Positions 1-64,000 of a stretch of 64,000 nucleotides of DNA are shown here, piece by piece. The notes below the pieces were generated by a model. The model made no database searches, was not told where the DNA came from, and saw nothing but the letters and a program-made list of their open reading frames with translations. Each line of letters starts with the position of its first letter. Positions within the stretch are counted from its first letter, which is position 1. The translations under genes were made by a program, and so were the position numbers. This DNA is from an uncultured Clostridia bacterium (GTDB lineage Bacteria > Acidobacteriota > Aminicenantia > UBA2199). The stretch lies in contig CAYZNT010000009.1 in the NCBI GenBank assembly GCA_964479735.1, positions 41,349-105,348 of the forward strand, in the 5' to 3' direction.

Positions 1-1698
1 AAGAAGTCTCCGCGGCGAAGCTGGCCGTGCTGGATGAGCAGGGTGGCCATCGGGCCGAGCTGGGCGTCGTGACGCGCCTCGATGATGACGCCGCGCGCCG
101 GGATCTCGGCGTAGGCTTTCAGTTCCTGCATCTGGGCCACCAGGTGGATCATCTCCAGCAGCTGGCCGAGGTTCTGGTTCAACTTGGCGGAGATGTCCAC
201 CGAAACGACGTCGCCGCCCCACTCCTCGACCAGGATGTTGTGCTTGGTCAGGGACTGCTTGACCCGGGTCGGGTCGGCGCCGGCGATGTCGATCTTGTTG
301 ACCGCGACGATGATCGGCACCTTGGCCGCCTGGGCGTGGTGGATGGCCTCGACGGTCTGGGGCTGCACGCCGTCGTTGGCGGCGACCACCAGCACCACGA
401 TGTCGGTCACCGAGGCGCCGCGGGCGCGCAGGTTGGTGAACGCCTCGTGGCCCGGGGTGTCAATGAAGACGACGTTCCCGTCGGTTCCGGGGAGCTTGTA
501 GGCGCCGATCTTCTGGGTGATGCCGCCGGCTTCCTTCTCGGCCACGCGGGTCTTGCGCAGGGTGTCCAGCAGGGTGGTCTTGCCGTGGTCGACGTGGCCC
601 ATCACCGTGACCACCGGGGGGCGGGGTTTCGGCTGGGCCTTGCGCCCCTCGATGGAGGTGCGGAACAGGTACTCCTCGTAGGGCAGAACCTCGACCTGGA
701 CGGCGATCTCCTGGGCGAGGCGGGCGAGGTCCTCCTGGCTCACGAACTGGTTGCTCTGGTAGTCCATGTGCAGCTGGCCCATCTTCTCTTCCAGAAAGCG
801 CAGCTTGCAGCCGAGCTTCTCGGCGATCTCGCGCGGGGTCACGTAGTCGGCCACCTGGATGGCGGCCGGCAGCTGCGGCGCCACCGTCTCCTTCGGCTTG
901 ACCGGGACGGCCGGGGCGCGCTTGTGGTAATCGGAGTGGCGGCTGCCGGACGGGCCGTGCATGCCGGGGCGGCGATGCGGCTCGTGCGCGCCAGGGCGGC
1001 GCATGTAGGGCGGAGGCGCCTTCTGCACCGGTTCCAGGCGGGATTTTTCCATTACCGGGGGGCGGGGCGGGGTGGGACGCGGGCCCGGCGGCGGGGTGGG
1101 AGCGGGAGGCTGGGCCGGCGGCCGGGGGGCGGTTTTGACCGGAGCGGCGGCGGCCGGGGTGGCGGGCTTCACCGTGGCGGGGGCTGATGGAGCGGGTGTA
1201 CTCGGGGTGGCGGGCTGGGGCTTGGCCTCCGCTGTCTTGGCGGCGGGCTGGGGCTTGGCCTCCGCTGTCTTGGCGGCGGGCTGGGGCTTGGCCTCAACTG
1301 CCTTGGCAGCGGGTTCGGCGGCCGGCTTCTCTTCTTCCGACGGCTTCTTCGCCGAAGCGGCGGGCTTGGCGGCCGGCTTGGCCGGCTCCTTGGGGGCGAC
1401 CTTGGCCGGCTCCTTTTCGGTCTCGGTTGGCGCTTCCTCCCCGGCGGCTTCGGCCTTCTTGTCTCCGGCTTTCTTCTTCGCCTGCTTTTTTTCCTTCTCG
1501 GCGGCGGCGAATGCGGCGTCCACCTTGGCGTACTTGGCCGGGGTCTCGGCGTACTCGCGCAGCGCTTCCAGCATGTCGGGGGTCAGCACCGACGAATGCG
1601 ATTTGACCGGCATGTCGAGCTTTTCGAGCAGGAACATGGCGAACTTGTTGGCGATCTTGAATTCCTTGGTCGCCTCGTGGAGTTTGATGGTGGACATG
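1..1698 (-). CDS. infB: Translation initiation factor IF-2 (partial; N-terminal about 565 aa, C-terminus beyond window start)
   Basis: Minus-strand translation reads [13 protein letters not shown]...[12 protein letters not shown]...DTPGHEAF...NKID, the IF-2 G-domain. GGAGGA RBS lies 5 nt upstream of the ATG at 1698. It sits immediately downstream of nusA, the classic nusA-infB order. The plus-strand ORF 27..1187 is its shadow. Confidence 0.92.
1206..1313. repeat. In-frame tandem repeat, 36 bp x 3, inside infB (encodes [11 protein letters not shown]-like units of the IF-2 N-terminal linker)
   Basis: Direct inspection: cggcgggctggggcttggcctccgctgtcttgg occurs three times consecutively. The third copy carries 3-4 substitutions. 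Confidence 0.85.
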
Positions 1699-1708
1699 CC
1701 GTGTCCTC

Positions 1709-2770
1709 CTAAGGTTTTTTCAGTGCGTCCCCGGTTCGCTCGGCGTTGCGGTTGGCGATCTGGATGTCCCAGCTGGTCAACTTGGAAGCCAACTTGATGT
1801 TGACGCCCTTCTTGCCGATGGCCGCCGACAGCGTCTCGTCCTTCACCGTCACCTCGGCCACCTGGTTGTCGCGGTCGATCAGGGTGACGCGCACGACCTC
1901 GGCCGGGGTCAGCGCCGAGGCGATGAAACGCTCCGGCGAGTTGCTCCAGGCGATGACGTCGATGCGCTCGCCGCGCAGCTCCTTGGTGATGGCCAGCACG
2001 CGGTTGCCGTTCATGCCGACGATGGCCCCGACCGGGTCGACCGTCTTGTCGGTGGAGTAGACGGCGACCTTGGTCTTGACCCCCGGTTCCCTCGAGATGG
2101 CGGCGACCTTGACGATGCCCTCGGCCACCTCGGGGACTTCCTTGCGGATCAGCTCCAGCACGAAATCGTTCATGTAGCGCGTGGCCAGGATGAGCGGCCC
2201 CTTGCCCTCAGGGAAGACCCGCTTGATCAGGAACTTGATGATTTCGCCGCGCTTGAAGGAGTCACGCGACGACAGCTCCTTGGGCGGCAGGATACCCTCC
2301 CCCAGCTCCAGGCCGAGGATGATGTTGCCGTTCTCGACGCGGCGGATCTCGCCCGACTGCAGGGTGCCGGTGAGCGGGAAGTATTTCATGTATATCTTCT
2401 GCTGCTCGGCCTTGAGCAGCTTCTGCAGGATGATCTGCTTGGCCGTCTGGGCGGCGATGCGGCCCAGCGTCTCGCCCGGCATGGAGATGCGGACCTCGTC
2501 GCCCTCCGTCGCCTTGGCGTCGTAGGTCAGGGCCTCTTTCCAGTGGATCTCGCTGAGCGGATCGGTCACTTCCTTGACCACCAGCTTGGTGATGTAGACC
2601 TGGATCTCGCCCTTGTTCTCGTCGATTTCCACCTGGACGTCGGTGCCGGGGTCGAAGTATTTCTTGGCGACGGCGAGGAGCGCTTCTTTAATGGCGGAGA
2701 AGAACACGTCGGGGTTGATGCCCCGTTCGCGGCTGATTTGCCTGATGCTTTTCAACAGTTCTTCTGCCAT
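1709..2770 (-). CDS. nusA: Transcription termination/antitermination factor NusA
   Basis: [18 protein letters not shown]... with S1/KH-like region [20 protein letters not shown]. Start is at the internal Met of the ORF 1709..2833. It directly precedes infB. Confidence 0.9.
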
Positions 2771-2860
2771 TGCGTGTCCTTGCGCGTTCCATCTGCAGCC
2801 CAACATTATATGGGATTTCGTCCCAAAAAGCAAGGGAGGGGGCGGAGGCCCCGGTACGAC

Positions 2861-3583
2861 CTAGGCCTCGGCCGCCGGATGGCTCCGCCAGGCGATGCGC
2901 GCGGAGGCGACGAAGAGGCGCACCCTGTCGCGGTCCTTGCGGCCGTCTGCCCCCTCCAGCCCGGTGTGCGCATCCACCCCGGCGGGCCGGACGGTTTCGA
3001 TGGCGGCGGTCACGTTTTCGGGGGTCAGGCCCCCGGCCAGGATCAACGGCCGAGGCGACAGCTCCCGCAGGCGCCGGCTGACCTCCCAGTCGTGGGTGCG
3101 GCCGGTGGCGCCGCGTGCGCCGCTGCGAGGGTCGTGGGTGTCGGTCAGGAAGGCGTCCACCAGCGGCGAAAGCCCGGCCACGGCCTCCTCCAGCTCGGTG
3201 AGGTTGGCTCCGTCCTCGCGCACGACCAGGCTGCGGATGATGAACAGGGCGGGGGCGCTGCGGCGCAGGCGGTCGATCTCGGCCGGGGGCGGGTCGCCGT
3301 GCAGTTGCACGGCGCGGCAGCCCACCGCCGCGCACAGGGCGAGGATCTCGTCGGCCTGCCGCTGGTAGGTGATGAGCACAGCGGCGCAGCGGGGCGGCAG
3401 GGCGCGCACCGCGATGGCCGCCCGGGCGTCGCTGATCTCGCAGCGGTGCCGTTCCGGCCTCAACGGCAGGCCGATCCAGTCGACGCCTTCCGCCGCCAGC
3501 AGGAGCGCCTCGCGCGGGTCGTGAATCCCGGCCACTTGAACCAGGCCATGGCGGGGCAGGGTGAGTTTGGGCATGCCGGACAT
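2861..3583 (-). CDS. trpF: Phosphoribosylanthranilate isomerase-like protein (TrpF/PRAI family)
   Basis: LVQVAGIHDPREALLLAAEGVDWIGL...ILAGGLTPENVTAAIETVRPAGVDAHTGLE matches the PRAI TIM-barrel signature. GGAGGTG RBS lies 9 nt upstream of the ATG at 3583. Confidence 0.7.
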   Translation of the reverse strand: MSGMPKLTLPRHGLVQVAGIHDPREALLLAAEGVDWIGLPLRPERHRCEISDARAAIAVRALPPRCAAVLITYQRQADEILALCAAVGCRAVQLHGDPPPAEIDRLRRSAPALFIIRSLVVREDGANLTELEEAVAGLSPLVDAFLTDTHDPRSGARGATGRTHDWEVSRRLRELSPRPLILAGGLTPENVTAAIETVRPAGVDAHTGLEGADGRKDRDRVRLFVASARIAWRSHPAAEA

Positions 3584-3652
3584 GTTATATTCCACCTCCG
3601 CCGGAGTTGGCAAGAGGGGCGGCGCACCGGCTTCCCCCGCGCAAACCTGCTA

Positions 3653-3681
3653 TTGACAATGGTATTGAATTGGGGTACAGT
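3653..3681 (+). promoter_or_regulatory. Sigma70-type promoter for hup (TTGACA, 17 bp spacer, TACAGT)
   Basis: TTGACA at 3653-3658 and TACAGT at 3676-3681 with exact 17-bp spacing. AGGAGG RBS follows, then the ATG at 3712. Confidence 0.6.
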
Positions 3682-3711
3682 ACCCTTTCCATTCTTTAGG
3701 AGGAACGGAGT

Positions 3712-3987
3712 ATGAACAAGATCGAGCTCGCCACCCGCATGGTCAAGGATTCCGACCTGACCAAGGTTGATGCGCTGAAAGTGGTCGATATGCTGGTCAC
3801 CATCGTTGGCGACACGCTGAAGAAGAGAGACGGCAAAGTCACCCTCGTCGGGTTCGGCACGTTCAAAACGATCGACAAGAAGGCCAAGGAAGGACGGAAC
3901 CCCAAGACCGGGCAGAAGATCCGGATCCCCAAGAAGCGCGTCCCCAAGTTCATCGCCGGCAAAGAACTGAAGGACAAGGTCAAGTAA
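3712..3987 (+). CDS. hup: HU family nucleoid-associated DNA-binding protein
   Basis: MNKIELATRMV...VTLVGFGTFKTIDKKAKEGRNPKTGQKIRIPKKRVPKFIAGKELK is the canonical HU/IHF fold sequence, 91 aa. Confidence 0.9.
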   Translation: MNKIELATRMVKDSDLTKVDALKVVDMLVTIVGDTLKKRDGKVTLVGFGTFKTIDKKAKEGRNPKTGQKIRIPKKRVPKFIAGKELKDKVK

Positions 3988-4008
3988 GCAGCCGTCACCC
4001 CGGAATGC

Positions 4009-4082
4009 AGGCGCGTAGCCCAGTTGGTTAGAGCGCTACCTTGACACGGTAGAGGTCGGCGGTTCGAGCCCGCCCGCGCCTA
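4009..4082 (+). tRNA. tRNA-Val (anticodon GAC)
   Basis: Manual cloverleaf. Acceptor is AGGCGCG/CGCGCCT. D-arm is GCCC-AGTTGGTTA-GAGC. Anticodon stem CTACC/GGTAG has loop TTGACAC. T-arm is GGCGG-TTCGAGC-CCGCC. Discriminator is A. CCA is not encoded. Confidence 0.85.
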
Positions 4083-4096
4083 TTCCCCATCCTGCC

Positions 4097-5950
4097 ATGG
4101 CCAAAGAAAAGCCGGTACTTCTCAGCGTCAACGGCGAGTTGCGCGACGTCGGCGCGCCCGTCCAGCCCGCGGACGATGTCCGCGAGGTGCCGGCCGGCGC
4201 CCCCGAGGCGCTGGACGTCTTCCGCCACTCCTGTTCCCACCTGCTGGCCCACGCGGTCACGGATCTGTTCCCCCAGGCCCAGTACGGCATCGGGCCGGCA
4301 GTCGAAAACGGCTTCTATTACGATTTCCTGGTTCCCGCCCCGTTCACTCCCGATGATCTTCAGGCGATCTCCAAGAAGATGGCCGAGCTGGTGCGGCGCA
4401 ACCTTCCCGTCGAGCACCTCCGGTGGGAGCGCCAGCAGGCGCTCGACTATTTCGCCGGCCGCGGGCAGAACCTGAAAGTCGAGCTGATTCGCGAGAAGGT
4501 CAGCGAGGGGGAGGTCAGCGTCTACCGCCAGGGCGACTTCGTGGACCTGTGCCGGGGCCCGCACCTGCCCTCCACCGGCCTGCTGAAGCACTTCAAGCTC
4601 CTCTCGCTGGCGGCCGCATACTGGAAAGGCGACGAGAAAAGCCACTCCATGCAGCGCATCTACGGCACGGTCTTTCCCACCGCCGCCGCGCTCGACGCCC
4701 ATCTCGCCTTCCTGAAGGAGGCCAAGGAGCGCGACCACCGCACCCTGGGGCGCGTCCTCGACCTCTTCTCGCTGCAGGAAGAGGCCGGCCCCGGGCTGGT
4801 CTACTGGCATCCGCGCGGCGCGCGCATGCGCCACCTGATCGAGGAATACTGGAAGAAGCGCCACTACGAAGGGGGCTACGAGCTCCTCTACACCCCGCAC
4901 ATCGGGCGCGAGTGGCTGTGGCAGACCTCCGGGCACCTCGACTTCTACAAGGATTCGATGTATTCCCCGATGGACATCGACGGGCAGAACTATTACCTGA
5001 AGCCGATGAACTGCCCGTTCCACATCATGATCTTCAAGTCCTCCGGGCGCTCCTACCGCGATCTTCCCCTGCGCTGGGCCGAGCTCGGGACCGTCTATCG
5101 CTACGAGCGCTCGGGCACGCTGCACGGCCTGCTGCGGGTGCGCGGCTTCACCCAGGACGACGCCCACATCATCTGCACCCCGGATCAGATCGACGACGAG
5201 ATCCTGCGCGTGCTCGATTTCTCGCTCGACCTGCTCGGCGCCTTCGGCTTTCGCGACGTCAAGATCGAGCTGTCGGTGCGCGATCCCCAGAACCCCGGCA
5301 AGTACGCCGGTTCCGAGGCCATGTGGGTGCAGGCCGAGTCGTCGCTGGTGCGGGCGCTGGAGGCCCGCTCCGTCGCCTACGAGCGGATGGAGGGGGAGGC
5401 GGTCTTCTACGGCCCCAAGATCGACATCAAGATCCGCGACGCCCTGGGGCGCACCTGGCAGTGCACCACCATCCAGTTCGACTTCAACGAGCCGGAACGG
5501 TTCGACATGAAGTACACCGGCCCCGACGGCGCCGCGCACCGCCCCTACATGGTGCACCGGGCGCTGCTGGGCTCGATCGAGCGCTTCTTCGGCGTGCTGG
5601 TCGAGCACTACCGCGGGGCGTTCCCGCTCTGGCTGGCGCCGCTGCAGGTGCTGGTGGCCCCGCTCTCGGACGCCTACCTCGACTACGGCCGGCAGGTCCT
5701 CGACGGCCTGCAGCGGGCCGGGCTGCGAGCCAGCCTGGACGCCCGCAGCGAGGGGCTCAACCGAAAGATCCGCGACGCCGAAGTGCAAAAGGTCCCCTAC
5801 ATCGTCATCGTGGGCGAGCAGGAGAGGCAGCAGGGCAACATCGCGCTGCGCATCCACCGCCTGGGCGACCGGGGCAAGATGCCCCTGGCCGATTTCATAG
5901 CGAAGGTGAAACCATTGATCGAGGAGAAACGTGCAGCGTATGAGATTTGA
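4097..5950 (+). CDS. thrS: Threonyl-tRNA synthetase
   Basis: 617 aa with N-terminal TGS-like region, class II motifs (HRTLGRVLDLF, YRYERSG, FTQDDAHIIC) and C-terminal anticodon-binding domain. It heads the thrS-infC-rpmI-rplT-pheST order. Confidence 0.95.
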   Translation: MAKEKPVLLSVNGELRDVGAPVQPADDVREVPAGAPEALDVFRHSCSHLLAHAVTDLFPQAQYGIGPAVENGFYYDFLVPAPFTPDDLQAISKKMAELVRRNLPVEHLRWERQQALDYFAGRGQNLKVELIREKVSEGEVSVYRQGDFVDLCRGPHLPSTGLLKHFKLLSLAAAYWKGDEKSHSMQRIYGTVFPTAAALDAHLAFLKEAKERDHRTLGRVLDLFSLQEEAGPGLVYWHPRGARMRHLIEEYWKKRHYEGGYELLYTPHIGREWLWQTSGHLDFYKDSMYSPMDIDGQNYYLKPMNCPFHIMIFKSSGRSYRDLPLRWAELGTVYRYERSGTLHGLLRVRGFTQDDAHIICTPDQIDDEILRVLDFSLDLLGAFGFRDVKIELSVRDPQNPGKYAGSEAMWVQAESSLVRALEARSVAYERMEGEAVFYGPKIDIKIRDALGRTWQCTTIQFDFNEPERFDMKYTGPDGAAHRPYMVHRALLGSIERFFGVLVEHYRGAFPLWLAPLQVLVAPLSDAYLDYGRQVLDGLQRAGLRASLDARSEGLNRKIRDAEVQKVPYIVIVGEQERQQGNIALRIHRLGDRGKMPLADFIAKVKPLIEEKRAAYEI

Positions 5951-6509
5951 TCCGCGCCGGCCGGCCAAGAAGAAGAATCCGCACCGCATCAACGAGGAGA
6001 TCACCGCCCGCGAGGTGCGGTTGATCGACGAGAACAAGGAACAGGTGGGCATCGTGCCTGTCCCCCGTGCGCTCGAAATCGCGCGCGAACGGGAACTCGA
6101 CCTGGTCGAGATCTCGCCCGAGGCCGCCCCGCCGGTGTGCCGGTTGCTGGACTACGGAAAATTCCTCTACTCGCTGCAGAAGAAGGCGCACGAGGCGCAG
6201 CGCCACCAGCGAAAGATCCTGGTGAAGGAGATCAAGTTCACCCCGGTCATCGGCGGCCACGACGTCGACGTCAAGATGCGCAAGATCCGCGAGTTCCTGG
6301 AAGAGGGCAACAAGGTCAAGGTGACCGTCTGGCTGCGCGGCCGCCAGAAGCGCAAGCCGGAGATGCTCGAGGCCATGGTCGATCGCATCATGGTGGTTCT
6401 GAGGGAAATGGCCGAGATCGAGTCGCCCCCCAAGCGGGAGGGCTTTTTCTGTCATATCATGATTGGCGCAAAAAAAGGAGGAAAGGATGCCAAAACTGAA
6501 AACCCATAG
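5931..6509 (+). CDS. infC: Translation initiation factor IF-3 (probable GTG or other atypical start)
   Basis: ...[30 protein letters not shown]...[12 protein letters not shown]... The codon at 5931 is GTG and overlaps the thrS stop. An atypical start is usual for infC. Confidence 0.88.
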
Positions 6510-6687
6510 AGGCGCCGCCAAGCGATTCCGCTTCACCGCCAGCGGCAAGATCAAGCGCAGCAAGGCCTTCGGCAGGCACATCCTGACCAAGAAGAGCGCG
6601 AAGCGCAAGCGCGGCCTGAAGACGGCCACCTACGTGGTGAAGGAAGAGCGGCAGAAGGTCAAAGAGTATTTCCCCTACCCGAAATAG
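6487..6687 (+). CDS. rpmI: 50S ribosomal protein L35
   Basis: [24 protein letters not shown]... AAGGAGG RBS is present. It overlaps the infC 3' end. Confidence 0.92.
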
Positions 6688-6715
6688 GCACGAGAGCACT
6701 TAACAGGAGGACATC

Positions 6716-7069
6716 ATGCCTCGCGTAACCCGTGGAAACAATCGACTGCAAAGACGGAAGAAGATACTGGCCCTGGCCAAGGGGTTCTGGGGCGGCAAGC
6801 GAAAGAACTACCGCGTGGCCAAGGAAGCCGTGGACAAGGCCCTGGAGTACGCGTACCGCGACCGCCGCGACCGCAAGCGGGACTTCCGCCGCCTGTGGAA
6901 CATCCGCATCAACGCCGCCGTGCGCCCCTACGACTTGAGCTACTCCGCCTTCATTCACGCCCTCGACCAGGCCAACGTCAGGCTCAACCGCAAGATGCTG
7001 GCCAACCTGGCCGCCACGGAGCCGGACGTCTTCCGCCAGATCATCGAGAAAGTAAAGCCCCAGGCATGA
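6716..7069 (+). CDS. rplT: 50S ribosomal protein L20
   Basis: MPRVTRGNNRLQRRKKILALAKGFWGGKRK... Confidence 0.95.
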   Translation: MPRVTRGNNRLQRRKKILALAKGFWGGKRKNYRVAKEAVDKALEYAYRDRRDRKRDFRRLWNIRINAAVRPYDLSYSAFIHALDQANVRLNRKMLANLAATEPDVFRQIIEKVKPQA

Positions 7070-8094
7070 GTGGAGGGCTGGCGCATGAGATCGAGGGGGT
7101 CCGCCGATCGTTCGCCGATGAGCTGAACCGCCTCCAATCTCAGAAAGGGCTGCTGCAGCTGCGGGAAACCTATCTCTCCCGCAAGAAGGGCGTCGTCTCC
7201 GCCCTGCTGATCCGGCTGCGCGAGCTGCCGCCCGAGGAACGGCCCGGGGCCGGGAAACTGATCAACGATTTGCGCGCCGAGGTCGAGGCCGGCCTGGAGG
7301 CCGCCTCCGGGCGTTTCGCCGCCGTGCGACGCGGACCCGACGCCACCCTGCCCGCCCCCCCGCGGCCCGGAGGGCGGCTTCACCTGCTGAGCGAGATCCG
7401 CCGCCAGATCGAGGAGATCTTCCTGCGCATGGGCTACGAGATCGCCCATGGTCCCCAGGTCGAGACCGAGGACAACAACTTCACGCTGCTCAACATCCCC
7501 GAGCACCATCCCGTCCGCGACGAGCACGACACCTTCTTCCTGGCCGGGCTGCCGCGTCGCATCCTGCGCACCCACACCTCGCCGGTGCAGGTCCGCTACA
7601 TGCTGAGCCACCCGCCGCCCATCCAGATCATTTCTCCGGGAATGACCTTCCGCAAGGACGACCCCGACCCGACCCATTCCCCGGTATTCCACCAGGTGGA
7701 GGGACTGCTGGTGGACCGCGGCATCCACTTCTCGCACCTCAAGGGGACGCTGGAAACCTTCATCCACGCCCTGTTCGGCACCCAGGTGAAGGTCCGTTTC
7801 CGCCCCGGCTTCTTCCCCTTCACCGAGCCGTCGGCCGAGGTGGACATGAGCTGTTTCCAGTGCGCCGGCCTCGACGCCGCCTGCCGGGTCTGCAAGGGCA
7901 AGGGCTGGATCGAGATCCTCGGCTCGGGCATGGTGCACCCGGCGGTGCTGGCCAACTGCGGCATCGACCCGGAGGTCTATTCCGGCTTCGCGTTCGGCAT
8001 GGGCATCGAGCGGGTGACCATGTTCAAGTACGGCGTGCCCGACCTGCGGCTGCTGTACGAAAACGACCTGCGCCTGCTCAGCCAATTCGGGTGA
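7066..8094 (+). CDS. pheS: Phenylalanyl-tRNA synthetase alpha subunit
   Basis: The internal ATG at 7066 (MSGGLAHEIEGVRRSFADELNRL) gives about 342 aa. Class II motifs FRKDDPDPTHSPVFHQVEG and GFAFGMGIERV are present. The upstream in-frame extension to 6895 lies inside rplT. Confidence 0.9.
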   Translation: MSGGLAHEIEGVRRSFADELNRLQSQKGLLQLRETYLSRKKGVVSALLIRLRELPPEERPGAGKLINDLRAEVEAGLEAASGRFAAVRRGPDATLPAPPRPGGRLHLLSEIRRQIEEIFLRMGYEIAHGPQVETEDNNFTLLNIPEHHPVRDEHDTFFLAGLPRRILRTHTSPVQVRYMLSHPPPIQIISPGMTFRKDDPDPTHSPVFHQVEGLLVDRGIHFSHLKGTLETFIHALFGTQVKVRFRPGFFPFTEPSAEVDMSCFQCAGLDAACRVCKGKGWIEILGSGMVHPAVLANCGIDPEVYSGFAFGMGIERVTMFKYGVPDLRLLYENDLRLLSQFG

Positions 8095-8097
8095 CCC

Positions 8098-10137
8098 ATG
8101 CGAATCCACGGCGGATACCTCAAGCGTTTCGTCAACTTCGCCGGCACCCCCGGCGAGCTGCGCGACCTGCTGGTCTCGGTGGGCATCGAAGTGGCCTCGG
8201 TCACGCCGCTTGACGGCGAGAATGCGGTGCTGGACATCGAGATCACCCCGAACCGCCCCGACTGGCTCTCGCACTGGGGGGTCGCCCGCGACCTGGCCGC
8301 CCGGATCCCCGGAGGCCGCCTCACCCTTCCCGACCTGCAGCCGCCGACCGAGACCGCCGCCGAGCGCTTCACCCTGGAGATCGAGGACCCGGCGGACTGC
8401 CCGCGCTTCACCGGCTGCCTGGTGAAAGACGTGGCCGTCGCTCCCTCGTCGCCGGCGCTGGTCCGCCTCCTGGAAGAGCTCGGCCAGCGGCCGATCAACA
8501 ACCTGGTCGACATCTCCAACCTGGTCATGCTCACCACCGGGCAGCCGCTCCACTTCTACGACCGCCGGCTGCTGCGCGGCGACACCCTGAGGGCGCGGCG
8601 CGCCGTGGCCGGCGAGCGGGTGATCCTGCTCGACGGCACCGCCCTCGACGTCGGCCCGGCCCACCTGGTCATCGCCGATGCCGAGCGCCCGGTCGGCCTG
8701 GCCGGCATCATGGGCGGGCTGGATACCGGCGTCAGCCCATCCACCCGCGACCTGTTCATCGAGTGCGCCGCCTTCGCCCCGACCGTCATCCGCCGCACCG
8801 CCCGGGGCGGAAACCTGCGCACGGAAGCGTCCTACCGCTACGAGCGCGGCTGCGACGTCGGCATCACCCCCCGGGCCGTGGCCCTGGCGCTGCAGTGGAT
8901 CGAAACGGAGACCCGCCAACCGGCGCGGGTCACCTGGTACCGTGACCTGTGGCCGCGCCCGACCCGGGCGGCGCCCATCCGGCTGGCCAAGGGGTACCCG
9001 GCGGCGTACATCGGCATCGAGTTGAAGCCCGACCGGGTGGAGGACATCCTGCGCCGGCTGGGCTTCGACGTTCAGGACCGGGGCGACGCCTGGGAGGTCA
9101 CGGCCCCGACTTTCCGGGTCGACATCTCGGTGAAGCAGGACCTGGTCGAGGAGGTCGCCCGCCTGCACGGCTACGACAAGCTGGGCTCGGCCATGCCGCC
9201 GATCGTCGGCCGGGGCGGCTTCGATCGCGGCCGCGACCGGCACCTGCTCATCAAGCAGCACCTGGCCTCGACCGGGTTCCACGAGGCCATCAACTACGCC
9301 TTCCAAAGCCCCGGCGAGAACCGCCTGTTCTCGCCGCCGGAGAACGCCTTCGTCGGGATCCAGAACCCGCTGGGCAGCGATTTTTCGGTGCTGCGCAACT
9401 CCCTGCTGGGCGGCCTGCTGCGCAACACCGCCCACAATCTCCACCAGGGGGCCGCGCAGGTGTGCCTGTTCGAGACGGGCAAGACCTTCGACCCCGGGCC
9501 CGACGGGCCCCGGGAGACGGAGCGGCTGGCCGTCATCGCCAGCGGCGATCTCGGTCGGGCCGACTGGCGCACCCCCCGCCAGGAGTTCGACATATTCGCC
9601 TTCAAGTCGATTCTCGGCTCGCTGCTGTCGAGGCTGGGCATCGATTCCGATCTCGCCCTCGCCGCGCCCTGTCCCGGCTATGCCGCCGATGCCTGCTTCC
9701 GGGTCCTCGTCGCTGGCCGCGACGCCGGCCGGGCCGGCCGGCTGGACGACGCGGCCGGGGCCTTCTTCCGTATCACCCAGCCCGTTTTTGCGGCGGAGCT
9801 GGAGCTGGCGCCGCTGCTGGCGGCCGGCCGCGAGCCGTGGTTCGCGCCGTGGAGCGTGTTCCCCGCCACCCGCCGCGATTTTTCCTTCCTGATCCGCGAC
9901 GATGTGGCCTACGAGCAGCTGCAACGGGCGATCGAAAGAGAGAAGCCGGCCGAGCTGGAGAGTTACGAGCTGATGGACCGGTTCGCCGGAGAGGCGGTCC
10001 CGCCCGGGACGGTCAGCCTGTCCCTGGCCTTCGTCTACCGTGCAAACGGGCGAACCCTGTCGGGCGACGAGGTCAACGACCTGCACCGGGCCCTGACCGC
10101 CCGGTTGTGCCACGCGCTGCAGCTGGTGCAGCGATAA
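8098..10137 (+). CDS. pheT: Phenylalanyl-tRNA synthetase beta subunit, short form lacking the N-terminal OB-fold tRNA-binding domain
   Basis: 679 aa. B3/B4, B5 and FDX-ACB-like regions are recognisable. The N-terminus runs straight from ...GIEVASVTPLDGENAVLDIEITPNRPDW, whereas E. coli PheT carries an about 150 aa OB-fold insertion at this point. Confidence 0.88.
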   Translation: MRIHGGYLKRFVNFAGTPGELRDLLVSVGIEVASVTPLDGENAVLDIEITPNRPDWLSHWGVARDLAARIPGGRLTLPDLQPPTETAAERFTLEIEDPADCPRFTGCLVKDVAVAPSSPALVRLLEELGQRPINNLVDISNLVMLTTGQPLHFYDRRLLRGDTLRARRAVAGERVILLDGTALDVGPAHLVIADAERPVGLAGIMGGLDTGVSPSTRDLFIECAAFAPTVIRRTARGGNLRTEASYRYERGCDVGITPRAVALALQWIETETRQPARVTWYRDLWPRPTRAAPIRLAKGYPAAYIGIELKPDRVEDILRRLGFDVQDRGDAWEVTAPTFRVDISVKQDLVEEVARLHGYDKLGSAMPPIVGRGGFDRGRDRHLLIKQHLASTGFHEAINYAFQSPGENRLFSPPENAFVGIQNPLGSDFSVLRNSLLGGLLRNTAHNLHQGAAQVCLFETGKTFDPGPDGPRETERLAVIASGDLGRADWRTPRQEFDIFAFKSILGSLLSRLGIDSDLALAAPCPGYAADACFRVLVAGRDAGRAGRLDDAAGAFFRITQPVFAAELELAPLLAAGREPWFAPWSVFPATRRDFSFLIRDDVAYEQLQRAIEREKPAELESYELMDRFAGEAVPPGTVSLSLAFVYRANGRTLSGDEVNDLHRALTARLCHALQLVQR

Positions 10138-10146
10138 GGAGTGCCG

Positions 10147-10377
10147 ATGAGCGGCAAAGAGAGCATCGCCAAGGAGAGCATCAGGGAATTCGATAAACTG
10201 GAAGAGAAGATCGGCCGCCTGGTCCAGAGCATGCGGGCGCTGCGCGACGAGAACGCGCGCCTGAAGAAGGAGCTGGACGGGGTGCGGTCCGATTCCGCGC
10301 AGCGCGACGGTGAGCGCAGCGAGATCCGCAAGAAGGTCACCGCCCTCCTGCAGCTGGTCGAATCGGTCGAGGAATGA
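10147..10377 (+). CDS. zapB: ZapB-like coiled-coil cell-division protein (DUF904-like)
   Basis: About 76 aa and all coiled-coil (LEEKIGRLVQSMRALRDENARLKKELDG). AAGGAG RBS lies 6 nt upstream. It is positioned between pheT and zapA, as in Desulfobacterota. Confidence 0.6.
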   Translation: MSGKESIAKESIREFDKLEEKIGRLVQSMRALRDENARLKKELDGVRSDSAQRDGERSEIRKKVTALLQLVESVEE

Positions 10378-10682
10378 AACCGCGCGAAATCGACATCCAG
10401 ATCCTGGGCAGGACCTTCACCTTCGTCCTGAGCCCGGATGTCTCGCCCGACGAGTTTTTGCAGATCGTCGACTACGTGGAAGGGAAGATCACCAAAATCA
10501 AGACCAGGATGAATGAACTGGATTCGTTCAAACTGGGGCTGCTGGCGGCCATCAACGTCGCCCAGGAGCTCCACGCCTTGAAACGGGAGAACGAGAAACT
10601 GCGGCAAATCCTGCAGAACATAGATGGATTGCTTTCTCCGGAGACCGAAGACGACCGTTTGACCATCCGTTTTTCATCCTGA
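10374..10682 (+). CDS. zapA: Cell division protein ZapA
   Basis: IQILGRTFTFVLSPDVSPDEFLQIVDYVEGKI... followed by a C-terminal coiled coil. ATGA overlap with the upstream gene. Confidence 0.75.
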   Translation: MKPREIDIQILGRTFTFVLSPDVSPDEFLQIVDYVEGKITKIKTRMNELDSFKLGLLAAINVAQELHALKRENEKLRQILQNIDGLLSPETEDDRLTIRFSS

Positions 10683-10698
10683 CACGAGGAGGAAGACA

Positions 10699-12261
10699 AT
10701 GGGGCTGCTCATTAACGCAGCAATCGCCATCATCGGCATCATCCTCGGCGCCGGGTTCGTGTTGCTGATCAAGAAGAAGATATTCGCCGGCGACTACCGG
10801 GCCCTCGAGGTCCACCGCCTGGAGCTGGAGAAGAAAACCCAGGCGGAGCTGGAAAGCCACCGCCGCCAGGTGACGCTGGAGCTCAAGAACGAGCTCAACG
10901 AGTGGAAGAACGAGTACAACCGCAAGCAGAACGAGAAGATCAACCGCCTCAACACCATGGAGAAGCGGCTGCTGCAGAAGGAGGAAACCCTCGACCGCCG
11001 CTACACCAACCTGGACAACCGGGAAAAGGAGCTGAAGAAGAAGGAGAACGATCTTTCGGTTCATGAAGAGGAGCTCTGCGCCTTGCGCAACGACCTGCAG
11101 AAGACGCTCGACGAACAGCGCCAGAAGCTGGAGAAGATCGCCGGGATGACGGTGCAGGAGGCCAAGGAGATGCTGATCCGGCAGTGGGAGGGCGAGGCCC
11201 GCCTGGACTCGGCCCAGAAACTCAAGGCCATCGAGGAGGAGCTGAAGGCCAACGGCCAGAACATGGCCAAGGAGATCATCTCGACCGCGGTGCAGCGCAT
11301 CGCCACCGAGCACGTGGTCTCCTCCTCGGTGTCGGTCATCGACCTGCCGTCGGACGAGATGAAGGGGCGCATCATCGGCCGCGAGGGCCGCAACATCCGC
11401 GCCCTGGAGAACGCCACCGGGGTCGACTTCATCGTCGACGACACCCCCGAGGCCATCCTGGTCTCCTCCTTCGACCCCATCCGCCGCGAGATCGCCAAGC
11501 AGGCGATCGAGACGCTGATCGCCGACGGCCGCATCCATCCGGCTCGAATCGAGGAAGTCGTCGAGCGCCTGAAGACCAATTTCGACGCCTACCTGCGCCG
11601 CGAGGGAGAAAGCGTGGTGCTCGAGCTCGGCGTGCGCGACCTCAACCCCGAGCTCTTTTTCTACCTGGGCAAGCTGAAGTTCCGCACCTCCTACGGCCAG
11701 AACGTTCTGGAGCACTCCAAGGAGGTGGCTCTGGTGGCCGCCATGCTGGCCCGGGAGATCGGCGCCAACGTCCACATCGCCAGGCGCGCCGGTTTGCTGC
11801 ACGACGTCGGCAAGGCCATCGACCGCGAGACCGAAGGCACCCACACGTCGCTGTCGGTCGAGCTGGCGCGCAAGTACGGCGAATCGCAGGCGGTGCTGGA
11901 CGCCATCGCCTCGCACCACATGGACGTCGAGTTCCGCTCCATCGAGGCGGTGCTCATCCAGGCCGCCGACTCCATCTCCGCCGCCCGGCCCGGGGCGCGC
12001 CGCGAGATCCTGGAAACTTACATCAAGCGCCTGGAGAAGCTGGAGGAGCTGAGCAAGTCCTTCGCCGGGGTGACCAAGGCCTTCGCGTTGCAAGCCGGCC
12101 GCGAGGTGCGCGTCATCATCAACGCCAACGAGCTGGACGACAACCAGACCTTCCTGATATCCAAGGACATCGCCAAGCGCATCCAGTCCGAGATGGAGTA
12201 CCCCGGCCAGATCAAGGTGACCGTCATCCGCGAGGTGCGGGCCATCGAATATGCCAAGTGA
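10699..12261 (+). CDS. rny: Ribonuclease Y
   Basis: N-terminal TM helix, coiled coil, KH domain (GRIIGREGRNIRALE) and HD domain (LLHDVGKA...HH), 520 aa. Confidence 0.95.
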   Translation: MGLLINAAIAIIGIILGAGFVLLIKKKIFAGDYRALEVHRLELEKKTQAELESHRRQVTLELKNELNEWKNEYNRKQNEKINRLNTMEKRLLQKEETLDRRYTNLDNREKELKKKENDLSVHEEELCALRNDLQKTLDEQRQKLEKIAGMTVQEAKEMLIRQWEGEARLDSAQKLKAIEEELKANGQNMAKEIISTAVQRIATEHVVSSSVSVIDLPSDEMKGRIIGREGRNIRALENATGVDFIVDDTPEAILVSSFDPIRREIAKQAIETLIADGRIHPARIEEVVERLKTNFDAYLRREGESVVLELGVRDLNPELFFYLGKLKFRTSYGQNVLEHSKEVALVAAMLAREIGANVHIARRAGLLHDVGKAIDRETEGTHTSLSVELARKYGESQAVLDAIASHHMDVEFRSIEAVLIQAADSISAARPGARREILETYIKRLEKLEELSKSFAGVTKAFALQAGREVRVIINANELDDNQTFLISKDIAKRIQSEMEYPGQIKVTVIREVRAIEYAK

Positions 12262-13066
12262 ACCGCTGCGCTTGATCCTCATCGGCGACGTCATCGGCCG
12301 CACCGGGCGCGACTTCGTCGCCCGCGCCATGCCGCTGATCCGGGCCCGCCTGCAGCCCCACCTGGTGGTGGCCAACGGCGAGAACAGCGCCGGCGGCCTG
12401 GGCGTCGTCCCCCGCACCGCGGCCGAGCTCTTCGCCGCCGGCATCGACGTGCTGACCGGCGGCAACCACGTCTTCGACAAGCGCGAGGGCAAGGCGCTGC
12501 TGGCCGCGGAACCGCGCGTGCTGCGGCCGATCAACTACCCGGCGGCGGCGCCCGGGCGCGGCTTCCGGGTCGTGGCCACCCCGCGCGGAGCGGTCGCCGT
12601 CGTCTCCCTGCAGGGGCGGGTGTTCATGGAACCGGTGGCCGACAACCCATTCGCCGCCATGGAGGCCTTCCTGCGCGAGCGCCCGGCCGCCGTGGTCTTG
12701 GTCGACTTCCACGCCGAGGCCAGCGCCGAGAAGCAGGGACTGGGATATTTCCTCGACGGCCGGGTGAGCGCCGTGCTGGGCACGCACACCCATGTGCCGA
12801 CCGCCGACGCGCGCATCCTGGCCGGCGGCACCGCCTACCAGACCGATGTCGGCATGACCGGCGCCCTCGATTCGATCATCGGCATGGAGCGCGCCCCGAT
12901 CATCGAGAAGTTCGTCACCGGCGTCGGCCAGCGTTTCGAGGTGGCGGGAGGCGACGCGGTGCTGGACCTGACCGTGGTCGACGTCGACGGATCCAGCGGA
13001 AGGGCGCTGGCCGTGCGGCCGCTGCGGCTGACCCATGACGACTACGAACGGCAACTCGGTGCCTGA
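12251..13066 (+). CDS. ymdB: YmdB-like metallophosphoesterase (TIGR00282; 2',3'-cyclic-nucleotide phosphodiesterase family)
   Basis: LILIGDVIGRTGRD...VVANGENSAGG...GNHVFDK...VDFHAEASAEK...GTHTHVPTAD. It commonly follows rny. Confidence 0.85.
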   Translation: MPSEPLRLILIGDVIGRTGRDFVARAMPLIRARLQPHLVVANGENSAGGLGVVPRTAAELFAAGIDVLTGGNHVFDKREGKALLAAEPRVLRPINYPAAAPGRGFRVVATPRGAVAVVSLQGRVFMEPVADNPFAAMEAFLRERPAAVVLVDFHAEASAEKQGLGYFLDGRVSAVLGTHTHVPTADARILAGGTAYQTDVGMTGALDSIIGMERAPIIEKFVTGVGQRFEVAGGDAVLDLTVVDVDGSSGRALAVRPLRLTHDDYERQLGA

Positions 13067-14399
13067 CCGCATCCTGCGCGTTTCCGAGCTGGTGCTGGCC
13101 CTGAAAGGCCACCTGGAAACCCGCTTCGCCCTCGTGCGCGTGCAGGGCGAGGCGTCCAACGTCACCCTGGCTCCCTCCGGCCACCTGTACTTCACCCTCA
13201 AGGACGGCGCCGGCTCCCTGCGGACCGTGATGTTCCGCTACCAGTCCATGCGCAGCTCCCTGCGCCGGGTAGAAAACGGCCAGCAGGTGGTGGTGACCGG
13301 GACGGTGTCGGTGTACGCCGCCCGCGGCGAGATGCAGCTGCTGGCCTCCGACATCCAGCTGCAGGGCCGCGGCGACATCTTCGCGGCCCTCGAGGAGCTC
13401 AAGCAGCGCTACCTGGCCAAGGGCTACTTCGCCGCCGAGCGCAAGCGCCGGCTGCCGCTGATGCCCCGCGTCATCGGCGTGGTCACGTCGCCGACCGGGG
13501 CCGCCATCCGCGACATCGTGCAGGTGATGCGGCGCCGGTTCCCTTCCATCCAGCTGCTGGTCTACCCGGCGCGCGTCCAGGGCGAGGAGGCGGCGCGGGA
13601 GATCGCCGCCGGCATCGAGTACTTCAACGGCCGGCCCGCCGGCGACGTGGACGTGCTGATCGTCGGCCGGGGCGGCGGCTCCTACGAGGACCTGTGGGCC
13701 TTCAACGAGGCCCCGGTGGTCGAGGCCATCTACGCCTCGCGCATCCCGGTGATATCCGCCGTCGGCCACGAGGTCGATTTCACCATCGCCGACTTCGTCG
13801 CCGACCTGCGCGCCCCCACTCCCTCGGCCGCGGCCGAGCTGGTCGTCGGCCGCCGCGAGGAGTTCGAGCAGCGCCTCGACCTGCTGCGCTCGTCCCTGCA
13901 GCGGCTGCTGGAGCGGCAGCTGGGCGCCATGGGCCGCCGCCTGACCCGCCTGGCGGCAGAGTCCGAGCTGGCCCGCTTCCCCGGCCGGCTGCGGGAAACG
14001 CTGCAGCGCGTGGAGTCGCTCGACTTCGCCTGCCGGGACGCGCTGGCCGAGAAGGCGCGCCGGGCGCGGCGGCGCCTGAACGCCTGGTGCGAGCGCTTCG
14101 CCGCCTGCGACCCGGTCTCCCGGGTGCGGCGCCAGGCGCTGCTGCTTCGTCAACTGGGATTGCGGCTGCAGGGGGCGGAAGCCAACCGCGCCCGGGCGCA
14201 GCGGGAGAGGCTGGACCGCCTGCAGGGGCGACTGCTGGCGTTGTCCCCGCAGGCGGTGCTGGACCGGGGCTACTCGGTCACCTTTCGCGCCGACGGCCGG
14301 GTGGCCCGCGACGCCGCCGCGCTGCAGGACGGCGAGCGGCTGCGCATCCGCCTGGCGCGGGGCGAGACGGCGGCGCACGTGGAGAAGGAGCCGACATGA
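13035..14399 (+). CDS. xseA: Exodeoxyribonuclease VII large subunit
   Basis: OB-fold N-terminus (RVSELVLALKGHLE...VRVQGEASNV) plus the catalytic region (VIGVVTSPTGAAIRDI...GRGGGS.EDLWAFN). The true start may be the in-frame GTG at 13059, which would overlap ymdB by 8 nt. Confidence 0.88.
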   Translation: MTTTNGNSVPDRILRVSELVLALKGHLETRFALVRVQGEASNVTLAPSGHLYFTLKDGAGSLRTVMFRYQSMRSSLRRVENGQQVVVTGTVSVYAARGEMQLLASDIQLQGRGDIFAALEELKQRYLAKGYFAAERKRRLPLMPRVIGVVTSPTGAAIRDIVQVMRRRFPSIQLLVYPARVQGEEAAREIAAGIEYFNGRPAGDVDVLIVGRGGGSYEDLWAFNEAPVVEAIYASRIPVISAVGHEVDFTIADFVADLRAPTPSAAAELVVGRREEFEQRLDLLRSSLQRLLERQLGAMGRRLTRLAAESELARFPGRLRETLQRVESLDFACRDALAEKARRARRRLNAWCERFAACDPVSRVRRQALLLRQLGLRLQGAEANRARAQRERLDRLQGRLLALSPQAVLDRGYSVTFRADGRVARDAAALQDGERLRIRLARGETAAHVEKEPT

Positions 14400-14641
14400 A
14401 GAAGGAAAAACCGACGTTCGAGGAGTCGCTGAAGCGGCTGGAAGAAATCGTGGCCCGGCTGGAGAATCCCGACGTGCCGCTGCTGGAGGGCTTCGCCCTG
14501 TACGAGGAGGGCATGAAGCTGACCGCGCTGATGAAGCGCGACCTGAACGACATCGAGAAGAAGGTCAAGCTGCTGCAGCGCAACGGCCGCGGCGAAATGG
14601 AGGAAGGCGATTTCGCCGGCGAGGATGAAGGACTATCTTGA
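14396..14641 (+). CDS. xseB: Exodeoxyribonuclease VII small subunit
   Basis: MKKEKPTFEESLKRLEEIVARLENPDVPLLEG..., 81 aa. Confidence 0.9.
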   Translation: MKKEKPTFEESLKRLEEIVARLENPDVPLLEGFALYEEGMKLTALMKRDLNDIEKKVKLLQRNGRGEMEEGDFAGEDEGLS

Positions 14642-15479
14642 GGGGTTGCGGCGGCAGGTGGACGCCGAGGTGCTGCGCGGGCTCGATCCGGCCCGGGGCG
14701 CCCTGGAGGCGGCCATGCACTACGCCCTGGCCATCGGCGGCAAGCGGCTGCGCCCGCTGCTCTTCCTCTCCCTGCTCGACGGCCTGGATGCCGGCGGTGA
14801 CCGTCATGTCGACGTGGCCGCGGCCATCGAGATCATCCACACCTACTCGCTCATCCACGACGACCTGCCGTGCATGGACGACGACGACTTCCGCCGCGGC
14901 CAGCCGACCGTGCACAAGCGTTTCGGGGAGGCGGTGGCGCTGCTGGCCGGCGACACCCTGCTGACGCTGGCCTTCGAAAAGATCGCCGCCAGCCGGCTGG
15001 TGCCGCGCCACGGCATGGCCGTCATGCGCCTGGTCACCCGGGCCATCGGCCTGTCGGGCATGGCCGGCGGCCAGGCCCTGGACCTGGAGTTCAGCGGCGA
15101 CCGCGCCGCCATCGAGCCGATCCACCTCCTCAAGACCGCCGCCCTGATCCGGGCCGCCCTGCTGGCGGCCGCCGAGATCGCCGGCGCCACCCGCTCCCGG
15201 CGCCGGCACCTGGAGGAGGCGGGAACCGACATCGGGCTGGCCTTCCAGCTGGCCGACGACCTGCTCGACGTCACCGGCGACGAGCGCGAGGTCGGCAAGA
15301 AACTGCGCAAGGACCAGTCCAACCGCAGTCCCAACGCCGCCCTCTTCTGGGGGGTGGACGAGGTGCGCCGGCGCATCGACGAACGCTACGCCGCCGCCCG
15401 GCGCCACGTGGCCGCCGCCGGCATCGCGTTCCCGCCGTTCCTGCAGCTCCTCAGCGACATGGTCTACCGGAGCCGGTGA
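14625..15479 (+). CDS. ispA: Farnesyl diphosphate synthase / geranyltranstransferase
   Basis: Both Asp-rich motifs are present: LIHDDLPCMDDDDFRRG and FQLADDLLD. Confidence 0.9.
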   Translation: MKDYLEGLRRQVDAEVLRGLDPARGALEAAMHYALAIGGKRLRPLLFLSLLDGLDAGGDRHVDVAAAIEIIHTYSLIHDDLPCMDDDDFRRGQPTVHKRFGEAVALLAGDTLLTLAFEKIAASRLVPRHGMAVMRLVTRAIGLSGMAGGQALDLEFSGDRAAIEPIHLLKTAALIRAALLAAAEIAGATRSRRRHLEEAGTDIGLAFQLADDLLDVTGDEREVGKKLRKDQSNRSPNAALFWGVDEVRRRIDERYAAARRHVAAAGIAFPPFLQLLSDMVYRSR

Positions 15480-17389
15480 TCGCCGTGCCGCTGCTCGACG
15501 CCATCCACTCTCCCGCCGACCTGCGCCGCCTCTCGATCGAAGAAATGCGGGCGCTGGCCGAAGAGATCCGCGCCCTGATCATCGAGGTGGTGGCCCGCAA
15601 CGGCGGCCACCTCTCCTCCAACCTGGGGGCAGTGGAGCTGACCCTCGCGTTGCACCGCGAGTTCGAGGCCCCCCGCGACCGCATCATCTGGGACATCGGC
15701 CACCAGTGCTACACCCACAAGATCGTCACCGGGCGCCGCCCGCGCATGGGCACCATCCGCACCCGCGGCGGGCTGCTCGGCTTTCCCGACCGCGACGAGA
15801 GCGAGTACGACGTGGTCAACACCGGCCACGCCTCGACGTCGCTGGGCTTCGCCGCCGGGCTGGCCATGGCCCGGGACCGGGCGGGGAGCGACGGGCACAT
15901 CGTCGCCGTGGTCGGCGACGGGGCGTTGACCGGCGGGGTGGCGCTGGAGGCGCTGAACCACATCGGCCAGCTGCGCCCGCCCCTGATCATCGTGCTCAAC
16001 GACAACAAGATGTCCATCTCGCCCAACGTCGGCGCCATATCCAAGCACCTGAACTACCTGGCCCTGGGCCGCCCCTACATCCGCTTCAAGGAAGTGCTGC
16101 ACCGCATCCTGACGGCGATCCCGCTGGTGGGCCGGGGGCTCTTCCAGCTGGCGCGCAAGGTGGAGATCCTGGCCCGCACCATGATGGTGCCCGGCTCCCT
16201 GTTCGACGAGCTCGGCATCAAGTACATCGGCCCGATCAACGGCCACGACCTGCGCGAGCTGCTCAAGGAGTTCCGCGAGGCCAAGGCCTACGACGTCCCG
16301 GTCCTGCTGCACGTCGTCACCCGCAAGGGCCGGGGCTACGAGCCGGCCGCGGACAATCCCAGCTCCTTCCACTCCTCGTCGCCGTTCAACATCAGCAACG
16401 GGCAGTTCCTCAAGAAGGAGGCGCACGTCTCCTACTCGGAAGTGTTCGGCCGCACGGCCGCCCGCCTGGTGGCGCTCGACCCGCAGACCGTCGCCCTCAC
16501 CGCCGCCATGCCGGAGGGAACGGGGCTGGACGCCGTGCAGCGCCAGTTCCCCGAGCATTTCTTCGACGTCGGCATCGCGGAGCAGTACATGTTCGATTTC
16601 GCCGGCGGCCTGGCGCTGGCCGGCCGGCGGCCGGTGGTCGGCGTCTACTCCACCTTCCTGCAGCGGGCCCTCGACCAGGTCATCCACGACATCTCGCTGA
16701 TGAACCTTCCGGTGCTGGTCGGGCTGGACCGCGCCGGCCTGGTCGGAGGCGACGGCCCCACCCACCAGGGGCTGTACGATATCGCCATGCTGCGCCCGGT
16801 GCCCAACCTGCTGCTGCTGGCGCCGCGCGACGAGAACGAGCTGCAGCACATGCTCTACACCGCCTTCCGGCAGAAGAAGCCGGCCTTCGTCCGCTTCCCC
16901 AAGGAGCCGGCGCGGGGCACCCCCCTGGACGGCGAGCTGCGGGAGCTGCCCGTGGGGCGCGCCGAGGTGATGCGACCCGGCAGCGCGGCCACCATCCTGG
17001 CGGTCGGGCCGCTGGTGTGGCGCGCGCTGCAGGCGGCCGAGCGACTGCACCGGCGGTTGGGTCTCGACATCGAAGTGGTCGACGTGCGCTGGATCAAGCC
17101 GCTCGACGAAGAGCTGCTGAAGGCGCGGGCGGCCGCCGCACGGCCGCTGGTGACGGTCGAGGACGGCGCCCTGGCCGGCGGCTTCGGCACCATGGTGCGC
17201 GAGCGGATCGACGCCCTGGGTTTTCCCGGCGTCCGCCTGCTGCGCATCGGCGTGGCGGAAGAGGTCGTGCCGCTGGCGTCGCGCGCGGAACTGCTGGCCC
17301 GCTACGGGCTGGACGCGGAAGGCATCGAGCGGCAGGTCGGCGAGTTCCTGGTTCCGCCCCCGTTCCGACCCGTCCCGGCGTCGCCTTGA
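15476..17389 (+). CDS. dxs: 1-deoxy-D-xylulose-5-phosphate synthase
   Basis: GTG start overlaps the ispA stop (GTGA). GGHLSSNLGAVELTLALH and the GDG...N TPP motif are present. About 637 aa. xseAB-ispA-dxs is a classic operon. Confidence 0.93.
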   Translation: MIAVPLLDAIHSPADLRRLSIEEMRALAEEIRALIIEVVARNGGHLSSNLGAVELTLALHREFEAPRDRIIWDIGHQCYTHKIVTGRRPRMGTIRTRGGLLGFPDRDESEYDVVNTGHASTSLGFAAGLAMARDRAGSDGHIVAVVGDGALTGGVALEALNHIGQLRPPLIIVLNDNKMSISPNVGAISKHLNYLALGRPYIRFKEVLHRILTAIPLVGRGLFQLARKVEILARTMMVPGSLFDELGIKYIGPINGHDLRELLKEFREAKAYDVPVLLHVVTRKGRGYEPAADNPSSFHSSSPFNISNGQFLKKEAHVSYSEVFGRTAARLVALDPQTVALTAAMPEGTGLDAVQRQFPEHFFDVGIAEQYMFDFAGGLALAGRRPVVGVYSTFLQRALDQVIHDISLMNLPVLVGLDRAGLVGGDGPTHQGLYDIAMLRPVPNLLLLAPRDENELQHMLYTAFRQKKPAFVRFPKEPARGTPLDGELRELPVGRAEVMRPGSAATILAVGPLVWRALQAAERLHRRLGLDIEVVDVRWIKPLDEELLKARAAAARPLVTVEDGALAGGFGTMVRERIDALGFPGVRLLRIGVAEEVVPLASRAELLARYGLDAEGIERQVGEFLVPPPFRPVPASP

Positions 17390-17414
17390 CATCGAGGCGG
17401 GCTTCGTTTACGAT
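17386..17414 (+). promoter_or_regulatory. Consensus sigma70 promoter (TTGACA, 17 bp spacer, TACGAT). Its -10 ends 6 nt before the ATG at 17421, implying a leaderless transcript.
   Basis: TTGACA at 17386-17391 and TACGAT at 17409-17414. No Shine-Dalgarno sequence is possible in the 6-nt gap. Confidence 0.6.
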
Positions 17415-17420
17415 AGCGCC

Positions 17421-17756
17421 ATGATCGTCGGATTCAACACCGATATCAAGTACCGCAGCGAAGTCTTCCACATCCAGACCGAAGATAAGGGCGCCAACAA
17501 CCCGCTCATCGAGACCCTGGTCTACCTGCACGGCGAGATCCTGCTCTCGCGCCGCCTCTCCTACGCCCAGTTGATCGATTCCACCGAGAAGGTGAAGAAG
17601 ATCAAGGCGATGATGAAGACCCAGCACGACCAGGTCATCAACGAGCTCAAGAACGGGAATTTCTCCCACCTCCTGCAGATGGACACCCAGAGCATCGAGG
17701 ACAAGACGCTCGACGAGATGGTGATCGACTACCTGATGAATCCCACCAGCAACTGA
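17421..17756 (+). CDS. Hypothetical protein, 111 aa, unrecognised family
   Basis: Clean ORF with host-like codon usage (high GC3), sitting between dxs and polA. I recognise no motif in it. Confidence 0.55.
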   Translation: MIVGFNTDIKYRSEVFHIQTEDKGANNPLIETLVYLHGEILLSRRLSYAQLIDSTEKVKKIKAMMKTQHDQVINELKNGNFSHLLQMDTQSIEDKTLDEMVIDYLMNPTSN

Positions 17757-17760
17757 GTCC

Positions 17761-20448
17761 ATGGCGGATCGACTCCTGCTGATAGACGGCATGTATCTGG
17801 CGTTCGCCTCGTTCTACGCCAACCCGCAGATGCGCACCCTGGAGGGGCTCCCCACCGGCGCCGTCTTCGGGTTCGTCTCGCGCACCGAGGCGCTGCTGCG
17901 GGAGCTGCAGCCCGGGCGGGTGGCCGCCGCCTTCGACTCGCGCGAGGAGAACTTCCGCAAGAAGCTCTACCCGGCCTACAAGGAGGGGCGCCAGCAGGCG
18001 CCCGAGGACCTGATCGCCCAGCTGCCGGACATCGCCGAGTACCTGGCGCAGCGCGGCATCCCGCGCCTCGAAGCGCCCGGCTGGGAGGCCGACGACATCA
18101 TCGCCTCGCTGTCTCGGCGGCACGCCGCCGACGGCGGCGAAACGGTCATCTTCTCGGCCGACAAGGACCTGTTCCAGCTGCTCGGCCCGCGCGTGGCGGT
18201 GTTCCATCCCAAGCTCAAGCGCCTGCTGCGGGCCGAGGAGCTGCCGGCATTCTTCGGCGTGCAGCCGGAGCAGGTGGCCGATTTCCTGACCTTGACCGGC
18301 GACGCCTCCGACAACGTGCCGGGGGTGGCCGGGGTGGGGGAGAAGACGGCCTTGAAGCTGATCGCACGCTTCGGCTCCCTGGACGCCCTGCTCGCCCGGA
18401 TGCCGGAGCTGGAGGAGAAGACCCGCCGCAAGATCGAGGCCGCCGCGGCCGAGATCCCGCTGTGGCGGCAGCTGCTCGACCTGCAGCGGGTGCCGGAGGC
18501 GCCGGTGCAGGTTCCGCCGCCGTTTGCCGACCGCCCCGGGCCGGGGCTGGCCGGGCTGTATCGCCGCCTCTCCTTCCAGAGCCTGCTGCGCAACCTGGAG
18601 GGGGAAGGGAGCGCGCCGGCGATTGCCGCGGAGGACCCCGTGGTGCCGGTGACCGTCGTGCGGGACCGCGCCGGGCTGCGCCGGGTGGCCGGTCGGATGG
18701 CGACCGCAGCCGGTGCCGCCATCGACGTGGAGACCACCGGTTTGGATGCGGCGCAGGCCCGGCTGGTCGGCCTCTCCGTCTCCTTCGCGGGCGAGGGCTA
18801 CTACATCCCGCTCCGGGCCCCCGAAGACGAAGCGGGTCCCCTGCCGGGGGAAGACGACCTGCGCGCCGAACTCGGGCCGGCGCTGGCCGACCCGCGCCTC
18901 GGCAAGACCGGCCACAACCTCAAGTTCGACCGGCTGCACCTGCGCCGGGCCGGCCTGGACCTGAACGGGGTGGCGGACGACACGATGATCATGTCCTACC
19001 TTCTCTTTCCCAACCGCCGCGCCCATCACCTGAAGGAGCTCACGGCCGAATTCCTCGGCCGCCGGCAGACGGAGTACCGCGAGCTGGTGGGCAAGGGGCG
19101 GGAGGAGCGGCCGCTCGACCAAGTGCCGCTGGCCCGCGTCGCCCGCTACTGCGTGGACGATTCCGCCCTGTCGCTGCGCCTGGCCGATGCCCTCCGGCCG
19201 CGCCTGGAGGAGGGCGGGTTGCTCGGCTTGTACCGCGACGTGGAATTGCCGCTGCTGCCGGTCCTCGGCGACATGGAGGAGATCGGGGTGCGGGTCGACC
19301 GCGGCTTCCTCCGGCGGGCGGGGGCGGTCCTGGGCGGACGGCTGGCGGAGCTGGAACGGGAGGTGCACCGGCTGGCGGGCTTCGAGTTCAACCTCAACTC
19401 GCCCCAGCAGCTCGGCGCGCTGCTGTTCGAAAAGATGAACCTCCCCCAGGGCAAGAAAACGCGCAAGACGGGCACCTGGTCTACCGACGGCGAGGTGCTC
19501 AACGAGCTGCGCGGCGTCCCGCTGGTGGAGAAGGTCATCGAGCACCGGGCCATCAAGAAGCTGCTGTCCACCTACGTCGAGGCGCTGCTCGCCGGGCTGG
19601 ACGAAAACGACCGCGTGCACACCTCCTTCAACCAGACCGTCACCGCCACCGGCCGCCTCTCCTCGTCCAACCCCAACCTGCAGAACATCCCGGTGGGCGA
19701 GACGGCCGGGCTGGAGCTGCGCCGCGCCTTCGTGGCCGAGCCGGGCTGGCGCCTGCTGTCGGCCGACTACTCGCAGATCGAGTTGCGGGTGATGGCCCAC
19801 TTCGCCGCCGACCCCCGGCTGACCGAGGCCTTCGCGGCGGGGCGCGACATCCACCAGCACACGGCCGACCTGGTCTTCTCCGGAGATGTTTCCGTGCCGG
19901 CGCGAGAGCGGCGGCGCCGGGCCAAGATCGTCAACTTCTCCATCATCTACGGCAGCGGCCCCTTTTCGCTCTCCAAGGAGCTCGGCGTCCCGGTCGCCCA
20001 GGCGAAGGCCTTCATCGACCAATACTTCGCCACCTACCACGGCGTGCGCCGCTTCATCGACCAAACCATCGCCGCGGCGCAGCGGACGCCCGAGGTGCGC
20101 ACCCTGCTCGGCCGGGTGCGGCCCATCCCGGAGATCCAGAGCGCCAACCGCACGGTGCGCGAGAACGGCCAGCGCATGGCCGTCAACACCATCATCCAGG
20201 GTTCGGCGGCCGACATCATCAAGCTGGCCATGATCCGCATCCACCGCCGCCTGGCCGGCATGAGGAGCCGGCTGTTGCTGCAGGTGCACGACGAGCTGGT
20301 GTTCGAGTGCCCACCCGACGAAGAGGAGCCGCTGGCCGGGCTGGTGCGCCAGGAGATGGAGGGTGCCGCCGCCCTGGCGGTGCCGCTGCGGGTCTGCGTC
20401 CGCTGCGGAGCCAGCTGGGCCGGGATGGCCGAGCGGCCGCCGGCCTGA
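17761..20448 (+). CDS. polA: DNA polymerase I
   Basis: 895 aa with 5'-3' exonuclease, 3'-5' exonuclease and polymerase domains (RRAKIVNFSIIYG, QVHDELVFE). Confidence 0.95.
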   Translation: MADRLLLIDGMYLAFASFYANPQMRTLEGLPTGAVFGFVSRTEALLRELQPGRVAAAFDSREENFRKKLYPAYKEGRQQAPEDLIAQLPDIAEYLAQRGIPRLEAPGWEADDIIASLSRRHAADGGETVIFSADKDLFQLLGPRVAVFHPKLKRLLRAEELPAFFGVQPEQVADFLTLTGDASDNVPGVAGVGEKTALKLIARFGSLDALLARMPELEEKTRRKIEAAAAEIPLWRQLLDLQRVPEAPVQVPPPFADRPGPGLAGLYRRLSFQSLLRNLEGEGSAPAIAAEDPVVPVTVVRDRAGLRRVAGRMATAAGAAIDVETTGLDAAQARLVGLSVSFAGEGYYIPLRAPEDEAGPLPGEDDLRAELGPALADPRLGKTGHNLKFDRLHLRRAGLDLNGVADDTMIMSYLLFPNRRAHHLKELTAEFLGRRQTEYRELVGKGREERPLDQVPLARVARYCVDDSALSLRLADALRPRLEEGGLLGLYRDVELPLLPVLGDMEEIGVRVDRGFLRRAGAVLGGRLAELEREVHRLAGFEFNLNSPQQLGALLFEKMNLPQGKKTRKTGTWSTDGEVLNELRGVPLVEKVIEHRAIKKLLSTYVEALLAGLDENDRVHTSFNQTVTATGRLSSSNPNLQNIPVGETAGLELRRAFVAEPGWRLLSADYSQIELRVMAHFAADPRLTEAFAAGRDIHQHTADLVFSGDVSVPARERRRRAKIVNFSIIYGSGPFSLSKELGVPVAQAKAFIDQYFATYHGVRRFIDQTIAAAQRTPEVRTLLGRVRPIPEIQSANRTVRENGQRMAVNTIIQGSAADIIKLAMIRIHRRLAGMRSRLLLQVHDELVFECPPDEEEPLAGLVRQEMEGAAALAVPLRVCVRCGASWAGMAERPPA

Positions 20449-20457
20449 GAGCCCATC

Positions 20458-21366
20458 GTGGACGGCCCCGTGGTCATCAGCGGCGCCTCGGGCCTGGTCG
20501 GCCGCGCTCTCTGCCGGCTGCTGGCGGCGGAAGGCCGGGAGGTGGTCGCCCTCTCGCGGCGGCCCGGTTCCCTTCCCGGCGTCGCCGCCTCCGTCACCTG
20601 GGACGAGCTGCGAAGCAACGGCTGGACCGGCCGGTTGGACGGGGCCGACGCCGTCGTCCACCTGGCCGGGGCCACCATCGCCGAGCGCTGGAGCGCCGCC
20701 CGCCGCCGCCTCATCCTCGACAGCCGGGCCGGCAGCGGGAGGCTGCTGGCCGAGGCGATCGCCGCCGCGCCGCGCCGCCCGCAGGTGTTCCTCCAGGCCT
20801 CGGCCGCCGGCTATTACGGCTCGCGCGGCGACGAGGTGCTGACCGAGGAGTCTCCGCCGGGAAGCGGCTTCCTGGCCGACGTCTGCCGGCAGTGGGAGGC
20901 GTCGACCGCCCCGCTGGCGGCGCTCGGCGTGCGCCACGTGGTGGCCCGCAGCGCCATGGTGCTGGACGCCGCGGCGGGGGCGCTGCCACGCCTGGTGCGG
21001 CCATTCCGCTGGGGCGCCGGGGGCCGGCTGGGCGGCGGGCGGCAGTGGGTGGCCTGGATCCACCTGCGGGACGAGGTCAAGGCCCTGCGCTTTCTCCTCG
21101 CCGATGAACGCTGCGCCGGGGCCTTCAACCTGGCCGCCCCGGGCACGCTGCGCCAGCGCGATCTGGCGCGCCTCCTCGGCCGGCAACTGGGGCGCCCCGC
21201 CTGGCTGCCCGCACCGGCGCCGCTCCTGCGCCTGCTGCTGGGCGGGATGGCCGACGAACTGTTGCTGGCCAGCCAGCGCATCCACCCGCGCCGGCTTCTG
21301 GAAGCCGGGTTCCAGTTCGGCCATGCCTCGCTGGCGGACGCCCTGGCGGCTGTCGTTCTCCGCTGA
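20458..21366 (+). CDS. TIGR01777/YfcH-family NAD-dependent epimerase-like protein (DUF1731 C-terminus)
   Basis: GASGLVGRAL Rossmann motif, ...VVHLAGATIAERW, and the C-terminal RIHPRRLLEAGFQFGH motif typical of YfcH-like proteins. Confidence 0.75.
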   Translation: MDGPVVISGASGLVGRALCRLLAAEGREVVALSRRPGSLPGVAASVTWDELRSNGWTGRLDGADAVVHLAGATIAERWSAARRRLILDSRAGSGRLLAEAIAAAPRRPQVFLQASAAGYYGSRGDEVLTEESPPGSGFLADVCRQWEASTAPLAALGVRHVVARSAMVLDAAAGALPRLVRPFRWGAGGRLGGGRQWVAWIHLRDEVKALRFLLADERCAGAFNLAAPGTLRQRDLARLLGRQLGRPAWLPAPAPLLRLLLGGMADELLLASQRIHPRRLLEAGFQFGHASLADALAAVVLR

Positions 21367-21470
21367 TTCCCGGTTCGCGCCGGCTTGAAAATTCCCCCGA
21401 ATTTGTGTCTAATGGCTTCGCCTATCCCGGTGACGAGCCGGGGACCGGAGAAACGCGGATGGAGGCCAGC

Positions 21471-23675
21471 ATGGGACGCAACATGCGGAACCTGGGGATG
21501 CAGGTGGTCGTCCTTTTGCTTTGCGCTCCGCTGGGGCACGCCCAGCGGCAAGATGACCTCTTCACCATGTCTCTGTCCGACCTGATGAACGTGCGGGTGG
21601 TGACCGCCAACCGGATCACCCAGGACGTCGCCGATATCCCGGCCAGTGTCGTGGTCATCGACCGCCAGGAGATCCGCCGGCGCGGATACACCACGCTGGT
21701 CGAGATCCTTCAGCACATTCCCGGATTCTTCCTCGTCAACCAGTACAACTGGAGCGGCGTGACCGGTTTCGGCGTGCGCGGCTACTTTACCGAGGGCGCC
21801 TTCGCCCACGTGGTGATCCTGGTCGACGGCTGCCGGGTGCTGCGCGAGGGGTACATCAACCAGTACGTGCTGGCTCGCATCGCGCCACCGGTGGAGGCCA
21901 TCGACCGCATCGAGGTGATCCGCGGTCCCATGTCGGTGACGTACGGGCAGGACGCCTTCTTCGGAGCGGTCAACATCATCACCTGGCAGCGGGACAAGGG
22001 CCGGCCGGAGCAGGTGGCCGCGGCCTGGGCGGGCGCCGGCGGCGAGCGGGGAGTCGCCGTGCGCGCCGAACGCGCGCGCCCGGACCTGTCGTTCGTCTTC
22101 AACGCCGCGCTGCGCCACGACGGCGGGATCGACGTCCCCTACCGCTCGATGACCCGCAACCCCCCGGTGACGCTGCCCGGCGGCCATTCCACCTCCTACC
22201 TGCGCTCCGTCGGGCTGGCCGACGATGCCGTCACCGGCGGGCAGCTGGCCGCCAGCGGCGGCTACGCGTCGCTGGGCGTGGACTACCGCGGTCTCCGCGT
22301 CACCATCGCCCATGCCGCCGACGCCCACGGCACCCTCTGGCGCGCCCCCTCAAGCAGCCCGGACGGCAGCCCCGTGCGGATCTACGGCTCCGACGTCAGC
22401 GCCCAGTACGAACTGCCTCTCGGCGGCGGCTGGTCGTTGACCGGGTACGGCCAGTACGCGGATTACCGCTCCTCCACGCTCTACCGCCTGAACGGCGACG
22501 ATCACTTCGGCGAGTCGTTCGTCCACTCGGCCATCCTCTACGGCGCGCTCGACCTCCACTCCCGGTCGAACCGGCGCCTCAATCTCAGCGGCGGACTGTC
22601 GGTCGAACGGATGAGCGATGCCGGGGACGACGTCGACATCCCGGCCATCCCGAACGTGGGCAACAGCTCGTGGCGCCTGAAGGATGGGGACGCGATCCAC
22701 TCCGCCCAGGCGTACGTCCAGCTGCGCTGGCGCCCATGGCCGCGCCTGCTGCTGGTGGGCGGCGGCCGGCTGATCCGATTCGGCGATTTCACCTACCAGC
22801 GGCTGCGGGATCGCGGAGGCCCCGGCTTCGCCGTGGAGGAGAAGCGAACGCGCAACGAGCGCCCTTCGCTGGCCAGCCAGCTGGCCGCCATCGTCCGCCT
22901 CGGCGAGCGCCACGCGGTGAAGGGCTTGCTGGGCACGGCCGTCACCGTGCCCAACCTGCGCCAGTACACGACCCGGCTGGATTTCGCTCTCGCGCACCCC
23001 GGCGTCGATATCCGCCAGCTGCCCGAGTTGCAGCCGGCGCATATCACCACCCTGGAAATGCAGTACCTCGGCTCCCCCTGGCGGCAGGGTAGCGTGAGCC
23101 TGTCCCTGTTCGCCAACTTCCTGCAGAAGCTCATCGTCTCGTCCGGCACCGTGCTGCCCGATGGCCGCTACGTCGTCGTGACCCAGAACAGCGGGCGCAT
23201 CCGCACGCTCGGCGCCGAGGCCGGAGTCAAGGCGAGGCCCCTGCCTTCCCTGGACCTCGACGTCGGCCTCTGCCTGCAGCGATCGCGCAACCGCGAACCG
23301 GGCTTCGCCGGGATCGCCGTGCCGTACTCCCCCGGTCTGCTGGCGAACGCCAGCGCCGTCTGGCGGTTGACCCCCGACGTCAGCGCCTCCCTCGGTGGAA
23401 TCTTCGTCGGGCGCATGGAGAGCAGCTGGCAATGGGCGGGGCCGGACCCGCAGCTGGGCCGGAGGGTGAGCGACGCCGTCCCGGCGTACCTCTCGGTGGA
23501 CGCCAATTTTCGGGTGGAGCGCCTGTTCGGCAGCCGTCTCTTCCTTTCCCTGCACGGCTCCAACCTGTTCGGTGCCGATATCCGATATCCCGCCGATCCC
23601 GGCAACGCATGGGCCGACAAGGGGCTCGCCGGCCCTGGCCGGCGCTGGCTCGTCTCGGTCGGTTGCCGCTATTAG
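21471..23675 (+). CDS. TonB-dependent outer-membrane receptor
   Basis: Signal peptide, TonB-box-like DLFTMSLSDLMNVRVV, plug domain (VVVIDRQEIRRRGYTTLVEIL, IEVIRGPMSVTYGQDAFFGAVNIIT) and a C-terminal beta-barrel ending ...VGCRY. Confidence 0.85.
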   Translation: MGRNMRNLGMQVVVLLLCAPLGHAQRQDDLFTMSLSDLMNVRVVTANRITQDVADIPASVVVIDRQEIRRRGYTTLVEILQHIPGFFLVNQYNWSGVTGFGVRGYFTEGAFAHVVILVDGCRVLREGYINQYVLARIAPPVEAIDRIEVIRGPMSVTYGQDAFFGAVNIITWQRDKGRPEQVAAAWAGAGGERGVAVRAERARPDLSFVFNAALRHDGGIDVPYRSMTRNPPVTLPGGHSTSYLRSVGLADDAVTGGQLAASGGYASLGVDYRGLRVTIAHAADAHGTLWRAPSSSPDGSPVRIYGSDVSAQYELPLGGGWSLTGYGQYADYRSSTLYRLNGDDHFGESFVHSAILYGALDLHSRSNRRLNLSGGLSVERMSDAGDDVDIPAIPNVGNSSWRLKDGDAIHSAQAYVQLRWRPWPRLLLVGGGRLIRFGDFTYQRLRDRGGPGFAVEEKRTRNERPSLASQLAAIVRLGERHAVKGLLGTAVTVPNLRQYTTRLDFALAHPGVDIRQLPELQPAHITTLEMQYLGSPWRQGSVSLSLFANFLQKLIVSSGTVLPDGRYVVVTQNSGRIRTLGAEAGVKARPLPSLDLDVGLCLQRSRNREPGFAGIAVPYSPGLLANASAVWRLTPDVSASLGGIFVGRMESSWQWAGPDPQLGRRVSDAVPAYLSVDANFRVERLFGSRLFLSLHGSNLFGADIRYPADPGNAWADKGLAGPGRRWLVSVGCRY

Positions 23676-23686
23676 GCGCCGTGGGC

Positions 23687-24277
23687 ATGGCGCCGAGCCT
23701 CCGGACGTTTTTCCCCCGGCGGGGCCGTTCCCCGCGGGATCGGCGGCGAGCCTGGCTGCCACTGGCCGCCGGGCTGGCCGCTTTCGCCCTGTCGGCCAGT
23801 TCCCCGCAGGCCGACGGCGCGGCGGACGAATACCTGGTCAAGGCTGCGTTTCTGGAAAAGTTTTGCCGCTATGTCGAGTGGCCGCCCCGGGGGGAGGGCG
23901 AAGGGGCCTTCGACATCGCCGTCATCGGCGAAAACCCGTTCGGCGGAGCGCTTCGACAGCTGGCCGAGAGCGTGCGCATCCAGAACCGGGCGATCCGCCT
24001 GCACGACGTGAAGACCCTGGCGGACCTCGGCTCCTGCCAGTTGCTGTTCGTGGCCCGCTCGGAGTCCGCGCGTCTCGCCGGCATCGTGGATTCCCTGCGG
24101 GCGAAGCCCGTCCTGCTCGTCGGGGACAGCCCCGGGTTCGCGGCCGCCGGCGTGCACATCAACTTCTACATCAGCGGGCAGGGATCGGTTCGCTTCGAGG
24201 TCAACCCGGATCGGTTTGCCCAGTCGGGACTGAGGGTGGACACCTACCTGCTCGAATACGCCCGGGTGGTCCGATGA
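23687..24277 (+). CDS. YfiR-like periplasmic protein (DUF4154 family)
   Basis: Signal peptide then FLEKFCRYVEWP...FDIAVIGENPF...LLFVARSE...VHINFYISGQGSVRFEVNPDRFAQSGLRVDTYLL, matching the YfiR/DUF4154 consensus. Start could equally be the GTG at 23681. Confidence 0.7.
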   Translation: MAPSLRTFFPRRGRSPRDRRRAWLPLAAGLAAFALSASSPQADGAADEYLVKAAFLEKFCRYVEWPPRGEGEGAFDIAVIGENPFGGALRQLAESVRIQNRAIRLHDVKTLADLGSCQLLFVARSESARLAGIVDSLRAKPVLLVGDSPGFAAAGVHINFYISGQGSVRFEVNPDRFAQSGLRVDTYLLEYARVVR

Positions 24278-26946
24278 TCCGTCTGCCGCGGTGGATCCGT
24301 GACATGTCCATCCGGTTCAAAATCGTGTTCGTCGTCCTGCTGGTTTCCACCCTGACCAGCGCAATCAGCGCGCTGATCAGCTACGCCGCCATGGTGCGAA
24401 AGCACGCCGATTCGCTCCTCGGTATCACCGTGGCCAATACCCGCCTCGTCGCCCAGTACTGCGTGATGCCGCTCGAGTTCGCGGACGCTGCCAAGGCCGA
24501 GGACGTGCTCGGCAAGCTCCGTGCCCTCAGTTACATCCAAGACGGCCTCGTCCTCGGGCCCGACGGCCGCGTCTTCGCGTCCTTCCACCGGGCCGACGGG
24601 GGCCCCCAAAGACCGCCCCCGGGCATGCCGGTGGACGGCTACCTGGCCGAAGCCGACTTCCTGCACGTGCAGACCCCGGTGGCCTACCGGGGCCGGGTGT
24701 ACGGGAGCGTCTACCTGCGGGTCAGCACCGACAGCCGGGCCATCGCCCGCAAGACCCTCTTCACCTGGATGGCCATCCTGGCCTCCATGTCGGTTTTGGC
24801 GGTGCTTCTGGCGCTGCGCTTGCAGCGCATCGTCTCCGTCCCGATCCTCCGCCTCACCCGCTTCACCCATGATCTGGTCGAGCAAAGGGGGACCGGGGCG
24901 CGCATCGAGAAATCGGCGGCCGACGAAACGGGCCGGCTCTACGACGCCTTCAACCACATGATCGGCGTGATCCAGTCCCGCGAAGCCGATCTGCGTTCGA
25001 CCACGGAGGAGCTGAACCGGTTTTTCGACATCAGCCTCGACCTGCTGTGCATCGCCGACACCGGCGGTCGTTTCTTGCGCCTCAACAAGGCCTGGGAGAG
25101 GATCCTCGGCTTCCGCGTCGACGAGTTGCTGGCAAAACCTTTCCTCGAGTTCGTGCATCCCGGCGACCTGGCCGCCACCCAGGCGGCGATGGCCGCGCTC
25201 TCGGAAGGCCGGGAAGTGGTCGACTTCATCAACCGCTTCCGCTGCCAGGACGGGGCCTACCGCTGGATCGAGTGGCGCTCGGTGCCGGTTGGCCACCTCA
25301 TCTACGCCGCCGCGCGCGACGTCAGCGAGCGCATGCAGGCCGACGAGGCGATCCGCCGCTCCGAGGAGTTCCTGCGCCAAGTCATCGAGAACGCATCCGG
25401 GGTCCCGTTCCAGCTGGCGTTCGGCGAGGATTTGGGGGCCGGTCACTACACCCAGGTCGGAGCGGGCATCGAGAGGCTCTTCGGGATCAAACCCGACGGT
25501 TTCACCGAGTCCTTCTTCGTCTCCATCGTTCGTGAAACGGTCCTGCGCGTGCCCGGCGTTCCCGCCGATCCCGTCGAGTGCCGCCGGCGCATGCGGGCCG
25601 GCGAGATTTCCCGTTACCGGGCCGACATCCGCGTCCAACTGCCCGACGGCACCGTCAAGTGGGTCAACGACTCCTCGCTCCCCGTGCGCGACCAGGAAAC
25701 CGGACGCGTCGTCGGGGCCATGGGCATCCTGCTGGACATCACCGAGCAGGTGATCCGCGAGGAGGAGGTGCGCCGGCTCAATGTCGAGCTCGAACAGCGC
25801 GTGAGCGAGCGCACGGCCCAGTTCGTCGACGCCAACGAACGGCTGCAGCGTGAAATCGCCGGGCACATGCAGGCCGAGGAGCGCCTCCGCATCTTCCAGC
25901 AATTCGTGGAAGCGTCCGGGCAGGGATTGGGCATGGCCACTCCGGATACCCGGATCATCTACATGAACTCGACCCTGTGCCGCTGGCTCGGCGAGACACC
26001 GGGCGAACCCGCGTCCTGGAAGACGTTTCTTCACTATTATCCGCCGGAAATGCGCGAGCGCCTGCAACACGAGGTGATCCCGGAGGTGCTCCGCGCCGGG
26101 CAGTGGGCGGGCGAGCTGGCGCTGCTCGATCCGCAGGGCAGCCGGATTCCCACCATCGAGAGCTTTTTCGTCATCCGCAACGCGGAGGGTCAGGTCGCCT
26201 ACCTGGCCGACGTGATCACGGACATCTCGGAGCGCAAACGGAGCGAGGAACAACTGAAACGGAACCGCGACCAGCTGGCCAGCGCCAACAAGGAGCTCGA
26301 GAGCTTCGCCTACTCGGTCTCCCACGACCTGCGCGCGCCGTTGCGCGGCATCGACGGCTGGAGCCAGGCGCTCATCGAGGACTACGCGGGGTCCCTGGAC
26401 GCCACGGCGCGCGGCTACCTGGAAACCGTCCGGGGCGAGACGAAACGCATGGCCCAACTGATCGACGCGCTGCTGCAGCTGTCGCGCGTGGCCCGCAGCG
26501 AGATGAAGCGCGTGCCGGTCGACCTGAGCGCGCTGGCCGGCGAGGTGGATGGAGAACTGCGCCTCTCCCAGCCGGAGCGCGACGTCGAGTTCCGGCTGAC
26601 GCCGGGCCTCGATACCGTAGGCGACCGCACGTTGCTGCTGGTGCTGATGCGCAATTTGCTTGGCAACGCCTGGAAGTTCAGCGCCGGGCGCCGGGGGGCG
26701 ATCGTCGAATTCGGCCGAAGGGCGGGTCCCGAGGCGGCGTTCTTCGTGCGCGACAACGGCGCCGGTTTCGACATGGCGTTTTCCGGCAAGCTGTTCACGC
26801 CGTTCCAGCGGCTGCATGGCCAGGAGGAGTTCCCGGGCACCGGCATCGGCCTGGCCACGGTGCAGCGCATCGTTCACCGCCATGGGGGCCGCATCTGGGC
26901 CGAGGGCGAGCCGGGAATCGGGGCGACGTTTTTCTTCACGTTGTGA
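24274..26946 (+). CDS. Sensor histidine kinase with a periplasmic domain between two TM helices, then HAMP, 3-4 PAS/PAC, HisKA and HATPase
   Basis: 890 aa. TM1, an about 150-aa extracytoplasmic region, TM2, LRLTRFTHDL (HAMP), PAS repeats, H-box SHDLRAPLRGIDGWS, and G-boxes at the C-terminus. Confidence 0.85.
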   Translation: MIRLPRWIRDMSIRFKIVFVVLLVSTLTSAISALISYAAMVRKHADSLLGITVANTRLVAQYCVMPLEFADAAKAEDVLGKLRALSYIQDGLVLGPDGRVFASFHRADGGPQRPPPGMPVDGYLAEADFLHVQTPVAYRGRVYGSVYLRVSTDSRAIARKTLFTWMAILASMSVLAVLLALRLQRIVSVPILRLTRFTHDLVEQRGTGARIEKSAADETGRLYDAFNHMIGVIQSREADLRSTTEELNRFFDISLDLLCIADTGGRFLRLNKAWERILGFRVDELLAKPFLEFVHPGDLAATQAAMAALSEGREVVDFINRFRCQDGAYRWIEWRSVPVGHLIYAAARDVSERMQADEAIRRSEEFLRQVIENASGVPFQLAFGEDLGAGHYTQVGAGIERLFGIKPDGFTESFFVSIVRETVLRVPGVPADPVECRRRMRAGEISRYRADIRVQLPDGTVKWVNDSSLPVRDQETGRVVGAMGILLDITEQVIREEEVRRLNVELEQRVSERTAQFVDANERLQREIAGHMQAEERLRIFQQFVEASGQGLGMATPDTRIIYMNSTLCRWLGETPGEPASWKTFLHYYPPEMRERLQHEVIPEVLRAGQWAGELALLDPQGSRIPTIESFFVIRNAEGQVAYLADVITDISERKRSEEQLKRNRDQLASANKELESFAYSVSHDLRAPLRGIDGWSQALIEDYAGSLDATARGYLETVRGETKRMAQLIDALLQLSRVARSEMKRVPVDLSALAGEVDGELRLSQPERDVEFRLTPGLDTVGDRTLLLVLMRNLLGNAWKFSAGRRGAIVEFGRRAGPEAAFFVRDNGAGFDMAFSGKLFTPFQRLHGQEEFPGTGIGLATVQRIVHRHGGRIWAEGEPGIGATFFFTL

Positions 26947-26960
26947 GCAGGGAGGGAAGC

Positions 26961-27410
26961 ATGGAGACACGAAGCATTTTGCTGGTGGAGGACAATCCCA
27001 GCGACATCAAGCTCACGCAGCGGGCGCTGAGCAAGAACCACGTGGCCAATGAACTGCTGGTCGCCAGAGACGGCCAGGAGGCGCTCGACTATCTCTTCGG
27101 CACCGGCGCCCATGCCGGCCGCGATGTTTGCCGGCAGCCGGCGCTGATCCTTCTCGACCTCAAGCTGCCCAAGGTCGACGGCCAGGCCGTGCTGGCGCGG
27201 ATCAAGGGAGACGAGCGCACCCGGAGCATCCCGGTGGTGGTGCTGACGACGTCGCGCGAGGACCGCGACATCGAATCCTGTTATGCGCTGGGCGCCAATT
27301 CCTACATCGTCAAGCCGGTCGATTTCGACCAGTTCGTGCGCGCCGTCGCCGAGATGCAACTGTACTGGCTGGTGCTGAACGAGTCGCCGCGCCCCTGCAC
27401 GGGAACGTGA
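26961..27410 (+). CDS. Single-domain response regulator (CheY-like REC)
   Basis: LLVEDNPSDIKL...LILLDLKLPKVDG...SYIVKP, 149 aa. Its stop overlaps the next start (TGATG). Confidence 0.85.
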   Translation: METRSILLVEDNPSDIKLTQRALSKNHVANELLVARDGQEALDYLFGTGAHAGRDVCRQPALILLDLKLPKVDGQAVLARIKGDERTRSIPVVVLTTSREDRDIESCYALGANSYIVKPVDFDQFVRAVAEMQLYWLVLNESPRPCTGT

Positions 27411-29347
27411 TGGGCCAGCCGCTGCGCTTGCTGATCGTCGAGGACAACGCGTCCGACGCCGACCTGATCCAGCGCCACCTGGCCCGGGGCGGCTTCGATC
27501 TGAAGGAGGCGCGGCGGGTGGAAACGGCCGACGGGCTGGCCGGGGCGCTGGCGGATGCGGAGTGGGACCTGGTCGTCTGCGACTACCATCTTCCGCACCT
27601 GGACGCGCCCACGGCCTTGCGCATCGTCCGCGAGAGCGGCCGGGACGTCCCCTTTCTCATCGTCTCCGGCACCGTGGGAGAGGACATCGCCGTCGACATG
27701 ATGAAAAGCGGCGTGCACGACTACCTGCTCAAGGACAACCTGGCGCGGCTGGTGCCCGCCGTGCAGCGGGAGTTGCGCGAGGCGGTGGAGCGCCGCGAGC
27801 GCCGGCAGGCGGAAGCCGCGCTGCGCGCCAACGAAGAACGGTTCCGCGACCTGGCCCGGCTGCTCGACCTGGCCCGCGACGCCATCCTGGTATGCGATCT
27901 CGATGACCGCATCTCCTACTGGAACCGGGGCGCCGAGAGGCTCTACGGCTGGACAACGGAGGAGATCCAGGGGCAGAGCATTTGCGGGCGGCTGGTCACG
28001 GACCCGGAGTTGTTCGCCGGTGCCAAGCGGGAGCTGCTGGCGTCCGGAGAGTGGCGGGGCGAGATGCGCCACGTCACCCGCTCCGGGACACCGGTCAGCG
28101 TGAGCAGTTCCTGGAGCCTGGTGCGGGATGAAAACGGCCAGCCCCGGTCGGTGCTGGTCATCAACACCGACGTCACCCAGCGCAAGCTGCTGGAGGCGCA
28201 GCTGCTGCAGGCCCAGAAGATGGAGGCCATCGGCCGGCTGGCCGGGGGGGTGGCCCACGATTTCAACAACCTGCTGACGGTCATCCTGGGTTTCACCCAG
28301 CTGCAGCTGATGCGGGACGACCTGGACGCCGACGCGCGCGCCAACCTGCAGCACATCCTGCAGGCCGCCGAGGGGGCCAGCGGTTTGACCCGCCAGCTGC
28401 TCACCTTCAGCCGAAAGCAGGTGATGCAGCCGCGCGATCTCGACCCGCTCCAGCTCGTCCGCAACCTGGGACGGATGCTGGAACGGGTCATCGGCGAGCC
28501 CATCGCCCTGGCCATCGAGGGCGCGCCCGACTCCATGGCCATCCGGGCCGATCCCCACATGATCGAGCAGGTCGTGCTCAACCTGGTGCTCAACGCCCGC
28601 GACGCCATGCCCAACGGGGGCAGAATCACCCTGACCGTCGCGCCTCAGGCCATCGACGCTTCCCGGCTGGCCGACCATCCGCGCGGGCGCGTGGGAGAGT
28701 TCGTCTGCCTGGAGGTGACGGACACGGGGTGCGGCATGCCGGAGGAGGTGCTGAACCGGCTGTTCGAGCCGTTCTTCACCACCAAGGAGGCGGGCAAGGG
28801 GACCGGGCTGGGTCTGGCCACCGTGTACGGCATCGTCGAGCAGCACGGGGGCTGGCTGGAAGTCTCGAGCCGGGTCGGCGCCGGCTCCGTCTTCCGCGTT
28901 TTCCTCCCCGCGGCGACCGCCGCCGACCGCGAGAGCCCGAATGATGCCAGCGGCGGCCAGGTCCGCGGCGGGAGCGAGGCGCTGCTGCTGGTCGAAGACG
29001 AACAGGCGGTGCGCCTCATGGCCCGGGAGTTTTTGACCGGGCTGGGGTACCGGGTGTGGGAGGCGGATGGCGGAAGGTCCGCCCAGGAGGTCTGGGCGGC
29101 GCATGGGAGGGAGATCGACCTGCTGGTCACCGACATCGTCATGCCCGGGGGAGTGAACGGCATCGAGCTGGCCGCCGCCATGCGCCGCGGGCGGCCGGAC
29201 CTGGGCGTGGTCTACATCAGCGGTTACGCCGACGGCGGCGGAAATGCCCGCAACCCCAAGCTGGTCGAAGGCGAGAATTTCGTCTCCAAGCCGTTCAGCC
29301 TGGGTTTTCTGGCGGCCACGGTGCGCCGGGCGCTCGATCGGCGGTGA
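27410..29347 (+). CDS. Hybrid sensor histidine kinase (REC-PAS-HisKA-HATPase-REC)
   Basis: N-terminal REC (LLIVEDNASDADL...DLVVCDYHLP), a PAS domain, H-box GGVAHDFNNLLTVI, G-boxes DTGCGMP and GKGTGLGLA, and a C-terminal REC (LLLVEDEQAVR...DLLVTDIVMPG). Confidence 0.88.
   Translation: MGQPLRLLIVEDNASDADLIQRHLARGGFDLKEARRVETADGLAGALADAEWDLVVCDYHLPHLDAPTALRIVRESGRDVPFLIVSGTVGEDIAVDMMKSGVHDYLLKDNLARLVPAVQRELREAVERRERRQAEAALRANEERFRDLARLLDLARDAILVCDLDDRISYWNRGAERLYGWTTEEIQGQSICGRLVTDPELFAGAKRELLASGEWRGEMRHVTRSGTPVSVSSSWSLVRDENGQPRSVLVINTDVTQRKLLEAQLLQAQKMEAIGRLAGGVAHDFNNLLTVILGFTQLQLMRDDLDADARANLQHILQAAEGASGLTRQLLTFSRKQVMQPRDLDPLQLVRNLGRMLERVIGEPIALAIEGAPDSMAIRADPHMIEQVVLNLVLNARDAMPNGGRITLTVAPQAIDASRLADHPRGRVGEFVCLEVTDTGCGMPEEVLNRLFEPFFTTKEAGKGTGLGLATVYGIVEQHGGWLEVSSRVGAGSVFRVFLPAATAADRESPNDASGGQVRGGSEALLLVEDEQAVRLMAREFLTGLGYRVWEADGGRSAQEVWAAHGREIDLLVTDIVMPGGVNGIELAAAMRRGRPDLGVVYISGYADGGGNARNPKLVEGENFVSKPFSLGFLAATVRRALDRR
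27840..29347 (+). repeat. Copy 1 of a duplicated PAS-HisKA-HATPase-REC module, paralogous to 31780-33287
   Basis: Protein identity is about 75-80% across the whole module. DNA cores 28141-28440 and 28690-28870 are about 95-97% identical to 32081-32380 and 32630-32790. Confidence 0.85.
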
Positions 29348-29366
29348 AATCGCGGGGGAAAAGGGA

Positions 29367-32300
29367 ATGCCCAAAACCAAGGAACCGAGCGGACGCCATG
29401 CCGGCCCCCGTCCCCGAGGCGTCAAGCCGGCAACCGGAACGGCTCCGGGAACCCGGAAACGCCCGGCGCGGCGGCCTGACCTCGCCTTTTTTTCCAGCGT
29501 GGTGGAAGACCTGCACTGCATCGCGGGCCTGGATGGGAGCCTGGCGTACGTCAACGAGGCCTGGGAGCGGGTACTGGGATTCCGCCGGGTCGAACTCGAG
29601 GCGGGGCGGTTCTTCGATTACGTCCACCCCGACGACCGGGAGCGCACGCAGGAGGCGGTTTCCCGGCTCCGGACGCGGCGGCGGGTCATCGACTTCGTCA
29701 ACCGCTACCGCTGCCGCGACGGGTCCTACCGCTGGCTGGAGTGGCGCGCCGCCGTCCGCGGCCGGGAAATCTACGCCACCGCCCGCGACATCACCGGACG
29801 GCGCCAGGCGGAGGAGGCGCTGCGGCTGAGCGAAGAGCGCCTGCGTCTGGCCCACAAGGCCACCAACGACGTGGTGTGGGACTGGGACATCGCCAACGAC
29901 TCCCAGCGCTGGAACGAGGCGGGGGCGGTGGTCTTCGGCTGGACGGAGATCGTCGAGCGCCCGGTCACCGCCGCCTGGTGGCTGGAGCGGGTCCATCCCG
30001 ATGACCGGGAGCGGGTAAACCGCGGCTTCTGTGCCGTGCTGGAAGATCCGCAGGCCTTCAGCTGGGAGGACGAGTACCGGTTCCGCCGCGCGGACGGGAG
30101 CTACGCCCGGGTCGCCGACCACGGGTTCGTGATGAGGGATGCCGGGGGCCAGGCGGCCCGCATGGTCGGCGCCATGCAGGACATCAGCCTGCGCCGGCAG
30201 CAGGAGGAGGCCCTGCGCGCCAGCGAGGCCTTCCGCTCCCTGCTGCTCGACACCCTGCCCATCCCCTTCTTCTTCAAGGACACGGAGGGCCGCTACCAGC
30301 AGTGCAACCGCGCCTTCGAGTCCTTTCTGGGAACGACCCGCGAGCGGATCATCGGCAAGAGCGTATTCGATGTCAGTCCCCCGGAGCGGGCCATGGTCTA
30401 CCATGCCCAGGACGCGGTGCTCTTCGAGAACGTGGGCACGCAAATCTACGAGTCCCAGGTGCAGACCGCCCAGGGGATGCGCGACGTGGTGTTCCACAAG
30501 GCGAGCCTCACGGCCGGTGACGGGACCATCATCGGCCTGATCGGCGTCATCCTGGACATCTCCGACCGCCGGCGCGCCGCGGAGGCCCTGCAGGCTAGCG
30601 AGGAGAAACTGCACCGGCTGTTCGACACCATGGACCAGGGCGTGGTCTACCACGGCGCCGACGGCCGAATCACCGACGCCAACCCGGCGGCCCTGCGAAT
30701 CCTCGGCCTCTCCCTGGAGCAGATCCTGGGCCGGACGTCCCTCGATCCCCGCTGGCGGACCGTTCGCGAAGACGGCTCGCCCTTCCCCGGCGATCAGCAT
30801 CCTGCCTCGGTCGCCCTGCGCAGCGGGCAACCGGTCCGCGACGTCATCATGGGGGTGTTCCATCCCGGGGAGAACGAGACCCGCTGGATCCTGGTCGGCG
30901 CCAGCCCCCTCTGCCGGGCTGGCGAGACCATCCCCTTCCAGGCGATCGCGACGTTCACCGACATCACCGCCCGCATGCGGGCCGAGACCGCCCTCGCCGA
31001 GCGGGAGTTCTGGCTGAGCGAATCGCAGCGGGCGGGCCGCATCGCCACCTATCACCTGGACATCGCCGCCGACCGGTGGCGTTGTACACCGGTCCTGGAG
31101 GAGATTTTCGGCATTCCCCCCGATTATCCCCGGACGGTCCGCTCCTGGGACGAGCTCGTCCACCCCGAGCAGCGGAAGTCGATGCTGGCCTACTTTCGAG
31201 AGGAGGTGATCGGCAAACGCCAGCCGTTCGACCGCGAGTACCGGATCCGGCGGCCGCTGGACGGCCAGGAACGCTGGGTCTACGGCCGCGGCGAGCTGCA
31301 GCTGGACGAGCACGGCGAACCGGTGGCCATGATCGGCACCATCCAGGATGTCACCGGGCGCAAGCGGGTGGAGGAGGAGTTGCGCCACAGCGAGCGGCGC
31401 TTGAGGGCCATCGTGGACTCCGCCCCGTTCGGGGCCCATATCTACCAGCTGGATGAGGATGGCCGGCTGGTGTTCGTCGGCGCCAACCGGGCCGCCGACG
31501 CCATCCTGGGCGTCGACCACCAAGACTTCGTCGGCCAGACCATCGAGCAGGCGTTCCCGCCGCTGCGCGGAACGAGGATCCCCGACGCCTATCGCCGTGT
31601 GGCCCGGGGCAGCGGCAGTTACGTGGCCGACCAGGTGGACTACGACGGGAAGACCATCCGCGGCGCCTTCGAGGTCCATGCCGTGCAGATCGGGCCGGCG
31701 CGCATGGCCGCCTTCTTCCGGGACATCACCGAGCGCGTGCGGGCCGAGGCCGCGTTGCGTGAGAGCGAGGCGAAATACCGCCACCAGGCCAGCCTGCTCG
31801 ACATGGCCCACGACGCCATCGTGGTCCGCGACCTGGACGACCGCATCGTCTACTGGAACCAGGGCGCCGAGCGGCTGTACGGGTGGACGGCCGCCGAGAC
31901 CATCGGGCAAGGCGTTCGCGGACGGTTCTTCCGTGACCCGTCCCGGTTCGACGAGGCCAAGCGCCGGCTGCTGGCCGAAGGCGAGTGGAGCGGGGAGATC
32001 CAGCACCTCACCCGAAGCGGCGAGGAGATCACGGTCAGCAGCCGCTGGAGCCTGATGCGCAGCGCCGACGGCCAACCCGAGGCGGTGCTGGTCATCAACA
32101 CCGACGTCACCCAGCGCAAGAAGCTGGAGTCGCAGCTGCTGCAGGCCCAGAAGATGGAGGCCATCGGCCGGCTGGCCGGGGGGGTGGCCCACGATTTCAA
32201 CAACCTGCTGACGGTCATTCTGGGTTTCACCCAGCTGCAGCTGATGCGGGACGACCTGGACCCGGATGCGCGCGGCAACCTGCAGCACATCCTGCAGGCC

Positions 32301-33287
32301 GCCGAGGGAGCCAGCGGTTTGACCCGCCAGCTGCTGGCCTTCAGCCGCAAGCAGGTGATGCAGCCGCGCGAGCTCGACCTGAACGAAGTCGTCAATCGCC
32401 AGGCGCACATGCTGCGGCGCATCATCGGCGAAGACATTTCCCTGTCCATATCCGCGTCGCCCCGCCTGCCGGCGATCCAGGCCGACCCCGGCATGGTCGA
32501 GCAGGTGGTGATGAACCTGGCCATCAACGCCCGTGACGCCATGCCGGGGGGTGGTCAGCTGCGCATGACGGCCGGCACGGTGACCCTGAAGGATTCCGAC
32601 TTGGCCAGCCATCCCCGGGGGCGCCCCGGGGCGTTCGTCTGCCTGGAGGTGACGGACACGGGGTGCGGCATGCCGGCGGAGGTGCTGAACCAGCTGTTCG
32701 AGCCGTTCTTCACCACCAAGGAGGCGGGCAAGGGGACCGGGCTGGGTCTGGCCACCGTCTACGGCATCGTCGAGCAGCACGGGGGCTGGGTCGAGGTGGA
32801 GAGCCGCGTCGACCTCGGCTCCACCTTCCGCGTCTTCTTCCCTCCCCTGGCCGGCGATCGGCGCGACGACGGCGATCAGCCGGCCGCCCGGAACGCGGGT
32901 GGCGGCAGCGAGACGCTGCTCCTGGCCGAGGACGAGGCCATGGTCCGCTCCATCGCCCGCGACTATCTGACCCATCTCGGGTACCGCGTGCTGGAGGCCG
33001 AATCCGGCCCGGCCGCGCTCGTCTTGTGGGCGGCGCACGAGACGGAGATCGACCTGCTGATCACCGACATCGTCATGCCCGGGGGCATGTCCGGACCGGA
33101 ACTGGCGGCCCGGCTGAAGCGCGACCGGCCCGGGCTGGGCGTGATCTTCTCCAGCGGGTATTCCAGCGAGGCCAAGCTGGACGGCCTCGAACTGCGGGAG
33201 GGGGAGAACTTCCTCCGCAAGCCGTTCCTGCTGCGGGGGCTGGCCGAGACGGTCCGCCGGGCCCTGGATCAGAAGAGAGAGTCGTAG
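29367..33287 (+). CDS. Large multi-PAS sensor histidine kinase with C-terminal REC (at least 7 PAS/PAC, then HisKA-HATPase-REC)
   Basis: 1306 aa. Repeated PAS/PAC units are followed by an H-box, HATPase and REC that are near-identical to the C-terminal 480 aa of the upstream hybrid kinase. Confidence 0.88.
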   Translation: MPKTKEPSGRHAGPRPRGVKPATGTAPGTRKRPARRPDLAFFSSVVEDLHCIAGLDGSLAYVNEAWERVLGFRRVELEAGRFFDYVHPDDRERTQEAVSRLRTRRRVIDFVNRYRCRDGSYRWLEWRAAVRGREIYATARDITGRRQAEEALRLSEERLRLAHKATNDVVWDWDIANDSQRWNEAGAVVFGWTEIVERPVTAAWWLERVHPDDRERVNRGFCAVLEDPQAFSWEDEYRFRRADGSYARVADHGFVMRDAGGQAARMVGAMQDISLRRQQEEALRASEAFRSLLLDTLPIPFFFKDTEGRYQQCNRAFESFLGTTRERIIGKSVFDVSPPERAMVYHAQDAVLFENVGTQIYESQVQTAQGMRDVVFHKASLTAGDGTIIGLIGVILDISDRRRAAEALQASEEKLHRLFDTMDQGVVYHGADGRITDANPAALRILGLSLEQILGRTSLDPRWRTVREDGSPFPGDQHPASVALRSGQPVRDVIMGVFHPGENETRWILVGASPLCRAGETIPFQAIATFTDITARMRAETALAEREFWLSESQRAGRIATYHLDIAADRWRCTPVLEEIFGIPPDYPRTVRSWDELVHPEQRKSMLAYFREEVIGKRQPFDREYRIRRPLDGQERWVYGRGELQLDEHGEPVAMIGTIQDVTGRKRVEEELRHSERRLRAIVDSAPFGAHIYQLDEDGRLVFVGANRAADAILGVDHQDFVGQTIEQAFPPLRGTRIPDAYRRVARGSGSYVADQVDYDGKTIRGAFEVHAVQIGPARMAAFFRDITERVRAEAALRESEAKYRHQASLLDMAHDAIVVRDLDDRIVYWNQGAERLYGWTAAETIGQGVRGRFFRDPSRFDEAKRRLLAEGEWSGEIQHLTRSGEEITVSSRWSLMRSADGQPEAVLVINTDVTQRKKLESQLLQAQKMEAIGRLAGGVAHDFNNLLTVILGFTQLQLMRDDLDPDARGNLQHILQAAEGASGLTRQLLAFSRKQVMQPRELDLNEVVNRQAHMLRRIIGEDISLSISASPRLPAIQADPGMVEQVVMNLAINARDAMPGGGQLRMTAGTVTLKDSDLASHPRGRPGAFVCLEVTDTGCGMPAEVLNQLFEPFFTTKEAGKGTGLGLATVYGIVEQHGGWVEVESRVDLGSTFRVFFPPLAGDRRDDGDQPAARNAGGGSETLLLAEDEAMVRSIARDYLTHLGYRVLEAESGPAALVLWAAHETEIDLLITDIVMPGGMSGPELAARLKRDRPGLGVIFSSGYSSEAKLDGLELREGENFLRKPFLLRGLAETVRRALDQKRES
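31780..33287 (+). repeat. Copy 2 of the duplicated PAS-HisKA-HATPase-REC module, paralogous to 27840-29347
   Basis: See copy 1. The two copies are direct repeats about 3.9 kb apart. Confidence 0.85.
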
Positions 33288-34186
33288 AGGCGGCGGTTGA
33301 TCTCCCCCTCGCTGGCCGGCAGGCCGGGAAAGACCTCGGCCCACATCGCTTCGTCCTCCATGCACAGGTAGAGGGGGATGTCCCGGGACACCTCGCGCGC
33401 GATGTGTGCGCGCAGGTGCCGGAACAGTTCCAGCCGCAGCGGACGCAGGTAGCGGTACTTGCCGTCGAAGCCGGGCACGAGCTCGCCCCAGAAGAGCCGC
33501 GAGCCGCCGTGCCGGAAAAGGTGCGGCCGCAGGGCGGGGGGAAACCGAAGCGCGCCCAGGCTCCACCAGGCGACGCGGCCGGGGTCCAGTTTCCGGGCCA
33601 GCTCCCGCACCAGGCCGGCGTAATGCCGCTTCCAGCCGGGGAAAAGCAGCAGCGGATCGAAATGGACGGCCACACGGAAGCCCTTGGCCTGGACGGCGGC
33701 CAGGGCGGCCAGGCGGGCCGCCAGAGGCGGGGCGCCGTGCTCCTCGCGGGCGATCGCCGGCGCCGGGTTGAGAGACCAGGAGACGACGACATTGGCCGGC
33801 GCCCGGGGGAGTTCCAGCAGCCCGGCGATGCGGTCGGATTTGGTCTTGAGCTCGAGCACGGCCCGGGGGAAGCGGGAGAACAGCCGGCACAGGCGCGCGG
33901 CCGTCCCGGTCCGGTCGTCCCAGGCCAGCGAATCGCTCAACTCGCCGGTGCCGATGCGCACGCGGTCGCGGCGGGCCGTGAACTCCCGGAGCTCCCGCTC
34001 CAGCCCGCTCCAGTCGCCGCGGAAGCGCGGTCGCTTGTCGGGCAGGTAGGCCTGCAGGATGCAGTAGGAGCAGTCGTAGGGACAGCCGCTCTGCAGATCG
34101 AGGTTCCAGTACCCGCAGGAGACGGCGCCCGGCGAGCAGGGACAATGGCGCAGGAACGGGCCGCGCTCGGTCGGAGGGGCGTCCAT
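33269..34186 (-). CDS. Radical SAM protein, spore-photoproduct-lyase-like family (COG1533-like)
   Basis: CPYDCSYC (CxxxCxxC) near the N-terminus, about 305 aa. Its 3' end overlaps the convergent kinase gene by about 19 nt. The start is 2 nt after the glycerate kinase stop (TGAGCATG). Confidence 0.7.
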   Translation of the reverse strand: MDAPPTERGPFLRHCPCSPGAVSCGYWNLDLQSGCPYDCSYCILQAYLPDKRPRFRGDWSGLERELREFTARRDRVRIGTGELSDSLAWDDRTGTAARLCRLFSRFPRAVLELKTKSDRIAGLLELPRAPANVVVSWSLNPAPAIAREEHGAPPLAARLAALAAVQAKGFRVAVHFDPLLLFPGWKRHYAGLVRELARKLDPGRVAWWSLGALRFPPALRPHLFRHGGSRLFWGELVPGFDGKYRYLRPLRLELFRHLRAHIAREVSRDIPLYLCMEDEAMWAEVFPGLPASEGEINRRLYDSLF

Positions 34187-34188
34187 GC

Positions 34189-35538
34189 TCAGGGAATGGC
34201 GAACAGGCGCAGGTCCATGACGTTGGTGCGGGTGGGGCCGGTGATGACCAGCTGCCCGAGGGCGGCGAAGAACCCGTAGGAGTCGTTGTTCTGCAGGTGG
34301 CGGTCGATGTCCAGCCCCAGGCGGGCGGCGCGCGCCGCCGTCCGCTGGTCGATCCAGGCCCCGGCGGCGGGGGTGGGTCCGTCGATGCCGTCGCTGCCCA
34401 TGCTGAGGGCGAAGAAGGGGCGGGAGGTCTCGCCGCCGAGCTGCCGGAGCAGGTGCAGCATGAACTCCTGGTTGCGGCCCCCCCGGCCCCGGCCGCGCAC
34501 GGTCACGGTCAGCTCCCCGCCGGCGATCAGCAGAAGCGGAGGCCGGCCGGGCTTCCGCCGGGCCAGCGCCCGGCGCACGGCGTCGGCGTACACCAGGGCC
34601 GCCGCGGCGGCGTCGCCGCGGTCCTCCGCGCTGAGCAGGCGCGCCTGGAAGCCGAGCCCGGCGGCAACCTGGCGCGCCGCTTCCAGCATCCGGCGGTTGT
34701 CGCCGATCCGGTGGCAGGTCCCGCCGGTCAGCAGCAGGTCCCCGGGCTTGGGGGTCTCGGGCAGCCGGCCGCGCCGTCCGGCGGCGAAGAAGCCGCGGAG
34801 CGTTGGGCGGATTCGCGTGAGCAGATCGTACTTGGCCAGGATCTGCCAGCACTGGGCGAAGGTGGAGGAGTCGCCCACGGTCGGCCCCGAGCCGACGTCC
34901 TCGAGGGGGGAGCCGACGATGTCGGAGAGCACCAGGGTGACGTGGCGGGTTGGGTAGAGGGCCTCGGCCAGGCGCCCGCCCTTGATGGCCGACAGGTGCT
35001 TGCGCAGGCAGTTGATCTCGCGGACATCGGCGCCGGCGGCCAGCAGCAGCCGGGTCAGTTGCCTCTTGGCGGCCAGCGGCACGCCGGGCATCGGCAGGGC
35101 GGCCAGGGCCGACGCCCCGCCGCCGACCAGCACGAAGACCAGGTCTCCGGGGGCGACCCGGCGGCGCGCGTAGGCGAGCAGGGCGCGGCCCGCCCGCAGG
35201 CTGCGCCGGCCGGGAAGGGGATGGTCGCCGGCCAGGAAAGAGACCCGCGGGTGGCGGAAGGCGTGCGCGTCCAGCGAAACGACGAGGCCGCCGTCCATCG
35301 GCCGCCGCAGCGCCCGCTCCAGGCCGCGAAACAGGAACGGCGCCGCCTTGCCGATGGCCAGCACGTGAATGCGCCGCTTCTCCAGCCGGGCCGCCTCGCG
35401 ACCGCCGACGAGCAGCTGCTGGCCGCGCCGGCTGACCTCGAGCGGCACCAGCCGCAGCGGGTCGACGGCGGCCAGCGCCCGGCGCCACACCCGCCGGCAG
35501 GCCGGCTTAACGCCCCTGGATGCGGGCGGTGACGACAT
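34189..35538 (-). CDS. Glycerate kinase, MOFRL family (glycerate 2-kinase / TtuD-like)
   Basis: DUF4147-like N-terminus plus MOFRL C-terminus (...LLIAGGELTVTVRGRGRGGRNQEF...SMGSDGIDGPT). The start is ambiguous: ATG 35538 or TTG 35550 (both overlap dcd), or GTG 35490. Confidence 0.75.
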   Translation of the reverse strand: MSSPPASRGVKPACRRVWRRALAAVDPLRLVPLEVSRRGQQLLVGGREAARLEKRRIHVLAIGKAAPFLFRGLERALRRPMDGGLVVSLDAHAFRHPRVSFLAGDHPLPGRRSLRAGRALLAYARRRVAPGDLVFVLVGGGASALAALPMPGVPLAAKRQLTRLLLAAGADVREINCLRKHLSAIKGGRLAEALYPTRHVTLVLSDIVGSPLEDVGSGPTVGDSSTFAQCWQILAKYDLLTRIRPTLRGFFAAGRRGRLPETPKPGDLLLTGGTCHRIGDNRRMLEAARQVAAGLGFQARLLSAEDRGDAAAAALVYADAVRRALARRKPGRPPLLLIAGGELTVTVRGRGRGGRNQEFMLHLLRQLGGETSRPFFALSMGSDGIDGPTPAAGAWIDQRTAARAARLGLDIDRHLQNNDSYGFFAALGQLVITGPTRTNVMDLRLFAIP

Positions 35539-36064
35539 CGTCCTGGCCAAGGTACTTCCCGTCCAGCTCGTCGTAGGCGCGAAGCGGGGGCTCTTCGCCG
35601 CCGAAAAAGACGAGCTGCACGATGCCCTGGTTCGCGTAGAGGCGCACCGGCGCCGGGCCGCAGTTGGCGATGGAGATGGTCAGGTAGCCGTGCCATCCCG
35701 GCTCGAGCGGGGTCACGTTGACCAGGATGCCGCACCTCGCGTAGGTGGACTTGCCGAAGGCCAGCCCGAGGACCTGGCGCGGCATGCGGATGTATTCCAG
35801 GCTGCGGCCGAGGATGAAGTGCCCGGCGGGAAGCTCGATGACCCCGGCGCGCCGCGCCTGCCACTCCTCGTCGCGGATTGCGTGCGGGTCGAGCGGGGCG
35901 CCGCACTCCGAACGGACGCGGAAACCGGCGTCCAGGCGCAGGTCGTAGCCGTAGGGGCCCAGGCCCCAGGAGATGACCCCGTCGCGCACCGAGCGGTCGC
36001 TGAAGGGCTCGATCATGCGGTCCAGCCGGCAGCGATCGAGGATCCAGGAAGAGGACTTGAGCAT
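35507..36064 (-). CDS. dcd: dCTP deaminase
   Basis: ...GLGPYGYDLRL...GRSLEYIRMP...GKSTYARCGILVNVTPLEPGWHGYLTISIAN..., 185 aa. Confidence 0.9.
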   Translation of the reverse strand: MLKSSSWILDRCRLDRMIEPFSDRSVRDGVISWGLGPYGYDLRLDAGFRVRSECGAPLDPHAIRDEEWQARRAGVIELPAGHFILGRSLEYIRMPRQVLGLAFGKSTYARCGILVNVTPLEPGWHGYLTISIANCGPAPVRLYANQGIVQLVFFGGEEPPLRAYDELDGKYLGQDDVVTARIQGR

Positions 36065-36946
36065 TCAGACGATGGAGAAACGGGCCACTTTCAGGCTGAT
36101 CTGGGAGTTGAGCTTGGTCAGGTACTTGATGTCGTTGACCAGGTCCTTGGAAAACTTGGTCACGTACCGCACGTAGCTGTTCTCCTCGCGCAGGCGCAGC
36201 CGGTTCTCGAAGTCCTGGGTGAAGTCGCGCAGCTCGACCATCAGGTTCTGGATGTGCAGCAGGTTGTCCGCCGTCTCCGCCAGGGTCACCGTCGGCGCGG
36301 TCTTGAGGTCGCAGCGGGGCAGCAGCTTGATTCGCTCCAGCGCCTCGCCGCAGACGTCCTTGGCCAGGTAGTCGATCTCGTCCAGGTCGGATTTCTTGTA
36401 ATCGTCGTAGTAGCGCAGCTTGTGCTTGGCGCGCTCCTGGATCTTGGCGTTCTGCTCCAGGATGGAATGGAAGTACTCGTTCAGCCCGAGGTACTCCTTG
36501 GCGAACTTCTCCAGCTCGACGAAGACGCGGCCGAGGTAGATCTTGTCGTTGTAGGCGTTCTGCAGCTCGTCCTGGTAGTGGGAGTAGAGCTTCACCTCGA
36601 AGCGGCCGTTGCCGCGGTGGATCATGCGGGCGATGAGGATGTCCTGCTCGCCGGAGAGGTAGTAGGCGTTTTCCTCGATGACCGCGCTGTAGACGAACAG
36701 GGTGTTGAGGATGAACTCGCGCAAGGAGTCGAGGAGCGCTTCGTCGTCCTTGATGAAGGACTCCAGCTCGCGGAACGATTCCCCGCGCAGCAGGGTGTAG
36801 AGGGGGGAGAGCAGGTAGTTTTCACCCTTGAACTGGAATTCGTAGTGGAAATTTTCGGCGATGCGCCGGTAGAGGTTGACGTGCGGGATGGCGGGGTGGT
36901 CCAACTTGCGGCCGCTGAACGATTTCAAGGTCTTTAGCGTTTCCAC
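36065..36946 (-). CDS. Conserved hypothetical protein, about 293 aa, unusually rich in Lys/Tyr/Asn/Phe/Glu
   Basis: Probable GTG start at 36946, with a GGAGG RBS 7-8 nt upstream. Its stop abuts the dcd start (TGAATG). Codon usage is native despite the atypical amino-acid composition. I recognise no family. Confidence 0.55.
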   Translation of the reverse strand: METLKTLKSFSGRKLDHPAIPHVNLYRRIAENFHYEFQFKGENYLLSPLYTLLRGESFRELESFIKDDEALLDSLREFILNTLFVYSAVIEENAYYLSGEQDILIARMIHRGNGRFEVKLYSHYQDELQNAYNDKIYLGRVFVELEKFAKEYLGLNEYFHSILEQNAKIQERAKHKLRYYDDYKKSDLDEIDYLAKDVCGEALERIKLLPRCDLKTAPTVTLAETADNLLHIQNLMVELRDFTQDFENRLRLREENSYVRYVTKFSKDLVNDIKYLTKLNSQISLKVARFSIV

Positions 36947-37008
36947 GGGAGGCCCTCCGCCTCCATTATAGGGAAGGGGGATGGAAAAGTAAAGGTGCCG
37001 CCGCGGAG

Positions 37009-37037
37009 TTGACAACGCGAACCGCTTTTCATAAGAT
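37009..37037 (+). promoter_or_regulatory. Sigma70-like promoter (TTGACA, 17 bp spacer, TAAGAT) upstream of the gene at 37052
   Basis: TTGACA at 37009-37014 and TAAGAT at 37032-37037. Confidence 0.5.
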
Positions 37038-37051
37038 GACGGTTCGGCGCC

Positions 37052-37405
37052 ATGAAAAACGCCTTGCGCTTCGCCTTTCCGCCCGCGTTCGCGGCCCTCA
37101 ACGGCCTGCTCCACCGCACCCTCTTCCCGCCGGTGGCCGGGGGCGTCGGGGACGCCGCCGCCGGGCTCGTGGTGGCCGCCGCCCTGGCCTGGAGCGCGAT
37201 GATCTTCATCCGCTCCCCGCAGCTGCGGTGGGCCAAGGCCGGATGGGCCGCCCTGGGCGTGGTTGGGGCCTTCGCCCTGGCCGAGGCGGCGCGGGTGCCC
37301 GCCGGCGAGAGGTTCTGGCTGCGGGCGATGGCCGGCCTGGTCCTGTTCGGAGTGGCCGGCATCCAGCTCTACCTGACGATCCTGCGGCGCGACAAGGCCG
37401 CCTGA
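37052..37405 (+). CDS. Small hydrophobic membrane protein (hypothetical)
   Basis: 117 aa with 3 predicted TM helices, Ala/Gly/Leu rich. Confidence 0.45.
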   Translation: MKNALRFAFPPAFAALNGLLHRTLFPPVAGGVGDAAAGLVVAAALAWSAMIFIRSPQLRWAKAGWAALGVVGAFALAEAARVPAGERFWLRAMAGLVLFGVAGIQLYLTILRRDKAA

Positions 37406-37503
37406 TCGCGGACGAATCCCCCCCGTCCTCCGATTTCCGTTGAAAACAAAAATATTAACGATATATTATTCTTGGCGAAACAGTGGCCCTGTCAGGAGGT
37501 CTC

Positions 37504-37899
37504 GTGTACAGGATCGAAAAGAAGCCCTATGGCTTCCACATCAGCTTCGACGGTTTCATCAAGGCCGAGGAGATGGCCCAGTGGGTGACGGAGTCCGGAG
37601 CCGCGCTCGCGGACGTGCGCGGCCACTTCGGGGTTTTCGTCGACATGCGCAACCTGAAGCCGCTGCCGCAGGAGGCGAAGTCGATCATGGAAACCGGCCA
37701 GAAGATGTACAAGGCCAAGGGCATGCAGCGCTCGGTGGTGGCCGTGGAGTCGGCCGTGGTGGCCATGCAGTTCAAAAAGCTGGCCCAGGAGAGCGGCATC
37801 TACGAGTGGGAACGCTATCTTGACGTCTCGAAGACGCCGAACTGGCAGGAGGTCGGCCGGGAGTGGCTGGAGAAGGGGGTCGACCCGGACAAGAAGTAG
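37504..37899 (+). CDS. Hypothetical protein, about 131 aa
   Basis: GTG start at 37504, preceded by an AGGAGG RBS. It follows an AT-rich promoter-like stretch (37440-37475). Confidence 0.5.
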   Translation: MYRIEKKPYGFHISFDGFIKAEEMAQWVTESGAALADVRGHFGVFVDMRNLKPLPQEAKSIMETGQKMYKAKGMQRSVVAVESAVVAMQFKKLAQESGIYEWERYLDVSKTPNWQEVGREWLEKGVDPDKK

Positions 37900-37905
37900 C
37901 GGGGC

Positions 37906-38835
37906 CTAACGGGGGCCCGAACCGGGACGGTACACGTCCGGTTCGATGAAAATGCGCTGCACTTCCGGGTGGCGGCGCCGGATGTCGGCCTCGAAGGCGT
38001 TGATCAGGTTGGCCACCTGGGCGGCGTTGAGCCGGGCGTTGAACTCGGCCTTGATCGCCAGCAGCACGTCGTCCGGGCCCATCTGCAGGGAGCGGATGTG
38101 GATGACCCGCTCCACGCTCTCTTCCTGGCGCATCATCTGCATGACCTGGCGGAGCAGGCGGGGGTCGGCGCTCTCGCCGATGATCAGCGATTTCGTTTCG
38201 TAGCCGACGAACAGGGCCACCACCGCCAGCAGCAGGCCGATCAGGATCGAGGCCAGGGCATCGAATACCAGGATGCCGGTGAAGTACTCCGCCGCGAGCA
38301 GGCCCAGCGCGATCGCCAAACCGGCCAGGGCGGCGAGGTCCTCGAGGAAGACCACGATCAGTTCCGCCCGCTTGCAGCGCCGCAGGTAGGTGAAGAGCCC
38401 CATCCGCCCCTTCTCCGCCTTGATGCGGCGGTAGGCCAGCCGGAAGGAGAGGGATTCGGCGACGATCGAGAGGCCCAGGACCAGGAACGCCCAGTGCGGG
38501 CGCCGCAGCGGCTCGGGATGCATCAGCTTGTGCACGCCCTCGAAGACGGAGAAGACGGCGCCGACGGTGAACAGGAACACGGCCACGATGAAGGACCAGA
38601 AATAGGTTTCTCCGGAAAAGCCGAACGGGTGCAGGTCGTCGGCCCTGCGCCGCGCCTGGCGCAGGCCGATGTACAGCAGTACCTGGTTCAGGGTGTCGGC
38701 GCAGGAGTGGATGGCCTCGGCCAGCATGGCCGAGGAGCGGGTCACCGCCGCCACCACGAACTTCACCGCGGCGATGAACAGGTTGGCGAAAAACGCCGCC
38801 AGCACGATGGAAAGGGAGCTCGAGCGCTGTTTCAT
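37906..38835 (-). CDS. Cation diffusion facilitator (CDF) family divalent-metal efflux transporter
   Basis: 6 TM helices, the HSCADTLNQV motif in TM2, and a C-terminal cytoplasmic domain, about 309 aa. Confidence 0.85.
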   Translation of the reverse strand: MKQRSSSLSIVLAAFFANLFIAAVKFVVAAVTRSSAMLAEAIHSCADTLNQVLLYIGLRQARRRADDLHPFGFSGETYFWSFIVAVFLFTVGAVFSVFEGVHKLMHPEPLRRPHWAFLVLGLSIVAESLSFRLAYRRIKAEKGRMGLFTYLRRCKRAELIVVFLEDLAALAGLAIALGLLAAEYFTGILVFDALASILIGLLLAVVALFVGYETKSLIIGESADPRLLRQVMQMMRQEESVERVIHIRSLQMGPDDVLLAIKAEFNARLNAAQVANLINAFEADIRRRHPEVQRIFIEPDVYRPGSGPR

Positions 38836-38909
38836 GAACGGCCCATTGTATGCCGGACGGCGCCCGCTTGTCAATGCGGGCATTCCCTTCCGGCCCGCGG
38901 CGGCGTATC

Positions 38910-39773
38910 ATGGCGGCTGTGGACGGAATGGAAAACCGGGAAGGCGCAGAAACGGCGAGAAGCGATCCGGGGAACTGGCGCTTCGGGCCGGCCGGGTGGA
39001 GCTACCCCGACTGGCGCGGGACGGTCTACCCCGACCCGGCGCCGCGCGGCTTCCGGCCGCTGGCCTTCGTGGCCGAGCGCTTCGACTTCGTCGAGGTCAA
39101 CACCACCTTCTACCGCATTCCCGAGCCGCGCCTGGCCGCCGGCTGGATCAGCCAGACCGGCGGCCGGCCGGAATTCCGCTTCTGGGTGAAGCTGCACCAC
39201 GCCTTCACCCACGAGCGCCGCCTGGAGCCGCACGCGCTGGAGGCGTTCCGGAGCGCCGTGCGGCCGCTGCAGGCGGCCGGGCGCCTGGCCGGCCTGCTGG
39301 CGCAGTTCCCCTACTCGTTCCACCTCGATTCCGGCGCCAAGCGGCATTTGGCCGCCCTGGCCGACCAGTTCGCCGCCTACCCCCTGGCGGTCGAGTTCCG
39401 CCACGCCGCCTGGCACGATCCGCGCGTGCTCGACTACTGCCGGCAGCGCGGGCTGGCCTGGGTCAACGTCGACCAGCCGGCGGTTTCCGCCAACCTGGCC
39501 CTGACCGCCGAATGCACGCGCCCGGACCTGGCCTACGTGCGCCTGCACGGGCGCAACGCCCGTGACTGGTTCGCGGGCACCGGCCGGGACGCCCGGTACG
39601 ACTACCTCTATTCCGGGCAGGAGCTCGACCAGGTGGCGGGAGTCATCCGGTCGCTCCAGGAGCAGGCGCGCCAGGTCTTCGTGTCCGGCAACAACCACTA
39701 CAAGGGCAGCGCGCTGCGCAACCTGCTGGAGCTGAAAAAGAGGCTGGCCGCGGCGACGCCGGAGGGAGCATGA
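38910..39773 (+). CDS. DUF72 (UPF0759) family protein
   Basis: WRFGPAGWSYPDWRGTVYP...FVEVNTTFYR... is the DUF72 signature. Start is uncertain among 38850, 38910 and 38928. Confidence 0.7.
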   Translation: MAAVDGMENREGAETARSDPGNWRFGPAGWSYPDWRGTVYPDPAPRGFRPLAFVAERFDFVEVNTTFYRIPEPRLAAGWISQTGGRPEFRFWVKLHHAFTHERRLEPHALEAFRSAVRPLQAAGRLAGLLAQFPYSFHLDSGAKRHLAALADQFAAYPLAVEFRHAAWHDPRVLDYCRQRGLAWVNVDQPAVSANLALTAECTRPDLAYVRLHGRNARDWFAGTGRDARYDYLYSGQELDQVAGVIRSLQEQARQVFVSGNNHYKGSALRNLLELKKRLAAATPEGA

Positions 39774-40396
39774 AGCAGGGCGACGGGTGCCGGCTGCTGT
39801 TCGTCGATTGCTATGCGGGCCGCCCGGGAAGGGACAAGGCCGCCGCCTACACCGGCATGCTGCGGCGCGCCGCCGCCGGGCTGGGCCTGCGGCTGGTGAT
39901 CTCCCGGGCGACCGACGGCGCCCTCCCCGCCGGCGCCGAATCGTTCGCCGCGGCGGTGATTTCGGGGTCGCACAAGATGGTCGGCGACGGGCAGTTCGAG
40001 CCGTCCCTGGCCGGCTTCCTGCGCGACTTCCGCCGGCCGCTGCTGGGCATCTGCTACGGCCACCAGCTCCTGGCCCGCGCCTGGGGCGGGACGGTGGTGC
40101 GCGGCGCGCATCCCCGCCTCGGTGACGAGGAGATCCGCCTGCTGGAGCCGCACCCGCTCTTCGCCGGCTTTCCGGAGCGCTTTCCCGTGAACGAGAGCCA
40201 CCACGAGGTGGTGCTCCGGGACGACCCGCTGCACCAGGAGTTCCGGCTCCTGGCGGTGGACGGGGGGGGGCAGGTGGAAGCGATCGCCCACCGCGAGCAC
40301 CCCCTCTACGGCGTGCAGTTCCATCCCGAGCGCTCGGGGGCCTGGGGCGAGAAACTGCTGGCCAATTTTCTCCAGCTGGCCCCCGAAACCGGCTGA
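39770..40396 (+). CDS. Class I glutamine amidotransferase-like protein
   Basis: Nucleophile-elbow GICYGHQLL and the C-terminal HPE (GVQFHPE). Confidence 0.8.
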   Translation: MKQGDGCRLLFVDCYAGRPGRDKAAAYTGMLRRAAAGLGLRLVISRATDGALPAGAESFAAAVISGSHKMVGDGQFEPSLAGFLRDFRRPLLGICYGHQLLARAWGGTVVRGAHPRLGDEEIRLLEPHPLFAGFPERFPVNESHHEVVLRDDPLHQEFRLLAVDGGGQVEAIAHREHPLYGVQFHPERSGAWGEKLLANFLQLAPETG

Positions 40397-40475
40397 ACGA
40401 GCGGGGCGGAGCAGCGGGACTCGACCTCCCGGAAAGGGGGCTGCCTTCGTTTTGTTTCCGATCTCGGGACCGCTC

Positions 40476-42512
40476 TTACCGCTTGGTCTTTTTCAGCGCC
40501 TCGGCGGCGGCCTCGAGCAGGGGCTTGACGGAGATCTCGCTGCCGGTGGCGATCTTCATCCAGGCGTCGGGGGTGAGGCGGCCAACCGCGCACATGCGCT
40601 CCATTTCCGCCCCCAGGCTGCGCCCTGCCAGGTGGCGGCCGATCTGGAACTCGATGAGCTGGCCCAGGGGGTAATCGGACAGGTAGAGGGGATAGTGGAT
40701 CATGTGCGAGTATACGGCCAGGATCACCTGGTCGCGCACCCCGAACACGTCGGCGTAGTACTTGTTCCAGACGTCGCGGGCGATGGAGATGACCGCCCGG
40801 CGCAGGTCCTCGGGGCGGGCGGCGGGGTTCTGGTACAACCACTCCCAGACGCGCATGTCCACCAGGGACACGCCCATGATCTCGTAGCACGACCAGAGGG
40901 CGTCCAGCGCCTGCAGGAAGTGGGACTGGGAGTCCTCGCGATTCAGCCCGAGCACCTCCAGGTCGCGCCCCTGGAAGATGAAGGCGAACGCCTCGCTGAA
41001 GGCGGAGTTGGGCACACCGGCCAGCATGGGGTGGTCCGCGCGGTGCATCGACAGCACCTGCTCCACGCAATGGCCCAGCTCGTGCAGGGCGATGTTGAAC
41101 CCCTTGTAGTTCAGGCCGGCGGCCGGCACACGGGTTCGCAGGTGCGCCTTCTCGGAGCGCATGGCCGGTCCCCAGGCGTGGCCGATGCCGCGGGCGGCGT
41201 CCACCTCGATCCGCGCCGCGATGAAGTCGGCCGGCCGGGCGCCGAACCCGAGGGTGACCAGGATGTCGCGGAGGTCCTGCTCGAACGCCTGGGCGTCCGG
41301 GTAGCGGCGGGCCACCAGCCGGTCCAGCTCCGCCTCCTGGGGGGCGGAGCCGCGGAAGCCGTTGTACCAGATGTCGAAGGGGCGAAGCTTGCGGCCCAGG
41401 CGCTTCTCCACCAGGAGCGCCACCTGGCGCACCTCGGGGGCCGAGAGCAGCTGGGTGAACATTTCGCTCACCTGCTCCCTGGGGATCTCGCGCCCGCTCT
41501 CGAACGAACGCTGGATGTAGGTCGGCATGGCGGGGTGGCAGGCGTCGAGCTCGCGCGCGGCATGAAAGATGTCGAGCAGGTGCAAGTAGCGCGAATTGGG
41601 CTCGGGGGTCCAGGCGACCTCCTTGCCGTCCCGCCACAGGCGGTTGCTGAAGGGGTTCCACTCGCAGGCCGGCGAGTTGATCACCGGGCGCGGGATGTCC
41701 TGCTGGACGATGCGCTTGAACACCTCGTAGATCGTCTCCTGGCGGGCCAGGCCGGCGCGATCCGCGTAGCGCGCCCGGATCTCGTCGCGCAGGCCCCAGT
41801 GGCTGATCAGCTTCAGGTCGGGCGGGAAGAGCCGCTGGCCGTCGCGGCCGAGCAGCCTCCCCAGGTAGATGTCGTACTCGGAGATGTAGGTCTGGGCCCG
41901 GGTCCGGGCTCCGGCCATCTGTTGTCGGACCCGGGCCGGCACGCGCGCGGTGAAGTGGTCCCCCAGCCGCGCCATGGCCCAGTCCAGGCGGTTCCAGCGG
42001 GCCGCCGCCTCGCCCTTTTCGCTCAGCGTGTAGTGGGGAAAGTTGAGCATGACCAGGAAGGCGATGCGGTTGGCGAACAGGTCGTCGGTGAGGTGGGCCC
42101 CGGGATCGTACTGGCCGAACAGCTCGTCGATGGTTCCGATCTCCCCGGCGTCCTCGTCCAGCGGCCGTTTCAGGTCCAGGCTGATCCGGTTGAAGTGGCC
42201 GGCCAGGGTCTCGAAGTGCGCCTCCAGGCGGGCGAAGGCGGCGTTCAGGGCCGGGCCGGCGGGGAGGAAGTTCTCCTTGCAGAATTTCTGGAACTCCCCG
42301 GCGCTGCCGTCGCTTTCCAGCCAGAGCGCCGCCACCTGGCCCACGCCCTTGTCGATCCGCTCCTTCTGGCCCTCGCCGAATTTCCCGGCCAGGAACTGGC
42401 GCACCAGGGTCTGGGTCTGCTCGTCGATGAAGGAATCGTCTGCGCCAAGGGGCTCCGCCGCAGCCAGCAGCAGGGAGAAGGCGACGCAGAGGATGGGGAT
42501 CGATCGGTTCAC
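40476..42512 (-). CDS. Secreted putative zinc metallopeptidase (HEXXH motif), family unassigned
   Basis: Signal peptide MNRSIPILCVAFSLLLAAAEPLGA, then FNIALHELGHCVEQ (HEXXH) with a downstream Glu, 678 aa. Confidence 0.55.
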   Translation of the reverse strand: MNRSIPILCVAFSLLLAAAEPLGADDSFIDEQTQTLVRQFLAGKFGEGQKERIDKGVGQVAALWLESDGSAGEFQKFCKENFLPAGPALNAAFARLEAHFETLAGHFNRISLDLKRPLDEDAGEIGTIDELFGQYDPGAHLTDDLFANRIAFLVMLNFPHYTLSEKGEAAARWNRLDWAMARLGDHFTARVPARVRQQMAGARTRAQTYISEYDIYLGRLLGRDGQRLFPPDLKLISHWGLRDEIRARYADRAGLARQETIYEVFKRIVQQDIPRPVINSPACEWNPFSNRLWRDGKEVAWTPEPNSRYLHLLDIFHAARELDACHPAMPTYIQRSFESGREIPREQVSEMFTQLLSAPEVRQVALLVEKRLGRKLRPFDIWYNGFRGSAPQEAELDRLVARRYPDAQAFEQDLRDILVTLGFGARPADFIAARIEVDAARGIGHAWGPAMRSEKAHLRTRVPAAGLNYKGFNIALHELGHCVEQVLSMHRADHPMLAGVPNSAFSEAFAFIFQGRDLEVLGLNREDSQSHFLQALDALWSCYEIMGVSLVDMRVWEWLYQNPAARPEDLRRAVISIARDVWNKYYADVFGVRDQVILAVYSHMIHYPLYLSDYPLGQLIEFQIGRHLAGRSLGAEMERMCAVGRLTPDAWMKIATGSEISVKPLLEAAAEALKKTKR

Positions 42513-42576
42513 GGGCTGTCTCCTGGCGCTACTCTACCATGACCGGCCTGGGCAGGCAAGGGCGGGCGGGAAACGT

Positions 42577-42605
42577 TTGCTTGCAATCCGGCTCTTTGTT
42601 AAAAT
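42577..42605 (+). promoter_or_regulatory. Sigma70-like promoter (TTGCTT, 17 bp spacer, TAAAAT) for the corrinoid-protein operon
   Basis: TTGCTT at 42577-42582 and TAAAAT at 42600-42605. The 5' UTR of about 40 nt has no room for a cobalamin riboswitch. Confidence 0.5.
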
Positions 42606-42648
42606 CGTCCCGGAAAATTTGCAGGCCGGGAAAACCGGCAGGAGGGCG

Positions 42649-43296
42649 ATGGACAAGTCCGAAGCGATTGCCCGGATCGAGGCTTTTCTGCTCTCCCTGG
42701 ACTCGCTTGCGCTCCGCGGGCTGGTCTCCGGGCTGCTGGCCACCCTGTCCGCTCAGGACATCGCGGCGCACCTGCTCCAGCCGGCCCTGGAGCGGATCGG
42801 CGAGAAGTGGCAGCGCGGGGAGCTGGCCCTGTCGCAGGTCTACATGAGCGGCAAACTGTCCGAACAGTTGCTTGACTCGTTCCTGCCCGCCGCTGACCCG
42901 CAGCGGAAATCGGAGCCGAAGATGGCGATCGCCGTCCTCGAGGACTACCACTTTTTAGGCAAGCGCATCGTTCATGCACACCTGCGCGCGTCGGGCTTCG
43001 AGCTGTTGGATTACGGGCGCCGTGAGGCTGGGGATCTGGCCGAAAAGGCGGGGCACGACCGTCTGCAGGTGCTGCTGATCTCTACCCTGATGTACCCGTC
43101 GGCTCTCCGCGTTCGTGAGGTACGCGCCCGCCTCGATCGCCTGGCGCCCCAGGTGCGCATCCTGGTCGGAGGGGCGCCGTTCAACCTGGACGAAACCCTG
43201 TGGCGGTCGGTGGGAGCCGATGCCATGGGCCGGGACGCCGCCGCGGCGGCCCGCCTGGTCGTCCAGCTGGGCGTGAAGGCCCCGGGGGCGGCATGA
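42649..43296 (+). CDS. Cobalamin-binding protein (B12-binding_2 helical cap plus B12-binding Rossmann domain; MtbC/MtaC-like or CarH-sensor-like)
   Basis: DYHFLG (the DxHxxG lower-axial-ligand motif), a downstream S-x-L and GG motifs (LLISTLM...ILVGGAPF), 215 aa. Confidence 0.75.
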   Translation: MDKSEAIARIEAFLLSLDSLALRGLVSGLLATLSAQDIAAHLLQPALERIGEKWQRGELALSQVYMSGKLSEQLLDSFLPAADPQRKSEPKMAIAVLEDYHFLGKRIVHAHLRASGFELLDYGRREAGDLAEKAGHDRLQVLLISTLMYPSALRVREVRARLDRLAPQVRILVGGAPFNLDETLWRSVGADAMGRDAAAAARLVVQLGVKAPGAA

Positions 43297-44321
43297 CCTC
43301 GCTGGAGCGCGTATTGACCGCGCTGGGACATCGTGAACCCGACCGGGTGCCTCTTTTCCTGTTGCTGACCATGCACGGTGCGAAGGAGCTGGGGCTTTCC
43401 ATCCGGGAATACTATTCCCGGGGGGAGAACGTGGCCGAAGGGCAGGTGCGCCTGCGCCGCAAGTATGGGCATGACTGCCTCTATCCCTTTTTCTACGCTC
43501 CTCTGGAAATCGAGGCCTGGGGCGGAGAGGTGATCTTCCGAGACGACGGCCCGCCCAACTCCGGGGAGCCGTTCATCTCGTCGCCACGGCAGATCAGCCA
43601 TCTGGAGCCGCCGCGGGTCAGAGATGCAAAGTGCCTGTCCAAGGTGTTGCAGGGCATACGCCTGCTGAAGGAACGAGTGGGGGACCAAGCCCCCATCATC
43701 GGCGTGGTCATGTCGCCCTTCTCCCTGCCGGTCATGCAGATGGGGTTCGAAGGCTATCTCGATCTGATGATGACCCGCCCCCGGCTCCTGCACCGGCTGC
43801 TGCGGCTGAACGAGGCCTTTGCCGTGGAGTGGGCCAACGCGCAATTGGCGGCGGGGGCGACGGCCATCTGCTATTTCGACCCGCTCTCCTCACCCTCCAT
43901 GGTCCCCCGCGACCTCTTCCTGAAAACCGGCTACCGCGTCGCCCGGCGCACGCTGCCCGCGATCCGGGGGGCGATCGCCGTTCACCTGGCCTCCGGGCGC
44001 AGCCTGCCGATCATCGACGACGTCATCCGGGCCGGGGCGGCGGTGGTCGGTACCAGCAGCGTGGAGGACCTGGCCGAGGTGAAGGCGGCCTGCGCGGGGA
44101 GAATGACCGTGCTGGGCAACCTCAACGGCATCGAGATGTGCCGTTGGTGCCCGGCGGAGGCGGAGGAGGCCGTGCGCAACGCCATCGCCAAGGCGGCCGC
44201 GGGAGGAGGCTTCATCCTCTCGGACAACCACGGCGAGATACCCTTTCAGGTGGGCGACGACGTGCTTGCGGCCATCGCCGAGGCGACGCGGCGACACGGC
44301 ACCTACCCCATCGGGGAATGA
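43293..44321 (+). CDS. URO-D-like methyltransferase (MtaA/CmuA family; methylcobamide methyltransferase II-like)
   Basis: 342 aa URO-D fold (...YPFFYAPLEIEAWGGEV...VMSPFSLPVMQMGFEGY...). ATGA overlap with the corrinoid protein gene. Confidence 0.7.
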   Translation: MTSLERVLTALGHREPDRVPLFLLLTMHGAKELGLSIREYYSRGENVAEGQVRLRRKYGHDCLYPFFYAPLEIEAWGGEVIFRDDGPPNSGEPFISSPRQISHLEPPRVRDAKCLSKVLQGIRLLKERVGDQAPIIGVVMSPFSLPVMQMGFEGYLDLMMTRPRLLHRLLRLNEAFAVEWANAQLAAGATAICYFDPLSSPSMVPRDLFLKTGYRVARRTLPAIRGAIAVHLASGRSLPIIDDVIRAGAAVVGTSSVEDLAEVKAACAGRMTVLGNLNGIEMCRWCPAEAEEAVRNAIAKAAAGGGFILSDNHGEIPFQVGDDVLAAIAEATRRHGTYPIGE

Positions 44322-44328
44322 TCTCGGC

Positions 44329-45636
44329 ATGGATCGGCCGGTTCGGCTGCTGATTTGCGGGAATTTCCGCGGCGAAGCGCTGGCCGCCCTCTCCGCGGGC
44401 GACTGGCACGGGGTGCGGGTGGACTTCTTTCCGGCAGCGTGCGGGAAGCGCGCCCTGTCCGAGAGGGACCTGGCCGCCTGCGCGGGCGGGATCGACGACG
44501 GCGAGGAGGGTTTGATCGTGGGCTCCGCTTGCCTGGCCCAGGTCGGGCACCTGGACGGCCCGCTCTCCCGGTTCGGGCTCCTGCGGCAGGAGCTTTGCTT
44601 CCACATGGTCGCCGGCAGGGACCTGGTCCACTCCTATACCGCTTCGGGCGCTTACCTGGTCACTCCGGGCTGGCTGGCCGACTGGCGGGAGAACGTCGCC
44701 CGTTGGGGAGACCCGGAGGCGGTCCGGGCCATGTTCGCGGAATCGGTCAGCCGCCTCCTCCTGCTGGATACCGGAGTCGATCCGCGCAGCCGCGCGCACC
44801 TGGCCGACATGTCCGCCTGGATCGGCCGGCCTGCGGAGGCCCTCCCCGTCGGGATCGATTTCTTCCGGATGTTCCTGCAGAACGAAATCGGCAGGCTGCG
44901 CTTGAAAAGACGGGGAGCTCCTCCCATCGACGTCCCGGAGCCGGAGCCGGCACGGGCGGCCGACTACGCCATGGCCCTGGAACTGCTGGGCGACATTCCG
45001 CGCACGGAGCGGGAGGAAGCCGTGATCACCCGCATCGCCGACTTGTTCAAGATGCTCTTTTCGACCGGCTATTTCCGCATATTGACGATCGTCGAAGGTC
45101 GGCCGGGTCCGCTTTGGTCATCTCCGCCGCTGCCCGATGCGGCGGAGGTGCGGCAGGAGCTGGAGGCGTTTGATCTGCCGTTCGAGATGCTCGAAGACCG
45201 CCAGGGATTCCGTCTCCGGGTCGGCTCTTCCGAAGGCACTCTGGCCGTGATCGAGGCGGGCGGCATCTCTTTCCCTGAGCACCTGCCGCGCTACTTGAAC
45301 CTGGCCCTGGGGCTGGTCAAGCTGATCGTCCTGGCCCTGCAGAACGCCCGCGTCTTCGAGCAGCGCGAGAAGCTGCTGGCCGAGCTGCAGGGCGCCCTCG
45401 GCAACGTGAAGCGCCTCAGCGGCCTGCTGCCCATCTGCGCCAACTGCAAGAAGATCCGCGATGACCAGGGCTACTGGCAGCAGGTGGAGACGTACATCGC
45501 CGAGCATTCGCAGGCCGACTTCACCCACGGCATCTGCCCCGACTGCATGGACATTCTCTACCCGGGTGCGAGCAAACGCATCAGGCGCTCCAAGAAGGGG
45601 GGGGGAGAGGGGTTGCCGGGAGACGATACCGAATAG
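44329..45636 (+). CDS. Sensor-like protein paralog A: N-terminal Cys-rich domain (possibly DUF1638-like), central coiled-coil/PAS-like region, and a C-terminal conserved Cys4 motif domain
   Basis: 435 aa. The C-terminus is LSGLLPICANCKKIRDDQGYWQQVETYIAEHSQADFTHGICPDCMDILYPG. There is no HisKA/HATPase, GGDEF, EAL, HTH or REC domain. Confidence 0.65.
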   Translation: MDRPVRLLICGNFRGEALAALSAGDWHGVRVDFFPAACGKRALSERDLAACAGGIDDGEEGLIVGSACLAQVGHLDGPLSRFGLLRQELCFHMVAGRDLVHSYTASGAYLVTPGWLADWRENVARWGDPEAVRAMFAESVSRLLLLDTGVDPRSRAHLADMSAWIGRPAEALPVGIDFFRMFLQNEIGRLRLKRRGAPPIDVPEPEPARAADYAMALELLGDIPRTEREEAVITRIADLFKMLFSTGYFRILTIVEGRPGPLWSSPPLPDAAEVRQELEAFDLPFEMLEDRQGFRLRVGSSEGTLAVIEAGGISFPEHLPRYLNLALGLVKLIVLALQNARVFEQREKLLAELQGALGNVKRLSGLLPICANCKKIRDDQGYWQQVETYIAEHSQADFTHGICPDCMDILYPGASKRIRRSKKGGGEGLPGDDTE

Positions 45637-45705
45637 GCGGTCCACGCCCCGGCGCCGGGGCGGCAGGGCAACCCCCATACGATTCCCCCGCCTCTGTGTT
45701 ACAAT

Positions 45706-46803
45706 ATGGTCCGAATGGCCACGAGAGATTTTTCCCGGCTCATCTCGGACAACGAACGCTGGCTCATGCGCCGGGTGCTGGAGTACGCCCGCGCCCACGG
45801 CTATACCCGCTACACGTCGACCCTCGAGGAGGCCTGGCGCGTCTCCATCGCCGGCTTGAACGAGCGCCTTCTGGCTGCGTGGGAGAGCGACCCGCGACCG
45901 CGGGAGCTCGGCCCGGACGAGGACTACACCCGCGACCCGGCCGCCGCCTTCGGCATCCTCGAGGCGCAGCGACACCGCTCGCGCGGCATCACCCTGCCGA
46001 TGTTCCTGGGATTGATGAAGTACTACCGTCAGGCCTACGTCGACCTGGTCGAAGAGATGGGCGAGCCGCTCCGGCGGGCCGAATGGCGCCGGTTCGTCGA
46101 CCGCTTCTTCGACCGCGTTGAACTGGGGTTCATCTCGGAGTGGGGCGCCTGCCGGGACGGCGACCGGCTGGCCGAGCTGCAGGCGCAGAACCGCTCCATG
46201 ACCAACGAGAAGAACAAGTACCTGACCATCTTCGAGAGCCTCTCCAAGCCGGTCTTCCTGCTGAACGAAGCCCACCTGGTCGAAAACGCCAACCACGCGG
46301 CCGTCTCGCTCTTCCTGCCCGGCAGCTCCCCCGGGGCCGTCTACTACCGCGAGCGTCCGCTGCAGGAGTCCCTGCCCTGGCTCTTCCCCGAGTTCGCCGC
46401 CTTCGCCTCCGGTGACCATGTGGAGCTTTCGTTCGAAAAGCGCCTGGAATGCCGCGAGGGAGGCCGCGATTTCCAGGTCCGCCTGCGGCGCATGCTCGAC
46501 GTCTCGGGGAAGTTCACCGGCACCACCGTGATCCTCACCGACATCACCGAGCTGCACCAGGCCTGGGAGCAGGTGAACCAGCTCACCGGACTGCTGCCCA
46601 TCTGCGCCAACTGCAAGAAGATCCGCGACGACCAGGGCTACTGGCAGCAGGTGGAAACCTACATCGCCGACCGTTCCCAGGCCGATTTCACCCACGGCAT
46701 CTGCCCCGAGTGCATGGAGACCCTCTACCCGGGGGCAAGCGAGCAGATCAAGCGCCGGAAGAGGAACGCCAGCCAGACGACTCCACGGCGGGATGGCGAC
46801 TAG
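45706..46803 (+). CDS. Sensor-like protein paralog B: helical N-terminal domain, PAS-like domain, same C-terminal Cys4 motif domain
   Basis: 365 aa. The C-terminus is LTGLLPICANCKKIRDDQGYWQQVETYIADRSQADFTHGICPECMETLYPG. The 3' about 150 bp of DNA is about 90% identical to that of paralog A. Confidence 0.65.
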   Translation: MVRMATRDFSRLISDNERWLMRRVLEYARAHGYTRYTSTLEEAWRVSIAGLNERLLAAWESDPRPRELGPDEDYTRDPAAAFGILEAQRHRSRGITLPMFLGLMKYYRQAYVDLVEEMGEPLRRAEWRRFVDRFFDRVELGFISEWGACRDGDRLAELQAQNRSMTNEKNKYLTIFESLSKPVFLLNEAHLVENANHAAVSLFLPGSSPGAVYYRERPLQESLPWLFPEFAAFASGDHVELSFEKRLECREGGRDFQVRLRRMLDVSGKFTGTTVILTDITELHQAWEQVNQLTGLLPICANCKKIRDDQGYWQQVETYIADRSQADFTHGICPECMETLYPGASEQIKRRKRNASQTTPRRDGD

Positions 46804-47944
46804 GCGGGTTTCCCTCCGGCAGGAGCCGGTGGCCTGGGTTCCCCCCCTGCTCTCCTGGTTCGCCGCCAACCGGCGCGACCTCCCCTGGCGCCGGCGGCGC
46901 ACTCCCTACCGGGTCTGGGTGTCGGAGGTGATGCTGCAGCAGACCCGGGTGGAGACGGCCGTTCCGTATTACCTCCGCTTCCTCCGCCGACTCCCGACCC
47001 TGGCCTCGCTGGCCGCCGCCGACCTGCAGGCGGTGCTGAAACTGTGGGAGGGGCTCGGCTACTACCAGCGGGCGCGCAACCTGCACCAGGCCGCGCGCCG
47101 GGTGATGGCGGAACACGGCGGGCGCATCCCCGCGGACGCCGCGCGCTTCGGCTCCCTGCCCGGGGCCGGGGAGTACCTGACCGCGGCGGTGCTGAGCATC
47201 GCCGCCGGTCTGCCGCTGGCCGCGGTGGACGGCAACGTGCTGCGCGTCTGGGCGCGCCGGGCCGGCCTGCGCGCCGACATCGGCTCCGCGGCGACCCGGC
47301 GCCGGGTGCGCGATGCGCTGCAGGAGATCATCCCGCGCGACCGCCCGGGAGACTTCAACGAGGCGATGATGGAGCTGGGCGCCCTGGTGTGCACCCCGCG
47401 CCGCCCCTCCTGCCCCGAATGCCCGCTGGCTTCCTCCTGCAGGGCCAGGTCCCTCGGTTTGACGGAAAAGATCCCGGTGCGGAAGAAGGCCCGTTTCGTC
47501 CCCACCCATCGCGTGGCCGTGGCCGCCCTGGTGCGAGGCGACCGCTTCTTCGTCCAGCAGCGGCCCGAGGGCGGCCACCTGGGGGGGCTCTGGGAGTTCC
47601 CCGGGGGCAAGGCGAAGCCGGGGGAAGACCTCGAGGAGGCCCTGCGCCGCGAGCTTCGCGAGGAGCTGAACATCGGGACCGACATCCTGGCCGAGCTGGA
47701 TACGGTGCGCCACGCCTACAGCCACTTCGCGGTCGTGCTCACCCTCTTCGCCTGCCGCCCGCGCGGCCGCATCCGCTGCGCCGCCCCGCACCGCTGGATC
47801 ACCCCGGGAGATATTCCCGGCCTGCCCTTCCCGAAGGCCAACCACCGCCTCTTCCCGGCGCTGACCGGCTGGCTGGAAGGGTATTGGCCGCGCGGGCAGG
47901 AGCAGAGAAGATCCGCGCGGCTGGCAAAAGGCGGGGGTTTGTGA
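46793..47944 (+). CDS. mutY: A/G-specific adenine DNA glycosylase
   Basis: HhH-GPD region, the 4Fe-4S cluster motif CTPRRPSCPECPLASSC, and a C-terminal NUDIX-like domain (FPGGKAKPGEDLEEALRRELREEL). Confidence 0.9.
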   Translation: MATRRVSLRQEPVAWVPPLLSWFAANRRDLPWRRRRTPYRVWVSEVMLQQTRVETAVPYYLRFLRRLPTLASLAAADLQAVLKLWEGLGYYQRARNLHQAARRVMAEHGGRIPADAARFGSLPGAGEYLTAAVLSIAAGLPLAAVDGNVLRVWARRAGLRADIGSAATRRRVRDALQEIIPRDRPGDFNEAMMELGALVCTPRRPSCPECPLASSCRARSLGLTEKIPVRKKARFVPTHRVAVAALVRGDRFFVQQRPEGGHLGGLWEFPGGKAKPGEDLEEALRRELREELNIGTDILAELDTVRHAYSHFAVVLTLFACRPRGRIRCAAPHRWITPGDIPGLPFPKANHRLFPALTGWLEGYWPRGQEQRRSARLAKGGGL

Positions 47945-47984
47945 TACCCATATGGTCGGACCCGAAGCACTCCGGGAGGAGAAC

Positions 47985-49316
47985 ATGACAACCTGGAATC
48001 ACCGCCGATGGATCGGAGCCGGCTGCATCGCGCTTCTGGCCGCATTATCGCCCGCGGCCCTGCCCGCCGCCGGCGAGGACCTGGCCGCGAGGCTGCGGCC
48101 CTACGTCAAGAAGGTGCTCTTTTTCGAGAGCGGCTGGGAGACGCCGGCCTACGGCAAGCGGGACTACCGCACCCACTTCATCGAGTCGCTCACCCGCTAC
48201 CTGAACTGGGAGATCGACCTCGAGATGCCCGCCCCGGGGAAGCGCATCGACTACGAGATCGAGGTGGTGTGGCGGCGGGCGGACGGCTCGATCGAGGCGA
48301 CCCAGAAGAAAAAGACCTTCATCGAGGCCGACTGGACCACCCCCTGGACCTCCTGGGGCTACGGCCGGCGCAGCCCCGGGGCATGGAAGCCGGGCGCCTA
48401 TACCGTCGAGTTCCGGGTCGGCGGCCAGATGCTGGCCAGCGGTTCGTTCACGGTGCTGAGCCAGGCTGAGGCCGGCGTGGCGCCGGCCACCATGCTGGCC
48501 GGCTCCGTGCCGGTATGCCCCGGGGCGCGCCTGCTGTCGCTGGAGGATCTGGCTCCCGGCTCCACCATGGGCCACGCCGAGCTGGAAGTCCCCGGGGACA
48601 AGACCTTCGCCTTCGGCTGGTACCGCGACCAGCTGCAGGCGCTGGGCTGGAAGCTGGACACCGCCCTCGCCGCCGACAAGGAGGAGGGAGCGCTGAAGGA
48701 CAAGGCCAAGGTGTGGGGGTTGCTCAACCTGACCCGCGAGGGCCGCAGCGTCACCGTGCTGGTGCCGGCCGACGGCCAGTCCAACCCGCCGCACACGAGG
48801 CTCGACATCACCCTGCTCGACCCGCTGGCCGGCGCCTCGGTGGCCGACCTCGTCGCCCGGCTGCCCCGGCTGCACGCCGCCGACCACAAGATGAACCAGC
48901 GCCTGCAGGCGGGGGAATGGGCCTTGACCGTGCTCTCGGCGAAGATCGAGGGCCGCACCATCACCAAGAAGTGGCCGACCGGCGCCTCCTACACCTTCTC
49001 CGCCGTCACGCCCAAGACCTACCTGCTGCGGGTGATCGTCGAGCTGGAGCGGCTCAACGGCAAGCCGATCAAAAAGGACTTCCTGGTGGCGGCCGGGGTG
49101 CGCGACCCGGCGGGAAACCTGTATCCCTGCGTGGGCGCGGGCACCGATCTGGGCGAATACTACAACTACACCCAGGGCGGCAACCAGTCGCTGCTGATGC
49201 CGGTCACCGCCAAGGACAAGCTCGAATACGTCTTCGCCCTGCCGCTCGAAGCGGCCGCCGCGGAGTTCATCTGGCCCGGGTTCGAACCGGTGCCGATCGA
49301 CGTGACCGGAAACTAG
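47985..49316 (+). CDS. Secreted hypothetical protein
   Basis: Signal peptide MTTWNHRRWIGAGCIALLAALSPAALPAAG, about 443 aa. I recognise no family. Confidence 0.5.
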   Translation: MTTWNHRRWIGAGCIALLAALSPAALPAAGEDLAARLRPYVKKVLFFESGWETPAYGKRDYRTHFIESLTRYLNWEIDLEMPAPGKRIDYEIEVVWRRADGSIEATQKKKTFIEADWTTPWTSWGYGRRSPGAWKPGAYTVEFRVGGQMLASGSFTVLSQAEAGVAPATMLAGSVPVCPGARLLSLEDLAPGSTMGHAELEVPGDKTFAFGWYRDQLQALGWKLDTALAADKEEGALKDKAKVWGLLNLTREGRSVTVLVPADGQSNPPHTRLDITLLDPLAGASVADLVARLPRLHAADHKMNQRLQAGEWALTVLSAKIEGRTITKKWPTGASYTFSAVTPKTYLLRVIVELERLNGKPIKKDFLVAAGVRDPAGNLYPCVGAGTDLGEYYNYTQGGNQSLLMPVTAKDKLEYVFALPLEAAAAEFIWPGFEPVPIDVTGN

Positions 49317-49348
49317 CCCCCCGGACCCACCCCAGCAGAACGGGCCTG

Positions 49349-49374
49349 CGGCGCCGCCGTCCGGGCGGCGCCGC
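49349..49374 (+). terminator. GC-rich hairpin (11-bp stem, 4-nt loop) after the upstream gene. There is no U-tract, so this may be a weak or factor-dependent terminator.
   Basis: cggcgccgccg-tccg-ggcggcgccgc, perfect 11-bp complementarity. Confidence 0.3.
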
Positions 49375-49376
49375 GG

Positions 49377-49415
49377 CTTAACCCGGAATTAACCGTCTTT
49401 TCATCCCTCGTTAAC
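49377..49415 (+). promoter_or_regulatory. Phased (C/A/G)TTAAC direct repeats at 49378, 49389 and 49411 (11 and 22 bp apart): candidate Pho-box array upstream of porin-pstSCAB-phoU
   Basis: cTTAACccggaaTTAACcgtcttttcatccctcgTTAACcc. Confidence 0.45.
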
Positions 49416-49473
49416 CCATCGCGCGCATCATGGGGCCTGCCGGCAAACGGCGAATTCCTACAAGGAGAAATGG

Positions 49474-50493
49474 ATGAAAAAGACGATTCTCTTCGTGCTG
49501 GTCGCAGCGGCCCTGATGGCGGTATTCGCCTCTCCGCTGAAGGCCGGTGTCTCGGCCTACGCGTTCGGCGACTACTACTTCGTGCTGAAGCAGCACAACC
49601 CGGCGCTGGAGGACCTCAACGGCTTCTGGCTGCGCCGCATCTACATCACCTACGACGCCGACATCTCCGACAAGCTGAAGGCGCGCGCCCGGCTCGAGAT
49701 GCACAGCGACGCCAAGTTCGGCTCCTCGCAGCTGTCCATCACCCCGTTCGTCAAGGACGCCTACATCGCCTACCAGTTCGCGCCGCTGCACAAGCTGCAG
49801 CTCGGCATCCAGGAGTCCCTCACCTGGGCCAACGTCGAGAAGTTCTACGGCTACCGCCACCTCGAGAAGACGGCCTTCGACCTCTACAAGGTGCGCTCCT
49901 CCCGCGACTTCGGCGTCTCCCTGGGCGGGTCGCTGGACAAGGCCAAGACGTTCAACTACACGGTGCTGTTCGGCAACTACTCTTCCTATCGCCAGGAGAC
50001 GGACAAGTACAAGCAGGTGGCCTTCCGCTTCACCGTCAACCCGAGCGCCCAACTGATGCTCGAGGCCTCGGCGGATTTCGCCACCGTGTCGGCGGTCAAG
50101 AAAACCTCGCTGTTCCAGGGCTTCGCCGGCTACCAGGGCGACTGGGGCCGCATCGGCCTCAACTACGGCCAGGAAAAGGTGCAGGAAGACGGCAAGGCCG
50201 ATGTCGATTTCGGCGTCTTCTCCACCTTCGCCGTGGTCAAGCTCAACAAGAAATTCGAGGCCGTGGCCCGCTACGACCTGACCACCAAGCCGCAGCCCTA
50301 CGGCCAGTCCGACTTCATCGTCATCGAGAAGGGGTACAAGACCAACCTGTTCATCCTCGGCCTGGGCTGGAACGTGCACCCCAAGTTCCAGATCATGCCC
50401 AACCTGAAAATGGTCACCTACCAGGCCAACGACCTCGGCCTCAAGCCCGACGGCGACACCTACTTCAACGTGACCTTCTACTATCAGTTCTGA
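49474..50493 (+). CDS. Outer-membrane phosphate-selective porin (OprO/OprP-like)
   Basis: Signal peptide, beta-barrel-like sequence, C-terminal ...YYQF. It lies immediately upstream of pstS. AAGGAG RBS is present. Confidence 0.7.
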   Translation: MKKTILFVLVAAALMAVFASPLKAGVSAYAFGDYYFVLKQHNPALEDLNGFWLRRIYITYDADISDKLKARARLEMHSDAKFGSSQLSITPFVKDAYIAYQFAPLHKLQLGIQESLTWANVEKFYGYRHLEKTAFDLYKVRSSRDFGVSLGGSLDKAKTFNYTVLFGNYSSYRQETDKYKQVAFRFTVNPSAQLMLEASADFATVSAVKKTSLFQGFAGYQGDWGRIGLNYGQEKVQEDGKADVDFGVFSTFAVVKLNKKFEAVARYDLTTKPQPYGQSDFIVIEKGYKTNLFILGLGWNVHPKFQIMPNLKMVTYQANDLGLKPDGDTYFNVTFYYQF

Positions 50494-50507
50494 AAAAGGA
50501 GGAATCC

Positions 50508-51329
50508 ATGAAACTCATGCGCATCCTTTCGATGGTCCTGCTGGCCGGCGGCCTCCTGACCGCCGCCGCCCCGGAGAAGATCGTGGTCGACGGCTCCACC
50601 ACCGTGGGCCCCATCGCCAAAGCCTTCGCCGAGCACTACATGAAGCTGAATCCGGGAGTCAACATCACCGTGTCGGAGTCCGGTTCCGGCAACGGGGCCA
50701 AATCGCTGATCAACAAGACCTGCCAGGTGGCCACCATGTCGCGGCTGCTGAAGCAGAACGAGTACGAGGCGGCCGTGCACTCCGAGATCCTCCCCGTGGT
50801 GCACACCGTGGCCCTGGACGGCATCGCCATGGTCGTCCATCCCGGCAACCCCGTCGCCAAGCTGAGCCTGGCCGAGGTGAAGGCCATCTACCTCGGCAAG
50901 ATCCGCAACTGGAGCCAGCTGGGCGGCCCCAACGCGGCCATCGTCATCATTTCCCGCGACACCAACTCCGGCACCTACGAAACCTTCGAGGGCAAGGTGA
51001 TGAAGGGCGAGAAGATCGCCAAGAACTGCGAGTACGTCGGTTCCAACGGCGCCATCCGCCAGCGCGTGCAGAGCACCCCGGCGGCCATCGGGTACATCGG
51101 CATCGGCTTCATTGACAACACCGTCAAGGCGCTGGCGGTCGACAACGTCGTGCCGACCGTGGACACGGTCAAGAATGGCTCCTATCCCATCGCCCGCCCC
51201 CTCTACATGGTCACCAACGACTATCCCAAGATGGGTTCCCACCTCTACCGCTTCGTCAACCTCTACCTCACCAAGAAAGGCCACGCGATGATCGAGGAGA
51301 TCGGCTTCATCCCGGTCACCTCCTACTGA
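50508..51329 (+). CDS. pstS: Phosphate ABC transporter substrate-binding protein PstS (periplasmic, copy 1)
   Basis: Signal peptide, VDGSTTVGP, SRDTNSGTY, 273 aa. Confidence 0.9.
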   Translation: MKLMRILSMVLLAGGLLTAAAPEKIVVDGSTTVGPIAKAFAEHYMKLNPGVNITVSESGSGNGAKSLINKTCQVATMSRLLKQNEYEAAVHSEILPVVHTVALDGIAMVVHPGNPVAKLSLAEVKAIYLGKIRNWSQLGGPNAAIVIISRDTNSGTYETFEGKVMKGEKIAKNCEYVGSNGAIRQRVQSTPAAIGYIGIGFIDNTVKALAVDNVVPTVDTVKNGSYPIARPLYMVTNDYPKMGSHLYRFVNLYLTKKGHAMIEEIGFIPVTSY

Positions 51330-51344
51330 GCCGAAGAGCGTCCG

Positions 51345-52487
51345 GTGAGCGACCACGCCAGCAACCTGATCCTGAGCCGGGGGGCCAGCCGCCTGCGGCG
51401 GCTGGCCTCGCTGGCCGCCCGCGGCTTCCTGCTGGCCGTGACCGCCGCCTCCATGGTGGCGGTGCTGCTGATCATCGTCTACATCGCCCGCGACGCCATC
51501 CCCTTCTTCAAGCTGCGCGGGGTGGGCGAGTTCCTCGGCCGCAACGCCTGGTATCCCTCCGGGCACCCCGCCGAATTCGGGGCGCTGGCCATCTTCGCCG
51601 GCAGCGCCATCGTCACCCTGGGGGCCATGGCGGTGGCCGTGCCGCTGGGCATCGCCGCCGCCCTCTGCCTGAGCGACGTCCTGCCCTTCTCCGTGCGCCA
51701 GGTGGTCAAGCCGGTCGTCGAAACCCTGGCCGCCCTGCCCTCGGTGGCCTACGGCTTCTTCGCCCTGGTCGTCTTCGCCCCGTTGCTGCAGAACCACGGC
51801 GGACGGGTGTTGTCCCTGATGCTGTGGCTGGCCGGGCTCCCGCTCGGCCTGCTGCTGATCTACGTGTTGTCGGGGCTGTCGGCGCGCGGAGTGCGCGAGG
51901 ACGTGGCCCCGGCGGTCAAGTGGACGATGGCCGCCGTGCTGACGGCCGCCTTGCTGCGCGGCCTGGCGGTGCTGGGCGGGCGCCTCGACAGCCTGGTCAT
52001 CGCCTCGGGCGCCAACGCCTTCAACGTGTCGGTCATCCTGGGCGTCATGGCCCTGCCGACCATCGTCTCCGTATCGGAGGACGCCCTGCAGGCGGCCGGC
52101 CGCGAGCTGCGGGAGGGATCCTATGCGCTGGGCGCCACCCGGGCCGAGACCCTCTTCCGGGTCGTCATTCCGGCCGCTTCCAGCGGCATCGTCGCCGCCG
52201 TTATCCTGGGGGTCATGCGCGCCGTGGGCGAGACCATGGTGGTGTGGATGGCCTCGGGCAACGCCGCCCAGCTGCCCCAGCCCTGGTACAACCTGTTCAG
52301 CCCGGTGCGCACCCTGACCGCCACCATCGCCGGCGACATGGGAGAGGCCGACCAGGTGACCGGGTCGGCCCGCTACCACGTGCTGTTCGCCATGGCCCTG
52401 CTGCTGCTGCTGATCTCGCTGGCGGCCAACCTGGCCTCGGAATGGATCGTGCGCCGGCAGCGCCGGCGGCTCTCGGGACGGAGCTGA
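51345..52487 (+). CDS. pstC: Phosphate ABC transporter permease PstC (copy 1)
   Basis: Multi-TM protein with the EAA-like loop (LGATRAETLFRVVIPAA), 380 aa. Probable GTG start. Confidence 0.88.
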   Translation: MSDHASNLILSRGASRLRRLASLAARGFLLAVTAASMVAVLLIIVYIARDAIPFFKLRGVGEFLGRNAWYPSGHPAEFGALAIFAGSAIVTLGAMAVAVPLGIAAALCLSDVLPFSVRQVVKPVVETLAALPSVAYGFFALVVFAPLLQNHGGRVLSLMLWLAGLPLGLLLIYVLSGLSARGVREDVAPAVKWTMAAVLTAALLRGLAVLGGRLDSLVIASGANAFNVSVILGVMALPTIVSVSEDALQAAGRELREGSYALGATRAETLFRVVIPAASSGIVAAVILGVMRAVGETMVVWMASGNAAQLPQPWYNLFSPVRTLTATIAGDMGEADQVTGSARYHVLFAMALLLLLISLAANLASEWIVRRQRRRLSGRS

Positions 52488-52488
52488 C

Positions 52489-53835
52489 ATGGACCTGAAG
52501 ACCCGCCACTCCCTGGATCGCTCGCTGACCGGGGTCTCGGTGCTGGCCATCGTCCTGATGGCCCTGTCGCTGCTGGTGCTGCTGGGGCCGATCGTCGTCC
52601 GCGGCGCCCGCGCCTTCGTGTTCCGGGCCACGGTCGAGCACCGCCGGCTGATGGCCGAGCAGTTCGACCGCGGCGACCGCGCCGATCTGGCCGCCGAGGC
52701 GGCGATCGCGCTCCGGGCGCGCCAGCCGGTCTACGACATGCTGCAGCGGTTCGATGCCCAGTTGGACGAGATGGAGGGCTCCCGCCGCACCGCCCTGCGC
52801 CGCGAGTTCCGCGATGTGAAGGACGGGCTGCGCGCCCTGCTTGGTCCGTTGCCCGGCGACGACCCCCCGGTGCTGCTGCGCCAGCAGTACGGCCAGACCC
52901 GCTGGGACCGCGCCCGGGTGAAGCTCGGCCAGCTGCTCTTCGTCGAGCGCTGGGACTATTCCGACCGCAGCCGCATGGGCCGCAAGGTGCTGGAGCCCCG
53001 CCACCGGCTGTTCGCCGGCACCGCCCTCGAGCCGCTCTTCCCCCACCTGGAGAAGCACCTGGCGGAGATGCTCCGACCGCGGCTGACTTTCTACTGGCGC
53101 TTCATCAGCGACGTCTCTCGCGACGCCCACTTCTTCGGCGGCATCGGCCCGGAGGTGCTGGGCACCTTCTACCTGGCCCTGGGAGCGATGATCTTCGCCA
53201 TCCCCTTCGGGGTCATCGCCGCCATCTACCTCAGCGAATTCGCCGGCAGCGGCCGGCTGGTCTCCCTGCTGCGCGTCTTCGTCTCCACCCTGGCCGGGGT
53301 GCCGAGCATCGTCTTCGGGCTGTTCGGGCTGGCCTTCTTCATCCACTCCCTGCGCGTTTCGCCCTCCAAGAGCGTCCTGGCCGGCTCCATCACCCTGGCC
53401 CTGCTGGTCTTGCCGACCATCATCCGCGCGGCGGAGGAGGCCATCAAGGCCGTGCCCCAGACCTATCGCGAGGCGGCACTGAGCCTGGGCGCCTCCCCGC
53501 TGCGCATGGTGCTGACGGTGCTGCTGCCGGCGGCGCTGCCGGGCATTTTGACCGGGGTGATCATCTCCCTGGGCCGGGCCGCCGGCGAGACGGCGCCGAT
53601 CATCTTCACCGCCGCGGTCTCCGTGGGCAACCCGCTGCGGCTGTGGGAAACGCTTTCGCAGCCGACCCCGGCGCTGTCCTGGAACATCTACAACCTGGCC
53701 ACCGAGCACGAGGCCCTCGACGAGATCCGCCACGTGCAGTTCGGAATGGTGCTGACCCTGGTGCTGCTGGTGCTGCTCCTCAACCTGGCGGCCATCCTGA
53801 TCCGCGCCCGGCTATCCAGAAAAATGAGAGGCTGA
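52489..53835 (+). CDS. pstA: Phosphate ABC transporter permease PstA (copy 1), with an about 165-aa extracytoplasmic insertion after TM1
   Basis: 448 aa versus about 290 for canonical PstA. The C-terminal 280 aa align with PstA ([29 protein letters not shown]). Confidence 0.85.
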
Positions 53836-53837
53836 CG

Positions 53838-54659
<822 letters not shown>

Positions 54660-54670
54660 GGAGGCACCCC

Positions 54671-55330
54671 ATGGTCCTGCACCTGCACCGGGAGATCGAG
54701 AAACTGAAGAAGCAGATCGCGCTGCTGGCCGGCATGGTCGAAAAGCGCGTGGCCGACGCCGTGCGGGCCGCCGAGACCGATGACTTTTGCCTGGCCGAAC
54801 GCGTCCGGGAGGGAGACGCCGACATCGACCGAACCGAGGTGGAGGTGGAGGAGGAGTGCCTCAAGGTGCTGGCCCTGCACCAGCCGGTGGCCATCGACCT
54901 GCGCTTCATCGTCGCCGTGCTCAAGATCAACGGCGACCTGGAGCGCATCGGCGACGAGGCGGTCAACATCGCCGGCCGCGCCCTGCGCATCCACGACTTC
55001 CCGCGGCCGGAGTGCCGGCTCGAACTGGCCCCCCTGGCCGCGCGCGTTCAGCAGATGCTGAAGGACAGCCTCGACGCCCTGGTCAACATGGACGCCTCCC
55101 GCGCCCACATCGTGCGCCAGGCCGACGACGACGTCGACGAACTGGTGCGGCGACAGTTCGAGCGGGTGAAGGCCAGCATGCAGGTGCATCCCGACCAGGT
55201 CGACCCGCTGGTCGAGTATCTGCGCATCTTCCGCTACCTCGAGCGCATCGCGGACCACGCCACCAACATCGCCGAGGACGTCCTTTACATGGTCGAGGGC
55301 GAGATCGTGCGCCACAAGGAAGAGGCCTAA
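54671..55330 (+). CDS. phoU: Phosphate signalling complex protein PhoU (copy 1)
   Basis: 219 aa with two PhoU repeats (E(x)xxD motifs). Confidence 0.9.
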   Translation: MVLHLHREIEKLKKQIALLAGMVEKRVADAVRAAETDDFCLAERVREGDADIDRTEVEVEEECLKVLALHQPVAIDLRFIVAVLKINGDLERIGDEAVNIAGRALRIHDFPRPECRLELAPLAARVQQMLKDSLDALVNMDASRAHIVRQADDDVDELVRRQFERVKASMQVHPDQVDPLVEYLRIFRYLERIADHATNIAEDVLYMVEGEIVRHKEEA

Positions 55331-55477
55331 GGGACCGCTCCGGTTCGCGAGGCCAGCCGGCCCGCCCGGTTGAATCCAGGTTGCCGGACCGGATCAGCCC
55401 CAGCCCCTCCAGTGTTCCCTCGTTATTGGGGCAGGCTCGATGACCGTGGCCTTTCCCCCTGCCCGCGCCGTCAAGTG

Positions 55478-55532
55478 GTTAACCCCGTATTAACAGTCCG
55501 CACAACGAAAATTAACCGGCGCAGCCTATGAT
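55478..55532 (+). promoter_or_regulatory. Phased TTAAC repeats (55479, 55491, 55512) occupying the -35 position, plus a TATGAT -10 (55527-55532) that ends 6 nt before the ATG at 55539: candidate PhoB-type activated, leaderless promoter
   Basis: ggTTAACcccgtaTTAACagtccgcacaacgaaaaTTAACcggcgcagccTATGATgccggcATG. Confidence 0.45.
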
Positions 55533-55538
55533 GCCGGC

Positions 55539-56729
55539 ATGAGCCTGCATGCCATCCCCATCGCCTACGTGGCTGTCCTCAGTCTTTCGCTGCTGGTGCT
55601 GGGCGCATACACCGGGCTGACCGCGGCCTTTCGCCGCGGCCGCCGGGTACGTCTGCCGCTGAACCAGCAGTCCTACCCGCGTGTCTCCATACTCAAGCCG
55701 CTGCGCGGGGTGGACGACGACCTGGAATCCAACCTGGAGTCCCTCTTCCGCCTGGACTATCCCGATTACGAAATCCTGTTCGCCGTCGACGCCCCGGACT
55801 GCGCCGAGGCGGTCACGGCGCGAACGGTGGGCGGCCGGCACCCCGGCGTCTCCTGCCGCATCGCGGTCACCGGCCACGACTCCGACCGCAATCCGAAGAT
55901 CCACAAGCTGGAGGCGCTGGAGTCACGGGCGAGCGGTGAATTCTTCTGGATCAGCGACGCCAACGTCCGGGTGGCGCCGGACACCCTGAAACGGCTGGTG
56001 GCCGAGTGCCTGAGCCACGGCGCCAAGATCGTTTTCTCGCCCATCCGCGCGACCGGCAGCCGCACCCTGGGGGCGGTCATCGAGAACGCCTACATCAATT
56101 TTTTCATGTCCGGCAACGTCCTGCTGGCATGGACCCTGCTGCGCCAGCAGATCAGCATCGGCAAGTCGATCCTGCTCGAGCGCCGGGCCCTGGAGCGGTT
56201 CGGCGGCTTTGCCTACTTCCGCGACCACCTGGCGGAGGATTTCGTCATGAGCGAGTCGTTCGAGTCCAGCCGCTTCCGCGTATCCAGCAATTTCACCTGG
56301 GTGACCACCGTCAACCGGCGCACCTCCGTGCGCGGCTTCTACCAGCGCCTGGCACGCTGGGCCGTGCTGCGCTTCCGCCTGAAGCCGGCCGTGTACCTGC
56401 TGGAGGTGCTGATCAACCCGTTGGCGCTGGCGATGCCGGCGCCGCTGCTGTGGGGCCGGACCGGCATGCATCTGCTGCTGGGCGCCTTCCTGATCCGGAC
56501 GACGGTCGAGTACGTCAACTTTCTGCTTCTCAACAGCGAGGACCGGCGCCGGATCTGGATCCACCTGGCCTTCCCCGCGGCCATGGTCCTGCAGGATCTC
56601 GTGCTGCTGGCCGTCTACCTGACCCCCTTTTTCCGGCGCACGGTGAACTGGCGGGGCGGCCGAATCACCGTCGGTCGGCACACCCTGATCGCCAACGCCC
56701 AGGACAGCCTGCTCTGCGATGGCGCCTGA
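55539..56729 (+). CDS. GT2/GT21-family glycosyltransferase (ceramide glucosyltransferase-like; Pgt-like processive glycolipid synthase candidate)
   Basis: N-terminal TM, ILKPLRGVDDDLESNLESLFRLDYPDYEILFAVD, DxD-type motifs, the C-terminal QRLARW ((Q/R)xxRW) motif, and multiple C-terminal TM helices. Confidence 0.7.
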   Translation: MSLHAIPIAYVAVLSLSLLVLGAYTGLTAAFRRGRRVRLPLNQQSYPRVSILKPLRGVDDDLESNLESLFRLDYPDYEILFAVDAPDCAEAVTARTVGGRHPGVSCRIAVTGHDSDRNPKIHKLEALESRASGEFFWISDANVRVAPDTLKRLVAECLSHGAKIVFSPIRATGSRTLGAVIENAYINFFMSGNVLLAWTLLRQQISIGKSILLERRALERFGGFAYFRDHLAEDFVMSESFESSRFRVSSNFTWVTTVNRRTSVRGFYQRLARWAVLRFRLKPAVYLLEVLINPLALAMPAPLLWGRTGMHLLLGAFLIRTTVEYVNFLLLNSEDRRRIWIHLAFPAAMVLQDLVLLAVYLTPFFRRTVNWRGGRITVGRHTLIANAQDSLLCDGA

Positions 56730-58095
56730 GAACCGCGTTCCGGCCGGCGACCGCCGCGAGCGCCCGGGCTCGGCCTGGGTGGTTTCCCTGCTGATGGGGC
56801 TCGGCCACCAGAGGGCCGCCTACCCGCTGCGCGATTCCGCCGTGGGCGGGGTGCTGGTCTACGGCTCGCGGCGCACCACCCCCCCGCAGGAGTACCGGTT
56901 GTGGCGGAGGATCCGCCGGCTCTACTACATCTCGTCGCGGGCCGGGCGCATCCCGCTGGTGGGGAAGTACCTCCTGGCGGTGCTGCTCGCGCTGGAGCAC
57001 ATCCGGCCCTATTACCCGCGGCGGGACCAGGCCCGCCCCAACCGGGCCGCGCGCACCCTCGACTGGATGATCCGCCGCCGCGGCCTTTGCGAGGGCCTGG
57101 TCCAGCGGGTCGCCCAACGACCGTTGCCGGTGGTGCACACCTTCTATGCCACCGCCATCGCCCTCGATCGCGCGAACCTCGCCGGGGTGGTGAACTACCT
57201 GCTGATCTGCGACGCCGATTTCAACCGCGTCTGGGTGCCCCTCCATCCCGAGCGAAGCCGCCTGCGCTACCTCGCCCCCTGCACCCAGGTGGGCCTTCGC
57301 CTGCGCTCCTACGGGGTTCCCGCCGAGAATGTCTTCATGACCGGTTTTCCGCTGCCGAAGGAGAACATCGGCGACGAGCGGCGGCTGGAGATCCTGCGCG
57401 CCGACCTCTTCGAGCGGCTGCTGCGCCTCGACCCGCGGCGCAAGTTCTTCGCCTACCACCGCCATTCCGTCCAGCACTGGCTGGGGGGCGCCAGCGTGCC
57501 CCCGTCTGGGCCTGACCGGTTCACCGTGATGTTCGCCGTCGGCGGCGCGGGCGCCCAGGCGGAGATGGTCGAAGGCATCCTGGCCAGCCTCCGGACCCGC
57601 ATCCTGGCCGGCCGGGTCCGCCTGCTGCTGTCGGCCGGAATCCAGCGGCGCGTGTTCGAGCGGATGATGCGGGCGCTGCACGACCAGGGCCTCCAGGAGC
57701 AGCTGGGACAAGGCGTCGACATCCTTTTCGACACCGAGGTCGACGGCTACCTCGACAAGTTCAACCGGGCCCTGCGAAAAACCGACGTTTTGTGGACCAA
57801 GCCCAGCGAGCTCTCGTTCTACTGCGGCCTGGGCATCCCGATCCTGCTGGCACCATCCATCGGCACCCACGAGGAGCTGAACAAGCGCTGGCTGCAGGAG
57901 ATCCACGCCGGGATCAAGCCGCCCGGCCCGGTGGAATGCTGCCACGAGTGGCTCTTCGACCTGCGCGACAACGGGCGCCTGGCGGAGGCGGCCTGGGACG
58001 GATTCCTCAAGGCGCGCAAGCTCGGCACCTACCGCATCGCCGCCCTGCTCCGCGGCGAGCCCCTGCCGGACAGCATGTCGCCGCTGGAGCAGTGA
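56719..58095 (+). CDS. MGDG-synthase/UgtP-like glycosyltransferase (GT28-like) candidate
   Basis: N-terminal LLMGLGHQRAAYPL (the GxGH motif of the MGDG_synth domain) and a C-terminal GT-B-like region. Overlaps the upstream GT by 11 nt. Confidence 0.5.
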   Translation: MAPENRVPAGDRRERPGSAWVVSLLMGLGHQRAAYPLRDSAVGGVLVYGSRRTTPPQEYRLWRRIRRLYYISSRAGRIPLVGKYLLAVLLALEHIRPYYPRRDQARPNRAARTLDWMIRRRGLCEGLVQRVAQRPLPVVHTFYATAIALDRANLAGVVNYLLICDADFNRVWVPLHPERSRLRYLAPCTQVGLRLRSYGVPAENVFMTGFPLPKENIGDERRLEILRADLFERLLRLDPRRKFFAYHRHSVQHWLGGASVPPSGPDRFTVMFAVGGAGAQAEMVEGILASLRTRILAGRVRLLLSAGIQRRVFERMMRALHDQGLQEQLGQGVDILFDTEVDGYLDKFNRALRKTDVLWTKPSELSFYCGLGIPILLAPSIGTHEELNKRWLQEIHAGIKPPGPVECCHEWLFDLRDNGRLAEAAWDGFLKARKLGTYRIAALLRGEPLPDSMSPLEQ

Positions 58096-58205
58096 CGGTG
58101 CGCGATCCCTCCATCCCGGCCGACGGAATGGAAGGTTCCCCGTTGACGGCGAGACCAGCGGTGCGCGGGGGGCACTGCCGGGGCCGGGGTTCGCGCAACC
58201 GGCGG

Positions 58206-58865
58206 TCAGGCCTCTTCCGTGTGGCGCACGATCTCGCCCTCGATCATGTAGAGAACGTCCTCGGCGATGTTGGTGGCGTGGTCGGCGATGCGCTCGAGGT
58301 AGCGGAAGACGCGCATGTATTCGATGAGGATGTCGACCTGGTCGGGATGCTCCCGGATGCCGCTTTTGACGGCCTCGAAGCGGGCGTGGGCGAGCTCGTC
58401 GATCTCGTCGTCGGCCTGGCGCACCGCGTGGGCGCGGGCGGCGTCCAGGTTGACCAGGGCGTCGAGGCTCCCCTTGAGCATGCGCTGCACGCGCTCGGCC
58501 AGGGGGGCGAGGTCGATGGGGCTGGCGGGGGGGGGATAGGAGCGGATGCGCAGGGCGCGGCCGGCGATGTTGACCGCCTCGTCGCCGATGCGCTCCAGGT
58601 CGCCGTTGATCTTGAGCACGGCGACGATGAAGCGCAGGTCGATGGCCACCGGCTGGTGCAGGGCCAGCACCTTGAGGCACTCCTCCTCCACGTCCACCTC
58701 GGCCTGGTCGATGTCGCTGTCTCCCAGGCGCACGCGCTGGGCCAGCTCGCCGTCGCGCGTCTCGATGGCCCGCACGGAGTCGGCCACGCGGTGCTCGACC
58801 ATGCCGGCCAGCAGCACGATCTGCTTTTTCAACTTGTCGATTTCGCGGTGCAGGTGCAGGACCAT
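58206..58865 (-). CDS. phoU: PhoU (copy 2), about 85% identical in protein to copy 1 and in inverted orientation
   Basis: MVLHLHREIDKLKKQIVLLAGMVE..., 219 aa. GAGGAGG RBS is present. Confidence 0.9.
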   Translation of the reverse strand: MVLHLHREIDKLKKQIVLLAGMVEHRVADSVRAIETRDGELAQRVRLGDSDIDQAEVDVEEECLKVLALHQPVAIDLRFIVAVLKINGDLERIGDEAVNIAGRALRIRSYPPPASPIDLAPLAERVQRMLKGSLDALVNLDAARAHAVRQADDEIDELAHARFEAVKSGIREHPDQVDILIEYMRVFRYLERIADHATNIAEDVLYMIEGEIVRHTEEA

Positions 58866-58876
58866 GGGGGGCCTCC

Positions 58877-59635
58877 TCAGCCGAAGCGGCCGCTGATGTA
58901 GTTTTCGGTCAGTTGCTGCCGGGGGTGGGTGAAGATCTCGCCCGTCTCCCCGAACTCGACCAGCCGGCCCAGGTACATGAACCCGGTGTGGTCGGACGCG
59001 CGCGCCGCCTGCTGCATGTTGTGGGTGACGATGACGATGGTGTATTCCCTCTTGAGCTCCTGCATCAGCTCCTCGATGTGGGCCGTGGCGATCGGGTCCA
59101 GGGTGGAGCAGGGCTCGTCCAGGAGCAGGATCCGGGGCTTCAGCGGAAGCAGCCGGGCGATGCACAGCCGCTGCTGCTGCTCCAGCGACAGCTTGAGCGC
59201 CGACTCGCGCAGCCGGTCCTTCAGGTCGTCCCACAGCAGCACGCCGCGCAGCGAGCGTTCGACGATCTCGTCGTATTCCCGGCGCGCGGCCAGCTGGTGG
59301 ATCTCCAGCCCGAAGATGATGTTGTCCTGCACCGACAGCGGGAAGGGGTTGGGGCGCTGGAAGACCATGCCCACCCGCTCGCGGAGCTCCAGCAGGTCGG
59401 TGTCCGGGGCCAGGATGTCCACTCCGTCCATGAGCACGCGGCCGCTCGTGCGCACCCCGTCGATCAGGTCGTTCATGCGGTTGAAGACCCGGAGCAGCGT
59501 GCTCTTGCCGCAGCCGCTGGGGCCGATCAGCGCCGTCACCCGGCGGGTGGGAATGCGCAGCTCGACGTCGATGAGGGCCTGGAAATTCCCGTAGAACAGG
59601 TTGAGCGCCTGGGTTTCGATGGCGATGTCGTCCAT
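58877..59635 (-). CDS. pstB: PstB paralog 2a: intact Walker A/B, Q- and H-loops, but degenerate ABC signature (LSLEQ instead of LSGGQ)
   Basis: [46 protein letters not shown]. Confidence 0.88.
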   Translation of the reverse strand: MDDIAIETQALNLFYGNFQALIDVELRIPTRRVTALIGPSGCGKSTLLRVFNRMNDLIDGVRTSGRVLMDGVDILAPDTDLLELRERVGMVFQRPNPFPLSVQDNIIFGLEIHQLAARREYDEIVERSLRGVLLWDDLKDRLRESALKLSLEQQQRLCIARLLPLKPRILLLDEPCSTLDPIATAHIEELMQELKREYTIVIVTHNMQQAARASDHTGFMYLGRLVEFGETGEIFTHPRQQLTENYISGRFG

Positions 59636-59636
59636 G

Positions 59637-60404
59637 TCAGCCGAACTTCCCGGTGATGTAGTCGGAGGTGCGCGGGTCGCGGGGGGCGGTGAACATTTTC
59701 CCCGTCTGGTCCACCTCCACCATTTCGCCCATCAGGAAAAACGCCGTGCGGTCGCCGGTGCGCGCGGCCTGGGCCACGTGGTTGGTCACCAGCACGATGG
59801 TGTAGCGCCGCTTCAGCTCCAGCAGCGTCTCCTCGATGCGAGCCGTCGAGATCGGGTCGAGACCGGAGGTGGGCTCGTCGAACAGCAGCACCTCGGGTTC
59901 GCCGGCCAGGATGCGCGCCATGCACAACCGCTGCTGCTGGCCGCCGGAGAGGTTCATCGCCGGCGTGTGCAGGCGGTCCTTCACCTCCTCCCACAGGAAG
60001 GCGTCGCGCAGGGAGCGCTCCACCGCCTCGTCCAGCCGGCGGCGGTCGCGGACTCCCTGCATGCGCAGCCCGTAGACGATGTTCTCGAAGATGGAGATGG
60101 GCAGCGGAAAGGGGAGGGCGAAGACGATGCCGACGCGGCGCCGCAGCGCTTCGACCTCCAGGCTGCGGATGTCGGCTCCGTCCAGCTCGATGCGTCCTTC
60201 CTGGCGAAACGCGGGGTGCAGATCGTTGAGCCGGTTGAGGGCGTTCAGGAAGGAGGACTTGCCGGAGTTGGCCGGGCCGATGACGGTGAAGACCTCGTTG
60301 GCGCGGATCTCCAGCTCCAGGCCGCGCAGGGCGATGGTGTCGCCGAAGCGCAGCGTCAGGCCGCGGACGGCGATTTTGGGGGGGGTGGGGGGGCCGGCTA
60401 CCAT
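59637..60404 (-). CDS. PstB paralog 2b: intact signature LSGGQQQRL and Walker B, but Q-loop Gln replaced (VFALP) and H-loop shifted (VTNHV)
   Basis: [46 protein letters not shown]. Confidence 0.85.
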   Translation of the reverse strand: MVAGPPTPPKIAVRGLTLRFGDTIALRGLELEIRANEVFTVIGPANSGKSSFLNALNRLNDLHPAFRQEGRIELDGADIRSLEVEALRRRVGIVFALPFPLPISIFENIVYGLRMQGVRDRRRLDEAVERSLRDAFLWEEVKDRLHTPAMNLSGGQQQRLCMARILAGEPEVLLFDEPTSGLDPISTARIEETLLELKRRYTIVLVTNHVAQAARTGDRTAFFLMGEMVEVDQTGKMFTAPRDPRTSDYITGKFG

Positions 60405-61243
60405 TTTTTTCTCCGCCGGAAGCGGGAGCGCACGAGGATGGCGGCCAGGTTCAGCAGCAGCACCAGCGCCAGCAGGACCAGCGCCGTTCCGTAGCGGACG
60501 TCTTCGGCAATGCCGGGCACCTGGGTGGAGATGACGTAGAGATGGTAGGGCAGGGCCATCGTCTGGTCGAAGAGGGTTTGCGGCAGGCGCGGCAGGTAGA
60601 AGGCGGCGACGGTGAACAGGATCGGCGCGGTCTCCCCGGCGGCGCGGCCGAGGCCCAGGATGGTGCCGGTCAGGATCCCCGGCAGGGCGTGCGGCAGCAC
60701 CGAGTGGCGGACGGTCTGCCAGCGGCTGGCGCCCAGCGACAGCGAGACGAGCCGGAACGACTGCGGCACGCTCTCCAGCGCCTCGCGCGTCGAGGTGATG
60801 ATCACCGGCAGGATCATGATGCCCAGGGTCAGCGAGCCGGCCAGGATCGACGCCCCGAAGCCGAAGAAGGTGACGAAGATGCCCAGGCCGAAGAGGCCGT
60901 ATACCACCGAGGGCACGCCGGCCAGGTTGACGATGGCCAGTTTCACCAGCCGGGACAACGCCGAGTCGCGGGAGTACTCCACCAGGTAGATGGCGGCCAG
61001 CACCCCGATCGGCACGGCGAAGAGCACCGCCCCGCTCACCAGGTAGAGCGTACCCAGGATGGCCGGAAGGATGCCGCCGGCGGTCATGCCGGCGCGGGGC
61101 ATGGTGAAGAGGAAGGACAAGCTGATGGCGCTGGCGCCCTTGGCCACGATGATGCCCAGGATGACCAGCACCGGCAGCACCACCAGCAGGGTGGCCAGGA
61201 AGAGGATGGAGAAGGCGATGGCCTGGGTCGTGCGCGGGCTCAT
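60398..61243 (-). CDS. pstA: Phosphate ABC transporter permease PstA (copy 2, canonical length)
   Basis: About 281 aa, [40 protein letters not shown]. Confidence 0.88.
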   Translation of the reverse strand: MSPRTTQAIAFSILFLATLLVVLPVLVILGIIVAKGASAISLSFLFTMPRAGMTAGGILPAILGTLYLVSGAVLFAVPIGVLAAIYLVEYSRDSALSRLVKLAIVNLAGVPSVVYGLFGLGIFVTFFGFGASILAGSLTLGIMILPVIITSTREALESVPQSFRLVSLSLGASRWQTVRHSVLPHALPGILTGTILGLGRAAGETAPILFTVAAFYLPRLPQTLFDQTMALPYHLYVISTQVPGIAEDVRYGTALVLLALVLLLNLAAILVRSRFRRRKKW

Positions 61244-61245
61244 GG

Positions 61246-62124
61246 TCACCTGCGGGAGCGGTGCAGGTAGAGGTCGGCCACGCCGTTGACCAGGAAAGTG
61301 ATGACGAACAGCACGATGCCGATGGCGAACAGGGCGGCGTAGTGGGGGCCGCCCTGCACCGACTCGCCCATCTCGGCGGCGATGGTGGCGGTCAGGGTGC
61401 GCACCGGCTGCAGGATGCTGCGCGGCATCAGGGCGGCATTGCCGGTGACCATCATCACCGCCATGGTCTCGCCGATCACCCGGCCGATGCCCAGCATCAC
61501 CGCCGCCACCATGCCGGGGCGGGCGGCGCGGGCCACAATGCGCCAGGTGGTCTGCCACCGGGTGGCGCCCATGGCCACGGCGGCCTCGCGGTACTGGCGG
61601 GGGACGGCGGTGATGGCGTCCTCGGCGATGGAGACGATGGTCGGCATGGCCATGAAGGCCAGGGTGATCGAGCCGGTGAGGGCGGTGAGGCCGGTGGGCA
61701 GCTGGAAGAGTTCCCGGATCCACGGCCCCAGGGTGATCATGCCGATGAAGCCGATGACCACGGAGGGGATCGCCGCCAGCAGCTCGATGCCCGCCTTGAG
61801 CGTCTCCTTGAGCCTCGGCGGGGCGATCTCGGCGATGAACAGGGCGGCGGCGATGCCGATGGGAACCGACAGGGCGGCCGCCCCCAGGGTGACCAGCAGC
61901 GAGCCGACGATGAGCGGCAGGATGCCGAACCGGGGCGGGTGGGAAATGGGATACCAGCTGGTGCCGAAGAGGAAGTCACCCACCCCCTCGTGGCCGAAGA
62001 GGGCCAGCCCCTCGCGCAACAGGAAGAGGAAGATGAGCAGCACGAAGACGATGGAGAAGACGCCGGAGAGGAGAATGGCCTTCTCGACCAGCCACTCCCT
62101 CGGTTTGCGCGGCAGCAGCCCCAT
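61246..62124 (-). CDS. pstC: Phosphate ABC transporter permease PstC (copy 2)
   Basis: 292 aa, AMGATRWQTTWRIVARAARPG. Confidence 0.88.
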   Translation of the reverse strand: MGLLPRKPREWLVEKAILLSGVFSIVFVLLIFLFLLREGLALFGHEGVGDFLFGTSWYPISHPPRFGILPLIVGSLLVTLGAAALSVPIGIAAALFIAEIAPPRLKETLKAGIELLAAIPSVVIGFIGMITLGPWIRELFQLPTGLTALTGSITLAFMAMPTIVSIAEDAITAVPRQYREAAVAMGATRWQTTWRIVARAARPGMVAAVMLGIGRVIGETMAVMMVTGNAALMPRSILQPVRTLTATIAAEMGESVQGGPHYAALFAIGIVLFVITFLVNGVADLYLHRSRR

Positions 62125-62137
62125 CGCTCCGCGGCCC

Positions 62138-63010
62138 CTACCGGCGCACGGGCACGAAATCGAGCTCGCCCACCAGCTTCTGCCCCTCGGGGGAGAGGAC
62201 GAAATCGAGGAACTGCGCCGTCAGGCCGTGAGGCTGGCCCTTGGATACCATCAGCAGCGGCCGGGAGATCGGGTAGCTCTTGTTGATGACGTTTTCCAGG
62301 GTGGGGGCGACGTGGGGCGCGCCGGGCTCCAGGGAGACGTGCAGGGCTTTTTGCCGGGGGCTGATGTACCCCATTCCGTAGTAGCCGATCGCCCCGGGGT
62401 TTTGCGCCACCTCGTCGGCGATGGCCTGGGAACTGGGCAGCATCAGGGCGCCGGGAGCGAACTCCTCCTTGCCGTCGGCCCGGCCATGGCGCAGCACGTG
62501 CTCCTTGAAATAGAGGTGGGTGCCGGAGTTGACCTCGCGCGACAAGACCACGATCTGCCGGTCGGCGCCGCCGACGTCCTTCCAGTTGGTGATGGCGCCG
62601 GAGAAGATCTGCGCCAGCTGGCCCATGGTCAGCTCCGACACGGGGTTGGCGGGGTGGACCACCACGGCCAGGCCGTCGAGCGCCACCTCCAGCTGCTTCG
62701 GCTCGATGCCGTTCTTGCGGGCCATGGCGATCTCGTCGGGCTTCATGTCGCGGGACAATTCGGCGATGTCGCAGGACCCGGCGATGAGGGAGGCAATGCC
62801 GGTGCCCGAGCCGCCGCCGGTGACGGCCACCGACAGGTCGGGGTGCTTCTGCATGAAGGCCTCGGCCCACGCCTGGCCCAGGTTGACCATGGTGTCCGAG
62901 CCCTTGATCTGGATCGAGGTGGCGACGTCTCCCCGGCGGCCGCAGCCGGCGGCGGCCAGGGAGGCGGTGGCGAGAAGCACCGCCAGGGTGAACCGTCCGT
63001 TCCTTTTCAT
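62138..63010 (-). CDS. pstS: Phosphate-binding protein PstS (copy 2, lipoprotein form)
   Basis: Lipobox LAAAGCG, IKGSDTMVNLGQAWAE, SREVNSGTH, about 290 aa. Confidence 0.88.
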   Translation of the reverse strand: MKRNGRFTLAVLLATASLAAAGCGRRGDVATSIQIKGSDTMVNLGQAWAEAFMQKHPDLSVAVTGGGSGTGIASLIAGSCDIAELSRDMKPDEIAMARKNGIEPKQLEVALDGLAVVVHPANPVSELTMGQLAQIFSGAITNWKDVGGADRQIVVLSREVNSGTHLYFKEHVLRHGRADGKEEFAPGALMLPSSQAIADEVAQNPGAIGYYGMGYISPRQKALHVSLEPGAPHVAPTLENVINKSYPISRPLLMVSKGQPHGLTAQFLDFVLSPEGQKLVGELDFVPVRR

Positions 63011-63054
63011 GCGCAGGCTCCTTGTTCGGGAAATTCTGGAAGTCAATCTGGAAT

Positions 63055-63114
63055 GTTAACATGTTATTAAAAAAGGGTTAAGGGGGGGTTAAGGCCCGGT
63101 TAAGAAACGGTTAA
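63055..63114 (+). promoter_or_regulatory. Array of six (G/A)TTAA direct repeats at exact 11-bp phasing (63055, 63066, 63077, 63088, 63099, 63110): candidate triple Pho box in the pstS2 / DUF47-pit divergent intergenic region
   Basis: GTTAAcatgttATTAAaaaaggGTTAAggggggGTTAAggcccgGTTAAgaaacgGTTAAt. The array ends 9 bp before the -35. Confidence 0.55.
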
Positions 63115-63122
63115 TTTCCGGG

Positions 63123-63151
63123 TTGACCCGGGAAGGGCTTTCTGGTAAGAT
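63123..63151 (+). promoter_or_regulatory. Sigma70-like promoter (TTGACC, 17 bp spacer, TAAGAT) for DUF47-pit
   Basis: TTGACC at 63123-63128 and TAAGAT at 63146-63151. AGGAGG RBS lies before the ATG at 63200. Confidence 0.5.
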
Positions 63152-63199
63152 CGCACTTCCACTCTTCATCCGCCTCGGGAATCCGGCCAGGAGGACTCC

Positions 63200-63844
63200 A
63201 TGTTCAAATTCCTGTTGCCCAAAGAAGAGCAGTTCTTCGAGTTGTTCGACAGGATGGGCGCCAACCTCGTCGAAGGCGTGCAACTGCTCAACCAGATGCT
63301 CGACCCCGGCGCGCCCGCCTGCACGCCCCAGGGCCGAAGCGAGCTGGCCCTGCGGGTGAAGACGATCGAGCACCAGACCGACGGCGTGGCCCACCAGATC
63401 ATCTCCCGGCTGCACAAGACCTTCGTCACCCCCATCGACCGCGAGGACATCTTCCACCTGGTCGGCCGGCTCGACGACGTGCTCGACCTGACCGAGGGCG
63501 CCGCCTCGCGCATCGAGCTCTACCAGCCCAAGGAAGTGCCGCACGAATCGGTGGAGCTGGGCAAGGTGCTGCTGGAGAGCGCCCGCCTGGTGCAGGACAT
63601 GGTCCACCTGCTGAGCGACATGAAGAAATCGGCCCGCATCCTGGAACTGGCGGTGGAGATCAACCGCCTGGAGCACGAGGCCGACCTGCTTCGCCGCGGC
63701 ACCCTGGCGCGGCTTTTCCGGGAGGAAAAGGACGTATTCGAGCTGATCAAGTGGAAGGACATCCAGGAATACATGGAAAAGGCCACCGACCGGTGCGAGG
63801 ACGTGGCCAACATCACCGAGGGCATCGTGCTGGAAAACACCTGA
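63200..63844 (+). CDS. DUF47 family protein (PhoU-like regulator typically paired with Pit; TIGR00153-like)
   Basis: 214 aa helical protein immediately upstream of pit. Confidence 0.8.
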   Translation: MFKFLLPKEEQFFELFDRMGANLVEGVQLLNQMLDPGAPACTPQGRSELALRVKTIEHQTDGVAHQIISRLHKTFVTPIDREDIFHLVGRLDDVLDLTEGAASRIELYQPKEVPHESVELGKVLLESARLVQDMVHLLSDMKKSARILELAVEINRLEHEADLLRRGTLARLFREEKDVFELIKWKDIQEYMEKATDRCEDVANITEGIVLENT

Positions 63845-63854
63845 CGGGGCCGGC

Positions 63855-64000
63855 ATGCTGCTCGTCATTTTCATCATCTTCGTGGCCCTGGCCTTCGACT
63901 TCACCAACGGCATGCACGACGCGGCCAATTCCATCGCCACCATCGTCTCCACCCGGGTGCTGACGCCGCGCCGGGCGGTCATCTGGGCCGCCTTCTTCAA
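63855..64000 (+). CDS. pit: Inorganic phosphate transporter PitA / PHO4 family (partial, N-terminus only)
   Basis: MLLVIFIIFVALAFDFTNGMHDAANSIATIVSTRVL carries the conserved FDFTNG.HD.AN.IAT motif. It runs off the window end. Confidence 0.85.
   Translation, partial: MLLVIFIIFVALAFDFTNGMHDAANSIATIVSTRVLTPRRAVIWAAFF

Follow-up and report, generated by a model that had tools for sequence, protein, structure and literature searches.

A tandem pair of PstB paralogues with complementary motif losses suggests an asymmetric ATPase in a second Pst phosphate transporter

Two adjacent pstB genes in the window, the whole 64,000-nucleotide stretch of DNA that was analysed, encode paralogues that probably pair as an obligate heterodimer in which one ATP site is catalytic and the other degenerate. 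Pst is the standard example of a high-affinity phosphate importer and provides the Pho regulon with its sensor input; to our knowledge, every earlier account of its motor has assumed a symmetric PstB homodimer. The two proteins described here, PstB2b and PstB2a, would be two different ATPase subunits of one importer, PstS2-PstC2-PstA2-PstB2b-PstB2a, paired head-to-tail. No prior description of an asymmetric PstB pair was found in the open-access literature, as an earlier note on this DNA had supposed. The genes of this second Pst system, and the pstB gene of the first that was used for comparison, are as follows.

62138..63046, minus strand: pstS2, periplasmic phosphate-binding protein (open reading frame; Pfam PBP_like_2, E = 1.3e-51; exact start codon uncertain)
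61246..62124, minus strand: pstC2, compact permease of 292 aa (open reading frame; Pfam BPD_transp_1)
60398..61243, minus strand: pstA2, permease of 281 aa (open reading frame and Pfam search)
59637..60404, minus strand: pstB2b, nucleotide-binding domain (NBD) of 255 aa with a degenerate nucleotide-binding core and an intact LSGGQ (open reading frame, motifs, alignment to E. coli PstB)
58877..59635, minus strand: pstB2a, NBD of 252 aa whose nucleotide-binding core is fully canonical and whose signature is degenerate (open reading frame, motifs, alignment)
58206..58865, minus strand: phoU2, last gene of the operon (open reading frame; L084-L086 have Pfam PhoU at this position)
53838..54659, plus strand: pstB1 of the first, neighbouring Pst system, a single fully canonical PstB and the comparator (motifs; TIGR00972 score 394.1)

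Both tandem reading frames were recovered on the minus strand exactly where the earlier note had placed them, and its statement that the PstB of the first system is fully canonical also held. The gene order pstS-pstC-pstA-2b-2a-phoU recurred, with Pfam-supported neighbours, in the relatives L084-L086, where pstS occupies the same position and the PstC2-type permeases are 292-300 aa long. In the window, the stop of pstA2 and the start of pstB2b overlap by 7 nt (ATGGTAG), and pstB2a starts 1 nt beyond the pstB2b stop codon; the same three relatives have the identical overlap and the same 1-nt spacer. The GGAGG ribosome-binding site of phoU2 directly follows the stop codon of pstB2a. This close packing of pstA2, pstB2b and pstB2a suggests translational coupling and equimolar synthesis of the two subunits. 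The 79% nucleotide identity of pstB1-phoU1 and pstB2a-phoU2 over 1.35 kb raised the possibility of a recent gene conversion between the two operons, which was rejected since paralogues are ordinarily this similar at a genomic G+C content of ~68%. The sole RNA gene matched by Rfam was one tRNA.

Motif positions were referenced to the solved E. coli PstB (PDB 9k3x_C). Both proteins aligned with it over their full length and without gaps across every motif (E = 1e-72 for PstB2b and 3e-89 for PstB2a), and the motif changes listed below are thus not alignment artefacts, a possibility that the earlier note had raised. Since identity to the solved protein is ~50%, the predicted monomer fold is not in question. 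PstB2a scored 362.9 bits against TIGR00972 in a full-length match, above the curated cut-off of 343.2, which places it within the equivalog. PstB2b scored 314.7 bits, under the same cut-off; TIGR00972 was nonetheless by far its best family, no other PstB model reached its own cut-off, and PstB2b has no model of its own. By these scores, PstB2b is a divergent PstB-clade paralogue and not an equivalog. The motifs of the two proteins were located as follows.

59501..59524, minus strand: PstB2a Walker A, GPSGCGKS, residues 38-45, canonical (sequence)
59357..59359, minus strand: PstB2a Q93, the Q-loop Gln, retained (sequence and alignment)
59177..59191, minus strand: PstB2a degenerate signature LSLEQ, residues 149-153 (sequence and alignment)
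59021..59023, minus strand: PstB2a H205, the H-loop His, retained (VTH205N; sequence and alignment)
60255..60278, minus strand: PstB2b Walker A, GPANSGKS, residues 43-50 (sequence)
60117..60119, minus strand: PstB2b A96 in place of the Q-loop Gln (aligns with E. coli Q98)
59937..59951, minus strand: PstB2b signature LSGGQ, residues 152-156, intact (L152SGGQQQR; sequence)
59781..59783, minus strand: PstB2b N208 in place of the H-loop His (aligns with E. coli H210)

PstB2a is canonical except for its signature, as had been claimed. Its main family-specific substitutions, G151L and G152E, fall at positions 3 and 4 of that motif (L151 and E152) and align with E. coli G156 and G157; its Walker B is D173-E174. 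The description of PstB2b as having LSGGQ and Walker B (D176-E177) intact and the Q-loop Gln lost was likewise correct. Its Q-loop reads VFA96LP against VFQKP in canonical PstB, and its H-loop VTN208H against VTHN. Lys49 and Ser50 of Walker A are kept, the inner residues of the motif depart from the invariant canonical GPSGCGKS, and the aromatic A-loop residue is kept as well. Family-specific substitutions of PstB2b occur in Walker A and the D-loop and in the Q-loop and H-loop together with their flanks; among them, K97L and F101L adjoin the Q-loop, within the groove used for contact with the membrane subunit. The earlier note had read the TNH of PstB2b as a shifted H-loop, and this did not stand. 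VTN was present in all but one of the best 120 PstB2b homologues, mostly as TNN, with a few TNI and only two TNH. H209 is therefore a lineage-specific residue that is not conserved, and the real change is simply His to Asn.

In the E. coli structure, Walker A and Walker B of one PstB bind ATP together with LSGGQ of the other (PMC12976172). In the proposed heterodimer, site 1 would be a normal catalytic site, to which PstB2a contributes Walker A, Walker B, Q93 and H205, and PstB2b contributes LSGGQ. Site 2 would be degenerate, formed by Walker A, Walker B, A96 and N208 of PstB2b with LSLEQ of PstB2a. A96, N208 and the altered P-loop of PstB2b thus map to the same composite site as L151 and E152 of PstB2a. 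Given the established geometry of ABC dimers, both sites would be defective in a homodimer of PstB2a and equally in one of PstB2b (PMC7756269). Site 2 retains the Walker A Lys and Ser/Thr, the Walker B Asp and Glu, and the aromatic A-loop residue, and is in this respect consistent with predicted nucleotide binding. Because these Mg-ATP-binding residues are kept and three contacts for the gamma-phosphate or catalysis are lost, nucleotide held in site 2 would most likely act as a structural or regulatory 'glue' and be turned over little, if at all. Site 1 would then drive the transport cycle, at about one ATP per cycle. That complementary motifs yield one consensus and one degenerate site, as first proposed from the window, is supported by the comparative data; we infer from sequence that the two proteins physically pair, that site 2 binds ATP without hydrolysing it, and how many ATPs are used per cycle.

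The earlier note had called for a survey of tandem pairs with the same complementary degeneracy, and the pattern was found in 31/31 loci, in each of which the 2b-type gene lay directly upstream of its 2a-type neighbour, both being on one strand. At least 31 tandem loci exist; among the genome-contig matches listed for the PstB2b query, only L004-L010 were 2b-type and the others were mostly canonical PstB, since the peptide patterns that were matched occur in every PstB. The 31 loci come from metagenomes and from metagenome-assembled genomes (MAGs) of Omnitrophota, the PVC group, Desantisbacteria, Elusimicrobia, Planctomycetota and Chrysiogenia, and further include one MAG labelled Bacteroidetes; taxon labels for the Acidobacteria/Aminicenantes-like closest group are database source names. 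The metagenome loci were picked through a VFALP-coding DNA pattern, so that only the H-loop state and the partner signature are independent observations there.

Elements assigned to the consensus site were invariant across the survey: an identical 2a-type Walker A, VFQRP, VTH and the 2b-type LSGGQ were each found in 31/31 pairs, and LSGGQ also in 119/120 of the best close homologues of PstB2b and in 120/120 PVC-subfamily homologues. Ala occupied the 2b Q-loop position in 120/120 best close homologues, 118/120 PVC-subfamily homologues and 30/30 surveyed pairs. The 2b-type H-loop was VTNN in 120/120 PVC-subfamily homologues and carried Asn in 30/31 surveyed pairs. LSLEQ was present in 113/120 of the best PstB2a homologues; in the surveyed pairs, position 3 of the 2a-type signature was Leu in 31/31 and position 4 was Glu or Asp in 30/31. 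Elements of the degenerate site drifted between lineages, with eight Walker A variants in 2b, always GK[ST], and eight signature variants among the 2a-type partners of the 31 pairs. Since it recurs in 31/31 independent tandem loci and in the best 120 + 120 + 120 database homologues, the motif pattern is, on these counts, far beyond chance.

A heterodimer could also be functionally symmetric, with Ala, Asn and LSLEQ tolerated, both sites hydrolysing usefully, and the divergence reflecting docking to PstC versus PstA. PstB2b does retain its Walker A Lys and Walker B Glu, and E177, the catalytic Glu, is invariant among 2b-type proteins (DEP in every surveyed relative). Many degenerate sites lose this residue, so that its retention counts against an asymmetric heterodimer. 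In addition, NBD2 of MRP1 with the H-loop His changed to Asn or Gln preserved wild-type-like transport (PMC7756269); N208 alone is hence not proof of inactivity, and slow hydrolysis at site 2 is possible. The 2b-specific K97L and F101L, in the membrane-subunit groove, would also suit a docking role. Functional symmetry nevertheless appears unlikely. Three separate contacts are lost, and all belong to one composite site; its counterpart shows no variation in 31/31 pairs, and drift across lineages affects the degenerate-site elements and not those of the consensus site. From established ABC knowledge, the change from Gly-Gly to Leu-Glu would also put bulky and acidic side chains where backbone amides contact the gamma-phosphate.

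In a neighbour-joining tree with 80 canonical PstBs, the 2a-type and 2b-type proteins were each monophyletic. Pairwise distances of the two types were correlated (r = 0.92, Mantel 0/2000) and their divergence rates were similar; this co-divergence, with adjacency of the genes in 31/31 loci, is what two non-identical NBDs of one transporter would be expected to display. About 42 of the best 120 homologues of each protein are probably on the same contigs as those of the other, judging by matching lengths of the longest contig. Values of dN/dS were ~0.11 for 2a and ~0.095 for 2b, and both genes are under purifying selection. Conservation across homologues, low dN/dS (~0.1) and monophyly together indicate that the degeneracy is evolutionarily fixed. 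An in-frame stop was found in one surveyed 2b-type gene only, that of the metagenome relative L139, as might be seen if one gene of the pair were a decaying duplicate and the motif losses neutral damage. The likelihood of this is negligible: virtually all relatives have both reading frames undamaged, identical substitutions have become fixed in different phyla, and each type is an old clade. Pseudogenisation, which the earlier note had allowed for in close relatives, was ruled out by conservation, trees and dN/dS. The P-loop of 2b and the signature of 2a seemed to covary (GPA/SG-SGK with L[PA]L[DE]Q; GPxN/S-SGK with [LV][ST]LE[QE]); this is confounded by phylogeny and was rejected as evidence.

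Two further readings keep both genes functional without requiring the asymmetric pair. PstB2b may be an accessory or regulatory pseudo-ATPase, acting for example in phosphate signalling with PhoU and PhoR, while a PstB2a homodimer powers transport. In E. faecalis, the upstream PstB1 is accessory only and the downstream PstB2 essential (PMC12096839), and phoU directly follows the 2b-2a pair. We nevertheless consider this quite unlikely, as a PstB2a homodimer would have LSLEQ at both sites, and the strict conservation of LSGGQ in 2b-type proteins would be sensible only as completion of a partner's site. The coupled, equimolar synthesis suggested by the gene spacing and the mirror-tree correlation also speak against it. 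Alternatively, the subunits may be interchangeable, so that 2a2, 2b2 and 2a-2b dimers, possibly with the neighbouring PstB1 as well, form transporters of graded activity. In the window, and likewise in L006, L010, L105, L110 and L188, a canonical pstB does lie within ~5 kb, and overexpressed PstB2 can stand in for PstB1 in E. faecalis (PMC12096839). Interchange is highly improbable, however: either homodimer would have two defective sites, free mixing would leave the strict complementarity unexplained, and in most loci no canonical pstB was found within the flanking sequence covered.

Beyond the surveyed pairs, a 2b-profile search of 50%-identity representatives returned mostly canonical PstBs, many with odd N-terminal extensions. 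About ten further clusters at this identity had 2b-like motifs (VFATP, VFSVP, VFAVP or IFVLP, with VTNN), and several had 2a-like signatures (LSAEQ, LSLGQ, LTEEQ, LSVGQ, LSIGQ). Tandem pairs with a near-canonical signature were also seen, in L016 (ISGGQ/LSGGQ) and L026 (FSGGQ/LSGGQ).

The asymmetric heterodimer would resemble E. coli PstB (PDB 9k3x, 9k3y and 9k3s; PMC12976172) in family, in fold as judged by sequence, and in pstSCAB-phoU operon logic. It would differ in that the E. coli protein acts as two copies of one canonical subunit with equivalent sites, whereas PstB2a and PstB2b are paralogues of ~48% identity with one consensus site between them. Closer in layout are the Firmicutes, where tandem PstB1 and PstB2 are encoded by two adjacent genes of the pst operon and are presumed to form the NBD pair (PMC12096839; PMC11466899); the B. 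subtilis transporter has been modelled as PstBA-PstBB-PstC-PstA-PstS (PMC11466899). Walker A, LSGGQ and also the H-loop of E. faecalis PstB1 and PstB2 were reported to be identical to those of E. coli, and excess PstB2 can replace PstB1 (PMC12096839). Tandem PstBs are thus not always obligate partners, though in that case both are canonical, unlike the 2b/2a pair with its fixed complementary degeneracy.

One degenerate site is also a property of the exporters TM287/288, TmrAB, BmrCD, TAP1/2, CFTR, MRP1 and Pdr5 (PMC7756269). The earlier note had likened the PstB pair to TAP, CFTR and Pdr5, and the likeness holds in part. The single degenerate site is shared, and the degenerate signature of Pdr5, a proven asymmetric ABC pump, is LNVEQ and parallels LSLEQ of PstB2a (PMC7756269). 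The degenerate site of exporters is, however, usually without the Walker B Glu (TAP1, TM287/288-type, CFTR NBD1), whereas PstB2b has this Glu but neither the Q-loop Gln nor the H-loop His. With the catalytic Glu kept, the 2b/2a pair is, by its motifs, a flavour of degeneracy distinct from that of TAP and CFTR. In those exporters, moreover, the NBDs are fused to membrane domains; PstB2a and PstB2b are free-standing and belong to a type I importer that depends on a binding protein. In Pdr5, restoring symmetry leads to loss of function. Among ABC importers, RbsA and NupO have one of two ATP sites degenerate (PMC11466899), but their NBDs are fused in one polypeptide, belong to a different family and lack the Lys of the second Walker A; here there are two separate genes, with the Walker A Lys in both products.

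More broadly, the pair may represent a widespread, unrecognised class of type I ABC importer running on a single catalytic ATP site, a reading we regard as plausible though somewhat short of likely. Its members appear mostly in MAGs from sparsely cultured lineages (labelled Acidobacteria, Aminicenantes, Omnitrophota, Elusimicrobia, Planctomycetota, Verrucomicrobia and Kiritimatiellota), often beside a canonical Pst system. In such a class, the site that joins the 2b core to the L-x-L-[E/D]-Q signature of 2a would stay occupied, or latched by the conserved acidic signature residue, and each cycle of phosphate uptake would consume about one ATP. PhoU/PhoR signalling might also make use of the unique face of the NBD dimer that does not cycle.

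If the asymmetric heterodimer is correct, current annotation lumps three functionally different proteins, PstB1, PstB2a and PstB2b, under one name. It would also raise the question of why symmetric and asymmetric Pst systems coexist in some genomes, possibly for energy economy, different kinetics or separate signalling. Such a transporter would be a natural system in which to address the number of ATPs needed per substrate and the role of a non-hydrolytic site, and with it the 'degenerate site' principle would reach beyond exporters to a type I importer with free-standing NBDs.

Motif positions were determined by aligning the three PstB proteins of the window with each other and by gapless HMMER alignment to the solved E. 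coli PstB (9k3x_C). The two paralogs lie in a compact operon, pstS2-pstC2-pstA2-pstB2b-pstB2a-phoU2, running on the minus strand from 63046 down to 58206 and convergent with another complete pst-phoU operon at 51345-55330 (+).

51345-52487, plus strand: pstC1, 380 aa
52489-53835, plus strand: pstA1, 448 aa
53838-54659, plus strand: pstB1, sole PstB of system 1
54671-55330, plus strand: phoU1
58206-58865, minus strand: phoU2, with a GGAGG site ahead
58877-59635, minus strand: pstB2a, 252 aa
59637-60404, minus strand: pstB2b, 255 aa
60398-61243, minus strand: pstA2, 281 aa
61246-62124, minus strand: pstC2, 292 aa
62138-63046, minus strand: pstS2

Motif states of the tandem paralogs, with E. coli PstB positions
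Walker A: PstB2a GPSGCGKS; PstB2b GPANSGKS
Q-loop: PstB2a VFQ93RP; PstB2b VFA96LP; E. coli Q98
Signature: PstB2a L-S-L151-E152-Q; PstB2b LSGGQQQR; E. coli G156, G157
Walker B: PstB2a D173-E174; PstB2b D176-E177
H-loop: PstB2a VTH205N; PstB2b VTN208H; E. coli H210

The positions were unambiguous, so the motif losses claimed for both proteins in the earlier note are borne out, as is its description of PstB1 as the single, fully canonical PstB of the first system. Its "shifted H-loop" (TNH) in PstB2b was mistaken: TNH occurs in just 2 of the 120 closest homologues, nearly all others having TNN and a few TNI. On TIGR00972 (cut-off 343.2 bits), PstB1 scored 394.1 and PstB2a 362.9 bits; PstB2b, at 314.7 bits, fell under the cut-off, yet this was its best-scoring family. 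Both paralogs are PstB-clade proteins. No NCBIfam model is specific to either subtype.

The pstA2 stop and pstB2b start overlap by 7 nt (ATGGTAG), and a single nucleotide separates the pstB2b stop from the pstB2a start (TGAcATG). Together with the GGAGG site of phoU2, this layout suggests translational coupling. The permeases are long in system 1 and compact in system 2. PhoU1 and PhoU2 are 79% identical, and pstB1-phoU1 and pstB2a-phoU2 share 79% nucleotide identity across 1.35 kb. Five other loci (L006, L010, L105, L110 and L188) likewise have a canonical pstB no more than about 5 kb from the tandem pair.

Between the convergent operons (55539-58095, +) are genes for a family-21 glycosyltransferase (Pfam Glyco_transf_21, E = 3.6e-33) and a DUF6938 protein, which overlap by 11 nt and have no obvious connection to phosphate uptake. 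A PhoU_div/DUF47 gene (63200-63844, +) is divergent from pstS2. At genome locus L084, a PhoU_div gene and a PHO4 (PiT-type) phosphate permease directly precede a similar pst operon, so a PiT gene may follow beyond the window end. The sole Rfam match at gathering threshold within the 64-kb window was a tRNA gene (4009-4082, +).

Each set of substitutions was conserved among homologues. The best 120 database matches to PstB2b (72-85% identity; source names Acidobacteria, Aminicenantes and Chrysiogenia) had the Q-loop VFA[LM]P and Walker A pattern G-x4-GK[ST] in every case, LSGGQQQR in 119, and VTN in all but one. A query taken from a PVC-group MAG reached another 2b subfamily at greater distance (source names Verrucomicrobia and Kiritimatiellota), which had VTNN and LSGGQQQR in 120/120 and FA[LM]P in 118/120. 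In the best 120 matches to PstB2a, Walker A, Q-loop, Walker B and H-loop were all canonical, and the signature was LSLEQQQR in 113 and LSGEQQQR in three. About 42 of the best PstB2b matches and as many of the best PstB2a matches agree in the length of their longest contig, and thus probably lie on the same contigs. When scanned against 80 canonical PstBs, the 2b type showed fixed changes S45A, C47S, M59L, M93I, Q96A, K97L, F101L, A181G (D-loop), I205L and H208N, most of them within or adjoining Walker A and the Q-, D- and H-loops. The 2a type showed G151L and G152E in the signature and the conservative changes K94R, V138L and S183A.

Tandem pairs were collected from the window, genome loci L004-L010 (Omnitrophota, PVC group, Desantisbacteria, Elusimicrobia, Planctomycetota and one unclassified MAG) and L084-L086, and PstB-containing metagenome loci. 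The last were found by scanning for DNA encoding VGIVFALP; as they were chosen by the Q-to-A motif, only H-loop state and partner signature are independent there. Such pairs, for which the earlier note had proposed a survey, occur in other genomes: at all 31 loci showing both genes, the 2b-type gene lay immediately upstream of the 2a-type gene on the same strand. Three further 2b-type genes without a visible partner were cut by contig ends. On three long contigs from relatives the operon recurs unchanged, down to the 7-nt overlap and 1-nt spacer.

In a neighbour-joining tree of 31 2a-type, 36 2b-type and 80 canonical sequences, each type formed one clade. Partner distances correlated (r = 0.92, 29 loci), a value reached in 0 of 2000 Mantel permutations, and mean divergence was alike in the two families (0.35 vs 0.37). 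The substitutions are fixed traits of two old, co-inherited subfamilies. Median dN/dS was 0.11 for 2a and 0.095 for 2b (15 comparisons with unsaturated dS). Pseudogenisation, which the earlier note had considered in the form of frameshifts in relatives, is excluded by these values of about 0.1 and by the presence of an in-frame stop in just one 2b-type gene. That gene (L139:208-1011, +), which has an intact 2a-type gene behind it, reads as two ORFs sharing one frame (208-609 and 613-1011); its stop may represent a sequencing error, recoding or a rare pseudogene.

Conservation differed between the two predicted ATP sites. Elements of the consensus site, namely GPSGCGKS, VFQRP and VTH of 2a and LSGGQ of 2b, were each invariant in 31/31 pairs. 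In the degenerate site, the 2b Walker A had eight variants between lineages (GPANSGKT/S, GPAGSGKT, GPSNSGKT, GPSSSGKT, GPASSGKT, GPSGSGKT and GPTGGGKS), with GK[ST] constant, and the 2a signature also had eight (LSLEQ 19, LPLDQ 3, LTLEQ 3, VSLEQ 2, and LPLEQ, LTLEE, LALDQ and FSLGQ). This inequality is the strongest argument for an asymmetric pair. Across the 31 loci, the inner 2b Walker A also seemed to covary with the 2a signature, GPAGSGKT or GPSGSGKT occurring with L[PA]L[DE]Q, and GPxN/S-SGK[ST] with [LV][ST]LE[QE]. Direct contact between the two motifs within the degenerate site might account for this, though the covariation is confounded by phylogeny.

In E. coli PstB, ATP is held by Walker A and B of one subunit and LSGGQ of the other (PMC12976172), the composite geometry reviewed for ABC dimers in PMC7756269. 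A PstB2a homodimer would place LSLEQ in both sites, and in a PstB2b homodimer neither site would have the Q-loop Gln or H-loop His. Only the heterodimer would contain one complete site, formed by the 2a core and 2b LSGGQ. The other site retains K49, S50, D176, E177 and an aromatic A-loop residue of PstB2b, but has lost three gamma-phosphate or catalytic contacts; it would thus be expected to bind ATP with little or no hydrolysis, giving one productive hydrolysis per cycle. This is tempered by retention of the catalytic Glu, and slow turnover is possible there, since MRP1 NBD2 His-to-Asn H-loop variants stayed functional (PMC7756269). The near-invariant Leu at position 3 and acidic residue at position 4 of the 2a signature resemble Pdr5 LNVEQ (PMC7756269), which hints at an acquired role and not simple loss. 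Overall, strong comparative evidence supports the predicted asymmetric heterodimer.

Variants were also found. At L170 (2695-4411, -), the upstream PstB has VFALP and Walker A GPTGGGKS but keeps the H-loop His (VPHS), and its partner has lost the first signature Gly alone (FSLGQ, VTHS), an apparent intermediate form. A Chloroflexia MAG (L046:4962-5771, +) encodes a single 2b-clade PstB behind pstS-pstC-pstA. Ser replaces Gln in its Q-loop (VFSRP) and its Walker A reads GPAGGGKS; LSGGQ is intact and the H-loop His is kept (APHN). No second pstB was found downstream, and the protein would form a homodimer lacking only the Q-loop Gln. Two nearby pstB genes in each of two MAGs, one of Ignavibacterium (L016:4157-5744, adjacent; ISGGQ/LSGGQ) and one of Thermoanaerobaculaceae (L026:2761-5744; FSGGQ/LSGGQ), are essentially canonical, with Gln and His kept, and resemble the Firmicute type; a second pstB therefore does not always mean degeneracy. 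Further PstB-like variants occur among 50%-identity cluster representatives (P0246, P0247, P0260, P0266, P0269, P0271, P0273, P0297, P0309, P0326 and P0332). Some differ in the degenerate signature (LSAEQ, LSLGQ, LTEEQ, LSIGQ, LSVGQ); others combine VTNN with different Q-loop replacements (VFATP, VFSVP, VFAVP, IFVLP). The two subfamilies studied seem not to capture the whole range of the asymmetric design.

E. coli PstB is a homodimer (PDB 9k3x; PMC12976172), and tandem pstB genes are already known from Firmicutes (PMC12096839, PMC11466899). In E. faecalis, the motifs of both proteins are identical to canonical PstB, and PstB2 in excess replaces PstB1; that 2025 study states that tandem paralogues had never been compared (PMC12096839). 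B. subtilis PstBA/PstBB were modelled as a heterodimer without mention of degeneracy; the only degenerate sites flagged there belong to RbsA and NupO, whose NBDs are fused (PMC11466899). Full-text searches of an open-access library turned up no account of a PstB pair with such degeneracy. As read from the motifs, the pattern is distinct, with Glu kept and Gln and His lost. The pair would place in a type I importer, Pst, an asymmetric ABC motor with one consensus site, a principle well established in exporters.

Follow-up and report, generated by a model that had tools for sequence, protein, structure and literature searches.

The array of 11-bp-phased direct repeats spanning positions 63055–63114 of the window (the whole 64,000-nucleotide stretch of DNA analysed here) is very probably an ordinary Pho operator of pstS2, bound by a neighbouring PhoB-like regulator. 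This reading draws on the statistics of the phased sites, their association with phosphate genes, the adjacent PhoB/PhoR-like pair, the footprint in orthologous promoters and the agreement with Pho boxes described before, which together lend support to the earlier note's proposal of a PhoB-family regulator array. The array reveals no new mechanism. For an uncultured high-GC bacterium known solely from metagenomes, the analysis predicts, in testable form, which genes belong to the phosphate-starvation regulon: two pst operons, a glycosyltransferase cassette probably making phosphorus-free glycolipids, and a putative outer-membrane protein. It also shows that the TTAAC-type Pho box of cyanobacteria occurs widely ahead of pstS genes in environmental genomes, so that Pho regulons would become predictable straight from metagenome assemblies.

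All six (G/A)TTAA repeats noticed previously were recovered: GTTAA, ATTAA and four further GTTAA start at 63055, 63066, 63077, 63088, 63099 and 63110, with a period of exactly 11 bp. Read along the minus strand, it consists of four TTAACC followed by TTAATA and TTAACA. The pattern RTTAA-N6-RTTAA-N6-RTTAA has four overlapping matches in the window, all within this array, versus 0.00 in 100 dinucleotide-preserving shuffles. TTAAC-N6-TTAAC with at most one mismatch occurs nine times in the 64-kb window (0.05 expected) and TTAAC pairs spaced by 22 bp occur six times (0.01 expected), all of them confined to three intergenic regions (the array, site 2 and site 3), which also hold 14 of the 19 GTTAA pentamers of the window. 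The motif scan put forward in the earlier note was run on 64 kb of the genome and approximately 4 kb past the window end; within the window, every phased TTAAC pair falls in these three intergenic regions, with the two pst operons and the glycosyltransferase cassette downstream.

Sites 2 and 3 keep the phase exactly, with units at 0, +11 and +33 and a degenerate unit at +22 (Table 1). The recurrence of TTAAC at these sites had been reported before and stands for the starts at 49378, 49389, 49411, 55479 and 55512, whereas the start given as 55491 is actually 55490. As in a Pho box, the array consists of six direct repeats with an 11-bp period, four of them perfect TTAACC, separated by variable linkers, and it lies upstream of phosphate-acquisition genes, among which pst is the most conserved target. 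Units 5 and 6 are in phase with the core operator, and we estimate the chance of two such in-phase 4/5 matches at ~2e-4. They may act as extra low-affinity sites, a role that could limit pstS2 induction.

Table 1. Coordinates of the arrays, predicted promoters and genes (window positions unless a contig handle is given).
Feature	Coordinates	Strand	Details
Core operator (predicted), four perfect TTAACC units, 11-bp spacing	63076–63114	-	Unit starts 63114, 63103, 63092, 63081; linkers gtttc, gggcc, ccccc unrelated
Units 5 and 6, in phase, weaker	63054–63070	-	TTAATA 63070–63065, TTAACA 63059–63054; overlap predicted pstS2 -10/+1
Predicted pstS2 -10, TAACAT	63061–63066	-	9 nt after fourth TTAACC
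Alternative pstS2 -10 (less likely), CAGAAT	63033–63038	-	21 nt from start of unit 6; read from sequence
Near-consensus sigma-70 promoter of DUF47-pit (predicted), TTGACC-17-TAAGAT	63123–63151	+	TTGACC 63123–63128, TAAGAT 63146–63151; consensus match at 9/12 positions
Site 2, upstream of pstS1 operon	49378–49431	+	TTAACC 49378, TTAACC 49389, degenerate TTCATC 49400, TTAACC 49411, 9 nt, CATCAT 49426–49431
Site 3, upstream of GT21-DUF6938	55479–55532	+	TTAACC 55479, TTAACA 55490, degenerate CACAAC 55501, TTAACC 55512, 9 nt, TATGAT 55527–55532
pstS2 operon	58206–63010	-	pstS2 (62138–63010), pstC2, pstA2, two pstB, phoU2; Pfam and NCBIfam
Putative outer-membrane protein-pstS1CAB-phoU1 operon	49474–55330	+	Pfam and NCBIfam; first gene without family
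GT21 glycosyltransferase-DUF6938 cassette	55539–58095	+	Pfam
DUF47 (PhoU_div) and 5' part of pit (PHO4 family)	63200–64000	+	DUF47 63200–63844; pit from 63855, runs off window; Pfam
HAMP-HisKA-HATPase kinase, 581 aa, with OmpR-family regulator	L032:3522–5395	-	Pair convergent with pit; kinase ~1 kb past window end
OmpR-family regulator, 238 aa	L118:78–794		Regulator and kinase together L118:78–2536

Orthologous promoters and the orientation of the array

A metagenome scan with PstS2 retrieved 80 loci with 57–71% identity, from which 68 non-redundant upstream regions were used for footprinting. Pairs of TT[AT]A[CT] in the sense of pstS number 43, 27 and 21 at spacings of 11, 22 and 33 bp in these regions (approximately 1.1 in shuffles), compared with 3, 6 and 0 for antisense pairs and 0 in coding sequence. 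Chains of at least three units are found in 16 of the 68 upstream regions, against 0.16 expected, and the longest of them has four units, which makes the six-unit chain of the window the longest found. Across 653 kb of these loci read on both strands, 16 of the 27 chains with at least three units lie sense-upstream of pstS, seven are the same arrays read antisense and two of the remaining four lie upstream of another gene that precedes pstS. We observed four-unit arrays upstream of an uncharacterised gene preceding pstS at L057:1207–1262 and L083:1613–1651, an example of this type being TTTACC, TTTACC, TTAATT, TTAACA, 9 nt and TATACT.

L001 was the single locus found to share the divergent pstS/DUF47 layout of the window, with DUF47 78% and PstS 79% identical. 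Its units TTAACG, TTCATC, TTAACC and TTAACA are in register with the four TTAACC of the window, although the linkers differ, and it has no counterpart of units 5 and 6. At L042, GT21 and DUF6938 (303–2758) are followed in one row by pstS, and TTAACC, TTCACG, ATTATT and TTAACA lie upstream of GT21, which indicates that the box of the glycosyltransferase cassette is conserved too. The peaks at 11, 22 and 33 bp, the chains and the L001 register are the conservation in orthologous promoters that characterises a Pho box. A genome-collection search with the DUF47 protein returned mostly distant relatives (55–63% identity), a set unsuitable for footprinting by itself.

About half of the 68 orthologous pstS promoters have no phased array, including those of the closest PstS2 relatives (L037–L045). 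In L037, L040 and L043–L045, where PstS2 is 66–69% identical, pit lies directly upstream in the same direction and the promoter reads TTGACA-17-TAAAAT; a consensus promoter lacking a phased array suggests that pstS control differs there.

The last four units of the array read GGTTAA on the plus strand and hence TTAACC on the other. There is no ambiguity about the target gene at sites 2 and 3, because the neighbouring upstream gene runs in the same direction, and here the units read TTAACC or TTAACA in the sense of the downstream gene. Since the same sense reading holds at the 68 orthologous pstS promoters, the array at 63054–63114 is oriented for pstS2 and not for DUF47-pit, and it most likely serves mainly pstS2 on the minus strand. 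This orientation departs from the initial framing of the array as abutting a -35 element.

We place the predicted -10 hexamer of pstS2 at TAACAT. The distance from the start of the preceding unit to the start of the -10 hexamer is 15 nt at pstS2, at site 2 (CATCAT), at site 3 (TATGAT), in L001 (GAACAT) and at a second site of L057 (TATACT), and offsets of 15+11n to a -10-like hexamer form the commonest class in the 68 orthologous promoters. AACATG is conserved in the alignment of the window with L001. The sequence 17 nt upstream of TAACAT is ACCCCC and contains no -35-like hexamer, nor is one present at either of the two other window promoters (sites 2 and 3). No canonical minus-strand promoter was found in 62950–63250, as expected if the pstS2 promoter is activator-dependent. 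The fourth unit, a 9-nt gap and an nAnnAT hexamer recur in L001 as well as at pstS2, site 2 and site 3, matching Pho-box geometry. The most consistent model is therefore a classic activator-dependent Pho promoter, in which four units, predicted to hold two dimers, would be followed by a 9-nt gap and a -10 hexamer.

CAGAAT is a less likely -10 hexamer of pstS2. The corresponding offset class of 10/21/32 is present in orthologs such as L057 and L105, but with CAGAAT the spacing would be out by half a helical turn relative to sites 2 and 3 of this genome. We also considered TTGACT (63046–63041) as a -35 element of pstS2 and rejected it, as there is no -10 hexamer 17 nt downstream.

The adjacent regulator pair and known Pho boxes

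Contigs with DNA identical to the window extend the locus beyond its end, where pit is followed by convergent kinase and regulator genes. The regulator gene lies upstream of the kinase gene, and their stop and start codons overlap. The best NCBIfam match of the regulator is PhoB (TIGR02154, 236 bits, below the equivalog cut-off of 296). The E. coli PhoB structures 3T72/1GXP are the best match of its DNA-binding domain (E=2e-17), in which the recognition helix (RTVDVHI) and the VRG of the wing are conserved. The top NCBIfam matches of the kinase are PnpS, WalK and PhoR, all below cut-off (249 versus 334 bits for PhoR); kinase homologs carry the IMG label PhoR, and several of those named at NCBI come from Aminicenantes or Acidobacteriota MAGs. 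Based on the rank of the best hits and on location, we describe the two proteins as a PhoB/PhoR-like pair and regard them as the probable phosphate regulators. The predicted promoter of the regulator gene is TTGACT-17-TAGGAT, and the 77 bp available upstream of this gene contain no TTAAC unit.

The PhoP core site of Bacillus subtilis reportedly comprises four TT(A/T/C)ACA-like hexamers with 11-bp periodicity. The PhoB site of Desulfovibrio vulgaris, AGGTTACAGCATAGTTAC, has been validated by EMSA (PMC6456213). The units of the window resemble the Desulfovibrio GTTACA sites, and many orthologous pstS promoters carry TTAACA or TTTACA units, as in these two species. In contrast to both, the predicted box of the window has C instead of A at position 6.

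Pho boxes are generally made of 11-nt direct repeats in variable number, with a species-dependent consensus, and are bound head-to-tail by dimers of PhoB-family proteins (PMC4415409, PMC2275107). The SphR box of Synechocystis PCC 6803 is the 8-bp CTTAACCT, present upstream of pst operons in at least three tandem copies separated by linkers of 3 bp (PMC1906773). The units of the window, (a/c)TTAACC(g/c), likewise have an 11-bp period and lie upstream of pst; aTTAACCg, cTTAACCg, cTTAACCc and cTTAACCc each match CTTAACCT at 6–7 of 8 positions. The two systems differ in that the linkers of the window are G+C-rich and its four units are accompanied by two extra ones over -10/+1. The host, unlike Synechocystis, is not a cyanobacterium with SphS/SphR orthologs, since the nearest labelled relatives of its DUF47 protein and kinase are Aminicenantes/Acidobacteriota MAGs. 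The array would work like an SphR-type box yet outside the SphR regulon.

The consensus had been presented as lineage-specific, a description that does not hold: nTTAACCn is essentially the Synechocystis box, phased units of the TTAAC/TTTAC type are widespread upstream of metagenomic pstS, and the motif matches a Pho-box type already known from cyanobacteria. A literature search for a Pho box in Acidobacteria found nothing, and searches with the bare motif strings returned unrelated primer sequences only.

The array shares with the E. coli Pho box the 11-bp head-to-tail repeats that replace the -35 element at a fixed short distance from the -10 hexamer, and pst as the core target. The neighbouring regulator, in turn, conserves the RTVDVHI helix and the wing arginine of E. 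coli PhoB. The core differs, however, being TTAACC instead of CTGTCAT, and the last 8-bp unit lies 8 nt from the -10 hexamer, compared with 10 nt in E. coli, where pstS, for example, has two boxes. The direct repeat units of Streptomyces PhoP (DRus) are 11 nt long and variable in number; the core is bound first and weaker adjacent units follow, and some units lie over the -10 element with negative action (PMC2275107). Their consensus, G(G/T)TCAYYYR(G/C)G, is unlike that of the window. Units 5 and 6 are comparable to these -10-overlapping units and to B. subtilis PhoP, a repressor at high levels.

In the mechanism that we favor, for which regulator binding, the points where transcription starts and the sign of regulation are all predicted from the DNA, phosphate limitation would cause the PhoR-like kinase to phosphorylate its PhoB-like partner, and head-to-tail regulator dimers would line up on one side of the double helix, filling the 11-bp-phased TTAACC units. 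A -35 element would be replaced by the four perfect units, and bound regulator would recruit RNA polymerase to TAACAT, 9 nt downstream, turning on pstS2-pstCA-pstBB-phoU2. The same module of four units, 9 nt and a -10 hexamer would drive the GT21 cassette and the operon of the putative outer-membrane protein and pstS1. As units 5 and 6 are weaker and lie over -10/+1, their occupancy may require high levels of the regulator.

The DUF47-pit promoter and other readings of the array

The TTGACC-17-TAAGAT promoter described in the earlier note is present on the plus strand and is the sole sigma-70-like promoter in 62950–63250, but the gap from the last GTTAA to TTGACC is 8 nt and not 9. It is kept in L001, and distant relatives have TTGACT/TTGACA-17 without TTAA units; most relatives with a recognisable DUF47 promoter (L005–L014) have no TTAA units there. 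As the promoter is near-consensus and kept in relatives lacking the units, it should be able to work without an activator and probably needs none. With its own good -35 element, divergent DUF47-pit would probably be constitutive, or mildly hindered by occupancy of the array.

We further observed that the Aminicenantes DUF47-pit promoters of L005, L009, L011, L012 and L014 share TTGACA-N17, and that the -10 of those in L009, L011 and L012 lies within or beside a short palindrome, GATAATTATC, which may be an operator for another regulator.

A tentative refinement, which we consider possible though not probable, is that the array works in both directions, activating pstS2 and repressing DUF47-pit by crowding its -35/UP region. 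It modifies the Pho-operator explanation and is no competitor on the identity of the array. Relative to the pit promoter, the array extends from about -44 to -82, and TCAACC (63126–63121), a 5/6 match to the unit located 12 nt from unit 1, overlaps the pit -35 element. However, TCAACC is shifted by one base relative to the phase of the array, and L001 does not conserve it. We take the orfA-pit genes of Sinorhizobium meliloti to be a DUF47-pit gene pair. A passage of PMC3131613, citing Bardin et al., describes their repression on phosphate starvation, in line with such a refinement. We are rather doubtful about an extended form, a two-way switch in which a regulator filament on all six units would turn pstS2 on and DUF47-pit off through TCAACC while units 5 and 6 cap induction when the regulator is very abundant, and in which the module of four TTAAC(C/A) units, 9 nt and a -10 hexamer would be the common form of the Pho box in many uncultured phyla, with the CTGTCAT of E. 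coli as the outlier.

The array could instead act mainly on the plus strand, with the regulator bound upstream of TTGACC activating pit under phosphate limitation. The 8 nt between the end of the array and the -35 element would accommodate this, two GTTAAG and one GTGAAG are in phase with the -35 element of the DUF47 gene in L002, and Pit regulation is species-dependent according to a review (PMC4415409). We nevertheless judge this unlikely: the units are antisense to DUF47-pit, whereas the orthologs and sites 2 and 3 are strongly sense-biased, and the promoter, with its 9/12 match to the sigma-70 consensus, is kept in relatives that have no units. The array and the -35 element are also separated by 8 nt in the window but by 2 nt in L001, a difference of about half a helical turn, which argues against a conserved activating geometry and against describing the array by its proximity to that element.

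Direct repeats spaced by 11 bp are used by many OmpR-family proteins. A different regulator of this family could therefore bind the array, as could an AT-preferring nucleoid protein in this 68% GC genome, and both the sub-equivalog PhoB score of the regulator and the further sensor kinases encoded in the window leave room for another binder. We find this very unlikely, since all three sites lie ahead of phosphate genes, the motif equals experimentally defined Pho boxes and the closest two-component genes, those next to pit, encode a PhoBR-like pair; the linkers are G+C-rich and the tract overall is not AT-rich.

TRF detects a period-11 array (2.6 copies, 83% matches), but its weak score of 37 indicates that this is not a recent slippage repeat, and head-to-tail copies similar over the whole unit, as in a minisatellite, are not seen. 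We therefore rejected a functionless tandem duplication or intrinsically curved DNA without a protein partner as exceedingly improbable, because conservation is confined to the 6-nt cores, the linkers being unrelated, and two other promoters, as well as the orthologs of other organisms, contain the core in the same phase and orientation. An Rfam search of the intergenic region that contains the array matched no family; the lone match was sub-threshold, by chance, and fell inside the pstS2 coding sequence.

Gene content of the window

The gene names used by the earlier note were borne out by Pfam for PstS2, DUF47, two full pst operons and the GT21 glycosyltransferase. The pstS2 product has a lipoprotein-like signal, MKRNGRFTLAVLLATASLAAAGC. 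The call of a porin ahead of pstS1 is plausible, as the product of the first gene of this operon (49474–50493) has a signal peptide and ends in YYQF, as outer-membrane barrels typically do. Since this protein matched no Pfam or NCBIfam family, we do not name it a phosphate porin; tblastn against all fetched loci found no homolog.

The GT21 protein is HpnI-like, below cut-off, and GT21-DUF6938 has its own predicted four-unit Pho box. This box and the synteny with pstS suggest phosphorus-free glycolipid synthesis under phosphate starvation.

The pstS2 operon contains a tandem pair of pstB genes (ABC ATPase, 58877–60404), whereas the pstS1 operon has a single pstB. The 3' end of pstB1 together with phoU1 (54492–55328) and phoU2 together with the 3' end of the adjacent pstB (58208–59044) form an inverted duplication with 85–88% DNA identity, which flanks the GT21-DUF6938 cassette and points to duplication or gene conversion, of fairly recent date, between these operons.

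The remainder of the window is ordinary chromosome, encoding ThrRS, PheT, RNase Y, DXS, PolA and PAS-domain kinases. Genes for a URO-D family protein (44266–45636) and a DUF1638 protein (43200–44321) adjoin upstream of MutY and are unrelated to the array.
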